A DNA stretch of 64,000 bases from an uncultured Flavobacteriaceae bacterium. Its GTDB lineage: Bacteria; Bacteroidota; Bacteroidia; Flavobacteriales; Flavobacteriaceae. The stretch spans positions 147,940 through 211,939 of the forward strand of contig CAWEUV010000001.1 in the NCBI GenBank assembly GCA_963812405.1, read 5' to 3'. The notes under the pieces are model-generated. The model did no database searches, was not told where the DNA came from, and saw nothing but the letters and a program-made list of their open reading frames with translations. Below are positions 1-64,000 of the stretch, one piece after another. Each line of letters opens with the position of its first letter. Within the stretch, counting starts at the first letter, position 1. The position numbers were made by a program, and so were the translations under genes.

Positions 1-210
1 ATCGGTCCAAAAGACGCTGATTTTGCAACGATTTTGAAACAAACCAATACCGGCGTTTTTGCTTTGTACGATGAAAAAGATAAAGTGAAAGAAATCATAC
101 TCACTTACTTCAATTTGTATGTTGAAAAGAATCTGAAAGTGTATCCGGTTGGCCTTCAACAATACAGCCGAAAGCATCTGACGAAAGAATTAGCCGCTTT
201 ATTGCGTTAA
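1..210 (+). CDS. C-terminal fragment of a glycosyltransferase (GT4/GT-B-like), truncated by the window edge
   Basis: Frame 1 is open from base 1: IGPKDADFATILKQTNTGVF...YSRKHLTKELAALLR, TAA at 208-210. The YSR..LT..LA.LL ending is typical of GT-B C-terminal helices. Confidence 0.6.
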   Translation: MGPKDADFATILKQTNTGVFALYDEKDKVKEIILTYFNLYVEKNLKVYPVGLQQYSRKHLTKELAALLR

Positions 211-247
211 TTTTAGAACATAAAGGCAATCCGAGTAACCAAAAAAG

Positions 248-790
248 ATGAAAACAACAGTTCAAACATTACGAGAAGCGAAAAACTTAACTCAAAGTGA
301 ACTTGCTGTTAAGTCCGGACTTTCATTACGAACCATTCAGCGCATTGAAGCAGGAAGTATACCGAAAGGGTTTACGCTTCGATCACTTGCCGAAACATTG
401 GAAATCGAGCCGGAAAACCTAACTTCCCAAACGCTGCAAACAGATGTGATACATCGGGCTAAATTGATAAACATTTCGGTACTAACGTCTTTAATTATCC
501 CTTTTGGCAATATCATTTTTCCTTGGATTCTTATTTACAGAACCAAAGAGCTAAAAGCTAAAGAATTAGGGAAAAAAATTCTGAGTTTCCAGCTGATTTA
601 CACTTTTATTCTTTGCGCTTTGATGATTGTGAGTCCGTTTATTCAAAAAGCAGTTTCCATTAAAATTCCCCTTTTTCTTATTTTTTTAGTGGTGCTGAAA
701 AGCTTCAATATTTTCATAACTTTTAAGAATGGTTCCTCTTTGAATCAAAAAGGGGAGTTGTATATGAGTCTGAAAAATAGTGTTTTATGA
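248..790 (+). CDS. XRE-family helix-turn-helix regulator fused to a DUF4870-like membrane domain
   Basis: N-terminal LREAKNLTQSELAVKSGLSLRTIQRIEAG (Cro/C1 HTH), followed by about three hydrophobic segments. Confidence 0.85.
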   Translation: MKTTVQTLREAKNLTQSELAVKSGLSLRTIQRIEAGSIPKGFTLRSLAETLEIEPENLTSQTLQTDVIHRAKLINISVLTSLIIPFGNIIFPWILIYRTKELKAKELGKKILSFQLIYTFILCALMIVSPFIQKAVSIKIPLFLIFLVVLKSFNIFITFKNGSSLNQKGELYMSLKNSVL

Positions 791-822
791 CATCTGTCAC
801 GTCATTGACGTAAGATTGTCAT
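788..822. promoter_or_regulatory. Cluster of TGAC/GTCA palindromes, candidate operator of the XRE regulator
   Basis: TGACA-TC-TGTCA (788-799), ACGTCA-T-TGACGT (799-811) and TTGTCAT (816-822) lie between the regulator and the protease gene. Confidence 0.4.
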
Positions 823-877
823 ATTGTTTTTAAGGATAAATTGCCTTGTTATCCTGAATATTGCATCAAAAAAAGAC

Positions 878-1816
878 ATGAGAATATTCAGGAAAATTGT
901 ATTGGTTTTATTAGTCGTTTTTGTTTTAATTGCTTTTGGCGGTTATTTATATTTTGATCAGAAATTTTCACCTTCGGAAAATTATCTTAACGTTTCAGGA
1001 GACACTGAAAACATTCCGGTAAAATGGATTTCGGATAATGACAATCCTTATTCAGTGCTGCTTCTGCCGGTTAAAATTCAAAGCATTGACAAAGAGTTTT
1101 ATATGCAATTGGATTTTGGATCACCAACGACTGTTTTTTATAAAAATGCGTTGCAATCGCTTGCTGCAAAATTTCCTGAAAAATTCGTATTTAATAAAAA
1201 TGCCGATCAAATCGCTTTAAATTTTGAACTCAAAGATTTAAAAATCAACTCGCAAAATTTTAAACTTCTGGATTACGGGAATGCACTGGATTTTGATGAT
1301 GTTAATGCCGAAAACTGCATCGGAACAATCGGAACCGATTTACTGGAAAAAAGAATTATTACCATGGATTTCAAACATAATTTGTGTTCCTTTTCTCAAA
1401 CCATTACAGAAAAAGGATTTACAGATTTTGAATTTAAAAAGCGTAGAATTTTGCTTCCCGCACAATTAGAGAATCAGTCTCTAAAATTGTTATATGATTC
1501 CGGTACCAGTGGTTATGAACTAATAACCAATAAAGAAAATTGGGATAAAATAAGAATTCCAAATACTAAAATTAAAAAGGAAAAAGGGAATTCGTGGGGA
1601 AATATACTAACGGTAATTTCGGCACCGGCTAATAAAAATATTAAGATTGGAAACCTGCAACGCCAACTTTCAGAAGTGACTTACATAACCGGAACTTCAC
1701 AATTGCAGAATTTTTTAATGAAGCAATCGGGCATGCAGGGAATGATTGGCAACAAACTGTTTTTAAACCACAAGCTTATTTTGGATTGTAAAAATGAAAA
1801 ATTCAAAATCGAATAA
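878..1816 (+). CDS. N-terminally anchored aspartyl-protease-fold (pepsin/retropepsin-like) protein
   Basis: Hydrophobic N-terminus; two lobes with QLDFGS and LYDSGTS motifs, each followed by a GxIG motif (GTIGTD, GMIGNK). ATG at 878 preferred over the ORF-track start at 824. Confidence 0.65.
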   Translation: MRIFRKIVLVLLVVFVLIAFGGYLYFDQKFSPSENYLNVSGDTENIPVKWISDNDNPYSVLLLPVKIQSIDKEFYMQLDFGSPTTVFYKNALQSLAAKFPEKFVFNKNADQIALNFELKDLKINSQNFKLLDYGNALDFDDVNAENCIGTIGTDLLEKRIITMDFKHNLCSFSQTITEKGFTDFEFKKRRILLPAQLENQSLKLLYDSGTSGYELITNKENWDKIRIPNTKIKKEKGNSWGNILTVISAPANKNIKIGNLQRQLSEVTYITGTSQLQNFLMKQSGMQGMIGNKLFLNHKLILDCKNEKFKIE

Positions 1817-1992
1817 ATGGTTTGCAGTAGAAGTTAAAGTTTGCGGTTTATCTTTGAAATACGGAATTTTCAGTCTGTTATAAATGTTCAAATGAGGTGA
1901 ATTCGATAGCGAACAATAACAGTTTGGTCGTAGGATTGCATATGGCAAGATATTTAGAAGAATTTCAGATGTTTCTTAATTCCGTTAAATAA

Positions 1993-2030
1993 AAAAATCC
2001 CGCTTCACATTACTGTTCTGCGGGATTTTT
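1993..2030. terminator. Bidirectional intrinsic terminator
   Basis: AAAAATCCCGC...GCGGGATTTTT between convergent genes. Confidence 0.75.
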
Positions 2031-2057
2031 AACCAAACTTAACCAACCAAAATCTTA

Positions 2058-2765
2058 TTATCTTTTATTTTTTTCCATTACAGCTTTTTCATCTTTTTTA
2101 ACGGCCTCGATTTCTTCAGCACTCATTTTGGCTTTTGTGCCATCGGCTTTGTAATAGTAGTAATCGTCTTCGTTGTAACCGGAACCACTTTCATAACCGT
2201 AATCAGTGTCGTAGTTCATGTTGTCGTAACCGTTTCCGCCGTAAGGCATGTAAGTGTAACCTGTACTGTAGCCGTTTACATAGCCGATTACATCAATGAT
2301 ATGACCTCTTCTGTCGTACATTATTCGTAAGCCACCTACTTGAGAAAGGGCGAAACTGTTGTATCTCATATAAACAGATCCTACGCGTTTCACTCGGTTG
2401 TATCCGTCGTAGTTGATAAACACGTTTCCGATGCGTCTTACTCTTCCAAAGTTATCGTGCTCAATTCGAACACCGTAGTTTGAAGGGCCGTAATGAACTG
2501 CTGTACGAACTCCGGGTGCTCCGTAAGTAACATTTGTTGATCCTCTTCTTGGTCCTGAAGGACGAGTGTTGAAATCAAATTGTCCGTCAGGGAAAACGTA
2601 GAATTCAATTCCGCGTTCCAGGAACATAATAGGTTCTGCATCTCTGTAATCAACACTGTGACGAGGACCTTTTCCATTGATATCAGAAAAAACAGGGTTT
2701 TCTGACGCATAAGCCATACTTCCTACCAGAAGTATACTGGCTACTAAAAGAGTAATTTTTTTCAT
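2058..2765 (-). CDS. Exported hypothetical protein with short beta-hairpin repeats
   Basis: Signal peptide MKKITLLVASILLVGSMAYA; internal repeats of about 16 aa; Tyr/Gly/Asp-rich tail. Confidence 0.75.
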   Translation of the reverse strand: MKKITLLVASILLVGSMAYASENPVFSDINGKGPRHSVDYRDAEPIMFLERGIEFYVFPDGQFDFNTRPSGPRRGSTNVTYGAPGVRTAVHYGPSNYGVRIEHDNFGRVRRIGNVFINYDGYNRVKRVGSVYMRYNSFALSQVGGLRIMYDRRGHIIDVIGYVNGYSTGYTYMPYGGNGYDNMNYDTDYGYESGSGYNEDDYYYYKADGTKAKMSAEEIEAVKKDEKAVMEKNKR

Positions 2766-3003
2766 GATATTTAAATTTAATGGTTTACCTACTCGTATCG
2801 TTTTTCGGTTTTCACGGTTCTGAATTTTTGTTTAATGATTCAGTTGATAAGTAGTATCCAATTTGCGTGCCAAAAATTAACGTCCCTTTTTTTTGAAGAA
2901 GCGGATTGTATTTATATTGCTGATAATCAAATATTTGTGATTAATAAAAAAATCTCACTTCTTTTTGGAAATGAGATTTGTAAATTGAAAATAAAATGTT
3001 CTT

Positions 3004-3399
3004 TTATTTTATTTTTTCCGCGAAAGCGATGATATGACCGTCCAAATCGGCAAAATAGCAAACACGGTCGCTCCAGTTTCGGTCTTCAATGCCACTGATG
3101 ATTCTCGCACCGGATTGTAACGCATTCTTATATTCCAATTCGATGTTTTCCACATAAAAATAGAGTTCACAACGCGGAATTCCGTTTCCTTTTTCCGGAT
3201 GAACAGTTGTAGGAGTGATGATTTTAGCGATTCCATCATTGGGCATTAATCCGATTTTAAGGGTTTCGGAGAGTGTAAATTCAGTCATACCCGGAACTTC
3301 AAGCGTTGGTTTTGTTCTGAAAACGGCTTCATAAAAGCGGGAGCTGACCTCTTGGTTGGCTACATAAAGAATAAATTCGGATGCTAGGAGATGTTTCAT
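3004..3399 (-). CDS. VOC (glyoxalase/bleomycin resistance) family protein
   Basis: ILYVANQEVSSRFY...ELYFYVENIE...EDRNWSDRVCYFADLDGHIIAF. ATG at 3399. Confidence 0.85.
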   Translation of the reverse strand: MKHLLASEFILYVANQEVSSRFYEAVFRTKPTLEVPGMTEFTLSETLKIGLMPNDGIAKIITPTTVHPEKGNGIPRCELYFYVENIELEYKNALQSGARIISGIEDRNWSDRVCYFADLDGHIIAFAEKIK

Positions 3400-3509
3400 T
3401 TGCAATTTTAATTTATCAGATTGAAAAATATAAAAAAAACACCATTATAAGTTAAAATTTTATAAATTCGTAAACCAAAACTAACTTACTTAACTAAAAC
3501 TAACAAAAA

Positions 3510-4700
3510 ATGACCTTTTTAAAGCAAAAAAGAGTGTTGTTGTTATTGGCTTTTTTTAGTCTGCAAATCACCACTGCGCAGACTTTTATTCAGCGTTATG
3601 CAGATATTGTCAACCAAACATCACAAACCAACATTACTAACAATTTAACAGAGTACGAAGCACTTGGGGTGAAGCGTAGAGGAACAGCAGCCTTGCAAAA
3701 TACCTTGGATTGGTTAAAAAATAAATATTTGAGCTATGGCTATACGGCCAGTCAGATGACGGAAGACAGCTATACAAATTCCTCTTACACCTGTAAAAAT
3801 TTAATTTTAACCAAAGTTGGAACTGTTTATCCCAATACATACGTAATTGTTTGCGGTCACTATGATTCCATTACAGGAACAGGAACCAATGATAACGGAA
3901 GCGGAGTGGTTTCAATTTTGGAAATCGCACGATTACTGCAAAATGTTCCGACAGAATATTCCATTAAATTTATCAATTTCAGTGGCGAGGAAGATGGACT
4001 AATCGGAAGTCAGCATTTTGTGACTTCTGTTGTTAACGGTACTACGCCTAAGATGAATATAAAATTGGTTTTCAATTTAGACGAAGTGGGCGGTGTTGCC
4101 GGAATGACAAATAACAACATCACTTGTGAGAAAGATACCAATGGTTCACCATCAACGAATAATGCGGCTTCTGCAACAATCACCAACGAGTTAATTGCTT
4201 GTGTAGGACTGTATTCTCCGCTTCAAACGACATTGTCTTACGCATACGCATCAGATTATATGCCTTTCCAAGCCAATAACGAAATCATTACCGGTTTTTT
4301 TGAAACCAATGAAACTACTCATAAACACACGGCTACCGATTTATTAGTCAACATGGATCCGGTGTATAATTATAAAGTTGCCAAAGCTGCAACCGGTGCC
4401 ACTTTGCATTTTGCCAAAGCAAGTACAACATTAAGCAATGAGGAATTCAATGCCGATTTTCAAATCAGTTATTTTCCTAATCCGACAAAAGGAAAGCTTA
4501 ATATTAATTTAGGAACGTTACCTCAAAATAATTATACGTTTTCATTGATCGATATTCAGGGGAAACAGGTTTATGCAAATTCAATTTCCAATGCGAAGCA
4601 AATAGAAACCATCGATGTGTCTCAATTCAGCAAAGGAATTTATATGGGGATTTTAGAATCGGGAACTAACCGAATCACTAAAAAAATTGTTATTGAATAA
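3510..4700 (+). CDS. M28-family metallopeptidase with T9SS type A C-terminal sorting domain
   Basis: Signal peptide; GHYDS, DNGSG, GEEDG zinc-site motifs; CTD with YFPNPTKG...LIDIQGKQV...KGIYM...TKKIVIE. Confidence 0.9.
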   Translation: MTFLKQKRVLLLLAFFSLQITTAQTFIQRYADIVNQTSQTNITNNLTEYEALGVKRRGTAALQNTLDWLKNKYLSYGYTASQMTEDSYTNSSYTCKNLILTKVGTVYPNTYVIVCGHYDSITGTGTNDNGSGVVSILEIARLLQNVPTEYSIKFINFSGEEDGLIGSQHFVTSVVNGTTPKMNIKLVFNLDEVGGVAGMTNNNITCEKDTNGSPSTNNAASATITNELIACVGLYSPLQTTLSYAYASDYMPFQANNEIITGFFETNETTHKHTATDLLVNMDPVYNYKVAKAATGATLHFAKASTTLSNEEFNADFQISYFPNPTKGKLNINLGTLPQNNYTFSLIDIQGKQVYANSISNAKQIETIDVSQFSKGIYMGILESGTNRITKKIVIE

Positions 4701-4703
4701 AAC

Positions 4704-4743
4704 AAAAAACGGTAATTGAGTATTTTCAACTACCGTTTTTTTT
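4704..4743. terminator. Bidirectional intrinsic terminator
   Basis: AAAAAACGGTA...TACCGTTTTTT immediately after the peptidase stop. Confidence 0.75.
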
Positions 4744-4754
4744 ATTGTTATTAT

Positions 4755-4872
4755 TTGGGCGTGTTCGCCGCGGCGAACGGGCTATCCCTTTCAATCTTTT
4801 TTGTTGCAACGTTTAGGTTTAAGATCAAAAAAGTACAAACAAAAAAGGATTTTCACTGCTATCCCTCACGCA
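4755..4872 (+). ncRNA. Structured intergenic element resembling the Flavo-1 RNA motif / flavobacterial repeat
   Basis: TTGGGCGT, perfect 16-bp palindrome GTTCGCCGCGGCGAAC, GGGCTATCC, an A/T-rich stem (ATCTTTTTTGTT...AACAAAAAAGGAT) and CACTGCTATCCCTCACGCA. Family assignment is from recall of the consensus, not a covariance search. Confidence 0.55.
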
Positions 4873-4933
4873 GTTATACCTGACAGCCACTGGCTGTCCT
4901 CCTTTTAATTTCAAATCTCACGCGGCCCAGTTG

Positions 4934-7720
4934 TTATAACTTCTCTTTCAGGTATTTCCCTGTAACGGATTTTGCATTTTTGGCAATTTCTTCCGGTGTA
5001 CCGAACGCCATTAAATTCCCGCCGTTCTCACCACCTTCCGGACCAATGTCGATAATATAATCGGCACATTTAATCAAATCCAGATTGTGTTCAATCACGA
5101 TAATGGAATGTCCTTTTTCAATTAAAGCATCAAACGAAGCCAATAATTTTTTGATGTCGTGAAAATGCAAACCAGTTGTAGGTTCGTCAAATACAAATAA
5201 TGCTTTGTCTTTGGTGGCACCTTTTACTAAAAAAGAAGCCAGCTTAATACGCTGTGCCTCACCACCGGAAAGGGTAGAGGAGGATTGCCCCAATTGCACA
5301 TAACCCAAACCAACATCCTGAAGCGGCTGCAATTTTTGCGTGATTTTGGTTTGTTTGTGATTGTTGAAAAACGCTATGGCATCATCAATAGTCATCGTTA
5401 AAATGTCATCGATGTTTTTATTTTCATAATTGACTTCCAGAATTTCTTTCTTAAAGCGTTTTCCACCACAGGTTTCACATTCCAGATGTACGTCGGCCAT
5501 AAATTGCATTTCAATCGTTACTTCACCATCGCCTTTGCAGGTTTCACAGCGACCACCTTCCACGTTAAACGAGAAATGTTTCGGTTGATAGCCGCGCATT
5601 CTTGATAACTGTTGTTTCGAAAATAAATCACGGATGTCGTCATACGCTTTGATGTAGGTTACCGGATTGGAACGCGAACTTCTTCCAATCGGATTCTGAT
5701 CGACGTATTCAATATGTTTTACATGCGAATAACTTCCTGCCAACTCGGTAAACTGACCGGCTTTTTCGCCCACGCCTTCCAGTTTTTTCTGGATGGCAGG
5801 GAATAATATTTTTTTCACTAACGTACTTTTTCCACTTCCGGAAACGCCGGTAATCACCGTTAAGCATTCCAAAGGAAAAGTAACATTGATGTTTTTTAAG
5901 TTGTTTTCTCGCGCCCCGATAACATCAACGTGGTTTTTAAATTTCCGACGTTTTTTCGGGACTTCAATTTCCATTTTTCCATTTAGGTATTGTGCGGTAA
6001 GCGAATCGGCTTTCAGGATTTCTTCGTAAGTGCCTTGTGCGACCAATTCACCGCCCAAAGTTCCGGCTTCCGGTCCGATGTCGATAATCATATCCGCCGC
6101 TTTCATAATGTCTTCGTCGTGTTCCACCACAATTACGGTATTTCCTAAATTGCGTAAATCTTCCAGTACTTTTATCAGTCGTTCGGTGTCTTTCGGGTGT
6201 AAACCAATACTCGGTTCGTCCAAAATATACATGGAACCCACTAAACTGCTTCCCAACGAAGTCGCCAAATTGATACGTTGTGATTCGCCACCGGAAAGCG
6301 TTGCTGAATTTCGGTTCAGCGTCAGATAATTTAAGCCCACTTCATCCAAAAAGCGCAAACGGTTATTGATTTCCAATAAAAGACGTTTGGCTACTTTTTC
6401 GTCGTATTCGGATAAGGTTAATGCTTTGAAAAATTCAATCAGGTTTTTAATCGGTAAATCCACTAAATCGGAGATGGTTTTGCCTCCAACTTTGATGTAA
6501 TTGGCTTCAGGACGCAAGCGTTTTCCTTTGCAGCTGTTGCATTTCGTTTTTCCGCGGTAACGCGACAACATTACACGGTTTTGGATTTTATAATTTTTCT
6601 CTTCCAGCTCCTGAAAGAAGTCGTCGAGTCCTACAAAATATTTGTTACCTTTCCAAATTAGTGCTTTGTGTTCGTCACTTAATTCGAAAAAAGGTTTGTG
6701 AATCGGGAAATCGAAATGATGACTGTTGTTTACCAATTGGTCGCGGTACCAGCCCATACTTTCACCACGCCAAGGATAAATGGCATTTTCGTAAACGGAA
6801 AGTGCTGTATTCGGAATCACTAATTCTTCATCAATTCCGATGACGTTTCCGTAACCTTCACATTTCGGACAAGCTCCGTACGGATTGTTAAAACTGAACA
6901 AATGTACATTCGGCTCCAGAAACGTAATGCCGTCCAATTCGAAATTATTACTGAAAACCAATCGTTTTTCCGAACCCAATTCCTGTAAATAACATTCGCC
7001 TTTCCCTTCATAAAATGCGGTTTGAATTGCATCGGCCAATCGATTGAAGAATTCTTCTTCCTCTTTCACTACAATTCGGTCGATGATTAACAAAACGTCT
7101 TTATTATCAAGGGAATGCTGGTCGATTTCATCCAGACGAACCATTTCATTGTTCACCAGAATTCGTGCAAAACCTTGTTGTAACAGTACTTTTAATTTGT
7201 CTTCCAACGCTCTGCCTTGTTCCAGATGAATAGGGGAGAGTAACAGCCATTTGCTGTCTAAATCGAAGCTTTTTACTTCGTTGATGACATCACTAACGGT
7301 ATGTTTTTTAACTTCATTGCCGGAAACTGGCGAAAAAGTTTTCCCGATTCGGGCGTATAATAACTTGAGGTAGTCATAAATTTCAGTGGAAGTCCCTACA
7401 GTGGAACGGGCATTGGTAGTGTTTACTTTCTGTTCGATGGCAATGGCAGGAGCGATTCCTTTGATGTATTCCACTTTTGGTTTGTCTAAACGACCGAGGA
7501 ACTGACGTGCATAGGAAGATAAACTTTCCACATAACGGCGCTGTCCTTCGGCATAAAGCGTGTCGAAAGCCAAACTTGATTTTCCGGAACCCGAAAGCCC
7601 GGTAATAACCACAAGTTTATTTCGCGGAATCGCCACATCCACATTCTTAAGATTGTGAAGTTGCGCTCCTTTTATAATGATATTTTTCTTCGGTTCGAGT
7701 GTTGTGATGTCGGTTTTCAT
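4934..7720 (-). CDS. uvrA: Excinuclease ABC subunit A
   Basis: Two Walker A motifs ([16 protein letters not shown]), two LSGGE signatures, CxxC zinc fingers. ATG at 7720 lies downstream of a TATCTTTG box. Confidence 0.97.
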
Positions 7721-7740
7721 AGAACTAAGTCGGTGAAATG

Positions 7741-7748
7741 CAAAGATA
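7741..7748 (-). promoter_or_regulatory. Bacteroidota sigma-70 -7 box (TATCTTTG) of uvrA
   Basis: Matches TAnnTTTG, 20 nt upstream of the ATG. Confidence 0.6.
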
Positions 7749-8041
7749 GTCAAAAACCAATTTTTAAAGAATTTGTTTCGGGATTATTACGTACAGAATT
7801 ACGGGATTAAGATCTGTTTGTTTGATTTCTCTAAACTGATTATTTTGTTGATTTTCATGCGATATTTAAGATTTATTGTGTGAAAATATGTTAAATTTTA
7901 AATTTTTATTTGTCAGATAAAAATATTTATTGTTATATTTGGATATAATTAGTCAACCAAAAACAACATTTGCCTATCGTATAAAAATACTTTTTAGAGA
8001 TTTTTAATCTATTCCCAAACCAAAAACTAAAAGGTATTATT

Positions 8042-8626
8042 ATGGCTAATGTTGTACTTCCGGACGCAGTCCTAGTGAAAAATTATGTAGGTGGAGACGA
8101 AATTGCTTTAGCTACATTAATAGAAAGACACCAATCTAAGATTTACGGTTTCATTTATTCTAAGGTAATGGACAGAGATGTTACCGAGGATATCTTTCAG
8201 GACACCTTTATTAAAGTCATCAAAACTTTAAAAACGAAAAATTATAACGAAGAAGGTAAATTTTTGCCTTGGGTTATGAGAATTGCCCATAATTTAATTG
8301 TGGATCATTTTCGTAAAACCAAAAAAATGCCTTTCAACAGAGATACGGAGGAATATTCTGTTTTTTCGATTATGACGGATAACAGTCCGAATATTGAGAG
8401 CAGAATCATTTCCGAACAGGTAGAAGTTGATTTGCAACGTTTGATAAACGAATTGCCGGACGATCAGCGTGAAGTATTGGTGATGCGTATTTATGATGAC
8501 TTGAGTTTCAAGGAAATAGCTGATTTGACAGGGGTTAGCATCAATACCGCGTTGGGTAGAATGCGTTATGCTTTAATGAACCTGAGAAAGGTTATCGAAA
8601 AAAATCAAATTATTTTAACCAATTAA
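8042..8626 (+). CDS. ECF-type RNA polymerase sigma-70 factor
   Basis: Region 2 (EDIFQDTFIKV...FLPWVMRIAHN) and region 4 (LPDDQREVL...SFKEIADLTGVSINTALGRMRYA). Confidence 0.92.
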   Translation: MANVVLPDAVLVKNYVGGDEIALATLIERHQSKIYGFIYSKVMDRDVTEDIFQDTFIKVIKTLKTKNYNEEGKFLPWVMRIAHNLIVDHFRKTKKMPFNRDTEEYSVFSIMTDNSPNIESRIISEQVEVDLQRLINELPDDQREVLVMRIYDDLSFKEIADLTGVSINTALGRMRYALMNLRKVIEKNQIILTN

Positions 8627-8677
8627 ACAATATTTGGATTGCTGTTGCGTTATTGTATTAAATTTAAAGCACATACA

Positions 8678-8821
8678 ATGGCAAAACTCTACTCTAAGAA
8701 GAAAAAAGCAAGTCCGAAAATGTTACCAAAAAAAGAAACAGTAAGTTTTCTGCTCAGCTACTCTAAAGCATTGAGCATTACAAAAGCAGGTGACTTAACT
8801 TTTGAGACCATTGCTAATTAG
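8678..8821 (+). CDS. Small basic protein (47 aa) downstream of the ECF sigma factor
   Basis: MAKLYSKKKKASPKMLPKKETVSFLLSYSKALSITKAGDLTFETIAN. The ATG follows an A-rich context and a terminator follows the stop. Confidence 0.7.
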   Translation: MAKLYSKKKKASPKMLPKKETVSFLLSYSKALSITKAGDLTFETIAN

Positions 8822-8822
8822 G

Positions 8823-8858
8823 AAAATGCCCCGAGATGATAATTTCGGGGCATTTTTT
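8823..8858. terminator. Bidirectional intrinsic terminator
   Basis: AAAATGCCCCGA...TCGGGGCATTTT. Confidence 0.8.
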
Positions 8859-9510
8859 ATTTGTTTTTATAGTATTCGTCCAAAACCGATTTTCTTCCGA
8901 TGGTTTTTGTAATGATATCTTTTTCCAGATTCCAACCGCGAGCCGGCGAATATTCCCTACCGTACCAAATAATCTGAAGGTGTAAATCGTTCCATAATGC
9001 TTCGGGAAAAATGCGTTTAGCATCTTTTTCGGTTTGTTGTACGTTTTTGCCGTTGGTTAAATTCCAGCGGTACATTAAGCGATGAATGTGGGTATCAACC
9101 GGGAAAGCCGGGACTCCGAATGCCTGACTCATTACTACACTTGCCGTTTTATGTCCAACCGCCGGTAAAGCCTCTAAATGTTCAAAACTTTGTGGGACTT
9201 CTCCACCGTGTTTTTCAATCAGAATTTGTGATAAACCGTGAATTCCTTTTGATTTCATTGGCGAAAGTCCGCACGGTTTGATAATTTCCCTGATTTCTTC
9301 CACGGATAATTTTACCATGTCATACGGATTGTCTGCTTTAGCGAAAAGTAACGGCGTAATTTGGTTTACCCGAACATCTGTACACTGCGCCGAAAGTAAA
9401 ACTGCTATCAGTAGCGTATATGCATCTTTATGATCTAACGGGATTGGAATTTCCGGATAAAGTTCATTTAACGTATTTATAACAAATGTTACCTTCTCGT
9501 CTTTGGTCAT
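8857..9510 (-). CDS. nth: Endonuclease III (HhH-GPD) lacking the 4Fe-4S motif
   Basis: LLIAVLLSAQCTD, HhH LPAVGHKTA, VDTH. No C-terminal Cys cluster. Confidence 0.9.
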   Translation of the reverse strand: MTKDEKVTFVINTLNELYPEIPIPLDHKDAYTLLIAVLLSAQCTDVRVNQITPLLFAKADNPYDMVKLSVEEIREIIKPCGLSPMKSKGIHGLSQILIEKHGGEVPQSFEHLEALPAVGHKTASVVMSQAFGVPAFPVDTHIHRLMYRWNLTNGKNVQQTEKDAKRIFPEALWNDLHLQIIWYGREYSPARGWNLEKDIITKTIGRKSVLDEYYKNK

Positions 9511-9545
9511 TTTTAGCTACTTTTATAAAAAACAAATATACACTT

Positions 9546-9998
9546 ATGACAACATTAAAAAAAGGCGATAAAGCGCCAAATTTTTCAGGAGTGGATCAGG
9601 ATGGGAAATCACATTCTTTAGCAGATTACGTTGGTAAAAAGTTAGTTGTATTTTTTTATCCGAAAGCCAATACGCCGGGATGTACCGCAGAAGCCTGTGA
9701 TTTAAGAGATAATTTTGAACGCTTTCAGGCGAACAATTATGCTTTGTTGGGCGTTAGTGCCGACAGTCAGAAAGCGCAAGGAAAGTTTAAGGACAAATTT
9801 TCGTTTCCGTTTCCACTTTTAGCTGATGAAGACAAAAAAGTAATCGAAGCGTTTGGCGTTTGGGGACCGAAGAAATTTATGGGAAGGGAATACGATGGCA
9901 TTCACAGAACCACTTTTGTAATAGACGAAAAAGGAATTATCGAAGAGGTAATTTCCGATGTCAAAACCAAAGCACATGCGGCTCAGATATTGGGTTAG
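9546..9998 (+). CDS. bcp: Thioredoxin-dependent thiol peroxidase (BCP/PrxQ)
   Basis: FFYPKANTPGCTAEAC motif; ATG at 9546. Confidence 0.93.
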   Translation: MTTLKKGDKAPNFSGVDQDGKSHSLADYVGKKLVVFFYPKANTPGCTAEACDLRDNFERFQANNYALLGVSADSQKAQGKFKDKFSFPFPLLADEDKKVIEAFGVWGPKKFMGREYDGIHRTTFVIDEKGIIEEVISDVKTKAHAAQILG

Positions 9999-10030
9999 TA
10001 CTCAATATTTTTGTAATAAATGTTAGAGAT

Positions 10031-10073
10031 AAAAAAAGAGTTAGACTGAATGTATTTCATCTAACTCTTTTTT
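10031..10073. terminator. Bidirectional intrinsic terminator
   Basis: AAAAAAAGAGTTAGA...TCTAACTCTTTTTT. Confidence 0.75.
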
Positions 10074-10113
10074 ATTTTTTATAATGTACAAACTGCGTTC
10101 TGCAATCTACTAA

Positions 10114-11586
10114 CTATTTTGGTTGTTCTTCCAGTAATTTTTTTTCGTCGTAACCGAAAAGATGATTTTTCTTGATGAGTTCGGCAATACCTTCCGGAAG
10201 CATTTCTTCCCATCCTTTTTTACCTTTACTAATCATTTTCAATACTTCACGGGAGAAAATTTTAAGGTGGTCTTTATCGAAATCGGTAATGTCCATTACT
10301 TTTCCGTTGTAGGCGAAGAATTTGTACAATTCTTTCATACGCGGGTGCACCTTAAGGTTTTGTGAGTTGATAATTTCTCCGTTTTCGTCTTCCATTGGAT
10401 ACAGGAACACTTTTAAATCACGATAGAATAATTTACCGAACGCTTCCAGGATTCCTCCGCTCAAATGACGGTAGTATTTCTCGTCGAAAATATCAATTAA
10501 GTTACTCACACCCATGGCTAATCCCATGCGGGCTTTTGTGTATTCGGAGAAATATTCCACTACTTTGTAGTATTCCTGGAAGTTTGAAATCATCACGGTT
10601 TGCCCTAAGGAACAAAGCAATTCGGCTCTGTCCATGAAGTCTAATTCGTCGATTTCGCCTTCGGAACGTAAGTTGGAAAGTGTAATCTCAAAAACCACTA
10701 AGGCGTTTTCTTTTTCCACTTTCTTTTCCTGAAGGAACATTTCCAGTGATTTCTCATACATATCCATGTTCACTTTGGTTACCGGGCGGAAACTTCCGCG
10801 CAAAGCCAAAATGTTTTTCTTGTATAAAATCGCAGCCGGTAATACGTTTTTTCCATCGGGGCCAAACATAACCGCATCGGTCATTCCGTTTTTAACCAAT
10901 TGTAAACTCATCAATCGGTTGTCTACATCCTTAAAACGTGGACCGGAGAAGTTAATGGTGTCAATTTCCAATTGGTCTTTGTCCAAATGGTCGTATAAGT
11001 AGCGTAATAATTTTTTAGGATCGTTGTATTTGTAAAACGCTCCGTAAATCAGGTTAACCCCTAAAATTCCTAATGTTTCTTGTTGTAATTTGGAGTCGTT
11101 TTCTTTGAAACGGATGTGTAAAATAATCTCATTGTAGTCTTCACCGGGCTCTACCTGAAAATTGATTCCTACCCAGCCATGACCTTTAAATTGTTTGGCA
11201 AAGTCAATAGTAGCCACGGTATTGGCATAACTGAAAAAGATTTTGTCCGGATGTTTTTCGCGATCCAAACGCTCTTCAATCAATCGGGTTTCATGGGTAA
11301 GCATTTTTCTAAGACGACTTTCCGTAACATAACGACCGTCATCTTCAACACCATAAATAGCATCACTGAAGTCTTTGTCGTATGCTGACATTGCTTTTGC
11401 AATGGTTCCCGAAGAACCTCCGGTACGGAAAAAGTGTCTTACGGTTTCCTGTCCGGCGCCAATTTCAGCAAAAGTTCCGTAGATATTTTTGTTAAGGTTT
11501 ATTCGTAGTGCCTTATCTGCTATAGCGGGTATAACTTCAATCTCGCGATCTCCTTTTAATTTGATTTCGCTTCCTATATTCTTCAT
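10114..11586 (-). CDS. Conserved Bacteroidota protein: CinA/PncC-like N-domain plus HIGH-superfamily nucleotidyltransferase-like C-domain
   Basis: YGTFAEIGAGQE...GGSSGTIAKAMSAY (PncC-like); LRGSFRPVTKVN, VFEITLSN and LAMGVSNLIDIFDEKYY (NMNAT-like). A TAACTTTG box at 11604-11611 supports the ATG at 11586. Confidence 0.65.
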   Translation of the reverse strand: MKNIGSEIKLKGDREIEVIPAIADKALRINLNKNIYGTFAEIGAGQETVRHFFRTGGSSGTIAKAMSAYDKDFSDAIYGVEDDGRYVTESRLRKMLTHETRLIEERLDREKHPDKIFFSYANTVATIDFAKQFKGHGWVGINFQVEPGEDYNEIILHIRFKENDSKLQQETLGILGVNLIYGAFYKYNDPKKLLRYLYDHLDKDQLEIDTINFSGPRFKDVDNRLMSLQLVKNGMTDAVMFGPDGKNVLPAAILYKKNILALRGSFRPVTKVNMDMYEKSLEMFLQEKKVEKENALVVFEITLSNLRSEGEIDELDFMDRAELLCSLGQTVMISNFQEYYKVVEYFSEYTKARMGLAMGVSNLIDIFDEKYYRHLSGGILEAFGKLFYRDLKVFLYPMEDENGEIINSQNLKVHPRMKELYKFFAYNGKVMDITDFDKDHLKIFSREVLKMISKGKKGWEEMLPEGIAELIKKNHLFGYDEKKLLEEQPK

Positions 11587-11671
11587 AATTCCGTTTATAT
11601 TGACAAAGTTAACAAAATAGCTATTTTTACAAAAGATAAATAATCCTATTTTTGTAAAAAACAATACGATT

Positions 11672-12436
11672 TTGAAAGTATATTTTTTAGGAACCGGAAC
11701 TTCACAGGGAATTCCTGTAATTGGAAGCCATCATTCGGTGTGTTTGAGTAATGATTTTAAAGACAAACGTTTGCGGGTTTCCATCTGGATTCACTGGGAC
11801 GAGCACTCTTTCGTGGTGGATTGCGGTCCCGATTTCCGTCAGCAAATGTTGGCCGCCAATTGCCATGATTTGGACGGAATTCTGTTTACACACGAACATG
11901 CTGATCATACGGCCGGTTTGGACGATATTCGTCCGTATAATTTCAGAAAGGGGCCTTTACCGATTTTTGCACACGAACGGGTACTTAGAAGTCTGAAAAG
12001 ACGTTTTGATTATATTTTTGAAACCGAAAACCGATATCCGGGCGCACCTTCGGTTGAAGTCAATGAAATTGAGAATAATAAACCTTTCACAATTGGAAAT
12101 AAAACTGCTATCCCGATATCCGTTTGGCACGGCGATTTGCAGGTTTTCGGATTCAGAATCGACGATTTTGCCTATCTCACGGATGTGAAAACGATTGATG
12201 AGTCGGAAATCGAGAAATTAAAAGGGGTTAAGGTCTTGGTAGTCAATGCGCTTAGGGAAGAACCGCATGCAACGCATTTTAATTTGCAGGAAGCGTTGGA
12301 TTTTATAGCTTTGGTACAGCCGGAAAGCGCTTATTTAACACATATCAGTCACCTTTTGGGATTCCATGAAGAAGTGGCTAAAAAATTGCCAAAGAATGTA
12401 TTTTTGGCTTACGATAACCTAGAAATTACAGTTTAA
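11672..12436 (+). CDS. MBL-fold metallo-hydrolase (PhnP/YycJ-like phosphodiesterase)
   Basis: FLGTGTSQG, VDCGPDFRQQ, FTHEHADHTAGLDD, THISH. TTG start. Confidence 0.9.
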   Translation: MKVYFLGTGTSQGIPVIGSHHSVCLSNDFKDKRLRVSIWIHWDEHSFVVDCGPDFRQQMLAANCHDLDGILFTHEHADHTAGLDDIRPYNFRKGPLPIFAHERVLRSLKRRFDYIFETENRYPGAPSVEVNEIENNKPFTIGNKTAIPISVWHGDLQVFGFRIDDFAYLTDVKTIDESEIEKLKGVKVLVVNALREEPHATHFNLQEALDFIALVQPESAYLTHISHLLGFHEEVAKKLPKNVFLAYDNLEITV

Positions 12437-12438
12437 AA

Positions 12439-12942
12439 ATGAAAAAAGCAGTATTATATTTATTTATTCTGTCCTTATTGTTTAACGTGTTTCAGTACAT
12501 GAATTCTACAAAAATCCTGAAAACACAAAGCAAAGAAATCGAGAATGCCAAAGCGAAAATCAAAATGGTAAGAGATTCTTCGAATATTGTTTACAATCAG
12601 ATGTTGGATGCAAATTATTTCTCTTTGGAAATGAACGATGAATCGATGGATTATTTTGAGAATTACAGCATTCCGGAATTAACAGAGAAAATTAAAAACG
12701 AATTATTGGCGTTAAATGATAATCCGAAAGGAAATCCACTGGTCCCTTATGACGCGATTGACGGAAACAAATTCATTATCAATAAAATAAAAATAATCAA
12801 TCACCGTTGGATTATTGCCGATATTTATTCCGGAACGCTTAGAGGTGAAATTCTGATTAAGTATTTTGTCAACGAAAATAAGCCTACGGATTTTGAAACC
12901 ATAGAAACGATTTTATTTCCCAAAGTGAAAAATGTACAATAA
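12439..12942 (+). CDS. Hypothetical membrane-anchored protein
   Basis: N-terminal TM/signal, short coiled region, conserved-looking KIINHRWIIAD; 2 nt after the MBL gene. Confidence 0.75.
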   Translation: MKKAVLYLFILSLLFNVFQYMNSTKILKTQSKEIENAKAKIKMVRDSSNIVYNQMLDANYFSLEMNDESMDYFENYSIPELTEKIKNELLALNDNPKGNPLVPYDAIDGNKFIINKIKIINHRWIIADIYSGTLRGEILIKYFVNENKPTDFETIETILFPKVKNVQ

Positions 12943-12993
12943 AATTGTAGTAATTTAGTTTTTATTATCCGACTTAACGATAACCACCACCAC

Positions 12994-13497
12994 ATGAAAA
13001 CAATTTTACATAGCATTCTGGCAGTTTTGTTGCTGACATCCTGTGATTTCATCTTTAAGGATCATTCGAAGGATGATGCTGTTGTTTTGGATCAAAAACC
13101 TGTAGTGTTAGGTAATGATAAAGACGATAAAGGATGTGTTGCTTCGGCAGGATATATGTGGTCAGAAACCCGTAAAGGTTGTATCCGTGTTTTTGAAGAA
13201 GGATTCCGATTGACACCTTATAAAAGTCAGGCCGATTCCATAGATGTTGACGGTGAGCAGGCTACTCTTAATGCTTATGTTGTGTTCAGTGAGGATAAAG
13301 CGGTAGCCGAATTATTCTTGCCGAGTGCCAAAAAATCCATGTTGCTGAAAAGAGAAAGTGAAGGAAAGCCTTATATACAAGCCGATTGGATGCTGGAAGC
13401 ATGGAAAGGTTATGTGCTGAAAAAAGGAAATAAGATTGAATATGTTTCAGCAGTTGCTGTAGAAAAGAAAATAACCGGCAGTGATGTTGGGGAATAA
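12994..13497 (+). CDS. Hypothetical lipoprotein
   Basis: Lipobox LLTS-C; GNDKDDKGCVASAGYMWS...GCIR two-Cys motif. Confidence 0.75.
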   Translation: MKTILHSILAVLLLTSCDFIFKDHSKDDAVVLDQKPVVLGNDKDDKGCVASAGYMWSETRKGCIRVFEEGFRLTPYKSQADSIDVDGEQATLNAYVVFSEDKAVAELFLPSAKKSMLLKRESEGKPYIQADWMLEAWKGYVLKKGNKIEYVSAVAVEKKITGSDVGE

Positions 13498-13523
13498 AAA
13501 AAGCTCCAAGTGGAGCTTTTTTT
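13496..13523. terminator. Bidirectional intrinsic terminator
   Basis: AAAAAAAGCTCCA-AG-TGGAGCTTTTTTT. Confidence 0.8.
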
Positions 13524-14172
13524 ATTTGCTGTTTTCAAGCCAATTCTTAAAATCATAAAAATTCTGCGGTGCCACGCCGTGACCGACCGGATATTCTTTA
13601 TAAACCACATCCAACCCTAAACTCTTAAAAAATTCAGGAGCTTTTCGGGCCCAATCCACCGGAATCACCTGATCGACCGTTCCGTGTGAAATGAAGAATT
13701 TCAGTTTGCTGATGTCGTTGTTTTTATAATCTTCTTTTACGATATCCAAATTCAGATAACCACTTAAAGCCACTACACGCTGTACTTTTTCGGGATACGA
13801 AAGCGCTACCGAATAACTCAGAATCGAACCCTGACTGAAACCAATCAGTGTTACGTTATCGGCATCAATCGGATAGGCAGCCACCAATTCATCAATGAAA
13901 TTTGCAATCAAATCGCGGGAAGCCCTAGCTTCGTCATTATCGGAGAATTTGTTTTCATCGGCATCAAAATGAATCGCATACCAAGCGTTTCCATATGGTG
14001 GAAGCGGGTAGGGTGCACGGGCTGAAATCACAAAGTATTCGTCCGGTAATTCCTGTGCGAAGGAAAATAAATCTTCTTCGTTACTGCCGTAACCGTGCAA
14101 TAACAATAGTAATGGATTTTTTTCTTTTTTTACTTTCGGTTCTCTAACGAGATGGTATAAAGATAAATTCAT
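13522..14172 (-). CDS. Phospholipase/carboxylesterase (alpha/beta hydrolase)
   Basis: LLHGYGSNE, nucleophile GFSQG, HGTVD, GHG. Confidence 0.9.
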   Translation of the reverse strand: MNLSLYHLVREPKVKKEKNPLLLLLHGYGSNEEDLFSFAQELPDEYFVISARAPYPLPPYGNAWYAIHFDADENKFSDNDEARASRDLIANFIDELVAAYPIDADNVTLIGFSQGSILSYSVALSYPEKVQRVVALSGYLNLDIVKEDYKNNDISKLKFFISHGTVDQVIPVDWARKAPEFFKSLGLDVVYKEYPVGHGVAPQNFYDFKNWLENSK

Positions 14173-14173
14173 G

Positions 14174-14503
14174 TTAGGCTAAATTTTTAAACCATTTCTG
14201 GAAATGTTCTCCCAATAGCGGAATCACTTTCATTTCGCCCTGAACGGCTCCGAGAAATCCGTAAATCCAAAGCACAAAAATGAACACATAGAAAGCCGAT
14301 GAAACCATCCAACTGTCGAAATAACCAATAAAATAGGCTAAAATGTAAAACGTTATGTTAATTCCGAAAGCCTGACGAATATGAAAACCCGCAAACGGAT
14401 TTTTAGGTTCCAGATTCATGAAAATCGCAATAATACTTCCTAAAATGGTAAAGTAACTTATAATCGCGGTCGTTTTTCCTTCTTGTACTGAATTGTTTTC
14501 CAT
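14174..14503 (-). CDS. Small three-TM membrane protein (DUF4870-like)
   Basis: AIISYFTILG...FHIRQAFG...GEMKVIPLLGEHFQKWF pattern. Confidence 0.7.
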   Translation of the reverse strand: MENNSVQEGKTTAIISYFTILGSIIAIFMNLEPKNPFAGFHIRQAFGINITFYILAYFIGYFDSWMVSSAFYVFIFVLWIYGFLGAVQGEMKVIPLLGEHFQKWFKNLA

Positions 14504-14512
14504 GACGAGTAA

Positions 14513-15766
14513 TTAGTTTAAAATCAATTGTCGGTTATTGTAAATGCCGTAAGCACGTCCTTTCATCGGTTGTCCTAAAAAAGCGGAGTTTTTCGATTTG
14601 GAAAGGATATTTTCTTTGCTGAATTCCCAGTTTCCTTCTGTTGTAAATAACGTTAATGAAGCGATAGTACCTTCTTTAATCGGTTGTTTTTCGATTCCGA
14701 AAACGTTCTTTCCGTAAACGAATTTTTCAATGATAATTTCCGTCGGCAAAACTGTCTGCAAGGCACCAAAAGCACTTTCCAATCCGATGGTTCCGTTTTT
14801 GGCATTGTCGAACTCCATCTTCTTATGTTCAATATCCAACGGATTATGATCGGACGTAATAAAATCAATTGTTCCTTTCAAAACGCCTTCAATCAACGCT
14901 TTTCTGTGATTTTCATCGCGTAATGGTGGCGTTACTTTGTATCTTGTGTCAAATCCGGTTAAAACATCATCAGTTAAAACCAAATTATGAACCGCAACAC
15001 TGCAGGTTACATTCAGCCCTTTGGCTTTAGCTTCTTGTATTAATTGTACTGATTTTGCTGTAGATATCGTCGGAATGTGCATTTTTCCACCAGTATATTC
15101 CAGTAAAAACAGGTTTCGTGTTACTTCTAATTCTTCTGCAAGTGGCGGAATGCCTTTTAACCCTAATTTTGTACTCACAATACCTTCATGGACCACGCCG
15201 TTTCCTTTGATGGTTTTGTCCTGACAATAGGCGATTACCAATCCGTCAAAATCCTGAACATACTGTAACCCGATTTTCAACAGATTCGCATTGTCAGAAC
15301 TTTTATTATAATCGCCAAAAGCAATCGCACCGGCGTTTTTCATGTCGAACATTTCGGCTAAATCGTTGCCTTCACTGTTTTTGGTAAATGCACCAATCGG
15401 GTGTAATTGTGTAGCAAAACCATTCGCTTTATTCAAAACAAAACTTACTTGCGACTGGTTATCAATCACCGGAAGTGAATTCGGTTGTAGCGCCACATTG
15501 GTAAAACCGCTTTTTGCCGCTGTGGTCAATCCGTTTGCAATGGTTTCGCGGTCTTCAAATCCGGGTTCACCAAAGGAAACCGAAGCGTCAAACCAACCTT
15601 GCGAAACGTGAAGGTTATCCAGTTCAACAACCTGAAGATTTTCGTCATTGGTAAGGTTTTGACCAATTTTTGTTATGATGCCATCGATAATTTTAATGTC
15701 GGCTTTCTGGTTGTGAAATGCACTTTCTTTATCGATAATAGTTGTGTTTTTTAAAATTACGTTCAT
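14513..15766 (-). CDS. Dihydroorotase-like amidohydrolase, probably inactive (PyrC'-type)
   Basis: Type I DHOase scaffold (EPG.EDRETI, PPLRDE, TSDHNP, GTIGLES), but DASVS replaces the DxHxH metal motif. Confidence 0.8.
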   Translation of the reverse strand: MNVILKNTTIIDKESAFHNQKADIKIIDGIITKIGQNLTNDENLQVVELDNLHVSQGWFDASVSFGEPGFEDRETIANGLTTAAKSGFTNVALQPNSLPVIDNQSQVSFVLNKANGFATQLHPIGAFTKNSEGNDLAEMFDMKNAGAIAFGDYNKSSDNANLLKIGLQYVQDFDGLVIAYCQDKTIKGNGVVHEGIVSTKLGLKGIPPLAEELEVTRNLFLLEYTGGKMHIPTISTAKSVQLIQEAKAKGLNVTCSVAVHNLVLTDDVLTGFDTRYKVTPPLRDENHRKALIEGVLKGTIDFITSDHNPLDIEHKKMEFDNAKNGTIGLESAFGALQTVLPTEIIIEKFVYGKNVFGIEKQPIKEGTIASLTLFTTEGNWEFSKENILSKSKNSAFLGQPMKGRAYGIYNNRQLILN

Positions 15767-17691
15767 TTTACGAATTTTTGGATCAGTAGTTCGAGTAATA
15801 AAAATAGTAGTGTTGCAATTATAAAATATTTCCAGACTTCGTTGCCGGTTCGTGTCGAATGAATATCGTTAAAAACCGCTTCCACCGAAGTTACGGAAGT
15901 AAAATTATCAAATAGATTGTCGTTTATCAGGCTCAAATCGCTTTCGGTTCGGGCGTGATTGAAACTGATGTTTTTCAAAACTTCTTTGTTCTTCATCACC
16001 GAAAAATTACCCGATTGTTCCGGATAATCGCCAAAGGTCAATTTAATTTTGTTGTTCAGAATTTGTTGCATCGGAATGAAATCGGAAGTTTTGTTGGCAA
16101 TGGTAACCACTTCATCTTTAGATAATAAAACATCTAAAACCAGATTTTGGTTTTCTCCGATGGTATAGGCTGAAATTCCGGTTTTCTGATTGTTCTGTGC
16201 CATGTTATAAAACGTCGGAACAATCAAAGGCGAATTCTGGAAGTTGCTGTTGGTTTTGTTTATCGGCGCCGAAAAAACATATAAATGTCCAATTTTGTTG
16301 GTTGTTGAACCTAAGAAAACGGATTGGTCGGAAAAACTTAAAATCGGAGCACTGTTGCCACTCATCGCAAAAGCCGCATTGACTTTCGGATACTGGAAAT
16401 TGTCGGTTTTCTTTTCAAAAACGGTTTGGTACAATGGGTGACTGAACGCGATTTTGGTAATCTGTTTTTCCTGATTTTGAAGGGAACCGAATTTGATTCC
16501 GCTAAAATTAGTTAAAAAAGTATTCAGATTTTGCGCCGAACTTTCCGCGGAAGGAATCAGTACCACATTACCGCCTTTTTCATAAAATGCTTTCAAAGTA
16601 GTCATTAACGCTTGCGGAATGTCTTTTATTTCGTTTAAAACGATGGCGTCCTGTTTGTCAATCGCATTATAATCGACCGCATTTAATTCGGAACTCGTGT
16701 AATTGAATTCGTCCGAAGTATAAATTCGGGATAAGAATTCGTTTTTCTGGCTTTCACCGATGACAATTACATTCGACTTTTCCGGTTTGGAAATACTGAA
16801 ATAATAGGTGTTGTCGTACGTCAGACTTTTATCTTCAATGGAAACATAGCCGTGAAAATCTTTTTTCGGTAAATTAAACTGAACCGATTTTTTGTTATTT
16901 TCCAGTTTTACCACTGTTTTGGCAATCAGGTTTTTTCCGTTGTAAACCGACATTGAAATATCGCTTTCAATGGCTCCAAAAGCGCTCACGTCGACTTTAA
17001 TTTCATAAAACGTTTCCGATTGTCCGCTGATGGAAACTGCATCAATGCTGACATTGTTTTGGTTTTCGGCTTTCGGAATCCAATAATAAACCGGCGAATT
17101 TTCGTTTAGTTTTTCAAGACTTTTCGATTGTGCATTAACCGCATCGGTAATAATGAAAATGTCTTTCGGAGTATTGTGTTTTTTGGTTTCGATTTTGGTC
17201 AGCAGAAAATCCAACTGAAACGGTGTAGCGCTGTATTGTAGGTTTTGCAGGTCTTTCTGAATCGATTTGATATCGGTATCCCAAAACGTTTCGGTATTGG
17301 TTATTAAGGAGAAACGTTGGTTTTCCGGAGTGTTTTCCAATAATTCCTGTACCGCACGTTTCAATAATTCGCCACGACTGCCTTTGGCTTGCATCGAAAA
17401 GGAATTGTCCAAAATAATAACCATTTCGTTTCCGCTGTTCTGACTGTCTTTGGCCTTAAAAAAGGGTTGCGCAAAAGCAATAATCAGACAGGCTAATAAA
17501 AGCAATCGGGTAGCTAACAGTAACCATTTTTTGATTTTGGAACTCTTTCGGGTTTGAATGCTGAGCTCTTTCAGGAAGCGAACATTGGTGAAATATTCGG
17601 TCTTAAAACGTCGTAACTGAAATAAATGCACCAAAATTGGTATCACCAATAAAAAAAGGAAATACAGAATTTCGGGATGTTTGAATTGCAT
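15763..17691 (-). CDS. BatA N-terminal domain / von Willebrand A membrane protein
   Basis: MQFKHPEILYFL...PILVHLFQLRRFK (BatA), MIDAS-like DNSFSM, C-terminal TM WKYFIIATLLFLLLE. Confidence 0.85.
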   Translation of the reverse strand: MQFKHPEILYFLFLLVIPILVHLFQLRRFKTEYFTNVRFLKELSIQTRKSSKIKKWLLLATRLLLLACLIIAFAQPFFKAKDSQNSGNEMVIILDNSFSMQAKGSRGELLKRAVQELLENTPENQRFSLITNTETFWDTDIKSIQKDLQNLQYSATPFQLDFLLTKIETKKHNTPKDIFIITDAVNAQSKSLEKLNENSPVYYWIPKAENQNNVSIDAVSISGQSETFYEIKVDVSAFGAIESDISMSVYNGKNLIAKTVVKLENNKKSVQFNLPKKDFHGYVSIEDKSLTYDNTYYFSISKPEKSNVIVIGESQKNEFLSRIYTSDEFNYTSSELNAVDYNAIDKQDAIVLNEIKDIPQALMTTLKAFYEKGGNVVLIPSAESSAQNLNTFLTNFSGIKFGSLQNQEKQITKIAFSHPLYQTVFEKKTDNFQYPKVNAAFAMSGNSAPILSFSDQSVFLGSTTNKIGHLYVFSAPINKTNSNFQNSPLIVPTFYNMAQNNQKTGISAYTIGENQNLVLDVLLSKDEVVTIANKTSDFIPMQQILNNKIKLTFGDYPEQSGNFSVMKNKEVLKNISFNHARTESDLSLINDNLFDNFTSVTSVEAVFNDIHSTRTGNEVWKYFIIATLLFLLLELLIQKFVK

Positions 17692-17723
17692 TTAGTTGTA
17701 AAGATTTTTCAAAGATAACTATT

Positions 17724-17863
17724 TTTAGTGTTCAGTATTCAGTATTCAGTGTTCAGAGTACAGTTTTTTTCTGATTACTGTCAACCTAATCACTGGCTAC
17801 CGTCTACTACTTTTTCTGCAATCTGCAATCTGCAATCTGCCAACTGATTACTGACCACTGCCT
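17724..17863. repeat. Opposed degenerate 7-nt tandem arrays
   Basis: TTTAGTG TTCAGTA TTCAGTA TTCAGTG TTCAGAG TACAGTT (17724-17765) and TCTGCAA x3 TCTGCCA ACTGATT ACTGACC ACTGCCT (17815-17863). Confidence 0.8.
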
Positions 17864-17864
17864 A

Positions 17865-19211
17865 TTACTTCTTCTTTCTCTTCGCAGCACGTTTTCTTTC
17901 GACCTCTCTGTTTCTTGGTGCTGTTTTTCTAGGCTTAGTTTTCCCTGGACCACCAAGATTAACTTGTTTGTTTTTATCTGATTTTTCATGAAATGCCGCA
18001 CCACCTTCAAGCTTGACTTTCTTCATCAGGAATTTGACTTTTTTCTTGTCTTTTTCAAATTCCAAACGTTTTTCTTCAATTTTTATACCTTCGGGTAATG
18101 GTAAGATTTCAAGTTCTTTTTCCATTAAAAGTTCGGCTTCTACCTGGAATTCTTCCTCTGACGGTGCGATTAAACTGATTGCGATACCTTCTTTATCGGC
18201 ACGACCTGTACGACCGATTCGGTGTATGTATTGTTCCGGAGTTTCCGAGAATTGCATGTTGATTACGTGGGTAATATCGGAAATATCCAAACCACGCGCC
18301 ATGATGTCGGTAGTTACGATGCCGCGAATTTCTCCGGCCTGAAAACTAGCCATCGTATTCAAACGGTAATTTTGCGATTTATTGGAATGGATTACGCCGA
18401 ATTGCCCCGGGAAATCTTCTTCCAAAAGATCCATTAAAATATCGGCGACTCTTTTGTTGTTGATGAAAATAAGGATGCGCTCCAAAGCTTCATCTTGCGA
18501 TAATAAATGTTTAAGAACATTCACTTTCGTAAGGAAATTGGGAACGTGATACGCAAATTGCTGTATTTTTTCCAAAGGAGTTCCGGATTGCGCTAAGGAA
18601 ACTTCTTCCGGGAAATCGAAATATTCGTCCAAAAGTTCATCTACTTCATCGGTCATCGTTGCTGAAAATAGGATGTTCTGGCGTTTTGGACGCATCATCG
18701 AAAGGATGGAAGTGATTTGGAATCGGAACCCTAAATTCAGGATTTCATCGAACTCGTCAATAACCAATTTCTGCATTTCGTCGAAACGAACTACGTTGTC
18801 CAATGCCAAGTCCATCATACGACCCGGAGTTCCTACTAATACGTCAACACCTTGATAAACAGATGTTTTTTGGGTATTGATGTTCACTCCACCATACACT
18901 CCTAAAACACGAACCGACATGTATTTGGTCAGTTTTTCGACTTCTTCAGCCACTTGTACCACCAATTCACGAGTGGGAACGATAATTACCACTTTTGGTG
19001 TGTGCGTAGGCGTGAATTTCCATTGTTTTAAGATAGGAAGTAAGTAAGCATACGTTTTACCCGTACCGGTTTGGGCAATTCCCATAACATCGCGTCCCGA
19101 CATGATTACCGGAAATGATTTCACCTGAATGGGTGTAGGCGTGGTTAAGCCCAAATCATCAATGGCTTTTTGTAAGGATTTCGGAAGATTGAATTGCTCA
19201 AAAGTACTCAT
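17865..19211 (-). CDS. DEAD-box RNA helicase
   Basis: Q motif PTPIQ, AQTGTGKT, PTREL, TPGR, DEFD, SAT, ARGLD, HRIGRTGR; basic tail. Confidence 0.93.
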   Translation of the reverse strand: MSTFEQFNLPKSLQKAIDDLGLTTPTPIQVKSFPVIMSGRDVMGIAQTGTGKTYAYLLPILKQWKFTPTHTPKVVIIVPTRELVVQVAEEVEKLTKYMSVRVLGVYGGVNINTQKTSVYQGVDVLVGTPGRMMDLALDNVVRFDEMQKLVIDEFDEILNLGFRFQITSILSMMRPKRQNILFSATMTDEVDELLDEYFDFPEEVSLAQSGTPLEKIQQFAYHVPNFLTKVNVLKHLLSQDEALERILIFINNKRVADILMDLLEEDFPGQFGVIHSNKSQNYRLNTMASFQAGEIRGIVTTDIMARGLDISDITHVINMQFSETPEQYIHRIGRTGRADKEGIAISLIAPSEEEFQVEAELLMEKELEILPLPEGIKIEEKRLEFEKDKKKVKFLMKKVKLEGGAAFHEKSDKNKQVNLGGPGKTKPRKTAPRNREVERKRAAKRKKK

Positions 19212-19228
19212 AAAACGTATATTTTGTG

Positions 19229-19236
19229 CAAAGATA
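19229..19236 (-). promoter_or_regulatory. -7 promoter box (TATCTTTG) of the DEAD-box helicase
   Basis: TATCTTTGCACA upstream of the ATG at 19211. Confidence 0.65.
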
Positions 19237-19315
19237 CAATTTCTGAGTCAGTTATTGCTAATTGACTAATATCGATGTGAGTCTGTTAGTCTCCGGAAAT
19301 AAATAGAAAGTAAAG

Positions 19316-19687
19316 TTATACCAAATTCGTCTGCAATAAATGTTTTACTTTTTTAACTAACTCTGTCGGATCAAAAGGTTTTGCTATGAAATCGTCAACG
19401 CCTAAATTGGAAACTTCCACAACGGTTTGATCTTCTTTTCCCAATGAGGAAATCATGATTATTGGAATGTTCGGATAATTGGTTTTTGAAAACAGCGTAA
19501 TTTCCAAACCGGATTTGAAAGGCATCATAATATCCGAAATGATTAAATCCGGAAGTACTGTTTCAATTTTTTCGATTCCCTGAATCCCGTCTGTGGCGAT
19601 ATGGGTTTCAAATCCTTCTTTTTTCAGAAGAAAATCCAAAATATTGATGATAATCTTATCATCTTCAATAAGTAATATTTTTTTCAT
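19316..19687 (-). CDS. Stand-alone response regulator receiver domain
   Basis: LIEDD acidic pocket, phospho-acceptor SDIMMP, ISS, AKPF; no output domain. Confidence 0.92.
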   Translation of the reverse strand: MKKILLIEDDKIIINILDFLLKKEGFETHIATDGIQGIEKIETVLPDLIISDIMMPFKSGLEITLFSKTNYPNIPIIMISSLGKEDQTVVEVSNLGVDDFIAKPFDPTELVKKVKHLLQTNLV

Positions 19688-19807
19688 ATATGTAAAATTT
19701 ATTTGTTACAGGTCATATATGGTATCGCTTTTTATTTATTGGTGTTTGCTTGCGCAAACTTCTTGTTAATGGCGATTTCATGCGTATGCGGTATTTAAAT
19801 TATAGAT

Positions 19808-21058
19808 TTAAAATTTGTACTGAAGTGAAAAAAACAAATCGAATTCGTTTTGAAAAGCATCCGGAGCGTATTCCTGATGATTAAACATTCCTTGTAAACC
19901 AACACAATAATGTTCCCATAACAGTTTGTAATATCCGGCTCCGATTCTGTAGGAACTCAAGGCAACCCTTTGTTGGAATTGTCCCAAAGTTACTCTTTCG
20001 TCCGGTGAGGTTCCATAACCGGCAATTACAGTTGCATAATCGTATTTGGTATCAAAATAATAACGTGTCGTAGCGGTGAAAGCCGGATACATTTTGCTGT
20101 TTTCCCATTGCCAATATGATTTCAGATTGAACCAATAGGAACCAACATATTTTCCGATGCCAACCACTCCGGCACCTAAATCTTTATCAACGGTTCTTGT
20201 GTAACGAACTCCTAAATCGCCTTCCCAACTTTTACCCAGTGTATGGAAAAAGGAATAAGCGGCGCGAAGTGTTGGGAAAACCGTATTGTCACCCAAAGCA
20301 ACATTGGCAAACGAATAACTTTTTTTGCCATGTGTGAAATAGGTTTCGAATTCCGATTGGAATCCCGAATTGACACTTTCCCCGAAATAACGACGGTCGG
20401 CAAAATTGACGCGGCCGATTAGGGTTAATTTTTTTCGTTCCCGGATGTATTGTAATCCGAGTAAATGCCACGGTCCAACACCATTGCGACTGAAAGTGGT
20501 GAAATTATAGTTCAATCCGATGCGGTCGGAAACGGATTTCAGTTTTAATTCGGTTAGCTGATTTTGTAAATTTTTATCATCAGGAAATTTTTCGGCAACG
20601 GAATTCAGATAGTTGATGGATTTTTCATCGTCTTTTTCCAAAGCAATAGCATCCGATTTCAACAGATAGAATTCTTTTTCCTCCGGATAAAAAGTGATGG
20701 CTTTGTCTAAAACAACCATAGCATTGTTACTGTTTTTTTTCTCGATTTCCAATTTCGAAAGATAACTGAATGCCTCTTTGTATTTTGGATTTTCGGTTAT
20801 GACATGATTGAAATAAAAACGCGCACTGTCTTTTTGTTGTGTCATCCAGTAAGCTCTTCCCAAAAGCAGGTGAAAGTCTAAATAATTGGGTGCTTTTTTG
20901 ATGCCTAAACGCGATAATTCGATTGTTTTGACGTAATTTTTATTGGTATTTAACTCAAATGCCGTTTTTACCAAAAGACTGTCTGTATCAATTTTTTGGG
21001 CTTGTAAACCAATTGAATATACGAGATTGAAAATCAGTATGAATACTACTTTTTTCAT
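19808..21058 (-). CDS. TPR plus YaiO-family outer membrane beta-barrel protein
   Basis: Signal peptide, TPR-like helices (LLLGRAYW...NPKYKEA...AITFYPE), amphipathic strands and terminal SLQYKF (BAM-type C-terminal Phe). Confidence 0.8.
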   Translation of the reverse strand: MKKVVFILIFNLVYSIGLQAQKIDTDSLLVKTAFELNTNKNYVKTIELSRLGIKKAPNYLDFHLLLGRAYWMTQQKDSARFYFNHVITENPKYKEAFSYLSKLEIEKKNSNNAMVVLDKAITFYPEEKEFYLLKSDAIALEKDDEKSINYLNSVAEKFPDDKNLQNQLTELKLKSVSDRIGLNYNFTTFSRNGVGPWHLLGLQYIRERKKLTLIGRVNFADRRYFGESVNSGFQSEFETYFTHGKKSYSFANVALGDNTVFPTLRAAYSFFHTLGKSWEGDLGVRYTRTVDKDLGAGVVGIGKYVGSYWFNLKSYWQWENSKMYPAFTATTRYYFDTKYDYATVIAGYGTSPDERVTLGQFQQRVALSSYRIGAGYYKLLWEHYCVGLQGMFNHQEYAPDAFQNEFDLFFSLQYKF

Positions 21059-22488
21059 AGTTTCTGATTTGAATTAATAAATCCTTTGCGCGACATAACG
21101 CCCCATTTTTGCTCTTTTCTTCTCAGGAAATTCCAATATCCTTTTATGGAGGCATACACGTTTAGCGGATGGTAAATAAACGGTTCCAAAAATACCATTA
21201 CAATTAAGGTAAGCATTTCTTTAATGTTCGAATAGTGCTGGTACACCAACTGATCCAGAAGCACTGATAATAACGTAATCGCGGTGTAAAACAAATAAAT
21301 GAAAACGCTCACAATCAGTAAGAAATGGTAATTAATGTCGAAAAACAGTAAATCCAATACCAATACTGTAAGTCCGATAACCTCTAAAATTGGAACGGCA
21401 AATTCAAAGAATACAAAATATGGAAAGGCGAGCAATCCGGTTTTGCCGTATTTCGGATTCAGAAAGACTTTTTTGTGTAAAGTGAGGGTCTGAATCAATC
21501 CGCGCGCCCATCTTGTTCGCTGTTTCATGAACAATTCCATGCTACTGGGAACTTCTGTCCAACACAAGGTCTCGGGAATGTATTTGATTAGGAAATTTTC
21601 CTTTTTCTCATGCATGTATTTTCGCATACGGGTAATCAGTTCGATGTCTTCTCCCAGCGATTTATGCCAATATCCACCTACTTTAATCACGGTTTCTTTA
21701 TCGAACATTCCGAGTCCGCCGGATACTAAAAGCAAGCTGTTCATTTTACTCCACGCCATTCGTCCGAAGATAAAGGCACGGATGTATTCCAATTCCTGAA
21801 ATCGTGCAAAAAAGTTATCCGGATAATGCGATTGGTACAATTCACCGTCTTTAAATTCACAAGAATTGGAAATTCGAATGGTGGCTCCGGTTGCGATAAC
21901 TTTTTCGGTATTTTCAATGAAAGGTTTGGCTAAAATGGCGACCGCATCTTTCCGTAAAATGCAATCCACATCGGTACAAAGGAAAAGCGAATATTTGGCC
22001 GAATTGATTCCGGCATTCGAAGCATCGGCTTTGCTGTTACCATTCACTTTATCGATAACCAATAGTTTTGAATAGATAGGGTTGGTCGATTTATAATGTC
22101 CTCTAACGGGTTGTGTATGAATCTTTTCCTGATAAAAAAAGTCAACTTTCACCAGGCTGAATTCGGAAATAAGCAGGTCTAAAGAGTTGTCTGTACTGCC
22201 ATCGTTAATGATAATGACTTCAAATTTCGGATATTCCTGTGACAATAAGGATTTTACGTTGTAAACAATTGTTGCCGACTCATTAAAAGCCGGTGCAATG
22301 ATGGAAACACCAATCGTATGGTTCGATTTCACCAATACGCCTTTGTGCAGATAATATTTTGAATTGTAATATTTCTTAATCGCCAAATACGACAATAGTG
22401 CCAAAAGCAAATATAAAATCACATAGCTTATGGAATAATAAGCCGCAAAAGTTTCGTAATGTTTTATAAAAAATTCTAACGTTTTCAA
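21055..22488 (-). CDS. Processive membrane GT2 glycosyltransferase (PgaC/IcaA/cellulose-synthase-like)
   Basis: N-terminal TM, APAFNE, NDGSTD, KADASNAG, TDVD, GED, QRTRW, then about three C-terminal TMs. Confidence 0.9.
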   Translation of the reverse strand: MKTLEFFIKHYETFAAYYSISYVILYLLLALLSYLAIKKYYNSKYYLHKGVLVKSNHTIGVSIIAPAFNESATIVYNVKSLLSQEYPKFEVIIINDGSTDNSLDLLISEFSLVKVDFFYQEKIHTQPVRGHYKSTNPIYSKLLVIDKVNGNSKADASNAGINSAKYSLFLCTDVDCILRKDAVAILAKPFIENTEKVIATGATIRISNSCEFKDGELYQSHYPDNFFARFQELEYIRAFIFGRMAWSKMNSLLLVSGGLGMFDKETVIKVGGYWHKSLGEDIELITRMRKYMHEKKENFLIKYIPETLCWTEVPSSMELFMKQRTRWARGLIQTLTLHKKVFLNPKYGKTGLLAFPYFVFFEFAVPILEVIGLTVLVLDLLFFDINYHFLLIVSVFIYLFYTAITLLSVLLDQLVYQHYSNIKEMLTLIVMVFLEPFIYHPLNVYASIKGYWNFLRRKEQKWGVMSRKGFINSNQKL

Positions 22489-23699
22489 TTCAGATAGGGA
22501 TTAGTAACGTGTAACACGATCTTTTTAATGGTATTGTTTTCGGTTTCATTTTCTGCGGTAAAATGGTCAAAATAGGTTTTGTCAATTTTATTGATGCAGT
22601 TTACGATTTCGAATTTAATTTCCAGATCGTTTTCCGAGGTTAAAATTTCAGTGGCGAATTGCAGCGTTTTAGTATTTCCGATGATTCCCAGCGTTTTTAA
22701 ACAGGAAATTCGGTTTCGTTTGTTGCTTTCTGTTGGATAATGATCCATCAGTGTTTTGTTGGCTTCACCCAATTTCAATTCCCTGATAGCCAATAAGGTT
22801 TCTTTACGAACCAGAACATCGTTGTTTTGTAAAAGATGATTTATTTGAGTAATAGTCAGTTGTTCTTTATATCGAATTATAAGTTTCAGTGCCAGAATTA
22901 CGATGGAATTGTTCTCATGGTAAATCCATTTTACGATGTTTTCGGGAAGTTTGGATTTTTTCTGATAAATGATGTCCAGAATTTTTAGTTCGTCGGCTCT
23001 TGAAATTTTTTCCGTGTAAAGGTCCAAAACGCCGAATTTTTCATCGGATAACGCAATGGTAGCAATTAAAGCGTTCGAGCGGAGGTATTTGTTTTTATGA
23101 TTTAAAAAAGATTTGAACTGTCCTTTTTTGATTTTATAATCCAAAACCTGATAATGGTAGATGCCCAGTGATTTGAAATACCATCTTCGGTCATTGATTA
23201 AGCGCTGACTGTAACTTTGCAAGCCAAAATATTTGTAAACCAATAAAATCTGATTCTGATCGAAACCGTGAATGTTTTGTTTGAAATGAATTAGTTTATT
23301 AAGGATTAGATAGCGGCACCATTTTTCGTCGTATGGAATTTTGGTTTTGAAATCGGCTATTTTTTCCTTCATTTCTTTTCCGCTGTAACTTGAGAAAATA
23401 ATTTCAGTTAAAAAATCATTTACTAATGTGTCAATTTCTTTTTTCTTGAGTGCTAACTGCTCATGTTTGTATCGGTTGATTACCAGTGAAAAAACCAGCA
23501 GTATAATAAATAAAAGGAAAAGGGGTATTATAACGAATTTTAAAACACTAAAAATAAATTCTGTCGAAAAAGGCGTACTTGGTAAAGTAAGTATAGGACT
23601 GTTAAAATAATCGAATTTTGTAAAGAAATCTGAACTACTGATTTTATGGATCAGATTTAGGGTTTCATCTTTAGATAAGACTAAAAAAGGATTAATCAT
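22485..23699 (-). CDS. Membrane-anchored HEAT-repeat protein
   Basis: One TM (about aa 49-75), then helical repeats (LRSNALIATIAL, VILALKLI, VRKETLLAIREL, RISCLKTLGIIG, IKFEIVNCI). Confidence 0.8.
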   Translation of the reverse strand: MINPFLVLSKDETLNLIHKISSSDFFTKFDYFNSPILTLPSTPFSTEFIFSVLKFVIIPLFLLFIILLVFSLVINRYKHEQLALKKKEIDTLVNDFLTEIIFSSYSGKEMKEKIADFKTKIPYDEKWCRYLILNKLIHFKQNIHGFDQNQILLVYKYFGLQSYSQRLINDRRWYFKSLGIYHYQVLDYKIKKGQFKSFLNHKNKYLRSNALIATIALSDEKFGVLDLYTEKISRADELKILDIIYQKKSKLPENIVKWIYHENNSIVILALKLIIRYKEQLTITQINHLLQNNDVLVRKETLLAIRELKLGEANKTLMDHYPTESNKRNRISCLKTLGIIGNTKTLQFATEILTSENDLEIKFEIVNCINKIDKTYFDHFTAENETENNTIKKIVLHVTNPYLN

Positions 23700-23783
23700 A
23701 AAAAATTATCACAATGTCAAGGTTATTTAGGTTTTTATATAACAGATTTGGGGGAATCCTTGAATAAAAATCAAAATTTCGGT

Positions 23784-23791
23784 CAAATATA
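23784..23791 (-). promoter_or_regulatory. -7 promoter box (TATATTTG) for the HEAT-GT2-YaiO operon
   Basis: TAnnTTTG match 84 nt upstream of the first ATG; no clear -33 TTG seen. Confidence 0.45.
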
Positions 23792-23832
23792 GAGATAAAA
23801 TTAGTTAATGGTTAGTTAAATGTTTGTTTTGG

Positions 23833-24597
23833 TTAAAATCCTTCAAACACTCCTAATCCAAATAAGGCAAAATCGTATTTTACAGGATCGTTAGGGTCGA
23901 GCAGGCGCAGGTTGGTATCCAATTCAAATAGTGCTTTCGCATCGTTTTGCTTTCGAGTAAGCAATTCCAGTTTTCTTGCTACATTTCCGGAATGTACATC
24001 TAAAGGACAGGAAAGTGCCGCCGGAGAAATACTTTTCCAAATTCCCAAATCCACACCTTTATTATCCTGACGGCACATCCAGCGTAAATACATGTTAATT
24101 CGTTTCGCTGCCGAACCTTTCATCGGGTCGGAAATATGTTTTTCGGTTCGGGGTAAATGGTTGATTTCAAAAAAGATTTTCTTAAACTCCGAAATACTTT
24201 TCTGCATGGAATTCGGTTCCTGATGTTGGGAAAAAACGGCTTCGAGTCCGTTATGATTTTGGTAAATGTGTTGCAGACTTTTAATAAACCCAACAAAATC
24301 CTGACTATTGAAAGTGCGGTGTACAAAAGTAGAAAAGCGTTCCAAATCGTCGTTATTGTGCGACATGATGAAATCGTAAGGCGCATTTCCCATCAAATCC
24401 ATCATTTTTTTGGCGTTGTTGATGATCATTTTGCGATTTCCCCATGCAATGGTAGCAGCAAGAAAACCGGCAATCTCGATATCTTCTTTTTGGGTAAACA
24501 AATGCGGAATCTGTATCGGATCACTTTCGATGAAATCCGGACGGTTGTATACTTCGACTTTTTCGTCGAGAAAAGACTTTAACTCGGAAAAATCCAT
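23833..24597 (-). CDS. TIGR02757 (DUF2400) family protein, HhH-GPD-like
   Basis: FIESDPIQIPH, IAWGNRK, SAAKRINMYLRWM, PLDVHSGNVAR, DPVKYDFALFGLG. Confidence 0.85.
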   Translation of the reverse strand: MDFSELKSFLDEKVEVYNRPDFIESDPIQIPHLFTQKEDIEIAGFLAATIAWGNRKMIINNAKKMMDLMGNAPYDFIMSHNNDDLERFSTFVHRTFNSQDFVGFIKSLQHIYQNHNGLEAVFSQHQEPNSMQKSISEFKKIFFEINHLPRTEKHISDPMKGSAAKRINMYLRWMCRQDNKGVDLGIWKSISPAALSCPLDVHSGNVARKLELLTRKQNDAKALFELDTNLRLLDPNDPVKYDFALFGLGVFEGF

Positions 24598-25275
24598 TTA
24601 ATTTTTCACTACTTCGTTTCGGATATCGCCATCTACCATAATTAGTTTTCGGTCGGCCATATTTGCCAGGTCTTCATTGTGGGTCACAATTACGAAAGTC
24701 TGCCCGAATTCGTCACGAAGTTTAAAGAATAACTGATGTAAATTTTCGGCAGAATGGGTGTCTAAATTTCCAGAAGGCTCATCGGCAAAAATAACAGCCG
24801 GTTTGTTGATTAAAGCTCTGGCAACCGCAACACGTTGTTGTTCTCCGCCGGAAAGTTCTCCCGGTTTATGTTCGTAACGATGTGATAATCCCAAATAGTC
24901 CAATAGTTTTTTGGCTTCTTCTTCGGTTTCTTTTTTGTCTTTTCCTGCGATGAAAGCGGGAATGCAAACATTCTCCAACGCTGTAAATTCCGGTAAAAGC
25001 TGATGAAACTGAAAAATGAATCCCAATTGTAAATTTCGGAATCGAGATAAAGCTTTGTCATTCATTTTTAAAACATCTTCACCGTTAATCAACAAAGAAG
25101 AATTTTTCTCTGTAGTTGGTTTGTCAAGCGTTCCCATAATTTGTAAAAGCGTTGTTTTTCCGGCACCGGAAGCCCCAACAATGGAAACAATCTCTCCTTT
25201 CTGAATATGAAGATTTACGCCTTTTAAAACGTGAAGTTGGTCGAAATATTTATGAATGTTATTGGCCTTAATCAT
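24598..25275 (-). CDS. lolD: ABC transporter ATP-binding protein, LolD-like
   Basis: [47 protein letters not shown]; stand-alone. Confidence 0.75.
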
Positions 25276-25419
25276 GGTATTCGTTTTGACAAAGAAACAA
25301 ATTAAATGACGAAAATTAAATCTGATACAGCATAAAATACGTATGTAAAGTAATAAAGTTTCGTTAAAGAAAAATTAGTGTTTAATTGTTTTGTATATTT
25401 GTTAAACAAAATAAAAATT

Positions 25420-26064
25420 ATGAAAAATTTATTTGTATGTTGTTTAGCCATCATTACTTCTGCGTGTGAAGGCAAAGAAAATAAAAGCAAAGCCGGTATG
25501 GAAACAGAAAAAACAGTTACAGAAAATCAGAATTTAGAAAAAGCTACGTTTGCCGGAGGTTGTTTTTGGTGTACAGAAGCATTGTTTTTAGAAATAAAAG
25601 GAGTAGAGAAAGTTCTTCCGGGTTACACTGGGGGTAAAGTTAAGAATCCAACCTATGAAGAGGTGTGCGAGGGAACAACCGGTCATGCCGAGGCTATTGA
25701 GATTACCTATAATCCGGAGTTGATTTCCTATGAGGATTTGCTGGAAGTGTTTTTCGGAACACACGATCCAACAACTTTAAACCGTCAGGGAGCCGACGTG
25801 GGAACGCAATACAGAAGTGAAATTTTTTACCATTCCGAAGCACAGAAAAAAGCTGCTGAAAACTTTATTAATCTGTTGAATACACAAAATATTTATGGTA
25901 AAAAAGTGGTTACGAAAATTTCTTCTGCCACTGCGTTTTATATTGCCGAAGACTATCATAAAAATTATTACAACCGAAATAAAAATCAGGGGTATTGCAT
26001 GGCGGTTATCGCCCCGAAATTGGATAAATTGAAAAAGAACTACAAATCGAAACTTAAAAATTAA
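25420..26064 (+). CDS. msrA: Peptide-methionine (S)-S-oxide reductase, probable lipoprotein
   Basis: GGCFWC, GYTGG, AEDYH, resolving Cys in QGYC; lipobox ITSA-C; ATG at 25420. Confidence 0.92.
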   Translation: MKNLFVCCLAIITSACEGKENKSKAGMETEKTVTENQNLEKATFAGGCFWCTEALFLEIKGVEKVLPGYTGGKVKNPTYEEVCEGTTGHAEAIEITYNPELISYEDLLEVFFGTHDPTTLNRQGADVGTQYRSEIFYHSEAQKKAAENFINLLNTQNIYGKKVVTKISSATAFYIAEDYHKNYYNRNKNQGYCMAVIAPKLDKLKKNYKSKLKN

Positions 26065-26082
26065 TCCTTAAAGTACCCTTCT

Positions 26083-26754
26083 ATGGAAAAACTAACTGAA
26101 AAAGAACTTTTCGAAATCATAGGTGACGATCATCAGATGAGTTCTATAGAAACACCACTTCGACCCGATGCATTTTTGAAATCCGACGAAGAGAAAATGG
26201 TTGCGATTGAACAGCATTTCAAAGCAATTATGGAAGAGTTGGGTTTGGATTTAACCGATGACAGTTTGATGGGAACACCACATCGGGTAGCGAAAATGTA
26301 TGTTCAGGAAATATTCAGTGGTCTGCATCCGGACAACCGACCAAAGATTTCGGTTTTCGAAAACAGTTACAATTACGACAAAATGCTGGTAGAGGCAAAC
26401 ATCAATTTTAATTCTACTTGCGAACATCATTTTTTACCCATTATCGGTAAAGCGCACATAGCTTATGTGTCTGGCGGAAAAGTGATAGGGCTGTCGAAAT
26501 TAAACCGTATCGTAGATTATTTTGCCCGTCGCCCGCAGGTACAGGAGCGCATGACTGTTCAGATCTATAATGAATTATGTGATGTTTTAAATACCGAGGA
26601 TGTGATAGTGGTTCTTGAGGCTACTCATCTTTGTGTATCAAGTCGCGGCATCAAAGATGCGTCCAGTTATACAACGACTTTACAATACGGTGGCGTTTTT
26701 GAAGAAAAGGAAATGCGAAACGATTTTTTTAATTTATTGAAGAAAGAACAATAA
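26083..26754 (+). CDS. folE: GTP cyclohydrolase I
   Basis: TPHRVAKMY, STCEHHFLP, GLSKLNR, PQVQER, HLCVSSRG. Confidence 0.95.
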   Translation: MEKLTEKELFEIIGDDHQMSSIETPLRPDAFLKSDEEKMVAIEQHFKAIMEELGLDLTDDSLMGTPHRVAKMYVQEIFSGLHPDNRPKISVFENSYNYDKMLVEANINFNSTCEHHFLPIIGKAHIAYVSGGKVIGLSKLNRIVDYFARRPQVQERMTVQIYNELCDVLNTEDVIVVLEATHLCVSSRGIKDASSYTTTLQYGGVFEEKEMRNDFFNLLKKEQ

Positions 26755-26798
26755 TTGGCATTGATTTTGAAGTCATTGTGATACTAAATGCTGTAACA

Positions 26799-27101
26799 AT
26801 GTCACAAGAAATAGTGGTACAAACTTCCGAATCCAAAAAAACAAAGCACTTAATTTTAAGCCTGCTTTTTGACGCCATTGGCTATATCTCTTACGGCATT
26901 CCGTTTGTAGCAGAATTAACCGATGTGGTGTGGGCACCAATAGCGGGTTTTCTTCTTGCTAGGATGTATAAAGGTACGGTGGGAACTGTGGGAGGAATAA
27001 CGGTTTTTGTGGAAGAATTGCTTCCAGGGCTGGATTTTATTCCGACGTTTACACTTACGTGGATATATACTTATTTGATAAAGAAAGAAAATAGAAAATA
27101 G
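26799..27101 (+). CDS. Small membrane protein
   Basis: DAIGYISY..P..AELTDVVWAP...EELLPGLDFIPTFTLTW; ATG at 26799. Confidence 0.7.
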   Translation: MSQEIVVQTSESKKTKHLILSLLFDAIGYISYGIPFVAELTDVVWAPIAGFLLARMYKGTVGTVGGITVFVEELLPGLDFIPTFTLTWIYTYLIKKENRK

Positions 27102-27110
27102 AAAATAGAA
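27087..27110 (+). repeat. GAAAATA x3 heptamer tandem repeat
   Basis: Exact copies at 27087, 27094 and 27101, spanning the stop codon. Confidence 0.75.
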
Positions 27111-27121
27111 AGGGGCTGCTA

Positions 27122-27448
27122 TCAAGCTCCTTTTTTATTTCCGAATAAATCGGCAATGAAGCCCAATTTCATGCCGCGCAACATTTTGAAAACAAAATTT
27201 TTAAAGAAAGTGTGTTGCCCAAAAATAGTCCCGATAGTTACTAAAAGTACTTTGTAAACAGGAAGGATAATCAAAATATAAAGGATCCAATAGAAAACAG
27301 GATGCAAATTATCTTTTGTAATGCCAAGCCAAGCCAATATAGGTTTTGAAAGATAAGAAGCGGTAGTTCCGGTAATGGCAAAAACGACAAAAATGATTGC
27401 CATCTGCCAATTGCTTTTAATATTCCAGCGCTCTTTTAAATTTGACAT
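27122..27448 (-). CDS. DUF6787-family membrane protein
   Basis: LKERWNIKSNWQMAIIFVVFAITGT...YKVLLVTIGTIFGQ. Confidence 0.7.
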   Translation of the reverse strand: MSNLKERWNIKSNWQMAIIFVVFAITGTTASYLSKPILAWLGITKDNLHPVFYWILYILIILPVYKVLLVTIGTIFGQHTFFKNFVFKMLRGMKLGFIADLFGNKKGA

Positions 27449-27476
27449 TTTTTTGAAATATGGTCAAAAATACAAA

Positions 27477-27917
27477 TTATGGACGAGCGGGAAAACTTCC
27501 CAGGCTAATATTATTTTTCATTTGAAAATAAACCAGATAATTGTATAAAAGATAGTTGACTTCATAGCCATAGTCGGTACCGTTTTGATAATCAATCTGC
27601 ATGGTAAAAAGTGAAGCGTCCCGATTCGATTTAGGCGATCGAGCCCGATTATTCCATTCGATAACCCAAGGAACATTGCGGTTTTCCAAGTGTTTTTGTG
27701 TATAAAAACCACGAGGTCGTGCCGAAGATTGCAGCCAAGGTCTGAAGCCTCCGTCAATAACGATTACTTCATATTGCATTTCATCATTAGCGATGCGTAT
27801 GGTATCTCCTGTTTTTTGATTGTCATTATTGTTTTGAGCAATAGGTTTCGAACTGGAATTACACCCAAAAATGCATAGTAAGAGTACGGAAGCAACTATG
27901 TAAATATAATTTTTCAT
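27477..27917 (-). CDS. DUF6146-family lipoprotein
   Basis: Lipobox IFG-C; DTIRIANDEMQYEVIVIDGGF...YGYEVNYLLYNY. Confidence 0.75.
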   Translation of the reverse strand: MKNYIYIVASVLLLCIFGCNSSSKPIAQNNNDNQKTGDTIRIANDEMQYEVIVIDGGFRPWLQSSARPRGFYTQKHLENRNVPWVIEWNNRARSPKSNRDASLFTMQIDYQNGTDYGYEVNYLLYNYLVYFQMKNNISLGSFPARP

Positions 27918-27974
27918 GGCTGTATATTTTCTATAAAGTTACTAAATGTAAGCGAAAGGGGAGTTTAATTTAAC

Positions 27975-28007
27975 AAAAAAGCCAAGCAGTGTTTTGCTTG
28001 GCCTTTT
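27975..28007. terminator. Intrinsic terminator
   Basis: AAAAAAGCCAAGCA...TGCTTGGCCTTTT. Confidence 0.65.
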
Positions 28008-28022
28008 AAATTGTTTATTGTT

Positions 28023-28574
28023 TTATTTTCCGAAAAGTTTTCCGAGTAAACCGCCTAAAAAACCACCGCTTTTTCCGGATAGTGCGGCCGTGGCATCGCT
28101 CATGTCGACTTTTCCATCGTTATTTTGATCTAAGCTGAATTGCCCGCCGTATTTGGAAACAGCATCCATCAGTCCGGAATTCCCGCCAATGGAATTCACA
28201 ATATCGGAAACATTAAAACCCGGTTGGTTCGGGTCGTTCGCTTTACCGATTAAAGAGCCCAAAACTTTCGGAATCATATTTCCGGCAACGCCTGAAGCTG
28301 CATCGTTACTCAAACCGAATTTTTCACCCAAATTACCCGAAAGTTGTTGTGTTAACTGTTGCACAACAGGATTCGAAGTATCAATATTTCCGCCTTTTAA
28401 TAATCCGGCCACATCGTTAACATTTCCCTGAGCTACCATGTTTTTCAATCCTGATAAAATAGAACTGCTGGTTTCATTCATTACAGCTTCATTATGCTCG
28501 TTTGGAACGGATTGATTGTTAACAATAGCATCGCCTCCAAACTGTTTCACTAATTCTGATATCTGATCTAACAT
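28023..28574 (-). CDS. Gly-rich helical protein (DUF937-like) with an EF-hand-like loop
   Basis: EKFGLSNDAASGVAGNMIPKVLG; DQNNDGKVDMSD; GFLGGLLGKLFGK tail. Confidence 0.7.
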   Translation of the reverse strand: MLDQISELVKQFGGDAIVNNQSVPNEHNEAVMNETSSSILSGLKNMVAQGNVNDVAGLLKGGNIDTSNPVVQQLTQQLSGNLGEKFGLSNDAASGVAGNMIPKVLGSLIGKANDPNQPGFNVSDIVNSIGGNSGLMDAVSKYGGQFSLDQNNDGKVDMSDATAALSGKSGGFLGGLLGKLFGK

Positions 28575-28653
28575 TGAAAAAATATTTAAGGTTGAATATC
28601 AAATTTAAGCAAAAAAAGGTTACAAAATTAAAGCCGAAATAAGTAAAATAAAA

Positions 28654-28699
28654 AATTCGTGCATTTGCGGTTGAAATTTTAACCACGCATGCACGAATT
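28654..28699. repeat. REP-like palindrome
   Basis: Perfect 11-bp arms AATTCGTGCAT / ATGCACGAATT with an imperfect inner stem (GCGGTT / AACCAC). Confidence 0.65.
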
Positions 28700-28722
28700 G
28701 TATGGTATTGATTGTTAGTTCT

Positions 28723-29679
28723 TTAGCTTGTTTTTAGTAAGCCTATAATCTGTTCGGCTAATTCGGTTCCGATTCTGTCTTGAGCTTCCAAAGTCGCAGC
28801 ACCAATGTGTGGTGTCATTGAAATTTTCGGATTCATTAAAACCTGAATCGCCGGGGTCGGTTCTTCTTCAAAAACATCTAAGCCTGCAAAAAGCACTTTG
28901 CCCTCGTCTAAAGCATCAATTAAAGCGACTTCATCAATTACACCGCCACGGGCACAATTTACAATTCCCACGCCATCTTTCATCTGGCTGATTTCTTCTT
29001 TACCGATTACATAACCATCCTGAGCCGGAACATGAAGTGTAATGAAATCCGAATGTTTTAAAATATCTTCCATCGGTTCGGTTTCGATGTCTACATTGAT
29101 GAACTGTCCGTTGTAAAAATCTACTTTGATGGTTGCTTCATCCACATATTTGTCGGAAGCAATTACTTTCATTCCCAATCCTAAAGCCATTCTTGCTACT
29201 TCACGACCAATACGACCGAAACCAATGATCCCGATGGTTTTTCCGCGAAGCTCAATACCGTTAGCATAAGCTTTTTTTAGATTATTGAATTGCGAATCAC
29301 CATCCAAAGGCATATTTCTGTTAGCATCGTGTAAAAAACGTGCTCCGGAGAACAAGTGGGCAAAAACCAATTCGGCTACCGATTCTGAGGAAGAAGCCGG
29401 AGTATTGATTACGTGAATTCCTTTTTCTACGGCATATTTTACGTCGATATTGTCCATTCCCACACCACCGCGACCGATGATTTTTAAAGACGGACAATTG
29501 TCGATAATATCCTGGCGTACTTTAGTAGCACTGCGCACCAAAATGACGCTTACTTTGTTGGTATTGATATAATTGGCTACCTGTTCCTGAGCCACTTTGG
29601 TTGTTATGACTTCAAATCCGGCTTTTTCCAATGCAGCTATTCCGCTTTGAGAAAGTCCGTCGTTTGCTAATATTTTCAT
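28723..29679 (-). CDS. serA: D-3-phosphoglycerate dehydrogenase (short form, no ACT domain)
   Basis: LVRSATKV, GRGGVGMDNID, GFGRIG, NCARGG, DVFEEEP, TPHIGAAT; follows serC. Confidence 0.9.
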   Translation of the reverse strand: MKILANDGLSQSGIAALEKAGFEVITTKVAQEQVANYINTNKVSVILVRSATKVRQDIIDNCPSLKIIGRGGVGMDNIDVKYAVEKGIHVINTPASSSESVAELVFAHLFSGARFLHDANRNMPLDGDSQFNNLKKAYANGIELRGKTIGIIGFGRIGREVARMALGLGMKVIASDKYVDEATIKVDFYNGQFINVDIETEPMEDILKHSDFITLHVPAQDGYVIGKEEISQMKDGVGIVNCARGGVIDEVALIDALDEGKVLFAGLDVFEEEPTPAIQVLMNPKISMTPHIGAATLEAQDRIGTELAEQIIGLLKTS

Positions 29680-29701
29680 TTTTTTGTTTTATTAATTTAT
29701 T

Positions 29702-29784
29702 GAGAAAAGGGAATAGGGAGAAGGGAGAAGAAAACATCATTTTTTTACACTTACGACTTATCCCTTTTTCCTTATCGCTTCTTC
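29702..29784. repeat. Opposed purine-rich and pyrimidine-rich 7-nt arrays
   Basis: GAGAAAA GGGAATA GGGAGAA GGGAGAA GAAAACA, then CTTACGA CTTATCC CTTTTTC CTTATCG CTTCTTC. Confidence 0.6.
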
Positions 29785-29787
29785 TAT

Positions 29788-30858
29788 CTAAATACTTTTT
29801 TCCAAATCTTTCATTACGTCTACTAAAACCTGAACGCTTTCTATCGGTAAGGCATTGTACATAGAGGCGCGGTACCCACCAACCGAACGGTGTCCGTTAA
29901 TTCCTGAAATTCCTGCGGCTTTCCACATCGAATCGAATTGTTCTTTGTGCGATTCATCGTTTAAAAGGAAAGTCGCGTTCATGTTCGAACGGTCTTCTTT
30001 TACGGTTGTGCCTTTGAATAACGGGTTTCTGTCGATTTCGTTATAAAGTAACTGCGCTTTGGCTTCGTTCAGTTTTTCGATTGCTGCAATTCCGCCTAAA
30101 TTTTTCAGCCACTGCATGGTTAAAAGGGAAGTATATACTGCGAAAACCGCCGGTGTATTGTACATACTTTCTTTTTCGATGTGTTGTTGATAGTTCATGA
30201 TATTCGGAATCGTTCTTCCGGTTTTGCCAAGAATTTCTTCTTTGACTACGATAAGCGTAACACCTGCAGGACCCATGTTTTTCTGAGCTCCGGCGTAAAT
30301 CAGATCGAATTTTGAAAAATCTAAAGTTCTGGAAAAAATATCCGAACTCATATCGCACACCATCGGAACATTCGTTTCAGGGAAACTTTTCATTTGTGTT
30401 CCGAAAATGGTATTGTTGCTGGTACAGTGAAAATAATCTGCGTCAGACGGGATGCTGTATTCTTTTGGAATATGGTTGTAGTTTTCCGGTTTGGAGGAAG
30501 CTACCACAATGGTTTCACTAAATGCTTTTGCTTCTTTGATCGCTCCGTTTGCCCAAGTACCGGTATCTAGATAAGCTGCTTTTCCGTCTATTTTCATTAG
30601 GTTGTACGGAATTCGCAAAAATTCCATACTGGCACCGCCTTGTAAAAATAATGCCTGATAGCCTTTTCCGGTTAAACCTAAAAGCTCCAAAGCCAATGCT
30701 CTGGCATCTTCCATAACGGCTACGAATGCTTTATCTCGATGGGAAATCTCCAAAATGGACAATCCCATATCATTAAAATTTAAAACGGCCTGTGCTGCTT
30801 TCTCAAAAACTTCCTGAGGTAAAATACACGGGCCGGCGCTGAAATTATGTTTTTTCAT
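29788..30858 (-). CDS. serC: Phosphoserine aminotransferase
   Basis: HNFSAGP, LQGGAS, CDMSSD, AGAQKNMGPAG, NTP, GHRSVGGYRASMYNA. Confidence 0.96.
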   Translation of the reverse strand: MKKHNFSAGPCILPQEVFEKAAQAVLNFNDMGLSILEISHRDKAFVAVMEDARALALELLGLTGKGYQALFLQGGASMEFLRIPYNLMKIDGKAAYLDTGTWANGAIKEAKAFSETIVVASSKPENYNHIPKEYSIPSDADYFHCTSNNTIFGTQMKSFPETNVPMVCDMSSDIFSRTLDFSKFDLIYAGAQKNMGPAGVTLIVVKEEILGKTGRTIPNIMNYQQHIEKESMYNTPAVFAVYTSLLTMQWLKNLGGIAAIEKLNEAKAQLLYNEIDRNPLFKGTTVKEDRSNMNATFLLNDESHKEQFDSMWKAAGISGINGHRSVGGYRASMYNALPIESVQVLVDVMKDLEKSI

Positions 30859-30861
30859 TAC

Positions 30862-31263
30862 TTAATCTTTAAAAACCTGAATTACTACTTCTTTTTCTAC
30901 CAAGTCGGTAAATTTCCCGGTGTAACGGGTTGCTTTTACCAAATGATTATCAATCCAATGGTAGTTTCCGCCACGCGGTTTGCCCACTAAAAGGCTGTGG
31001 AATTTGAAGCCGTGCTTGTTAAGCCATTGTGTGGTAACTTCGCGATGTTCTTCGGTTCTGGAGGTAAAAAAACAAATCTGATGGCCTTCGTCGTACCATT
31101 TGTTGATGGTTTCCAAGGCGTCGGGAAACGGTTCGCAGGTTGCCATTCTCTCGGGTTGTTCGTTGGGAACGTCTTCCGTGATTGTACCGTCAATGTCAAT
31201 GAGGTAATTCTTAATCCCGTCTTTTAAAACCGGACTAATGTTGTCTTTGTGTTCTAATTGCAT
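30862..31263 (-). CDS. Small capless HAD-superfamily phosphatase
   Basis: Motif I DIDGT, motif II FFTSR, Lys in GKP, Asp in WIDN; ends 3 nt before serC. Confidence 0.8.
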   Translation of the reverse strand: MQLEHKDNISPVLKDGIKNYLIDIDGTITEDVPNEQPERMATCEPFPDALETINKWYDEGHQICFFTSRTEEHREVTTQWLNKHGFKFHSLLVGKPRGGNYHWIDNHLVKATRYTGKFTDLVEKEVVIQVFKD

Positions 31264-31363
31264 TATGTTGTGTGTTTAATGCAAGCAAATTTCCAAAAAA
31301 AAAATGACTTCAGCACCAAAAAAATGCGAAAGGGATGATTAATATGGATTTAGGGATTTAAAG

Positions 31364-32422
31364 CTATATTTTTAATAAAAACGAAATCGTATCGACATTA
31401 TCGGCATAATCCCATAATTTCGGTTTTTGCGATGAACCGAACGAAATACTGTCATTAATTAAATTATTGGACACAATACATTGAATTTTTTCTGAATCTT
31501 CTAACAATTTGGTTCTTATGGTTTCCAAATCGTCGTAAAACTCATAGAATACGGATGAAATGGGAGAAGCATAGCTTTCGTCTTCTTTCAGCGTTAAAAA
31601 TTCATTATCCAACAACGGAAACATGCTCATCAGGAAAACCGCTTTGTTGTAATCGTAATTGTTGGCGTATTTTTCATAGTGGATGATATCGCCATATTCG
31701 AAAATCGCTTCAAAAAACAATTTGAAATCGTAGCCTTTCGGAACAAACAACTTTGAAACATTACGACAACCCAATCCGAAATAACGGAAAATATCTTCGC
31801 CTAAACCGATTAAGTCTTCTTTAGATTCCTGTCCGTTTAAAACCGCTACTGAATTTCTGTTTTTGCGGATGATACTTGGTTTGTCTTTAAAATAATATTC
31901 GAAATAACGTGCAGTATTGTTGCTTCCGGTGGCGATTACGGCATCAAAATTTTCCAGTTTACCATCCGCGAAAGTGATGCTTTCTGCGAGTTCTGGTTCC
32001 ACGGCAATGAGATATTCCGCTAAAAATGGTAATAATTTTTGGTCGTTGGAAGACGTTTTAACCATCACGTTATGTCCTGAAATCAACACCGATAAAAAAT
32101 CGTGAAATCCTACCAACGGAATATTTCCGGCAAGAATCAGTCCGATGGTTTTGGGCTGAACTTCTGAAAAATCATAGTTTGATAACCATTGGTTGAGATT
32201 TTCTTCCATTAAGGCTTCCGCCCATGAAGTTATTGAAAAATGAACCTGTTCCGGTGTAAACCAGCCGTTGTGACTTTGTGATAAGGCAATCAAATCTAAA
32301 AACCTGTCGAAAAACAAATCATTATATAAGACACTTTCTTTTTTAGTGGAATTCTCTAATGAAAACTGGCTTAAAAACTGACCTAAAGCAATAAAAGCTG
32401 TTTTTTTCTGATTGAGGTTCAT
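31364..32422 (-). CDS. LuxC-like acyl-CoA reductase family protein
   Basis: LAGNIPLVGFHD, VKTSSND, IATGSNNT, catalytic-type FGLGCRNVSK. Confidence 0.85.
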   Translation of the reverse strand: MNLNQKKTAFIALGQFLSQFSLENSTKKESVLYNDLFFDRFLDLIALSQSHNGWFTPEQVHFSITSWAEALMEENLNQWLSNYDFSEVQPKTIGLILAGNIPLVGFHDFLSVLISGHNVMVKTSSNDQKLLPFLAEYLIAVEPELAESITFADGKLENFDAVIATGSNNTARYFEYYFKDKPSIIRKNRNSVAVLNGQESKEDLIGLGEDIFRYFGLGCRNVSKLFVPKGYDFKLFFEAIFEYGDIIHYEKYANNYDYNKAVFLMSMFPLLDNEFLTLKEDESYASPISSVFYEFYDDLETIRTKLLEDSEKIQCIVSNNLINDSISFGSSQKPKLWDYADNVDTISFLLKI

Positions 32423-32450
32423 ATAATTTGTTTATGAAAGGTTTTGATTG

Positions 32451-32468
32451 TAATTTTGTGCAAATTTA
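32451..32468. promoter_or_regulatory. Overlapping face-to-face -7 boxes for the ferredoxin (+) and acyl-CoA reductase (-) genes
   Basis: TAATTTTG on + (32451-32458) and TAAATTTG on - (32461-32468). Confidence 0.5.
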
Positions 32469-32490
32469 CAGCTAAAAATTAATATACGCT

Positions 32491-32841
32491 ATGGCAATTA
32501 TTATAACAGACGAATGTATTAACTGCGGAGCATGTGAACCGGAGTGTCCGAATACAGCAATATATGAAGGTGCAGACGATTGGCGCTGGAAAGACGGAAC
32601 CCGTTTATCCGGAAAAATTGTGTTACCTGACGGAACTGAAGTAGATGCTGATGCCGCACAAACTCCAATTTCGGATGATATTTATTATATCGTTCCCGGA
32701 AAATGTACGGAATGTAAAGGTTTCCATGAAGAGCCACAATGTGCTGCGGTTTGTCCGGTAGATTGTTGTGTTCCGGATGATAACCATGTGGAATCAGAAG
32801 AAACGTTATTGAACAGACAATCCTTTTTGCATAACGAATAA
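32491..32841 (+). CDS. 2[4Fe-4S] ferredoxin (YfhL/Alvin-type)
   Basis: [12 protein letters not shown] and [18 protein letters not shown]. Confidence 0.92.
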
Positions 32842-32874
32842 AAAAAATCCCGAAATCAATTCGGGATTTTTTTT
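32840..32874. terminator. Bidirectional intrinsic terminator
   Basis: AAAAAAAATCCCGAA...TTCGGGATTTTTTT. Confidence 0.8.
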
Positions 32875-32884
32875 ATTCTGATTT

Positions 32885-33421
32885 TTACTTGATTAATTCT
32901 GCTTTTTCTTTCATGATTGAGTCGGTTTTTTCATCATAGCTTTCAATTACCAGATTGCCATCGTTGTCAAAATGCCCCATTGATATTCTGTTTTTTCCTT
33001 TCACTATGAATCCGTTGTTGGAAGTTTCTCTTAAAATGGCCAATTGTTTTTTGGTGGTAGGATTCATTATGGTATATCCAACTTTATCCAAAAGCATCTG
33101 GTATTTTTCTCCTTTATACATATAGTAACCGGAACGGTCTTTGTCTACATAGCGGCTAACTCCGTTAACAGTAACCAGAATATTTTTACTTACATGGGTT
33201 TCCCCCAAAGTCATTTCTTTATTTATTTTTTTTGATTCCGCATCTTTGAGTTCAACATCCTGCACTTCCGTGACGTTTTCTTTTTTTATGATTTTTTTCT
33301 CCCCGTCAGAATCTTTAATGGTTGTAACGGTGGTTTTTACTTCCTGTTGAACATTGGTGTTCTGAGCAAAACAATTTGCTGAAAGCACTATTGCCAATAC
33401 TCCTAAAAATACTTTTTTCAT
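32885..33421 (-). CDS. Exported hypothetical protein
   Basis: Signal peptide MKKVFLGVLAIVLSANCFA; no recognised motif. Confidence 0.7.
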   Translation of the reverse strand: MKKVFLGVLAIVLSANCFAQNTNVQQEVKTTVTTIKDSDGEKKIIKKENVTEVQDVELKDAESKKINKEMTLGETHVSKNILVTVNGVSRYVDKDRSGYYMYKGEKYQMLLDKVGYTIMNPTTKKQLAILRETSNNGFIVKGKNRISMGHFDNDGNLVIESYDEKTDSIMKEKAELIK

Positions 33422-33592
33422 AATGCAATTATTTAAAAATTAGTATGTTACAAATTTACGTTAAATATTTTTCTGTCAATTGCATAATTTTACTTTTAAA
33501 TTATAGGATTAACAGGTTAGGTGTTTTTACCGGAACTTATCTTCTATATAGTTCTTGATTGTTTATCAGTTTTATACTTGCGAATAATAAAC

Positions 33593-33600
33593 TATATTTG
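33593..33600 (+). promoter_or_regulatory. -7 promoter box (TATATTTG) of ychF
   Basis: TATATTTGCAC upstream of ychF. Confidence 0.6.
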
Positions 33601-33671
33601 CACTCCCGAAATTTTGGGAATTAAAGAATAGCGAATTATTGATCGGTAAGCCGATTGTAAACTTATAGAAA

Positions 33672-34766
33672 ATGAAAGCAGGAATTGTAGGATTGCCAAA
33701 CGTAGGTAAATCAACTTTATTCAATTGTTTATCCAATGCGAAAGCGCAAAGTGCTAACTTTCCGTTTTGTACCATCGAGCCGAATATCGGTGTGGTAAAC
33801 GTTCCCGATCCGAGAATCAGCCGTTTGGAAGAATTGGTAAAACCGGAGCGCGTACAAATGGCAACCGTAGATATCGTAGATATTGCCGGATTGGTAAAAG
33901 GAGCGAGTAAAGGAGAAGGTTTGGGAAATCAATTCCTTGGAAACATCAGAGAATGTAATGCTATTATTCACGTTTTGCGTTGTTTTGATAACGATAATAT
34001 CGTGCACGTAGACGGTAATGTAAACCCAATCCGTGATAAGGAAACCATCGATATCGAATTACAGTTGAAAGATCTTGAAACGGTAGACAAACGTTTGGAA
34101 AAAGTAAACCGTGCGGCGAAAACCGGAAACAAAGAAGCCCAGGCTGAAAAAGCGTTGTTAGACAGAATCCGTGAAGCGTTAATGCAAGCGAAATCGGCAA
34201 GAACCGTAATTCCTCAAAATCAGGATGAAATCGATTTGATGGAAGATTTCCAATTGATTACCACAAAACCGGTATTGTATGTTTGTAATGTTGACGAAGC
34301 TTCGGCAGTAAACGGAAACAAATATGTAGATCAGGTTCGTGAAATGGTAAAAGACGAACAAGCCGAAGTAATCGTACTTTCAGTAGGAGCAGAAGCGGAT
34401 ATTACTGAACTGGAAAGCTACGAAGAACGTCAGGTTTTCTTAGAAGATATGGGATTGAAAGAACCAGGTTCAGCAGTATTGATTCGTGCAGCTTACAAAT
34501 TATTAAACCTGCAAACGTATTTTACAGCAGGTGTTAAAGAAGTACGTGCGTGGACTATTAAAATTGGAGACACTGCACCAAAAGCAGCCGGAGTAATCCA
34601 CACTGATTTCGAAAAAGGATTCATCCGTGCGGAAGTGATTGCTTTCGAAGATTTCTCTAATTACGGTTCCGAAGCAAAAGTAAAAGAAGCCGGAAAATTA
34701 AGAGTGGAAGGAAAAGAATATATCGTTAAAGATGGTGATGTGATGCATTTCCGTTTTAACGTTTAG
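33672..34766 (+). CDS. ychF: Redox-regulated ribosome-binding ATPase YchF
   Basis: GLPNVGKST, NFPFCTIEPN, DIAGLVKGAS, TGS-like C-terminal domain. Confidence 0.97.
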   Translation: MKAGIVGLPNVGKSTLFNCLSNAKAQSANFPFCTIEPNIGVVNVPDPRISRLEELVKPERVQMATVDIVDIAGLVKGASKGEGLGNQFLGNIRECNAIIHVLRCFDNDNIVHVDGNVNPIRDKETIDIELQLKDLETVDKRLEKVNRAAKTGNKEAQAEKALLDRIREALMQAKSARTVIPQNQDEIDLMEDFQLITTKPVLYVCNVDEASAVNGNKYVDQVREMVKDEQAEVIVLSVGAEADITELESYEERQVFLEDMGLKEPGSAVLIRAAYKLLNLQTYFTAGVKEVRAWTIKIGDTAPKAAGVIHTDFEKGFIRAEVIAFEDFSNYGSEAKVKEAGKLRVEGKEYIVKDGDVMHFRFNV

Positions 34767-34787
34767 TCATTATTGAAAACACAAGTG

Positions 34788-34816
34788 AAGCGAGACAGAA
34801 ATGTTTCGCTTTTTTT
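34788..34816 (+). terminator. Intrinsic terminator of ychF
   Basis: AAGCGAGACA-GAAA-TGTTTCGCTT followed by a T run. Confidence 0.7.
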
Positions 34817-34849
34817 ATTACTTTTAAAATCAATTAAACAGATATAATC

Positions 34850-35377
34850 ATGAAAATTGTAGCCTTCGGAGCAAGTAACAGCAAAAATTCCATCAACAAA
34901 AAATTGGCAACCTATGTTTCGCATTTGTTCGAAAACGCTGAAGTTGAAGTTTTGGATTTAAATGATTTTGCCATACCGTTGTTCAGTGTTGATCTGGAAA
35001 AAGAAATCGGGCAACCACAGCAAGCTAAAGATTTTCTGGATAAAATTGCTTCCGCCGATATGTTGGTGGTTTCCATGGCCGAAAACAACAGCAATTATAC
35101 CGCAGCTTTTAAAAGTTTATTCGACTGGGCTTCCAGAATAAACGGCAAAGTATTTCAACAAAAACCAATGCTCTTAATGGCAACTTCGCCCGGCGGCAGA
35201 GCAGGTGCTAACGTACTTGAAATCGCTAAAAATGCCTTTCCGCGTTATGGTGCTGATATTAAGGCGACTTTTTCGCTGCCTCTTTTTGATGAAAACTTTG
35301 ATTTGGAGCAACATAAAATCTCAAATCCGGAGTTCGACAATCAAATAAAAGACATTGTAAGAAATTTTAGTTTCTGA
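34850..35377 (+). CDS. NADPH-dependent FMN reductase family flavoprotein
   Basis: FGASNSKNSIN, AENNSNYTAAFK, MATSPGGRAG. Confidence 0.88.
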   Translation: MKIVAFGASNSKNSINKKLATYVSHLFENAEVEVLDLNDFAIPLFSVDLEKEIGQPQQAKDFLDKIASADMLVVSMAENNSNYTAAFKSLFDWASRINGKVFQQKPMLLMATSPGGRAGANVLEIAKNAFPRYGADIKATFSLPLFDENFDLEQHKISNPEFDNQIKDIVRNFSF

Positions 35378-35464
35378 TGCTGCTTTGGCTTGAAAATTGT
35401 AATTAGTTACTAAAGAATTCAGCAAAAATTGAATTCAGTAATAACAATTCAAAAAAGAGTCAAA

Positions 35465-36148
35465 ATGAAAGCAATCAGAAAGAGTTTTAAAGTCCTGTTT
35501 TGGACGGTTTCAGGAATTATCGGTTTCCTTTTAGTGTATTTTATTGCTGTTTTGTTGCTTTCAAGAATAACCGTCAATGCCAATGCTTTTCAGCAACCCA
35601 AAGAAGTTGAAATCTTCCTTTTATCGAACGGTGTGCATACGGATATTGTGGTTCCTTTGCAAAATGAGGTTAAAGATTGGTCAAAATCAGTACGAATCGA
35701 AAATACTAAAGCAAAAGATTTTTCGGCTAAATACGTAGCTTTCGGATGGGGAGACAGAGGATTTTATCTGGAAACGCCAACTTGGGCCGATTTAAAAATG
35801 AGTACCGCTTTAAAAGCAGCTACTGGATTAAGTTCCAGCGCCATTCATACTACTTTTTACAAGAAAATGAAGGAAAATGAATCGTGTAAAAAGATCCTCA
35901 TTTCAAAGGAGAATTACACTAAATTGGTTTCTTATATTGAGGCATCTTTTCAGAATAAAAATGAACGTCTATTACAAATCGCTACCAATTACACTTACGG
36001 AAATAATGATGCTTTTTACGAAGCGAAAGGAAGTTACAGTCTGTTTTATACCTGTAATACCTGGGCAAACAGTGCCTTAAAAGCTGCAAAGCAAAAAGCC
36101 GGTTTGTGGACAGTTTACGATAAAGGAATTTTTTATCATTATCAATAA
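35465..36148 (+). CDS. TIGR02117 (DUF2459) family protein
   Basis: N-terminal TM; SNGVHTDIV, FGWGDRGFY, YTCNTW; ATG at 35465. Confidence 0.8.
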   Translation: MKAIRKSFKVLFWTVSGIIGFLLVYFIAVLLLSRITVNANAFQQPKEVEIFLLSNGVHTDIVVPLQNEVKDWSKSVRIENTKAKDFSAKYVAFGWGDRGFYLETPTWADLKMSTALKAATGLSSSAIHTTFYKKMKENESCKKILISKENYTKLVSYIEASFQNKNERLLQIATNYTYGNNDAFYEAKGSYSLFYTCNTWANSALKAAKQKAGLWTVYDKGIFYHYQ

Positions 36149-36185
36149 AAAAATCCCGTCTTGTTTTAACTGAGACGGGATTTTT
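36147..36185. terminator. Bidirectional intrinsic terminator
   Basis: AAAAAATCCCGTCT...AGACGGGATTTTT. Confidence 0.8.
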
Positions 36186-36191
36186 ATTTGT

Positions 36192-38801
36192 TTAGAATTT
36201 GAAGTTAAGTCTGGCAAATCCAAATGTTCCGTTTGAACCCATTTGCACCGAGTCGAAATTACCTCCTGTTTCTGTTTCAGTATCCTGAATGTCAGGATAA
36301 ATGTTTAAAAGGTTGTTGGCGCCAATAGTCAGACCAATTTTTGAAGTGAATTGGTATCCGAACGATAAGTCGGTTACAATTTTTGCTCCATAATGATCCA
36401 CAGTATCCATCCAGTCAATTAATTCCACCGCTCCAAAACGAGTGAATCTTAAGTTGGTGTTGAACTTTTTGTTGTAGTTGTAATTTAGGTTCCATCCGAA
36501 TTTACTTTGTGGGGCAGACGCTAATAAGAAGTACTTTTCACGTTTTCCAAACAATGTTTCTTTGTCTTCTTCTGTATTTAAGATTTCGTTACCTTTAACC
36601 TGTCCAATATACATTTTGTTTAAATTTCCGATAAGGGAAGTACTGATCGTGCTTTTTCCAAACGATTTGTCGTATGACATTACCATGTCTAAACCAATAG
36701 TTCTGGTGCTGATGGCATTGGCAAAAAATTGAACATTGGCTACATTCAAGCCTAAGCTGCTTCCGTCGAACTGACCGGTTAAAACGATACGGTCTTTCAC
36801 ATTTACAAAGTAACCGTCAACAGTAGCGGTAAATTTTCCTTTTTTATACGTATAGCCCAAACTGGCATTGAAGGCTTTTTCCTGTTTTAATTTATCTACA
36901 CCAAAAGCTGCTGTAATCGGACTGTCATTGTTAGCCAATAATGTTTCTGAAGCTACACCGCTTACATAATCCGTAAATTTCAAATTGTAATATTTTTGTG
37001 CTAAAGACGGTGCTCTGAAACCCGAACTTAAAGAGTAACGAATACCCGACGCTTCCGATAATTTGAAACGTTGTGCCCATTTCATGTTGAAGGTGCTTCC
37101 GAAATCGCTGTAATTTTCATAGCGAACAGCAGCTGCAGCGGTTACCACATCAGAGATGTCCAATTCGGTGTCAAGATATGCTGCAAAATTCCCTCTCGAT
37201 TTGTTTACTTCATTATCAGGGCTGTATCCCGGAAATCCTTGTGATCCACCGGGACGAGGATCTCCATTTCCGTCGTATACATAATCAGCAGGATCGGTAG
37301 CAGTGGTTACAACCTCTCCATTTACATCATACAAAGAGTAAGAAGCTTGTTCTCCGGCAAAAATTTTGAAATTTTCTACGCGATATTCTGTACCGAAAGC
37401 TACGTTAAGTCCGTTTCTAACGTTGTCGAAATGTCTTGTAAAATGAATTCCGGTTGTGTTTTGCATTAACTGGTGTCCTCCTGCGTCAAATGAAGTGGGG
37501 GAATTGGTTTGTAATGAAGCGTTTAAAGTATTGTGGATGTCATACATGAAGCGGTTCATCCCGAAAGTATTATTAAAGTCGACATCCCATTTTGCTAATT
37601 TTGTTCTGAAACCAGCAGAAAGGGAATTGTCCATGATTTTCGTACCGATAATCGGATTGAAGCCATTCGGATAAATCTCCTGAATGTTTCTCGGACTGTC
37701 CGCTGATCGCGTATAGGCGAATGCATCCGAATCTCTGTAACTGGTTCCGCCAAAGAAATAAAAATCAGAATTCGTTCCCGTTGCAATGGATCCGTTTAAA
37801 AATAAACTAGCATTTTTAGCTTCCGCGTCCCCAAATTGCTCTCTGTATATACTGTATTTGTCAGCATTTGCCGGACGATTGGTGTGGTCTTTTTTCATTA
37901 CATCCACGGTCGCATTCAAGAACCCTTTTTCTTTGATTTTGAATCCGTAATTTCCGTTGATCTGAACCGTGTTGCCATCGATTCCGCTGGATTTTATATC
38001 TCCGGAATAAGGAGTGGACGCATTGAAAGCACCATAGGTAACATTTCCGTTAAATTCTCCAACGTTATCTTTTAAAACAATATTGATAACTCCGGCAATA
38101 GCGTCAGAGCCGTATTGAGCCGAAGCACCGTCTCTTAAAACTTCAATTCTTTTGATGGAAGCCGCCGGAATTGCATTCATATCCGTTCCTGTATTTCCAC
38201 GTCCTCTGGAACCGAATAAGTTAACCAAAGAAGACTGATGACGTCTTTTTCCGTTAATCAAAACCAAGGTCTGATCCGGACCTAAACCTCTTAAAGTGGC
38301 GGGATCAATATGGTCGGCACCGTCAGATCCTGATTGTTTACTGGCGTTAAACGAAGGCGCTGCATATTGCAATAGCTGATTGATTTCAACCTGACCTGTT
38401 TTATTCACGACATCACTTACGTTGATGATATCAACTGCAACGGGTGAATCAACAACCGTTCTTTTGGTATTTCTCGAACCTACAGTCTGAATCTGGACTT
38501 CCTGAAGTTCTTGTCCTTCTTCTTCCAATACTGCCGAAACGGAATTTCCTGAAGCGGTAACTTCCATTTTTTTGTAGCCTAATGAGCTGATTACCAAAAC
38601 AGCATTGTCGGTTTTTACTTTAATGGAAAAGTTTCCACTATCATCAGCCGTTGTTCCGTTTTGTGTCCCTTTTTCCAAAATCGTGGCTCCCGAAACCGGT
38701 TGTCCCTTTTTGTCACTGACATTTCCGGTGACGGTTTTCTGGGCATGTCCCATAAAGGAGATTCCTAGTGTTAATAAAAGCATTAAGATGTGTTTTTTCA
38801 T
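36192..38801 (-). CDS. TonB-dependent receptor (N-terminal carboxypeptidase-regulatory-like domain, plug, barrel), no SusD partner
   Basis: Signal peptide, VTGNVSD...GTTAD, plug LRGLGPDQTLVLINGKR, IEVLRDGASAQYGSDAIAGVINI, terminal ARLNFKF. Confidence 0.92.
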   Translation of the reverse strand: MKKHILMLLLTLGISFMGHAQKTVTGNVSDKKGQPVSGATILEKGTQNGTTADDSGNFSIKVKTDNAVLVISSLGYKKMEVTASGNSVSAVLEEEGQELQEVQIQTVGSRNTKRTVVDSPVAVDIINVSDVVNKTGQVEINQLLQYAAPSFNASKQSGSDGADHIDPATLRGLGPDQTLVLINGKRRHQSSLVNLFGSRGRGNTGTDMNAIPAASIKRIEVLRDGASAQYGSDAIAGVINIVLKDNVGEFNGNVTYGAFNASTPYSGDIKSSGIDGNTVQINGNYGFKIKEKGFLNATVDVMKKDHTNRPANADKYSIYREQFGDAEAKNASLFLNGSIATGTNSDFYFFGGTSYRDSDAFAYTRSADSPRNIQEIYPNGFNPIIGTKIMDNSLSAGFRTKLAKWDVDFNNTFGMNRFMYDIHNTLNASLQTNSPTSFDAGGHQLMQNTTGIHFTRHFDNVRNGLNVAFGTEYRVENFKIFAGEQASYSLYDVNGEVVTTATDPADYVYDGNGDPRPGGSQGFPGYSPDNEVNKSRGNFAAYLDTELDISDVVTAAAAVRYENYSDFGSTFNMKWAQRFKLSEASGIRYSLSSGFRAPSLAQKYYNLKFTDYVSGVASETLLANNDSPITAAFGVDKLKQEKAFNASLGYTYKKGKFTATVDGYFVNVKDRIVLTGQFDGSSLGLNVANVQFFANAISTRTIGLDMVMSYDKSFGKSTISTSLIGNLNKMYIGQVKGNEILNTEEDKETLFGKREKYFLLASAPQSKFGWNLNYNYNKKFNTNLRFTRFGAVELIDWMDTVDHYGAKIVTDLSFGYQFTSKIGLTIGANNLLNIYPDIQDTETETGGNFDSVQMGSNGTFGFARLNFKF

Positions 38802-38995
38802 AGTTGGTTTAGTTAAATTTTAATCAAAAATATAAAAAAATGTTAAAAAACAAACATTTTTGAAAGTTTGTTGTAAGATTTTTATTTTTAAAATAATTCC
38901 CCTTTTTTATCGGTAAGTTATTGATAACTTTCCCGGTATAGTATTTCAATTTTTCGAGAATTCCTTTATATTAGCAGAAATTCCAAAATTTCTAT

Positions 38996-40852
38996 ATGCT
39001 AGAGCAAAATCAGTACACCGAAGACAATATCCGTTCCCTCGACTGGAAAGAGCATATCCGTATGCGTCCCGGAATGTACATCGGGAAATTAGGCGACGGT
39101 TCTTCTCCGGATGATGGTATTTACATCCTTCTGAAAGAGGTACTTGACAACTGTATCGATGAGTTCGTAATGGGTGCCGGTAAAACCATTGAAGTTACCG
39201 TGAAAGACAAAACCGTTTCCGTTCGCGATTACGGTCGTGGTATTCCGTTGGGGAAAGTGGTCGATGTGGTTTCCAAAATGAATACGGGTGGTAAATACGA
39301 TTCTAAAGCATTTAAGAAATCGGTGGGTCTGAACGGAGTCGGAACCAAAGCGGTGAACGCCTTGTCGAATTATTTCCGAGTGGAATCCGTTCGCGATAAC
39401 CAACAGAAAGCAGCGGAATTCTCGGCTGGAAACCTTACGTTGGAAGAAGAGATTACCGAAACCACCAAACGTAAAGGAACTAAGGTAACTTTCGTGGCCG
39501 ATGAGGCTATCTTCAAAAATTACAAATACCGAAACGAGTACATCGTTAAGATGCTCAAAAATTATTGTTATCTGAATACCGGATTGACGATAATTTATAA
39601 CGGTGAAAAATACTATTCCGATAACGGACTTAAGGATTTACTGGAAGAAACCATTTCTGAAGAAGACATGGTGTATCCGATTATCCATCTTTTGGGTGAT
39701 GATATTGAAATAGCCTTAACCCACAGTAAAACACAGTATTCCGAAGAATATTACTCGTTCGTAAACGGACAAAATACGACGCAGGGTGGAACGCATTTAG
39801 GTGCTTTCCGTGAGGCGGTTGTGCGTACGATTAAAGAATTCTACAACAAACCTTTCGAGGCTTCGGATATTCGTAAATCGATTGTTTCGGCAATTTCCGT
39901 AAAAGTGGAAGAGCCGGTTTTCGAATCGCAAACCAAAACGAAATTGGGTTCAACGGATATGGGACCGAATTCGCCATCCGTTCGAACATTCGTAAACGAT
40001 TTCATCAAAACCAAATTAGACAACTTCCTTCATAAAAATCCGGAAGTAGCCGATGCATTGTTGCGCAAGATTTTACAGGCCGAAAGAGAGCGTAAAGAGC
40101 TTTCCGGTATTCGTAAATTAGCCAAAGACCGTGCGAAGAAAGCCAGTTTGCACAATAAAAAATTACGTGATTGCCGAGTGCATTTAACCGATGCTAAAAA
40201 CCCGCGAAGTCTGGAAAGTACACTTTTCATTACCGAGGGAGATTCCGCATCAGGTTCGATTACCAAGTCGCGTGATGTGAATACCCAGGCGGTTTTCAGT
40301 TTGCGTGGTAAGCCGTTGAACTCTTACGGAATGACCAAGAAGATTGTGTACGAGAATGAAGAATTCAACTTACTTCAGGCCGCTCTGAACATCGAAGAAA
40401 GCATGGAAGATTTGCGATACAACAATATCGTAATCGCAACCGATGCCGATGTTGACGGGATGCACATCCGTTTGTTGTTGATTACGTTCTTTTTGCAATT
40501 CTTCCCGGAATTGATCAAAGAAGGGCATCTGTACATTCTGCAAACGCCGTTGTTCCGTGTGCGTAACCGTAAAGAAACGATTTACTGCTACAGCGAACAG
40601 GAACGTATCGATGCCATCGAAAAATTAAAACCAAAACCGGAAATCACCCGATTTAAAGGATTGGGGGAAATTTCACCGGACGAGTTCAAGAATTTCATCG
40701 GAGAAAGCATTCGTTTGGATCCGGTGATGTTGGACAAAGCGACGTCCATCGAAACCTTATTGGAATTCTATATGGGTAAAAACACGCCAGACCGTCAGGA
40801 ATTTATCATCAATAACCTGAAAGTAGAATTGGATGTTGTGGAAGAGGTTTAA
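38996..40852 (+). CDS. parE: DNA topoisomerase IV subunit B
   Basis: [16 protein letters not shown] ATPase motifs (DNCIDE, DYGRGIP, GLNGVG), Toprim [13 protein letters not shown]; adjacent to parC. Confidence 0.92.
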
Positions 40853-40900
40853 AAATACTATTTAAATAAACCGTTAACCGAAAATTGTTAACTGTAGACT

Positions 40901-43606
40901 ATGAACGAAGACGAAGAAAATATCATACCCGAAAACGAAGACGAAAATCTCGACAATCAAAACGAATCCGCTAACGAGGAAGGTTTTGATGATATTCGTG
41001 TTTCTACCGGACACCATTTTTACGAAAACAACGAAAGTTCCGATGAAACGATTACGAAAGTAACCGGAATGTACAAGGACTGGTTTCTGGATTATGCTTC
41101 CTACGTAATCCTGGAACGCGCCGTACCTGCTATCGAGGACGGATTTAAACCGGTGCAGCGTCGTATCATGCACTCTATGAAAGAGTTAGACGACGGTCGT
41201 TACAATAAAGTAGCGAACGTAGTCGGACATACGATGCAGTATCACCCTCACGGAGATGCGAGTATCGGAGATGCAATGGTGCAAATCGGGCAGAAAGATT
41301 TGTTAATCGATTGTCAGGGGAACTGGGGGAATATCTTAACCGGAGATGGTGCGGCAGCTTCCCGTTACATTGAAGCCCGAATCTCCAAATTTGGTTTGGA
41401 GGTTTTGTATTCACCAAAAATTACCGATTGGGGTGTTTCCTATGATGGTCGTCGTGCGGAGCCCATCAATTTACCGGTAAAGTTCCCGCTATTGTTGGCA
41501 CAGGGCGGAGAAGGTATTGCTGTAGGTTTATCGACCAAAATTTTACCACATAATTTTAACGAGCTGATCGATGCTTCCATTAAAATATTAAAAGGGAAAC
41601 CGTTTACATTATTCCCGGATTTCCCAACAGCTGGAATTGCCGATGTTTCCAATTATAACGATGGTTTGCGTGGCGGACGTGTGCGAGTGCGCGCGAAAAT
41701 CGGACAATTGGACAAACAAACGCTGGTGATTACCCAGATTCCGTTTTCAACCAACACATCTTCTTTGATTGACAGTATTTTGAAAGCGAATGAGAAAGGG
41801 AAAATCAAAGTCAAAAAAATTGAGGACAATACCGCGGCTGAGGTTGAAATTTTAATTCACCTTCCGCCGGGCGTTTCTCCGGATAAAACCATCGATGCGC
41901 TTTATGCGTTTACCGCTTGTGAAACCTCAATTGCACCGTTAGGTTGTGTAATTCAGAATCATAAGCCGTTGTTTATCGGGGTTTCTGCCATGCTGAAAAT
42001 ATCAACCGAAAGAACGGTTCAGTTGTTAAAACGCGAGTTGGAAATTCATTTGGAAGAATTAGAAGCGAAGTGGCATTTTTCGACTTTGGAAAAAATATTC
42101 ATCCGCGAAGAAATGTACATCGATTTTAAATTGTATTCGAATAAGGAAGAATTATTTGAATACATGTACAAGCGTTTTGAACCGTTCCGAAAAATATTGG
42201 TGCGTGATATTGTTGATGACGATTTGCAACGATTAACGCAAATTCCGATGATTCGTATTACCCGTTTCGATTCCGATAAAGCCGATGAACACATCGCGAA
42301 GTTGGAAGAGGAAATGGAGAAAGTAAAATACAATCTGGAACACCTGATTGATTTTGCGGTCGATTATTTTTCAAAACTGAAAGAGAAATACGGTAAAGGG
42401 CGTGAGCGTCAAACGGAATTAAGAAGTTTCGATAATATCGAAGCGACGAAAGTAGTTTTACGTAACACGAAACTATATGTTAACCGTGAAGAAGGTTTTA
42501 TCGGAACCGGACTGAAAAAAGACGAATACGTTGCGGATTGTTCGGATATTGATGACGTAATCGTATTCCTTCGCGACGGGAAAATGATGATTTCCAAAGT
42601 CGATGATAAAAAGTTCGTTGGGAAAGACATCATTCACGTGGCAGTTTTCGATAAAAACGACAAGCGTACGATTTACAACATGATTTACCGTGATGGAAAA
42701 TCGGGTTCATCGTTCATTAAGCGTTTCAATGTTTCCGGAGTTACCCGCGATAAAGCGTATGATTTAACACAGGAAAAACCAGGTTCGCAAGTCTTGTATT
42801 TTTCACACAACCCGAATGGTGAAGCCGAAGTGGTTACTGTTTTGTTACGACAAGTCGGCAGCGTGAAAAAACTGAAATGGGACATCGATTTCGCCGATAT
42901 TGCCATAAAAGGAAGAGCTTCCAAAGGGAATACGGTTTCCAAATATCCGATTAAGAAAATTGAACTGAAGGAAAAAGGAATTTCCACTTTACGTCCGCGT
43001 AAGATTTGGTTTGACGATACCGTACAGCGATTGAATGTGGATGGAAGAGGCGAGTTGTTGGGCGAATTCCGTCCGAACGATCGTTTGCTGATTATCAATC
43101 AATCCGGAAAACTCAAAACAATTATTCCGGAGTTAACCACACATTTCGATGAAGATATGGTGGTTTTGGAAAAATGGCATCCTAAGAAACCAATCTCTGC
43201 GATTTATTACGATGGCGAAAAAGAGCGTTATTATATCAAACGCTTCCTGATTGAAAACGAAAATAAAGAGGAAATCTTTATTTCGGAACACGAGAAGTCG
43301 CAATTGGAAATTGTTTCCACCGATTGGCGCCCTGTTGCAGAACTTGTTTTTGCTAAAGTGAAAGGTGTTCAGAAAGAAAACCAGACGATTGATATGGAAC
43401 AGTTTATTGCTGTAAAAGGAATCAAAGCGTTAGGAAATCAATTAACGACTGATAAACTGAAACAGGTAAATCTATTGGAATCCCTGCCGTATGAAGAACC
43501 TGTTGAGGTTGTTCCGGAAGAACTGGAAGTAAACCAAGACGTCGAGTTAACCGACTATAATATAGAATTAGACGAAGACGGTCAGATAACCTTATCGTTG
43601 GAATAA
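40901..43606 (+). CDS. parC: DNA topoisomerase IV subunit A
   Basis: DGFKPVQRRI, HPHGDAS, catalytic Tyr in ASRYIEAR. Confidence 0.92.
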   Translation: MNEDEENIIPENEDENLDNQNESANEEGFDDIRVSTGHHFYENNESSDETITKVTGMYKDWFLDYASYVILERAVPAIEDGFKPVQRRIMHSMKELDDGRYNKVANVVGHTMQYHPHGDASIGDAMVQIGQKDLLIDCQGNWGNILTGDGAAASRYIEARISKFGLEVLYSPKITDWGVSYDGRRAEPINLPVKFPLLLAQGGEGIAVGLSTKILPHNFNELIDASIKILKGKPFTLFPDFPTAGIADVSNYNDGLRGGRVRVRAKIGQLDKQTLVITQIPFSTNTSSLIDSILKANEKGKIKVKKIEDNTAAEVEILIHLPPGVSPDKTIDALYAFTACETSIAPLGCVIQNHKPLFIGVSAMLKISTERTVQLLKRELEIHLEELEAKWHFSTLEKIFIREEMYIDFKLYSNKEELFEYMYKRFEPFRKILVRDIVDDDLQRLTQIPMIRITRFDSDKADEHIAKLEEEMEKVKYNLEHLIDFAVDYFSKLKEKYGKGRERQTELRSFDNIEATKVVLRNTKLYVNREEGFIGTGLKKDEYVADCSDIDDVIVFLRDGKMMISKVDDKKFVGKDIIHVAVFDKNDKRTIYNMIYRDGKSGSSFIKRFNVSGVTRDKAYDLTQEKPGSQVLYFSHNPNGEAEVVTVLLRQVGSVKKLKWDIDFADIAIKGRASKGNTVSKYPIKKIELKEKGISTLRPRKIWFDDTVQRLNVDGRGELLGEFRPNDRLLIINQSGKLKTIIPELTTHFDEDMVVLEKWHPKKPISAIYYDGEKERYYIKRFLIENENKEEIFISEHEKSQLEIVSTDWRPVAELVFAKVKGVQKENQTIDMEQFIAVKGIKALGNQLTTDKLKQVNLLESLPYEEPVEVVPEELEVNQDVELTDYNIELDEDGQITLSLE

Positions 43607-43608
43607 AT

Positions 43609-43639
43609 AAAAAAAGCGCTCAATTTTGAGCGCTTTTTT
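43609..43639. terminator. Bidirectional intrinsic terminator
   Basis: AAAAAAAGCGCTCAA-T-TTGAGCGCTTTTTT. Confidence 0.8.
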
Positions 43640-43862
43640 GTTTGTAATACTTTATAAAGATATAAGAAGTGCTTATTGTGGAACAAAAAATCATGAGCAA
43701 TAGCACAATGTTTTTTGTTTCAAATGGATTTTTAGTAAACAAATCCGTCATTGCAGTTACTAATAGTAGCGTTCCAATGAGCCAAAGCAATCCGAAAGTC
43801 CACAATGTCTTTTTTGTTGGATTTTGAACAAAATTAGTGTTGCTATTTAATTTATTCATCAC
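43620..43862 (-). CDS. Small two-TM membrane protein
   Basis: Two hydrophobic segments; starts 6 nt after the terC stop; its stop falls inside the terminator stem. Confidence 0.55.
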   Translation of the reverse strand: MMNKLNSNTNFVQNPTKKTLWTFGLLWLIGTLLLVTAMTDLFTKNPFETKNIVLLLMIFCSTISTSYIFIKYYKQKSAQN

Positions 43863-43868
43863 TTCAGA

Positions 43869-44726
43869 TTAATTCGTAACGTCTGTATCTTCCAACTTTT
43901 TATCCATAATAGTACTGTTGTGTAACTGTACCGGTTTTTTACCTTTCTTCATTTTTAAATTTAGGAATTCTACGAATAATGAGAAGAAAATCGAGAAGTA
44001 TAAATAGCCTTTCGGAATACTGTGCACCTCTTCGCCTCCGAAGAATTTAAAATGTGCCAAATGCGAACCTTCCGCCAAAAGCATTACACCAATTAAGATA
44101 AGGAACGATAGCCCAAGAATCTGGATTGTTGGATGTTCGTTTACGAATTTACTCACCGGTCCGGCAAAAATCATCATAATAGCAATGGAAATAATGATGG
44201 ATAAAATCATAATAGCCAATGCGCCTTCATAGCCAAATCCGCCCTGAGAAGGATCTTTCATACTGATTAACCCTACGGCAGTTAAAATACTGTCGAAAGA
44301 GAAAACCAGGTTTAACAAAGCAATTTGAATGATGGCATTGGAAAGAGAATTACTGGCTTTTCCTTTTTCACTTTCTTCTTCGCCTTCCAGTTTGTGGTGA
44401 ATTTCGGAAACCGATTTGTACAATAGGAACAAACCACCACCAAAAATAATTAAACTTTGTCCGGTTACTCCAGCGCTAAAGAAATCGGTGTTGATATGGA
44501 ACAATACATCTTGCAAACTTAAAACCCAGGTAATTCCGAATAGCAATACAATTCTAAACGCCATTGCCAGTAAAAGACCTATTCTTCTGGCTTTCGGTTG
44601 GTCTTCGGCTTTTAGTTTTCCGGAAACAATGGAAAGGAATACGATATTATCGATTCCGAGAATGATTTCAAGAAAGGTTAAAGTCAGTAAAGCAATCCAA
44701 GCATCCGGGTTGAGTAATAATTCCAT
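43869..44726 (-). CDS. TerC-family membrane protein
   Basis: LTFLEIILGIDNIVF, LNLVFSFDSILTAVG, PKGYLYFSIFFS. Confidence 0.92.
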   Translation of the reverse strand: MELLLNPDAWIALLTLTFLEIILGIDNIVFLSIVSGKLKAEDQPKARRIGLLLAMAFRIVLLFGITWVLSLQDVLFHINTDFFSAGVTGQSLIIFGGGLFLLYKSVSEIHHKLEGEEESEKGKASNSLSNAIIQIALLNLVFSFDSILTAVGLISMKDPSQGGFGYEGALAIMILSIIISIAIMMIFAGPVSKFVNEHPTIQILGLSFLILIGVMLLAEGSHLAHFKFFGGEEVHSIPKGYLYFSIFFSLFVEFLNLKMKKGKKPVQLHNSTIMDKKLEDTDVTN

Positions 44727-44767
44727 TTTTTGTTTTTTATATTTAAAATTCTGCTGTTAAACGTAAG

Positions 44768-45139
44768 TTAATCGATTTTTGTTACAGTGCCGCGTTGTTT
44801 TTTTGCATCACCCACAAAAGCATATTCAAATGTGTACCCTTTGTCGTTGGTAGTCAGTATTTTTATACCGATGGCTTTTTTTTCCTGCATGTTTTTAGGA
44901 TGCAATTTTTGAAGGACAAATTCGCAATCGCTTACCCAGCGCACGGAAGCTGAATCGGTTTTTCCGTTGAACGTTTCGATCTGAAGGTTTTCGGTACGTT
45001 CAAAAACGGATTTTTTCTGTTGTCCGTCAATTTCCTGAACAAATTCAAATTTTCCGATTTTGAAATCCTTACAGTTACGTTCGTTATTGTAACAGGAGGT
45101 TAATGCGATGAAGATTTGAATTATAAGAAGTTTTTTCAT
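44768..45139 (-). CDS. Hypothetical lipoprotein
   Basis: Lipobox LTS-C; RNCKDFKIGKF...VRWVSDCEFVL. Confidence 0.75.
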   Translation of the reverse strand: MKKLLIIQIFIALTSCYNNERNCKDFKIGKFEFVQEIDGQQKKSVFERTENLQIETFNGKTDSASVRWVSDCEFVLQKLHPKNMQEKKAIGIKILTTNDKGYTFEYAFVGDAKKQRGTVTKID

Positions 45140-45169
45140 TTTGGGTAAAGGTTTTTCTAAAATATATCT

Positions 45170-45219
45170 ACCGCAGATTCACAGATTTTCAATGCAATTT
45201 TAATCTGCGAATCTGCGGT
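45170..45219. repeat. REP-like 18-bp inverted repeat
   Basis: ACCGCAGATTCACAGATT / AATCTGCGAATCTGCGGT, one mismatch, 14-nt loop. Confidence 0.8.
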
Positions 45220-45264
45220 TAAATAAATCAATATTTATTGCTTTTTCGAGAATTTCCGTTGATT

Positions 45265-45840
45265 TTATTTCAATTTATTCAGTTCATCATCCGTAAAATG
45301 CTTGGTGCTTTTCTCTTTTGAAAATTTATCGGTATTGTAATCGTTGGATTTGTTTTTGGGTATGGAAAGACTCGTCCAATCCGATTGTTTGAGCATTTTG
45401 GCATAAAACACGATCTGTCCCACATGATACGGATAATGTGCCAGTTGTCGGTTTATCGCTTCCATCACAGTATGTCCTTCGTTTCGGATGTAAATGATTT
45501 GCGAAAGTTGTTCCGGAGTTAAAGCGTTTATCGCCTCAAAAAAACAATTCCAGCCTTTATCCCAAAGCGTCATTAGTTCTTCTTTGGTTTTTATGGTTGC
45601 TTCGAATTCATCGTCACGGTTTCGCCATTCTTTTTCGCCGTCTGAAGTTAGAAAATCGGTCCAACGCGAAAGCATGTTTCCGGACAAATGTTTTACAATT
45701 ACCGCAATCGAATTGGTGTCTTCGTTCACTGAAACAAACAATTGTTCCGGTTCGAGTTGGTGCATCGCTTTTTCTCCAATGGTTTTATAGTAGAGAAACT
45801 GTTTTTTTACACTTTCGAGGTAGTTTTTATTGGTTTCCAT
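45265..45840 (-). CDS. DUF1572 (DinB-like) family protein
   Basis: NSIAVIVKHLSGNMLSRWTDF, EKEWRNRDDEF, RQLAHYPYHVGQIV. Confidence 0.85.
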   Translation of the reverse strand: METNKNYLESVKKQFLYYKTIGEKAMHQLEPEQLFVSVNEDTNSIAVIVKHLSGNMLSRWTDFLTSDGEKEWRNRDDEFEATIKTKEELMTLWDKGWNCFFEAINALTPEQLSQIIYIRNEGHTVMEAINRQLAHYPYHVGQIVFYAKMLKQSDWTSLSIPKNKSNDYNTDKFSKEKSTKHFTDDELNKLK

Positions 45841-46054
45841 CGAATATCCCTTTCATCATGGTTTGTATTCCTTTGTACATCAAGAAACCGGATCCGAGGC
45901 AGAATATGATGCCAATTCCTAAAATCGGAATGTAAAACGGATGGTTTTGGTTTTTAAACGAACTGTGAATTACGGAAGGTCCGATAAACATCAGTGGTAA
46001 TGCATACGCCAGATAGCGAACACCTTTTACTAAAAGAGTTTTATTTGTTCCCAT
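45827..46054 (-). CDS. DUF6095-family small membrane protein
   Basis: TNKTLLVKGVRYLAYALPLMFIGP...AFKN-like SSFKNQNHP. Confidence 0.7.
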   Translation of the reverse strand: MGTNKTLLVKGVRYLAYALPLMFIGPSVIHSSFKNQNHPFYIPILGIGIIFCLGSGFLMYKGIQTMMKGIFDGNQ

Positions 46055-46057
46055 GGT

Positions 46058-46513
46058 TTAAAAGGTGATTTGAATTCCGTATCCGTTGTTGTTTGCCAAA
46101 ATGTTCATATTGAAATCGGTCGTACCTGTTGATTTCAATCCGTTATTATAGAGTTCGATAGCTTTTTCAAGTCTTTTCTTTCGTCCTACCATTACTGGAA
46201 TCGAAGCCGCAATACAACCCGCTCCCACATATGTAAAACCCGATGGGTAATCGGCATCGGATACCAATCCTTTTACAACATCGCCCACCGTTAAACCAAT
46301 TCCCAATCCTAATAAAAAGCCTCCAACACCTTCTTTGGTTTTGGCGCTTTTAAAATAACCATAGGCTTCATTATTGGATTTCAGCAAATTTTTAGTTTCA
46401 TAACTCGAAATCTGAACGCCGTTTTGGTAAAATTTGCCTCTTTCCATTTTAATTTCCTGAGCCGAAGCTGCTGTCAGAAGGAAAAAGCATAATAAAGTAA
46501 GTACGTTTTTCAT
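46058..46513 (-). CDS. Hypothetical exported/membrane protein
   Basis: Signal peptide, Gly-rich hydrophobic hairpin, terminal GIQITF. Confidence 0.7.
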   Translation of the reverse strand: MKNVLTLLCFFLLTAASAQEIKMERGKFYQNGVQISSYETKNLLKSNNEAYGYFKSAKTKEGVGGFLLGLGIGLTVGDVVKGLVSDADYPSGFTYVGAGCIAASIPVMVGRKKRLEKAIELYNNGLKSTGTTDFNMNILANNNGYGIQITF

Positions 46514-46523
46514 GGTATTTTGT

Positions 46524-47348
46524 TTAAAGATTGTTTTTGGATAAATAAAAATCTACTGCTTTTCGAACACTTCCGTTCGTTTCCAAAAGTAGTTTTGCTT
46601 CGTCATACGAAACGGGAATTTCGCCCATTATCATACGAACGCCGCGGTCAATCAGTTTTACATTGCTCAATTGCATGTCGACCATTTTGTTGCCTTTCAC
46701 TTTTCCTAACTGAATCATCGTAGCAGTGGAAATCATGTTTAAAACCAATTTCTGAGCGGTTCCAGCTTTCATTCGGGAGCTTCCGGTTACGAATTCTGGT
46801 CCTACAACCACTTCGATTGGAAATTGTGCGGTTTGGGATAGCGGACTTCCTTCGTTACACGTAATGCAGCCGGTTGTGATGTTGTTTTCGTTGCATTTTT
46901 CCAATCCGCCAATAACATATGGGGTTGTTCCCGAAGCGGCAATTCCGATGACTACATCCTTTTCGTTAATGCTCCATTCAGACAAGTCTTTCCATGCTTG
47001 ATTTTTGTCGTCTTCGGCAAATTCCACCGCTTTACGAATCGCTGTGTCTCCTCCGGCAATCAGTCCGATAACCATATCAAAAGGAACGCCGAAAGTAGGC
47101 GGACATTCGGAAGCATCTACAATTCCCAAACGTCCGGAAGTTCCTGCACCGATGTAAAACAAACGTCCGCCGTTTTTCATCTGCGACACAATTCTGGAAA
47201 CCAAAGCTTCAATTTGCGGTAACGCTTTTTCTACAACAAGCGGAACGGTTTTGTCTTCCTTGTTGATGTTGGTCAGTAAATCCTGTACCGACATTTTTTC
47301 CAAATGTTCGTATTTCGAGGATTGTTCGGTGGTTTTGGTAAATGACAT
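46524..47348 (-). CDS. murQ: N-acetylmuramic acid 6-phosphate etherase
   Basis: YIGAGTSGRLG, DASECPPTFG, GPEFVTGSSRMKAGTAQKLVLNMIST; ATG at 47348. Confidence 0.95.
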   Translation of the reverse strand: MSFTKTTEQSSKYEHLEKMSVQDLLTNINKEDKTVPLVVEKALPQIEALVSRIVSQMKNGGRLFYIGAGTSGRLGIVDASECPPTFGVPFDMVIGLIAGGDTAIRKAVEFAEDDKNQAWKDLSEWSINEKDVVIGIAASGTTPYVIGGLEKCNENNITTGCITCNEGSPLSQTAQFPIEVVVGPEFVTGSSRMKAGTAQKLVLNMISTATMIQLGKVKGNKMVDMQLSNVKLIDRGVRMIMGEIPVSYDEAKLLLETNGSVRKAVDFYLSKNNL

Positions 47349-47351
47349 TTT

Positions 47352-47391
47352 TTGAGTTTCTGAGTTGTAAAGTCTCAAAGTTACAAAGTTT
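47352..47391. repeat. Degenerate 8-nt tandem array upstream of murQ
   Basis: TTGAGTTT CTGAGTTG TAAAGTCT CAAAGTTA CAAAGTTT. Confidence 0.6.
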
Positions 47392-47417
47392 TTGCTTATG
47401 GTTTACTGGATAAAGTG

Positions 47418-48116
47418 TTACATAAAATACGCTAACACAATTCCCAGAACAATGGCAGTAAGTTTGGCCAGGTTGAATTTATGGCCTTCACTGGTTTCGA
47501 AAATAATAGTGGAGGAAATATGAAACAGGATTCCGATTACAAATGCGGTAATTTCTGCCTGATAATGAACAATAAAGGGCAGTTTTTCAGAAAATATGGT
47601 TCCTAATGGCGTCATGATAGCAAAAGTTAGCATGAACAGTAAAATGGACTGTTTGTTTAAATGTGATGTGCTGAAAAATGTGGTTAAAATAATCGCGATA
47701 GGGAAGTGGTGTACTGCAATTCCCCAAGCCAAATCGTTGTTCTGGCTCACCGGCATGCCTTCCAGCAATGCGTGCAGACACAAACTGATGAACAACGACC
47801 ACGGAATGTGATGCATAGTGTCATGCCCGTGTACGTGTCCGTGTTCAGCGCCTTGTGAAAAGTATTCCAATACAATCTGAAACACGATTCCGAACATAAT
47901 AAAAAATCCGATGCCACCGTGAACGTGTCCGTCGGCTTCCACATGATGGGTTGATTCGTAAACGGTTGGTAATAAGTGCGACACCGTCAGCGCCAATAAG
48001 AATGAACCGCTGAAAGCCAATAAAATCCTCAGACTTTTTTTGCTTTTCGGACGGAAAAACGTGGCAATCAAATAACCGAAAATAACCGAAAGTAATGGCA
48101 GTAGTAAGTACAGCAT
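47418..48116 (-). CDS. ZIP-family metal transporter
   Basis: LAFSGSFLL, His-rich loop HGHVHGH, HALLEG, HHFP, GILFHIS. Confidence 0.88.
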   Translation of the reverse strand: MLYLLLPLLSVIFGYLIATFFRPKSKKSLRILLAFSGSFLLALTVSHLLPTVYESTHHVEADGHVHGGIGFFIMFGIVFQIVLEYFSQGAEHGHVHGHDTMHHIPWSLFISLCLHALLEGMPVSQNNDLAWGIAVHHFPIAIILTTFFSTSHLNKQSILLFMLTFAIMTPLGTIFSEKLPFIVHYQAEITAFVIGILFHISSTIIFETSEGHKFNLAKLTAIVLGIVLAYFM

Positions 48117-48117
48117 A

Positions 48118-48861
48118 TTATTTAAAAATCATAATCAGACGTTCCGAATCGTTTTTATAGAATTTGCGCAGTTTGTAATCGCCGAAAACATCCAGAAGAT
48201 AAATTCCGGCCTCTTCCATCATCTGTTCAAAATCGCTTAAAGTTAAGGCTTTTACCTTTTCGGTGAAATGAAATTTTTGTCCTTTATCCTCAAAATCAAT
48301 TTCTTTAAAAATATGATTGTCTTTTACGTAGCGTTTGATATGAAAATCGATGCCTTCCACGGTTTTAACTTCTTCGGGAACCAGATTGTTAATCACATAA
48401 TTGGTATTCATAAAGTCAATCACCGCAAAGCCGTATTCTGAAAGGCTGTCGTGAATGGCTTTTAAGGTAGTCAGATTATCCTCGTCGTTTTCAAAATACC
48501 CGAAACTTGTAAATAGGTTAAATACCGCATCAAACTTTTCTTCGAACGGCAAACGCATGTCGTGCACTTTAAAATGCAGTTTGTCATTGGCCGCTGCCGA
48601 AGCTTCGGCGATGCTGTTTTCGGATAAATCGGCGCCGGTGACATCAAATCCCAAGGTGTTTAAATACATCGAATGGCGCCCTTTTCCGCAAGCCAAATCC
48701 AAAATTTTAGCATCTTCCGGAAGGTTTAAATAATGCGTAAGATTGTCCATGAAATGTTGCGCTTCCGCTTCATCACGGTCTTTGTATAAAATATGGTAAT
48801 AAGGAGTGTCGAACCAGGAGGCAAACCAGTTTTCGGTTGATTTATTTTGTATGTCTGACAT
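48118..48861 (-). CDS. Class I SAM-dependent methyltransferase
   Basis: ILDLACGKGRH, GADLS, HDMR, NLFTSFGYF. Confidence 0.9.
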   Translation of the reverse strand: MSDIQNKSTENWFASWFDTPYYHILYKDRDEAEAQHFMDNLTHYLNLPEDAKILDLACGKGRHSMYLNTLGFDVTGADLSENSIAEASAAANDKLHFKVHDMRLPFEEKFDAVFNLFTSFGYFENDEDNLTTLKAIHDSLSEYGFAVIDFMNTNYVINNLVPEEVKTVEGIDFHIKRYVKDNHIFKEIDFEDKGQKFHFTEKVKALTLSDFEQMMEEAGIYLLDVFGDYKLRKFYKNDSERLIMIFK

Positions 48862-48923
48862 GTATTCTTCTGTTGGAGGATAATTAATCTTGCAAATTTA
48901 ACGTATTTTTGCCGATGTAATCC

Positions 48924-48965
48924 AATTTAGAAATCAGAATTCGGAAATTAGAATTTTGAAGTTAC
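48924..48965 (+). repeat. Degenerate 7-nt tandem array
   Basis: AATTTAG AAATCAG AATTCGG AAATTAG AATTTTG AAGTTAC. Confidence 0.6.
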
Positions 48966-49062
48966 GATTGAAACGCCTATTAATATACATTCTTCCTATT
49001 TATATGAAAAGGCGTTCCTGACGACCTTGGGCAAACAATAACTTTTCGGAAGAAATTAAATT

Positions 49063-50232
49063 ATGGAACAGAATTTTAAAATGATTGCCAAAACCTTTTT
49101 TGGCTTCGAAGAAATATTAGCAAAAGAGTTGCAGCAATTGGGCGCTCAAAATGTCGAAATGGGAACCCGAATGGTGAGTTTTGTGGGGGATAAAGGCTTT
49201 ATGTACAAAGCGAATTTAGCGTTGCGTACGGCTTTAAAAATCCTGAAACCCATTTATCAGTTCCGCGCGTTTAATGAAGCGAGTTTGTACAAAGGTATTC
49301 AGGGTATTGATTGGTCGCAGTATTTGAATGCACATCAGGCTTTTGTGGTGGATGTAACCTTGCATTCGGAACATTTTAACCATTCGCAATTCGTGGCGTT
49401 AAAAACCAAAGATGCGATTGTGGATCAGTTCCGCGATAAATTCGGAAAACGTCCTAACATCGATAAGGATTTTCCCGATTTACGTATCAACATTCATATT
49501 GACCGTGACCAATGTTCGGTTTCTTTAGACAGTTCCGGAGATTCTTTGCACCATCGTGGTTATAAAACCGCTACGAATATCGCTCCAATTAACGAAGTGT
49601 TGGCAGCAGGAATGCTGTTGCTTTCCGGTTGGGACGGACAAGGCGATTTTATCGATCCGATGTGCGGTTCGGGAACGATTTTGGCGGAAGCAGCGATGAT
49701 TGCCTGCAACATTCCGGCGAACATTAACCGTAAAGAATTCGCATTCGAGCGTTGGAGTGACTGGGATAACGAGTTATTCGACCAGATCATGAATTCGTTG
49801 ATGAAGAAAGTAAAAGAGTTTCATTATACGATTACGGGTTACGACAAAGCGCCGTCTGCGGTAATGAAAGCGAAAGACAATATCAGAAATGCGAATTTGG
49901 ATGAATATGTGAAGATTTACGAGCGTAATTTCTTCGACACCGAAAAAGAAACCCGCGGACCGTTGCATATGGTGTTCAATCCGCCTTACGGAGAACGTTT
50001 GGATATTGAAATGGAGCGTTTTTACAGAGAAATCGGCGATACGTTAAAACAAAGTTATCCGGGAACAAACGCGTGGTTCATTACTGCGAATTTAGAAGCG
50101 CTGAAATTCGTTGGTTTAAAACCCTCCCGAAAAATCAAACTGTTCAACGGAAAACTGGAAGCTCGTTTGGTGAAATACGAAATGTATGAAGGAAGTAAAC
50201 GTACGAAGTTTCAGAATAGAGAAGAGGAATAG
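49063..50232 (+). CDS. THUMP-domain RNA methyltransferase (RlmL/YpsC-like)
   Basis: THUMP domain, SLHHRGY, APINEVLAA, DPMCGSGT, NPPYGER. Confidence 0.88.
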   Translation: MEQNFKMIAKTFFGFEEILAKELQQLGAQNVEMGTRMVSFVGDKGFMYKANLALRTALKILKPIYQFRAFNEASLYKGIQGIDWSQYLNAHQAFVVDVTLHSEHFNHSQFVALKTKDAIVDQFRDKFGKRPNIDKDFPDLRINIHIDRDQCSVSLDSSGDSLHHRGYKTATNIAPINEVLAAGMLLLSGWDGQGDFIDPMCGSGTILAEAAMIACNIPANINRKEFAFERWSDWDNELFDQIMNSLMKKVKEFHYTITGYDKAPSAVMKAKDNIRNANLDEYVKIYERNFFDTEKETRGPLHMVFNPPYGERLDIEMERFYREIGDTLKQSYPGTNAWFITANLEALKFVGLKPSRKIKLFNGKLEARLVKYEMYEGSKRTKFQNREEE

Positions 50233-50318
50233 TGGCTTCGAGAGCCACAGCCACCGAATAATCAGACGCAGTCGCAGTGATCAGTCTTTCAATTTATAAC
50301 TCATAAATTATAATTCAA
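50232..50318. repeat. REP-like GTGGCTTCGAGAGCCACAGCCACC element followed by short-period arrays
   Basis: GTGGCT pairs with AGCCAC at 50243 or 50249; CAG at 6-7 nt spacing (50263-50284); AATTTAT AACTCAT AAATTAT AATTCAA (50291-50318). Confidence 0.55.
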
Positions 50319-50321
50319 AAA

Positions 50322-50558
50322 ATGACTTTAAAAACAAAATCTATCGTATATAATTTTTTAGGCTTTGCCGTGTTGTTTACCATTATCCGTTTTGCCGTTT
50401 TGCCGGAGTTTACAAATCTTACAGGTATTCTATTACCTTTAACCGCATTTGTAGTAGCGACATTGTTAGCTCCTAAATTTCAGGCTATAAAAACCAATGA
50501 AGGCGAAAAGCTGTTTATGAAATGGTTGTTTATAAAAGGAGTGAAGGAGATTAAATAA
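50322..50558 (+). CDS. Small membrane protein
   Basis: Two TMs; LAPKFQAIKTNEGEKLFMKWLFIKG. Confidence 0.75.
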   Translation: MTLKTKSIVYNFLGFAVLFTIIRFAVLPEFTNLTGILLPLTAFVVATLLAPKFQAIKTNEGEKLFMKWLFIKGVKEIK

Positions 50559-50561
50559 AAT

Positions 50562-50602
50562 AAAAATCCCAAATTCTTTTAAAATTAGAATTTGGGATTT
50601 TT
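50562..50602. terminator. Bidirectional intrinsic terminator
   Basis: AAAAATCCCAAATTCT...AGAATTTGGGATTTTT. Confidence 0.8.
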
Positions 50603-50623
50603 CATATACTAAAAGTTGTAGTG

Positions 50624-51328
50624 TTACTTTTTACTCTTATACAAAGGAATAAAATAACTCAGCGTATAATTAAATCCGGCGCCAAATTTTCCGTCATAGG
50701 TTCGGTTAAACCCGGGAATGTATAAGTTGTCGAAGTTTTCAGGTTTCTTTTCAGAAACTAAGTAATTGATGCGTACTGAAACACCGAAGTATAGATTATT
50801 GAATAGTTCCGCTTTCATTCCGCCTACCAATTCAATCCAACTCGCGTTTAAACCATCATATTTTGTACCTGGAGTTATAGTGGTTTGTCCGAAATACGGA
50901 TTGGTATTGTAAACGGTATAACTGTTAAGCTCTTGCGAAAAAGAACTTACGCTATAACGCATTCCGGCATAAATCATGTTTTCCATGTCCAACCAGTTTT
51001 CGTAGGTATTGTAATCAAAACCTACTTTAAAATAGCCTCCTTTTGTGGTAAAGTTTAGTTGGTCGTCGTTAACTGTTTTGTTTTCATTTCCCAATTCTCC
51101 GGCGATATAGATTTTTTTGGTCAGACGATAATCGCCAACAACTTCAAAGCCTTTATAATCTTTATCGTAAAATGATTTGGCCAATCGGTGTAAATCGACC
51201 CCAACGCGAAGTCCGTATCGTTCGGTTCGTGCTTGTTTAACAGTATCTTTTGCCTGATTTTGTGCAAATGTTGATAAAGAAACCAACATTAAAGCCATAC
51301 TAAAAATAGATTTTAATGTGTGTTTCAT
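50624..51328 (-). CDS. DUF6048-family outer membrane beta-barrel protein
   Basis: Signal peptide from ATG 51328; RYGLRVGVDL, alternating aromatic strands, YIPGFNR. Confidence 0.75.
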   Translation of the reverse strand: MKHTLKSIFSMALMLVSLSTFAQNQAKDTVKQARTERYGLRVGVDLHRLAKSFYDKDYKGFEVVGDYRLTKKIYIAGELGNENKTVNDDQLNFTTKGGYFKVGFDYNTYENWLDMENMIYAGMRYSVSSFSQELNSYTVYNTNPYFGQTTITPGTKYDGLNASWIELVGGMKAELFNNLYFGVSVRINYLVSEKKPENFDNLYIPGFNRTYDGKFGAGFNYTLSYFIPLYKSKK

Positions 51329-51809
51329 TTTCGTTTTGAATATTAGGTTGTGATGCTTCAATAGGCGTTGTGGTGGAAATCCATAGACTGGAATCACCAT
51401 CGGTTAAAACCGGATTGTTGGCATCCAGTTGAAATACGGTTTTATAACCGCAGGCTCTTGATATAAAAACATCGGTTCTTGAATAATTGAAGGTTATGAT
51501 GTCAATATTGTCATTAGTCGCATCTTCATCGTTACCGTTTTGGATGAATTGGAACGTTGTGGTGTCTTCGTTCGTTTTCAGCGGAATTTTCATCTTACTG
51601 ACACCGTTAGCCGGTATGCCTGAATAACCTGTAGCAATGACTTTCAGATTGGTAACTGTTTTCAGATTCGTCGGATTCAATGCATCATAAAACTCAATTA
51701 CAACATTTGGCGTTGTAGGCGTTCCTTCGGTACATATATCATCTTTCTCGCAACCCCAAAAGGAATAGGCGATTAAGAACGAAAGGGCAACTATCTTGAT
51801 TTTTTTCAT
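51300..51809 (-). CDS. DUF6452-family lipoprotein
   Basis: Lipobox FWG-C then EKDDIC; FISRACGYKTVF; ATG at 51809. Confidence 0.78.
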   Translation of the reverse strand: MKKIKIVALSFLIAYSFWGCEKDDICTEGTPTTPNVVIEFYDALNPTNLKTVTNLKVIATGYSGIPANGVSKMKIPLKTNEDTTTFQFIQNGNDEDATNDNIDIITFNYSRTDVFISRACGYKTVFQLDANNPVLTDGDSSLWISTTTPIEASQPNIQNENETHIKIYF

Positions 51810-51810
51810 C

Positions 51811-51842
51811 TTCAAATTTTCAAATCTGTAAATTTTCAAATT
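51811..51842. repeat. Degenerate 8-nt tandem array
   Basis: TTCAAATT TTCAAATC TGTAAATT TTCAAATT fills the rlmD-DUF6452 gap. Confidence 0.65.
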
Positions 51843-51845
51843 GAT

Positions 51846-53258
51846 TTATCGTTTTTCCAAAAGTACAACATTTTCCACATGATGCGTTTGCGGGAACATG
51901 TCCACCGGACGCACACGGGTAACTTTGTACATTTCGTCCATCAAAGCCAAATCACGTGCCTGTGTAGCCGAATTACAGCTCACATACACCACTTTTTCAG
52001 GAGCAATGCTCAGAATTTGTTTCACTACATCAGCATGCATTCCGTCACGCGGCGGATCAGTGATAATTACATCCGGATGTCCGTGTGTTTTGATAAATTC
52101 GTCGTTGAATACGTTTTTCATATCTCCAACAAAGAATTCACAATTCGTAATGTTATTGCGTTTTGCGTTTTCTTTCGCATCGGCAATCGCTTCAGGAACG
52201 GCTTCCACACCAATTACTTTTTTCGCTTTTTTGGAAACGAATTGCGCAATGGTTCCGGTTCCGGTATATAAATCGTAAACCAATTCTTCGCCAGTTAATC
52301 CTGCAAATTCTCGTGTAATCGAGTACAATTCATAGGCTTGTGCCGAATTGGTCTGATAGAATGATTTCGCATTGATGCTGAAGTTCAAACCTTCCATTTC
52401 TTCCAAAATATAATCTCTTCCTTTGAACAGAATGATTTCTTGGTCGTATAAAGTATCGTTAGCTTTCTGATTTATAACGTATTGTAACGAAGTGATTTCC
52501 GGAAAACGTTCTGCTAAGAAATTCAGCAGTAATTCACGTTTTGCTTTGTCGTCTTCAAAAAACTGAATCAAAACCATGATTTCTCCAGTCGAAGCGGTGC
52601 GAATCATTAACGTACGCAACAAACCTTCATGGTTTCTCGGATTGAAGAACGACAGCTCGTTTTCATTCGCAAATCTTCGGATTTCATTACGAATATCGTT
52701 TGAAGGATCTTGCTGTAAATGACATTTTTGGATGTCCAGGATCTTATCCCACATTTTAGGTATATGGAATCCAACCGCATTTTTATTATCGAGTTCTGCT
52801 CCGCTGTCTACTTCTTCCTGCGTCATCCAACGGGAGCTGGAGAAACCGAATTCCATTTTATTTCTGTAGAAAAACTGTTCTTTTGAACCTAAAATTGGTT
52901 CGAAATCCGGTAATTCAATTTTTCCGATTCTTTTTAAATGATTGTAAACTTCCTGATTTTTATAGAACAACTGCTGTTCGTATTTCATGTTTTGCCATTT
53001 GCAGCCACCACAAGTACCAAAATGCTCGCAAACCGGCTCGGTACGATGTTCTGAAAACGAATGGAATTTTATTGCTTTTCCTTCAAAATAGGATTTACGT
53101 TTTTTGAATGTCTGAACGTCGACTACGTCACCAGGAACCACATTAGGTATAAAGATAACCTGACCTTCCGGAGCTTTTGCCACCGATACGCCTTTTGCAC
53201 CTGCATCAAGGACTTTTACGTTTTCGAATACGATTTTGTCTGTTTTTTTTCTTCCCAT
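51846..53258 (-). CDS. rlmD: 23S rRNA (uracil(1939)-C5)-methyltransferase
   Basis: TRAM domain, CEHFGTCGGCKWQ Fe-S motif, YRNK, SFYQTN, DLYTGTG, DPPRDG, YVSCNSATQARD, DMFPQTHHVE; ATG at 53258. Confidence 0.93.
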   Translation of the reverse strand: MGRKKTDKIVFENVKVLDAGAKGVSVAKAPEGQVIFIPNVVPGDVVDVQTFKKRKSYFEGKAIKFHSFSEHRTEPVCEHFGTCGGCKWQNMKYEQQLFYKNQEVYNHLKRIGKIELPDFEPILGSKEQFFYRNKMEFGFSSSRWMTQEEVDSGAELDNKNAVGFHIPKMWDKILDIQKCHLQQDPSNDIRNEIRRFANENELSFFNPRNHEGLLRTLMIRTASTGEIMVLIQFFEDDKAKRELLLNFLAERFPEITSLQYVINQKANDTLYDQEIILFKGRDYILEEMEGLNFSINAKSFYQTNSAQAYELYSITREFAGLTGEELVYDLYTGTGTIAQFVSKKAKKVIGVEAVPEAIADAKENAKRNNITNCEFFVGDMKNVFNDEFIKTHGHPDVIITDPPRDGMHADVVKQILSIAPEKVVYVSCNSATQARDLALMDEMYKVTRVRPVDMFPQTHHVENVVLLEKR

Positions 53259-53262
53259 GGGG

Positions 53263-53270
53263 CAAAAGTA
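53263..53270 (-). promoter_or_regulatory. -7 box (TACTTTTG) four nt upstream of the rlmD ATG
   Basis: Minus strand reads TACTTTTG-CCCC-ATG. Confidence 0.55.
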
Positions 53271-53434
53271 AGGATTGTATTTTGAAACGAGAAATTGAAA
53301 AGTATAAACTTGAAGGGTGACTGAATGCAAATATTCAAGTTTTTAATAAAATTTAATAAACATATTAACAGAATATTAATAGTAATTGGCAAATGGATGA
53401 AGTAACTTAGAAGGACATTTATAAGAGTCAAAAT

Positions 53435-54157
53435 ATGAAACGATTTATTATATTTTTCACGCTTTTTTTATTTCACTCCGCTATTTTCGGTCAATCCAAT
53501 TTGCATGGTCTTGTTCGCAGTAACGGTAATGCCATAGCCAATGTTGACGTAGTAAATGTTACTAAGAAAATTGCTAAAAAAACAAATGATAAAGGAGTCT
53601 TTTCGATTGCTGCCGTAGCGGGTGATGAAATTGTTTTTGTACTGAAGGATTACTACGAGAAAAAGATAAGAGTCTCCCCCGAACAATTGAATTCCAACGT
53701 TGCGTTCGAATTGGAGAAAAGAGGGATAGAACTTCAAGAGCTCGAAATTGAAAAAAGCCAGAAAATTAATGTTGATATGAGTTATGAATCGTTAAAGAAA
53801 GCAAAATTGGAGAACGAACAGTCAAAACCCAAAGTTATTGGTGTTTATACCGGCGAAATTGAATACGGAATGGATTTTGTCGAAATAGGAAACAAAGTTA
53901 TTAAATTCCTCGACAGACAACTGGCTCCAAAATTTGAGAAAGAGGCAAATGGAAAAGGGAAAAGTTTTAAAAATTATGTCAAAAGGGAGTTTCCAAATGA
54001 GTTTTTCATTACCAAATTAAACCTCAAAGAAAATGAAATAGATCCCTTTATCGATTTTTGTGAAAATGATTTAAAAGCTAAGCATGTTACCGATAAAAAC
54101 GGCGTTCTTGATGTGCTTGAATTTTTAATTGAAAAACGAAAAGAGTTCAAAAATTGA
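53435..54157 (+). CDS. Exported protein with a carboxypeptidase-regulatory-like N-terminal domain
   Basis: Signal peptide; LHGLV...TNDKGVFSIAAVAGDEIVF; no barrel. Confidence 0.7.
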   Translation: MKRFIIFFTLFLFHSAIFGQSNLHGLVRSNGNAIANVDVVNVTKKIAKKTNDKGVFSIAAVAGDEIVFVLKDYYEKKIRVSPEQLNSNVAFELEKRGIELQELEIEKSQKINVDMSYESLKKAKLENEQSKPKVIGVYTGEIEYGMDFVEIGNKVIKFLDRQLAPKFEKEANGKGKSFKNYVKREFPNEFFITKLNLKENEIDPFIDFCENDLKAKHVTDKNGVLDVLEFLIEKRKEFKN

Positions 54158-54226
54158 TAAAAACCACAATATTGTTGCAAAAACAGCTGCAAATCTCGTA
54201 CTTCGTATTTCTAATTTTGAAATAGT

Positions 54227-54778
54227 ATGTATCGTCACTTAGCGCTTTTACGCGGAATAAACGTTTCCGGACACAATATGATTAAAATGGATGCTTTGAA
54301 AACCTTACTTGAAAATGTAGGTTTTCAGAATGTGCAAACTTACATTCAGTCGGGAAATGTTTTTGTAGATTCGGAAGACGAAAATCCATCTTCTGTCGGA
54401 TTTAAAATCAAACAGGAAATTTTTAAAGCATTTGGTCATGAAGTTCCCGTAGTTGTTATCGGTAAAGAGGATTTGGAAGCCTGTTTTAAGAATAACGACT
54501 ATCTGAAAGAAACTGCTGCAGATATTAAAAAACTATATGTTGCCTTTATTTCCAGAGAATTGTCAGATGGTGCTTTGAACGATTTAAAAATCAGCCAGTT
54601 TAAACCCGACGAAGCTCGTATCGACAAGAGCCGGATTTACATCAAATATGCTGTTGGTGCCGGAAAAACAAGGCTGGATCAGAAATACATCGAAAAAAAA
54701 CTAAATGTAACGGCAACCATCAGAAACTGGAATACCGTTACAAATTTACTTTCTCTGTTTGAAGAACGCAACGGCTAA
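54227..54778 (+). CDS. DUF1697 family protein
   Basis: ALLRGINVSGHN, TYIQSGNV, TIRNWNT. Confidence 0.88.
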   Translation: MYRHLALLRGINVSGHNMIKMDALKTLLENVGFQNVQTYIQSGNVFVDSEDENPSSVGFKIKQEIFKAFGHEVPVVVIGKEDLEACFKNNDYLKETAADIKKLYVAFISRELSDGALNDLKISQFKPDEARIDKSRIYIKYAVGAGKTRLDQKYIEKKLNVTATIRNWNTVTNLLSLFEERNG

Positions 54779-55109
54779 CAATTTGGTTTGATTTCCGAAT
54801 TGTTGAGTGTTTTTATAAAAGCAATCAAATACAGATTCAACTCAGAATTTGAATGTTAGGAAAAATTTTACCTGATATTCTTAAATTGTTGTTTTTTATA
54901 ACAATTTTATTGCTTTTTGTTAACTGTCTGTAAAATAATTGATTCACTCATTTCTTGTTATATTTTTATAAATCAAGGGGTTTTTTGTTATAAAAACATT
55001 AAATTATGGTGTTAAAGTTTATTTTTTTCAATTTGAATTGTTAACTTGCACACAAATTAACCATTAAATAGTTACGTATAAAACAAAACTACTAAACCCC
55101 AATTTAATA

Positions 55110-56354
55110 ATGCAAGTTTTAGAAAAAATGAGTTCAGCAGAAGCAATTCAGTTAGAAGACAAATTCGGTGCACACAATTACCATCCGCTGCCGGTTGTTT
55201 TAAGTAAAGGAGAAGGAGTATATGTGTGGGATGTTGAAGGAAAACAATATTATGATTTTCTTTCGGCTTATTCTGCTGTAAACCAAGGACATTGTCATCC
55301 GAAAATTGTTGGTGCGATGATGGAACAAGCGCAAACGCTTACGTTAACATCGCGTGCTTTTTATAATGATAAATTGGGTGTTTATGAACAGTTTGTGACC
55401 AGTTATTTTGGTTTCGATAAAGTACTTCCGATGAATACCGGTGCCGAAGCTGTGGAAACAGCTTTGAAATTGTGCCGTAAATGGGCGTATGAGAAAAAAG
55501 GGATTCATGAGAATGAAGCGCAGATAATTGTTTGTGAAAATAATTTCCACGGAAGAACTACAACGATTATTTCGTTTTCAAACGATGAAAATGCCCGTAA
55601 GAACTTTGGTCCGTATACAGCAGGATTTATAAAAATCGCTTACGATGATATTGATGCTTTGGAAAAAGCAATTAGTTCTTCATCAAACATCGCAGGATTC
55701 TTAGTGGAGCCAATTCAAGGTGAAGCGGGAGTTTATGTGCCTTCTGAAGGATATTTGGCGAAAGCAAAAGCATTGTGTGAAAAACATAATGTGCTTTTTA
55801 TTGCTGATGAGGTTCAAACCGGAATTGCACGTACCGGAAAAATATTAGCGGTTCATCATGAAAATGTACAACCGGACATTTTGATTTTAGGAAAAGCTTT
55901 GTCAGGTGGTGTGTATCCGGTTTCAGCAGTATTAGCAAATGATGCTATTATGAATGTAATCAAACCGGGACAACACGGATCTACTTTTGGCGGAAACCCT
56001 ATTGCTGCAGCTGTGGCTATCGCTGCTTTAGAAGTGGTAACGGATGAGAAATTAGCTGAAAATGCAGATAAATTAGGAAAACTATTCCGTTCTGAGATTG
56101 GGAAGTATATCGAAACATCGAATATTGCAACATTGGTACGAGGAAAAGGGTTGCTTAACGCAATCGTAATTAATGATACCGAAGAAAGCGACACTGCATG
56201 GAATATTTGTATGGCTTTGCGTGATAATGGATTGTTGGCAAAACCAACCCACGGAAACATTATTCGTTTTGCGCCGCCTTTAGTTATGAATGAAGAGCAA
56301 TTGTTAGATTGCGTGCGTATCATTACAATGACATTGAAGCAATTTGAAAAATAA
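55110..56354 (+). CDS. rocD: Ornithine--oxo-acid aminotransferase
   Basis: [60 protein letters not shown]. Confidence 0.95.
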
Positions 56355-56368
56355 GAATTTATAGTTTT

Positions 56369-56410
56369 AAAAAAAAACCGTCTTGATACTGAAAACAAGA
56401 CGGTTTTTTT
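56369..56410. terminator. Bidirectional intrinsic terminator
   Basis: AAAAAAAAACCGTCTTG...CAAGACGGTTTTTTT. Confidence 0.8.
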
Positions 56411-56412
56411 AT

Positions 56413-56742
56413 TTATTGACCTTTCTGCATTTCTTCAAGCATTTGGATGTATTGCTCTTGCATATCGTCGTATTTTCCTGTAGCCACAAGGTAAATCAGA
56501 ATTAATACGAAAAGCGAACTGATAACCAAGCTGACAATGTTAATGATTTTCCATGTTTTTAAGGAACCAGGCAGGTAGTTTTCTGGATTTTCAGCCAGAA
56601 GTTTCTCGTCTTTATTGGCCAGGTAGATTCCTATTCCGGATAATAGAACCCCAACGATTCCATTGGAACAACAACATCCTATATAGGAAAGTATTCCTAA
56701 AATCATTACGGCTTGTTGGTTTGGTAATTTTTGTTTCTCCAT
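56413..56742 (-). CDS. CCC-motif membrane protein
   Basis: KLPN...ILGILSYIGCCC...GIYLANKD. Confidence 0.8.
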   Translation of the reverse strand: MEKQKLPNQQAVMILGILSYIGCCCSNGIVGVLLSGIGIYLANKDEKLLAENPENYLPGSLKTWKIINIVSLVISSLFVLILIYLVATGKYDDMQEQYIQMLEEMQKGQ

Positions 56743-56766
56743 GATTTGATAATTGGTTAACGATTG

Positions 56767-57051
56767 TTATAAGTAAAAATGTTTTATAAAATAAGATACA
56801 ACCATAATCACGGCGTTAAGTATTCCTAAAGTGACTATCGGCGTATGGTAATTGCGGCTCTTGTCTATATAACTAAGCCCTGTAATGAAAAGAAAAGGGA
56901 GTAAGGTGTAAATTGCCGGAAACATGTAAAACGCTTCTGTAAAATCGCCTTTACAAAGCAAAACAAAAGCGCGTTGTGTTCCGCAACCAAAGCATTCGAT
57001 TCCGAAAACTTTTTTGCTCAAACAAGGGAGCATGTATTCTTCCATATACAA
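56767..57051 (-). CDS. DUF2752 family membrane protein
   Basis: PCLSKKVFGIECFGCGTQRA...GDFTEA. Confidence 0.85.
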   Translation of the reverse strand: MYMEEYMLPCLSKKVFGIECFGCGTQRAFVLLCKGDFTEAFYMFPAIYTLLPFLFITGLSYIDKSRNYHTPIVTLGILNAVIMVVSYFIKHFYL

Positions 57052-57149
57052 GTTTTTTCTTTCAGCAATGTAATAAAAAAACAGATAGTTTTAAAATAAT
57101 CGTAGTGCTATTTTAAAGTTTGTTATTTTTGAAATCTTAATTTAAATCT

Positions 57150-57332
57150 ATGAAAACAATTTACATCATACTTATTTTCGGACTCATGGGATGGGCGTTT
57201 TACGAGCAGACTAAACCGGTTCCAAATGTGTTTATTCAGGTGATAGGAGTGTTGGCTTTTTTCTTCTTAATGATGAAATTGATGTCTAAGGTTTCCAGTA
57301 ATAATAAAGATAAAGAAGAGGAAGATGTTTAG
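57150..57332 (+). CDS. Small two-TM protein
   Basis: Two hydrophobic segments; overlaps the start of the Smr gene by 8 nt. Confidence 0.65.
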   Translation: MKTIYIILIFGLMGWAFYEQTKPVPNVFIQVIGVLAFFFLMMKLMSKVSSNNKDKEEEDV

Positions 57333-57879
57333 TATAGGAGATAAGGTTTTTGTTCTTGATGAAGACTTCAGTGGAGTAGTGGTTGGCTTCCAAAAAGACC
57401 AGATTGTGGTGGAAACGGAAGATGGATTTACGATGACATATTTTGTCAACGAATTGATTAAAGAGCAGAATTCCAATGAATTAAAATCATTTACTTCAAG
57501 TCAGAATATGAATCAGGTTTTAAAAGAGAAAGAGTTGCCGGAAAAGCGTTCTTTTGTTAAAGAAAAGAAATCCCGTAAGGATGAATTCGTGTTGGAAGTA
57601 GATTTACACATCGAAAAACTGGTGCCTTCCAAACGCGGAATGTCCAATTACGATATTTTAAATTTACAGATGGAAACGGCAAAACGCCAACTCGATTTTG
57701 CAGTGAGAAACCGAATGCCAAAAGTGGTTTTTATCCACGGTGTAGGTGAAGGTGTTTTAAAAGCGGAACTGGATTTTCTGTTAGGGCGATATGAAGGAAT
57801 TTCATTTCAGGATGCCAACTATCAGAAATACGGATTGGGTGCCACCGAGGTGTACATCAAACAAAATCCGAATCGATAA
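57325..57879 (+). CDS. KOW/SH3-like plus Smr-domain protein
   Basis: FSIGDKVFVLD...GVV (KOW-like); VDLH and FIHGVGEGVLK, YGLGATEV (Smr). Confidence 0.85.
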   Translation: MFSIGDKVFVLDEDFSGVVVGFQKDQIVVETEDGFTMTYFVNELIKEQNSNELKSFTSSQNMNQVLKEKELPEKRSFVKEKKSRKDEFVLEVDLHIEKLVPSKRGMSNYDILNLQMETAKRQLDFAVRNRMPKVVFIHGVGEGVLKAELDFLLGRYEGISFQDANYQKYGLGATEVYIKQNPNR

Positions 57880-57882
57880 AAA

Positions 57883-58404
57883 TTATAAAGTAGTGGTGTA
57901 GGTTCCGTAAAGGTATTCGTCAAAAACAAAAGAATCCTGTGCGCCTACAAATTGGATGTTGATGAATTTAATTTGATGATTGTATCCCGTTATGGTAACT
58001 TCTCCGGTAATTTCATCGGTTACGGTTCTCGCAGTGGTAATTATTTCGATAGTTCCTCCGTTGGCGGCACCCCATTCGTTTAAAACTGTAGGTGAAGCCG
58101 GAGGTACATCAGCGCAAATGACATTGTTTGAAGCGTTTCCATTGTATTTTCGGTACAAAATACGGTTAGTGGATGAGACGGTTGCGATTCTGGGCTCTCC
58201 GTCCGGAGTAATTTCATTTGGAAAATATGTTGATGGAATGTCAAGCAGTAACAATTCGTCTTTGTTGATTTTAAACAAAACTTCTTTATCGCTACATTTC
58301 TGAATCGCAACGTTGTTAAAGTTGAATGACTGTAAAACGATATCGCCATCATCACAAGAAGATATAAGAAGTGCGCAAACCAATAATCCGAATAACTTTT
58401 TCAT
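57883..58404 (-). CDS. Hypothetical lipoprotein
   Basis: Lipobox ISS-C then DDGD; ATG at 58404, TATTTTTG box upstream. Confidence 0.78.
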   Translation of the reverse strand: MKKLFGLLVCALLISSCDDGDIVLQSFNFNNVAIQKCSDKEVLFKINKDELLLLDIPSTYFPNEITPDGEPRIATVSSTNRILYRKYNGNASNNVICADVPPASPTVLNEWGAANGGTIEIITTARTVTDEITGEVTITGYNHQIKFINIQFVGAQDSFVFDEYLYGTYTTTL

Positions 58405-58517
58405 AAGTAGAATTGTTTGGGACAAAAATAGCATTTTTAGATTGCAAAAGCCAATAAAAGAAATACCGAAAATTCAGCAATATTGCTATATTTGAAATCC
58501 AAATGAAAAAATAATTT

Positions 58518-60293
58518 ATGTCATCTAAACACCAAACCAATTATCCAGCGCTTTATACGTTGATTACAGTCTTCTTTTTTTGGGGATTTATAGCTGCAGG
58601 AAACAGTATTTTTATCCCTTATTGTAAAATTAAATTCTCGCTGGATCAGTTTCAGTCGCAATTAGTTGATTTTGCGTTTTATACCGCTTACTATGTGGGC
58701 GCTTTATTGTTGTTCCTTTTTGGAACCTCAAAACAAAAAGATATCGTTGGGAGTTGGGGGTATAAGAAAAGTATCGTGTTCGGATTACTGTTTTCTGCCT
58801 TGGGAGCCGGAGCGATGATTATAGCTGTTGAAGCGAACATTTATGCCGGAATGCTGGCCGGATTGTTTATTGTGGCCTTGGGTTTTTCACTTCAGCAAAC
58901 TGCCGCAAATCCGTTTGCAATTTCATTAGGTAACCCGAAAACGGGTGCCGACCGTGTAAATCTTGGAGGCGGAATCAATTCTTTCGGAACAACAATAGGA
59001 CCTTTGGTGGTTGGATTGGCTCTTTTCGGAACCACCGCATCAGTAACCGATGAACAAATAAAAGGATTACCGTTAGACAAGGCAATATTGCTTTACGTTT
59101 GTGTCGGACTTTTGTTTGTTGCTGCCGCTGCAATGTTTCATTTCTCGAAAAAGGTTCCCGCCGGAATTTCCAATGAACCCATGGAAAAAGCCAATAAAGC
59201 TTTGCGTACATTGTTGATTATGACAGGTTTGCTGGCGATTATGTTTACTCCGGTATTTAACAGTTATAAAAGTAAGGAGGCTCTTAAAATTATTGCTTTA
59301 GAAAAAAGAATAGAAACTATTAAAACTCAGTTTTCAGGGAAAATAAAAGAGTTGTCTGGTGACGAGCTGAATAAGATAAGAGCGGAAATTGGCGTACACG
59401 AGTCGGAAATAAAAACGATAAAACCTGGTCTGGAACAATACAGGATGTATTGGCTTTTGGGAGCACTTACAGTTGTTGTGGGAGGATTATTGTTTTCATA
59501 CAAGGCCGCGCAAAAAAACAATGAAGGTTGGGGCGCAATGAAATATCCGCAATTGGTTTTGGGGATGTTGGCTATTTTTACCTATGTTGGTGTGGAAGTT
59601 GCCATCGGAAGTAATCTTACCGAATTGTTGAAACTGAAGGATTTTGGTGCTTTTAGTGTATCTGACAGTGCTCCGTATATTTCGATGTACTGGGGAAGTC
59701 TTATGATTGGACGCTGGGCAGGAGCTATCAGTGTTTTTCATCTGAACAATACCAAAAAGGCATTGGCTTTAATTATCATTCCCTTAATTGCCTTTGCAGT
59801 GATTATCGGTGTTAATACAGTGGCGCAAAAAAACATGACACCGTTGTATTATTACGTAGTTTGCATCTTATTGCAAATCGGGGCTTTCTTTATCAGTAAA
59901 GACAAACCTGCGCGCACGTTAACGGTTTTCTCGGTTTTTGGAGTTTTGGCGATGCTAATTGGTTTGTTTTCAACGGGAACGGTAGCTATCTATGCATTTT
60001 TAGCGGGCGGATTGGCGTGCAGTATCATGTGGCCGGCAATTTTCAGTTTGTCAATTATCGGATTAGGGAAATACACCTCTCAAGGTTCGGCTTTCTTGGT
60101 AATGATGATTTTAGGCGGTGGAATTATTCCTCCAATTCAAGGAAAATTGTCTGATATCATCGGAATCCATCAATCTTATGTTATTCCGGTGCTTTGTTTT
60201 GGTTATCTTTTGTTCTTTGCGGTAGTCGTGAAATCAATGCTTAAAAAACAAGGAATTGAGGTAGATGAAATCGAAACCGATGGCGCACATTAA
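58518..60293 (+). CDS. MFS sugar transporter (FucP/GluP family) with a central insertion
   Basis: [58 protein letters not shown]. Confidence 0.88.
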
Positions 60294-60317
60294 AGTCTTA
60301 ATAAAATAATAATATAC

Positions 60318-60360
60318 AATTCGGAGCCGGGGAAATGCTTTACCTTTGCTCCGAATTTTT
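60318..60360 (+). terminator. Terminator hairpin containing a -7 box for the next gene
   Basis: AATTCGGAGC / GCTCCGAATT plus a T run; TACCTTTG at 60341-60348. Confidence 0.6.
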
Positions 60361-60365
60361 TTTAT

Positions 60366-61298
60366 ATGCGAATCAATAAATACTATCTGGCGGCCTTTAC
60401 AGCCTTTGTGATATGGGGTTTTTTCAGTCTGGCATTAAAACCCATACATCATTATCCGTCGTTGGATATTTTGTTTTATCGGGTTTTTTTCAGTGTCGTG
60501 CTCATATCGGCAATCAATTTGTTTGTGAGACGTGATGTACTTTTAAAAGACTGGAATAACTATAAGTCAAAATCGAAATCAGATCGAAATAAAATCATCC
60601 GTGTTAATATCGGAGGAGGATTGTTGCTTACGGCCAATTGGTTTATTTTTATTTACGTAATGAACCATATCAGCGTTAAAGCGGCTTCGTTTGCTTATTT
60701 GGTTTGTCCGATACTAACCACTGTTTTAGCATTTATTATCCTAAAGGAAAAACTGAGTAAATGGCAATGGGTTGCAGTAGGGATAAGTGTTTTGGGCTGT
60801 GGATTGCTTTCGTTTAATAATTTTGCCGATATTTTTTACAGTCTGATTGTGGCGTTAACCTATGCTATGTATCTGATTTCGCAACGCAAGAATACCGAAG
60901 TGGATAAATTCGTAGGATTGAACATTCAGATTTTAACGGCTGGAATTATTTTATTGCCTTTTTTTCCGGTATTTAGCGGACCAGTTCCGGCAGAAAGTTT
61001 GTTTTATATTTGCCTTGTTTTTATTGTGATTTTGTTTACCATACTTCCGCTGTTTCTGAATTTGTTTGCACTTAAAGGAGTAAATTCGTCTACGGTAGGA
61101 ATCATGTTGTATATCAATCCTTTGATTAATTTCGTTTTGGCTGTTTTTTATTATAAAGAAGAAGTGAATACCGTACAGTTGATATCCTATTCGCTAATTC
61201 TGATTTCCATTATTGTTTTCAACGAAAAGCTTATCTTTAACAGAAAATTGAACCCACAGAAAGTTACTGAATCCCATGAAGAAAATATACCTCGATAA
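60366..61298 (+). CDS. EamA/RarD-family (DMT) transporter
   Basis: AFVIWGFFSL, ANWFIFIY, ASFAYLVCP, GIMLYINP; about 10 TMs. Confidence 0.88.
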   Translation: MRINKYYLAAFTAFVIWGFFSLALKPIHHYPSLDILFYRVFFSVVLISAINLFVRRDVLLKDWNNYKSKSKSDRNKIIRVNIGGGLLLTANWFIFIYVMNHISVKAASFAYLVCPILTTVLAFIILKEKLSKWQWVAVGISVLGCGLLSFNNFADIFYSLIVALTYAMYLISQRKNTEVDKFVGLNIQILTAGIILLPFFPVFSGPVPAESLFYICLVFIVILFTILPLFLNLFALKGVNSSTVGIMLYINPLINFVLAVFYYKEEVNTVQLISYSLILISIIVFNEKLIFNRKLNPQKVTESHEENIPR

Positions 61299-62397
61299 CG
61301 CTTCAACTACTCCAATTCGCCCTGAAGTGATTCAGGAAATGACCAAGGTGCTTTCGGAAGATTTCGGAAATCCTTCTTCGACGCACAGTTTCGGACGAAG
61401 TGCCAAAGTACTGATCGAATCGGCGCGTAAATCAATTGCAAAGCAGCTAAATGCTACTGCATCCGAGATAATTTTCACTTCCTGTGGTACTGAAGCCAAC
61501 AACTGGATTTTGCGTTCAGCGGTAAAAGATTTGAAGGTTAAGCGTATTATTACCAGTAAAATTGAGCATCACGCGGTTTTGCATACGGTGGAAATACTCC
61601 AACACGAATTCGGAATTCAGGTAGATTTCGTAGCGGTAAAACCATCCGGTGAAATCGATTTTACAGATTTGGTGGAATTGCTTTCCGATACGAAAAAGAC
61701 GTTGGTAAGTTTGATGCACGTAAATAACGAAATCGGTACGGTGCTGAATATGGAAAAAGCCGTAAGACTTTGTCAGGGGCATAACGCGTTGTTTCACACT
61801 GATACGGTACAATCTGTCGGAAAAACTGAAATCGACGTGCAAAACTGTCCTGTAGACTTTCTCGTGGCGAGCGCACACAAATTTCACGGACCAAAAGGAG
61901 CAGGATTCGCCTATGTTAAAAAGAACAGTGGTTTACAGCCTTTGTTTTTTGGCGGTGAACAGGAAAAAGGTTTCCGTGCCGGAACCGAAGCGGTACATCA
62001 GATTGTGGGAATGGCAAAAGCATTGGAATTGGCCTATGATCATCTGGAGGAAGACAGAAATCATATTTCCGAATTGAAAAACTATATGATGGAACGTTTT
62101 GAAATCGATTTTCCGGAATGTAAGTTTAATGGAGAAGATACTTTTTATAATATTCTGAATGTGAATTTGCCGTTAGCGGAAGAAAAAACGGCTATGATTT
62201 TGTTCAATTTAGACATGAAAGGGATTGCGGTTTCCCGCGGAAGTGCTTGTCAAAGCGGAAGCGTAAAACCATCGCACGTTTTAGCTGAAATTCTGGATGA
62301 TGAGGAATTGAAAAAACCGAGTTTGCGCATTTCGTTCAGCCATTACAATACAAAAGAGGATGTCGACGCTTTATTGGATGCTTTAAAAACGCTATAA
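61276..62397 (+). CDS. Group I cysteine desulfurase (IscS/NifS-like), stand-alone
   Basis: YLDNASTT, GNPSS, NNEIG, HTDTVQ, PLP Lys in SAHKFHGPKG, SRGSACQSGS. Confidence 0.92.
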   Translation: MKKIYLDNASTTPIRPEVIQEMTKVLSEDFGNPSSTHSFGRSAKVLIESARKSIAKQLNATASEIIFTSCGTEANNWILRSAVKDLKVKRIITSKIEHHAVLHTVEILQHEFGIQVDFVAVKPSGEIDFTDLVELLSDTKKTLVSLMHVNNEIGTVLNMEKAVRLCQGHNALFHTDTVQSVGKTEIDVQNCPVDFLVASAHKFHGPKGAGFAYVKKNSGLQPLFFGGEQEKGFRAGTEAVHQIVGMAKALELAYDHLEEDRNHISELKNYMMERFEIDFPECKFNGEDTFYNILNVNLPLAEEKTAMILFNLDMKGIAVSRGSACQSGSVKPSHVLAEILDDEELKKPSLRISFSHYNTKEDVDALLDALKTL

Positions 62398-62417
62398 TAC
62401 GTTTGCAATCGTTGCTT

Positions 62418-62867
62418 TTAGACTCCGAATTGTCTTAAATGATGGTCAAGGTGTTTCCATTGAAAAACGGCCCATTCTTCGGGAGTAAATTTACCAAAAA
62501 ACGGGTGAGGGTAGGTCGTGCATTGTGAAGGACCACCTTCAAAAAACGAATTGATTGATGCGATTACTTTTGATTTTTCAATTTCAAAATTGCTGTCTTC
62601 GGGGAAGATATAACTTTTGTCTGTTGGGGAATTTTTACCAAACGGTTGTTCTCCAAGTACTTTAGGTTTCAGGAAAGAACCGATGATTCTTCCAATAAAA
62701 AGCATTTTCATAAAATTCTTTCCCATTGCCGTTTCGGTCGATTTATTGCAATGCGCCAGCATTTGTGCCACGTTCATTTTTCCCCATTTTCGTTGGGATT
62801 CGGGCGTTAGTTTTTCAATACGTTCTAAAATCTCGGAAACGTCGGTTGGGTTGAATAAGCTTTTCAT
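62418..62867 (-). CDS. DUF1569 (DinB-like) family protein
   Basis: RKWGKMNVAQMLAHC, HPFFGKFTPEEW, KHLDHHLRQFGV. Confidence 0.88.
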   Translation of the reverse strand: MKSLFNPTDVSEILERIEKLTPESQRKWGKMNVAQMLAHCNKSTETAMGKNFMKMLFIGRIIGSFLKPKVLGEQPFGKNSPTDKSYIFPEDSNFEIEKSKVIASINSFFEGGPSQCTTYPHPFFGKFTPEEWAVFQWKHLDHHLRQFGV

Positions 62868-62879
62868 TAAAGGATGATA

Positions 62880-63845
62880 TTATTTTTTATTTGCTTTCTC
62901 TTGTTTTTTGAAATACCCTCTGAAAAAGAAATTGTGTTTCAAGGCTTCTAAATTCTGGTTCAGTTTGATGCTGGATTGGTTGATATTGGTCATGGTTGAG
63001 TCTATTTTCTGTACCAGTTCAGGATTGTTGGAAAGGTAATTGATGGCGCCTTTTCCTTCTTTGGCGTTAGTAATGGTAGTGTTCAGGTTTTCAATCACAG
63101 TATCGATTTTAACACTCGATTTTTCCAGATTTACCACAATTTGTTTGATTCTGTTGGCTACTACCGTGTCGTTTATAACACCAATCACGTTGTCTTTTCG
63201 ATCTAATGAAGTTATCAGTTGGTTTAAATTGGCTACCGATTCTGTGGTACCCTGACTCGTGATTTTAAGATACTGCAGCGTTTGTTTTAAGTCATTCGCC
63301 ATACTGGTGTCGTTCAGTAACATGCCTACGGTTCCTTTTCCATCAGTGATTTCTTTGGTGATTTTGATTAAATCGGCAGTTAAAATAGCAGCGTTTTCAT
63401 TGGTCACACTCAGCGTTTTCAGTATGTCTTCGGTTCGTACCCTGCTGAAGGATTTTATCACATCGCCAGCTTTTACAACGGGCGCGTTTCCTTTTCCGGG
63501 CAGGATATTGATAATCATATTTCCAACCAAACCGTCGGAGCTTATCGTTGCAATAGCGTCTTTTTTGATGTGCGGAAGAATTTTATCGTTGATAATCATG
63601 TCGACACGAATCAGGGTGTCATTAATCATTTCAATTTCTTTCACGGTTCCCACGTTAATACCCGAATAACGCACGTTGTTGCCAAGTTGTAATCCGTTTA
63701 CATTGTTGAAAATGGTACTGATGTGCGATGTTTTTCCAAACATGTTTTGTTTTTTTCCAATGAAATATATTCCAATGACAAACAAGGACAGGCCGGTCAG
63801 AACAAATATTCCGAGTTTTATTTTTTGTGCATTTGTTTTTTCCAT
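62880..63845 (-). CDS. MlaD/MCE family protein with a long helical extension
   Basis: N-terminal TM, FNNVNGLQLGNNVRYSGINVGTV (MCE), GLVGN, helical repeats, HNFFFRGYF. Confidence 0.9.
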   Translation of the reverse strand: MEKTNAQKIKLGIFVLTGLSLFVIGIYFIGKKQNMFGKTSHISTIFNNVNGLQLGNNVRYSGINVGTVKEIEMINDTLIRVDMIINDKILPHIKKDAIATISSDGLVGNMIINILPGKGNAPVVKAGDVIKSFSRVRTEDILKTLSVTNENAAILTADLIKITKEITDGKGTVGMLLNDTSMANDLKQTLQYLKITSQGTTESVANLNQLITSLDRKDNVIGVINDTVVANRIKQIVVNLEKSSVKIDTVIENLNTTITNAKEGKGAINYLSNNPELVQKIDSTMTNINQSSIKLNQNLEALKHNFFFRGYFKKQEKANKK

Positions 63846-63851
63846 ACCAGT

Positions 63852-64000
63852 TTATTTAAAGAAAGCTTTTACTTTAGGATCGGTTGAAGAAGCAAGTTCC
63901 TGAAAGGTTCCTTCGGCATAATTAATTCCGTCTACGAGCAATATCATCCGGTTCGAAATTACCCGCGCACAATCTACATCGTGTGTTATAATCACCGAAG
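63852..64000 (-). CDS. C-terminal fragment of an MlaF-like ABC ATP-binding protein
   Basis: Minus-strand frame SVIITHDVDCARVISNRMILLVDG...DPKVKAFFK, stop at 63852-63854; H-loop ITHD; directly upstream of mlaD. Confidence 0.8.
   Translation of the reverse strand, partial: SVIITHDVDCARVISNRMILLVDGINYAEGTFQELASSTDPKVKAFFK

Follow-up and report, generated by a model that had tools for sequence, protein, structure and literature searches.

The operon described here resembles a machine for polysaccharide secretion, hitherto unstudied, in bacteria that do without c-di-GMP. It consists of four tightly packed minus-strand genes of a Flavobacterium, identified by ORF listing in a window of 64,000 nt (the whole stretch of DNA that was analysed), which encode a HEAT-repeat protein, a GT2 synthase, a TPR/YaiO barrel protein and a receiver (REC). 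With moderate confidence, we interpret the operon as a machine for synthase-dependent polysaccharide synthesis and export in which the receiver tunes the synthase in place of c-di-GMP, the usual switch of such machines. No literature on the HEAT-GT2-YaiO-receiver module was found. The first-pass annotation had proposed a polysaccharide machine switched by phosphorelay; of that interpretation the module, the processive-type GT2 and the YaiO exporter stand, while the phosphorelay and an obligatory phospho-switch are unsupported or weakened.

The HEAT-repeat gene (22485-23699, 404 aa) is followed by the GT2 gene (21055-22488, 477 aa, TTG start), the TPR/YaiO barrel gene (19808-21058, 416 aa) and the REC gene (19316-19687, 123 aa). 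The HEAT stop and the GT2 start overlap by 4 nt (TTGA, 22485-22488), as do the GT2 and barrel genes (ATGA, 21055-21058), and an ORF check returned this layout exactly as first claimed. A 4-nt HEAT/GT2 overlap (ATGA or TTGA) occurs in 46 of 57 related loci, and the two genes appear to be translationally coupled. The promoter box reported upstream of the operon is present as well: a Bacteroidota-type -7 box (TAnnTTTG), TATATTTG, lies on the minus strand at 23784-23791, approximately 85 nt upstream of the HEAT start codon, and its TAnnTTTG core is invariant in 6 close relatives. The leader (23700-23783) gave no Rfam match and no significant fold. The Pfam/NCBIfam scan called for earlier assigned all four components (GT2, YaiO, HEAT and REC), and Pfam bore out that PilZ, GGDEF and MshEN are missing from the operon proteins.

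The GT2 protein matches the Pfam families Glycos_transf_2, Glyco_tranf_2_3 and Glyco_trans_2_3, and has one N-terminal TM segment and a C-terminal hydrophobic block (residues 350-407). Between these lies the full processive signature originally ascribed to it, namely DGSTD (D96), TDVD (D173 and D175), GED (279-281) and QRTRW (323-327); an alignment of 24 sequences shows no variation in the D, DxD, GED and QRTRW motifs. When the GT2 family profile was compared with the E. coli K-12 chromosome, PgaC was the best and sole full-length match, membrane part included (27% identity between the two proteins over 281 aa, E=6e-23), the match of the E. coli polyprenyl-phosphate GT2s being confined to the N-terminal nucleotide-binding segment. 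BcsA and HAS align with residues 258-380, at the catalytic/membrane junction. The GT2 thus sides with the processive synthases and is predicted to be an inner-membrane enzyme of the PgaC/BcsA/HAS type. Its best NCBIfam match is TIGR03937 (PgaC_IcaA), at 126.6 bits far under the cut-off of 422, which rules it out as a PgaC equivalog; NodC is among the weaker matches.

The AF2 model and TM reading divide the HEAT protein (Pfam HEAT_2, 6.5e-7) into three parts: some 45 disordered N-terminal residues, one TM helix and an alpha-solenoid. The single strong TM segment covers residues 56-74; the model (pLDDT 84.9) has a helix at 46-102 and then 18 more helices, and Foldseek retrieved generic HEAT/ARM solenoids only, for example PP2A-A and alphaRep. 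Some relatives carry a signal peptide and SPOR domains ahead of the TM, which places the N-terminus in the periplasm. In line with the topology suggested at the outset, the solenoid is therefore predicted to face the cytoplasm, anchored by one TM helix. The family is large (424 clusters at E<=1e-30), and we propose that its member here is a synthase co-subunit and regulatory platform.

Sequence and structure searches also converge on the exporter. YaiO (PF19413) was matched at 1.4e-41 (142.8 bits, cut-off 23.9), with TPRs in addition, and TIGR04390 at 81.2 bits (cut-off 32). The protein begins with a signal-like sequence up to LQA|QK and ends in QYKF; in between lie about five TPRs (helices 25-172) and a 14-strand YaiO barrel (177-415) with terminal Phe. 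The AF2 model (pLDDT 89.4) has 10 helices and 14 strands, and its top Foldseek matches are BcsC (1e-10), OmpG, PelBC, the PgaA barrel and AlgE. Pfam places the barrels of E. coli NfrA and PgaA in families other than YaiO. Altogether, these data agree with the TPR/YaiO barrel protein first described and support a periplasmic TPR arm fused to a YaiO-family outer-membrane barrel. Pores of 16 to 18 strands, as in PgaA, BcsC and AlgE, are wider than this 14-strand barrel.

Of 59 loci (Flavobacterium, Mesonia and MAGs), 55 have HEAT-GT2-YaiO intact and 2 more are without the barrel gene. Since the flanking housekeeping genes are equally syntenic within Flavobacterium, conservation at the genus level proves little by itself. 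A HEAT homologue is present in 43 of 401 Bacteroidota genomes (28 of 178 genera), and a distant set was defined of 19 bona fide clusters in 18 genomes from about 10 families and several classes. These clusters differ in flanks and in gene order (REC-HEAT-GT2-X-YaiO, REC-YaiO-HEAT-GT2 and others); all 19 contain a family-type REC, directly upstream of HEAT in 15 (gaps of -8 to 68 nt), and 17 contain a YaiO barrel. Orthologous receivers are found with the module in Mesonia and at least 10 other families, in most cases encoded immediately upstream of HEAT. Recurrence in shuffled orders and different flanks, the outcome of the neighbourhood check suggested previously, argues for a functional module rather than mere synteny.

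A search for GGDEF and PilZ domains found none in the host genome, which makes c-di-GMP control impossible here and agrees with the view that the machine would be switched by other means. GGDEF is likewise missing from all of the 35 genomes whose HEAT match reaches E<=1e-18; the entire class lacks c-di-GMP, and carriers of the module are not special in this respect. The REC protein (Response_reg, 3.9e-24; no output domain in Pfam) has a complete pocket (E8, D9, D10, D52, S80, F100 and K103), as expected of the output-less receiver with intact phospho-Asp initially recognized. However, 22 of 54 Flavobacterium orthologues have T, A or S instead of the phospho-Asp and N or S instead of D9, although their genes still occupy the usual place in the operon. 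Phosphorylation is thus not always needed for receiver function, and its role as an obligatory switch is weakened. The phosphorelay envisaged in this genome fares poorly too: no Hpt domain was found anywhere in the host genome, none of its 23 HisKA matches is on this contig, and no kinase adjoins the operon at the window-type loci examined.

These observations, and the N or E at the phospho-site of two distant systems, would suit a version of the same machine in which the receiver serves constitutively as a structural or adaptor subunit, phosphorylation-independent and evolving toward a pseudo-receiver, with control mainly transcriptional or through receiver abundance. We consider this possible but unlikely: the acidic pocket, like S80, F100 and K103, is fully conserved in the window copy and all of its closer relatives, and the Asp is kept in 18 of 20 distant receivers, several of them beside Hpt hybrid kinases, a combination that is not easily accounted for if no phosphotransfer occurs. 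At the distant loci L093, L095, L104, L105 and L112 the module adjoins hybrid kinases (HisKA-HATPase-REC-Hpt or PAS-HK-REC-REC), and at L119 an HK and an Hpt protein.

The barrel and REC genes lie 120 nt apart, as against 8-33 nt in most close relatives without a DUF4838 gene, and this gap contains a dispersed repeat of 94 nt that was missed by the first-pass annotation. It lies on the minus strand at 19682-19775, its insertion point being the start codon that the receiver gene had ancestrally; it is bracketed by two copies of ATGAAA (19776-19781 and 19682-19687) and includes the hairpin GTTTGCGCAAGCAAAC. It was not found at this locus in F. cauense R2A-7 and three other relatives. The repeat may uncouple REC expression in this strain, and the receiver might even be a separately expressed orphan response regulator outside the system, its neighbourhood being no more syntenic than the housekeeping genes around it. 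We find this improbable, however, because the same receiver family joins HEAT-GT2 in unrelated flanks and varied orders across families and classes, the receiver coding sequence and its F. cauense R2A-7 counterpart are 100% identical, and the repeat restores ATGAAA as the start of the gene, which it also does for eight other genes (each of its 9-10 genome copies ends in an ORF-starting ATGAAA).

Hints as to the polymer come from relatives. In sister species the operon includes a gene for a DUF4838 glycosidase (a beta-GlcNAcase of GH163/GH185 type), which was counted in 31 orthologous Flavobacterium operons and whose profile aligns with GH20 beta-hexosaminidases. Characterized DUF4838 enzymes (GH163 and GH185) cleave beta-GlcNAc bonds by substrate-assisted catalysis (PMC10570127), and such a gene within the operon is a hint that the polymer contains GlcNAc. 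DUF4838 is not encoded in the host genome, and this operon encodes no periplasmic modifying or degrading enzyme. Paralogous systems of other Bacteroidota have an LtaS/OpgB-like membrane transferase (sulfatase superfamily) with TPRs. The term "minimal" applied to the machine therefore suits this lineage but not the relatives with either addition. That the GT2 makes instead a periplasmic or membrane-bound OPG-like glycan, a short NodC-like oligosaccharide or a lipid-linked sugar, the barrel having another role, is very improbable in spite of the 14 strands, the NodC match and the phosphoglycerol-transferase type of the paralogous systems (a type that also decorates periplasmic glucans), given that QRTRW and the C-terminal TM bundle align with PgaC, BcsA and HAS where the polyprenyl-phosphate GT2s do not, that the GT2 gene overlaps or abuts that of the barrel, that the best fold matches of the latter are polysaccharide exporters and that nearly all distant clusters keep it.

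In the machine that we favor, the GT2 would build a beta-linked chain from a housekeeping UDP-sugar (at least partly UDP-GlcNAc, most likely) and thread it across the inner membrane, with the HEAT TM helix packed against the synthase as PgaD or IcaD are. The TPR arm would take up the chain and the barrel pass it through the outer membrane. The receiver would bind the cytoplasmic HEAT solenoid, the GT2 or both and tune the synthase post-translationally, replacing the c-di-GMP that the genome cannot make. D52 could be phosphorylated by acetyl phosphate or by a kinase whose gene lies elsewhere, probably as a modulating input rather than an absolute requirement. We infer both the nature of the polymer and the receiver-HEAT contact; passage of a signal through the HEAT scaffold, in particular, is a possibility raised only by gene adjacency.

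Among known systems, PgaABCD/IcaADBC (poly-beta-1,6-GlcNAc) shares a PgaC-like membrane GT2 (27% identity), a single-pass partner whose gene is translationally coupled to that of the synthase (PgaD, IcaD), an outer-membrane exporter built from a TPR arm and a barrel, and the absence of precursor-sugar genes from the locus. It differs in that the window GT2 falls well short of the cut-off for PgaC_IcaA equivalogs, the partner protein is a HEAT solenoid of 404 aa and not PgaD, CE4 deacetylase and GH153 (PgaB) are missing, the barrel is of the YaiO family with 14 strands instead of the 16 of PgaA_barrel, and c-di-GMP control is not available to the host. E. coli NfrB/NfrA/YbcH, the phage N4 receptor glycan system (PMC8669469, PMC8669472), likewise combines a membrane GT2 with a TPR/barrel outer-membrane protein in a compact operon making a surface glycan, as the window operon would. 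However, NfrB has a c-di-GMP-binding MshEN domain and NfrA an NfrA_C barrel, neither of which occurs in the window operon; YbcH is absent from it, and BLASTP of the window proteins against NfrB and NfrA gave no significant similarity.

The uncharacterized E. coli yaiO-yaiX-yaiP-yaiS cluster also has a YaiO-family barrel gene beside a membrane GT2 gene. E. coli YaiO scores lower against PF19413 (92.7 bits versus 142.8 for the window barrel), has no TPR arm and gave no significant pairwise match to the window barrel; YaiP matches the window GT2 family weakly, and the cluster, which encodes an acyltransferase and a deacetylase, lacks both HEAT protein and receiver. As to Bcs and Pel, the exporter, compared by fold over its whole length, comes nearest to BcsC (E=1e-10) and PelBC, GT2 region 258-380 aligns with BcsA, and the sulfatase-superfamily transferase of the paralogous Bacteroidota systems recalls BcsG; in contrast, PilZ, BcsB, BcsZ, PelD and GT4 are missing from the window operon, and its barrel has 14 strands versus 16 in BcsC. 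For the proposed control, the only precedent found is Myxococcus EpsW, a single-domain receiver that activates the polysaccharide enzyme EpsZ by direct binding (PMC12802240) and is a stand-alone phosphorylatable protein acting post-translationally, as the window receiver would. The two systems are not homologous: the EpsW target is a phosphoglycosyl transferase of a Wzx/Wzy pathway, and HEAT partner and processive synthase are absent. In conclusion, the operon looks like an unstudied variant of synthase-dependent secretion.

The locus at 19316-23699 probably encodes a machine for polysaccharide synthesis and export, as judged from sequence families and predicted structures. It comprises four minus-strand ORFs, encoding a HEAT protein (22485-23699), a GT2 synthase (21055-22488, with a TTG start), a TPR/YaiO barrel protein (19808-21058) and a 123-aa stand-alone receiver (19316-19687). 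All four ORFs were found where the first-pass annotation had placed them, as were the two 4-nt gene overlaps, which read TTGA and ATGA; the one between the HEAT and GT2 genes is seen again in 46 of 57 loci. Each of the earlier domain calls was matched by Pfam and NCBIfam. The promoter box TATATTTG is present on the minus strand at 23784-23791, ahead of the HEAT gene; six relatives share its TAnnTTTG core without change. The operon leader matched nothing in Rfam and showed no significant fold. G+C content in the HEAT gene region (22001-24000) is 0.33, against 0.37-0.39 around it.

The GT2 protein matches three Pfam GT2 families and contains every motif previously attributed to it: DGSTD (D96), TDVD (D173/D175), GED (279-281) and QRTRW (323-327). 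These correspond to the D, DxD, (T/G)ED and QxxRW signature of processive GT2 enzymes, a TM bundle follows the catalytic domain, and an alignment of 24 relatives, with identity as low as 38%, shows the motifs to be invariant. Searched with the family profile, the complete chromosome of E. coli K-12 gave a single full-length match, PgaC (E=3e-17; positions 58-108 and 149-455), whereas the lipid-carrier GT2s matched over the N-terminal nucleotide-binding segment only. Against the PDB, the same profile aligned residues 258-380 with BcsA and a broader stretch with hyaluronan synthase; the single sequence retrieved N-terminal GT2 folds only, so that detection of BcsA and hyaluronan synthase needed the profile. 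Because PgaC is matched over its full length, BcsA and hyaluronan synthase are matched in the C-terminal part, and lipid-carrier enzymes are matched N-terminally only, sequence comparison places the protein with processive membrane synthases, as had been proposed, rather than with lipid or protein glycosyltransferases. PgaC appears to be its nearest relative, yet the protein is not a PgaC equivalog: the best named NCBIfam model, TIGR03937 (PgaC_IcaA), gives 126.6 bits against a cut-off of 422.3. The GT2 of Flavobacterium cauense R2A-7 is 99% identical.

The exporter, described earlier as a YaiO-like barrel, scores above curated cut-offs with both PF19413 (1.4e-41, 142.8 bits against 23.9, model positions 2-173 of 173) and TIGR04390 (81.2 bits against 32), the former over the full model, and has TPRs as well. 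E. coli YaiO itself gives 92.7 bits with PF19413, whereas the NfrA and PgaA barrels fall in other barrel families. Since hhalign against the single E. coli YaiO sequence was not significant, it is the Pfam and NCBIfam profiles that support the family placing. The AF2 model (pLDDT 89.4) shows ten TPR helices and 14 beta-strands, that is, the barrel with periplasmic TPRs that characterizes synthase-dependent secretion. In Foldseek searches the best match of the whole exporter was BcsC (1e-10); the barrel by itself superposed best on the 14-strand OmpG, followed by PelBC, the PgaA barrel and AlgE.

In the HEAT protein, Pfam detects a HEAT_2 domain, and the model (pLDDT 84.9) consists of a disordered 45-residue tail, a long helix (46-102) within which the TM segment sits, and an alpha-solenoid. 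Fold searches for a functional homologue returned only generic HEAT/ARM solenoids. In some relatives, a signal peptide and peptidoglycan-binding SPOR domains precede the TM; four family members from a representative search (P0199, P0200, P0203 and P0237) carry one or two SPOR domains in this position, ahead of the TM helix. Because this arrangement puts the N-terminus outside and the HEAT domain inside, it fixes the topology of the protein, with the HEAT domain in the cytoplasm; in the SPOR-bearing relatives, a cytoplasmic HEAT subunit would be tethered to the cell wall. The family counts 424 clusters (50% identity) at E<=1e-30 and 1551 at E<=1e-10. Its long members were considered as Rosetta-stone receiver-HEAT fusions; their N-terminal extensions are SPOR domains or extra HEAT repeats, with no receivers. 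Of the four proteins, HEAT evolves fastest: it shares 92% identity with its F. cauense R2A-7 counterpart, against 97-100% for the others.

Among 59 loci fetched from Flavobacterium, Mesonia and MAGs, 55 retain the HEAT-GT2-YaiO set and two more lack the barrel gene. Conservation within the genus is weak evidence by itself, since the Flavobacterium flanks (LolD-like ATPase, DUF2400, DEAD-box helicase) are also syntenic. The decisive evidence is given by more distant genomes. Other genes flank the module in Mesonia, where the receiver gene precedes the HEAT gene at a distance of 4 nt. HEAT-profile homologues occur in 43 of 401 Bacteroidota genomes and 28 of 178 genera. We examined 19 bona fide distant clusters from 18 genomes, belonging to about ten families and several classes. 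Gene order is shuffled among them (REC-HEAT-GT2-X-YaiO, REC-YaiO-HEAT-GT2 or a divergent YaiO gene, for example); all 19 have a family-type receiver and 17 a YaiO-type barrel. The co-conservation on which the first-pass annotation had staked its proposal is thus observed, the module being kept with shuffled order and changed flanks.

Signs of operon decay are seen in some Flavobacterium species. Only a diverged HEAT gene remains between DUF2400 and the DEAD-box helicase at one locus (L070, genome G095), the GT2 is truncated at two (L051, 369 aa; L022, 326 aa) and the barrel gene is missing from two (L014 and L031). Two paralogous systems stand in tandem in one Flavobacterium genome (L110, G307:C19:142000-161000), REC-HEAT-GT2-sulfatase/TPR-YaiO being directly followed by HEAT-GT2-YaiO-DUF4838-REC. 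An alignment-based word search gave mostly Flavobacterium matches, and a HEAT query derived from Kryptoniota reached proteins of other phyla. Three of the latter matches were checked: those from Phycisphaerae and Anaerolineae were generic HEAT proteins with no GT2 neighbour, the third was a true HEAT-GT2-REC-HK cluster, and none of the three was a confirmed case outside Bacteroidota. We found no description of the module in the literature; Pfam and NCBIfam name its parts only generically.

Between the barrel and receiver genes (19682-19781, minus strand) lies a dispersed repeat of 94 nt, which contains the hairpin GTTTGCGCAAGCAAAC. Further copies in the genome are at 212517-212611 on the window's own contig; at 1865006-1865097, 1728101-1728195, 1728807-1728905, 1813922-1814017 and 1827789-1827879 on contig C2; at 102009-102106 on C3; and at 238451-238541 on C4. 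ATGAAA flanks nearly every copy, with a single-base difference on one side in two of them; of the nine full-length copies, eight have a 3' ATGAAA with which a plausible ORF (123 to >500 aa) begins, as Met-Lys. Four relatives, F. cauense R2A-7 among them, lack the repeat at this locus. To judge from these sequences, the apparent target of the element is an ATGAAA start codon, which insertion would duplicate, so that the gene stays whole but acquires a new 5' region and a short ORF ahead of it.

The receiver was said to be output-less with an intact phospho-Asp, and so it is: the protein is a bare Response_reg (PF00072, 3.9e-24), has no output domain, and possesses a complete pocket (E8, D9, D10, D52, S80, F100, K103), with the acidic residues, phospho-Asp (D52), Ser/Thr, aromatic switch and Lys of CheY-like stand-alone receivers. 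The claim that the operon lacks a c-di-GMP module also held. None of the four proteins has a receptor of the PilZ, PelD, PgaCD interface or MshEN type, and the genome (99.99% complete) contains neither GGDEF nor PilZ. GGDEF is present in 212 of the 401 genomes of the Bacteroidota sample, only two being among those listed in the window's class, Bacteroidia, which is essentially devoid of c-di-GMP; all 35 genomes carrying a HEAT match at E<=1e-18 lack GGDEF.

The phosphorelay switch proposed in its place stood only in part. The intact D52 pocket is in its favour, as are distant systems in which hybrid kinases directly adjoin the receiver (HisKA-HATPase-REC-Hpt, GAF-HK-REC-Hpt or PAS-HK-REC-REC) or in which the order is REC / REC-Hpt / HEAT / GT2 / REC / HK. 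A multi-step relay (HK-REC-Hpt-REC) is found in distant relatives only; it is unavailable in the window's genome, because no Hpt domain is present there and none of its 23 HisKA matches falls on the window's contig. Moreover, T, A or S replaces the phospho-Asp in 22 of 54 Flavobacterium receiver orthologues (loci L027, L029, L032-L042, L045, L047-L051, L053, L054 and L057), usually along with N or S in place of D9. These receivers all belong to an F. johnsoniae-like subclade whose operon also has a DUF4838 gene, and the receiver gene still holds its place. Because the Asp has been lost and the position kept, the receiver is best regarded as one of the machine's subunits, and phosphorylation as an ancestral input that is kept in the window's strain and dispensable elsewhere. 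A further qualification is the 94-nt repeat that separates the receiver gene from the barrel gene in the window's strain. Most often a receiver gene directly precedes the HEAT gene (gaps of -8 to 68 nt, 15 clusters), and it is from gene adjacency only that we infer a receiver-HEAT contact. That the receiver regulates the module through HEAT, GT2 or both is a proposal to which we give slightly less than even credence. It has a published precedent in EpsW-EpsZ, where a stand-alone receiver switches on a polysaccharide enzyme through binding (PMC12802240). The orthologues with and without phospho-Asp form a natural series, a ready-made experiment on the passage from receiver to pseudo-receiver.

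No gene for a periplasmic polymer-modifying or -cleaving enzyme lies within 19316-23699, in agreement with the first-pass annotation, and no DUF4838 gene was found in the window's genome. In 31 Flavobacterium operons, a secreted DUF4838 protein of about 740 aa is encoded between the barrel and receiver genes (for example L029:8701-10914). Its profile aligns with GH20 beta-hexosaminidases over the N-terminal, catalytic and C-terminal regions, a conserved Q-N-D-D facing the GH20 G-x-D-E motif; we regard it as a putative GH163/GH185-type enzyme, distantly GH20-like. DUF4838 is the catalytic domain of GH163 (endo-beta-GlcNAcase) and GH185 (6-sulfo-beta-GlcNAcase), whose catalysis uses the acetamido group of the substrate (PMC10570127). 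Because of DUF4838 in sister operons and the affinity of the synthase to PgaC, our best guess, and only a guess, is that the product is a beta-linked GlcNAc-containing polymer. Paralogous systems encode, between GT2 and YaiO, a protein about 800 aa long that combines N-terminal TMs and TPRs with a domain of the sulfatase superfamily, nearest to LtaS/OpgB (L093:3133-5514, L103:10500-12929, L099:9003-12668 and L105:4537-7974); some genomes have it joined to the GT2 C-terminus (1145-1221 aa). Its presence suggests, by analogy with pEtN-cellulose, that the polymer of those systems may bear a phospho-substituent.

Taken together, we lean towards a polysaccharide synthesis-export machine regulated by its receiver via HEAT and/or GT2. 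A more far-reaching picture, in which all parts would have to hold jointly, is offered tentatively and with more doubt than conviction: a separate class of secretion system in c-di-GMP-free Bacteroidia, in which a PgaC-like synthase is obligately paired with a HEAT solenoid, a CheY-like receiver docks on this solenoid to gate polymerisation of a GlcNAc-containing product, the polymer exits via an unusually small 14-strand YaiO pore, and the receiver has become phosphorylation-independent in one Flavobacterium lineage. To our knowledge, c-di-GMP is the switch of every well-studied polysaccharide machine of the synthase-dependent kind (cellulose, PNAG, alginate, Pel, Nfr), and we are aware of little on how matrix polymers are controlled in Bacteroidia, which abound in soil, water, fish and gut. 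The module is a concrete candidate answer, a receiver and a HEAT co-subunit replacing the nucleotide receptor. If true, this would be the first defined function for the YaiO barrel family, and in Flavobacterium the polymer may bear on adhesion, on the formation of biofilms and on phage adsorption.

Comparison with known systems sets the module apart at several points. The Pga/Ica synthase, which makes PNAG, is a TIGR03937 equivalog, whereas the window's GT2 falls far below the cut-off of that model. Pga/Ica systems also include PgaD/IcaD, the CE4 deacetylase PgaB/IcaB and a PgaA barrel (PF21197); the window's operon has none of these, its barrel belonging to PF19413, and its proteins show no similarity to PgaD, PgaB or PgaA by BLASTP. 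NfrAB is defined by a GT2 with a C-terminal MshEN domain, an NfrA_C barrel and YbcH, all three absent from the window's operon. Altogether, the module would work like Pga, Bcs, Pel and Nfr, yet belongs to none of them: it has neither a c-di-GMP receptor nor a modifying enzyme, and combines a non-equivalog synthase with a different partner and a barrel of a different family.
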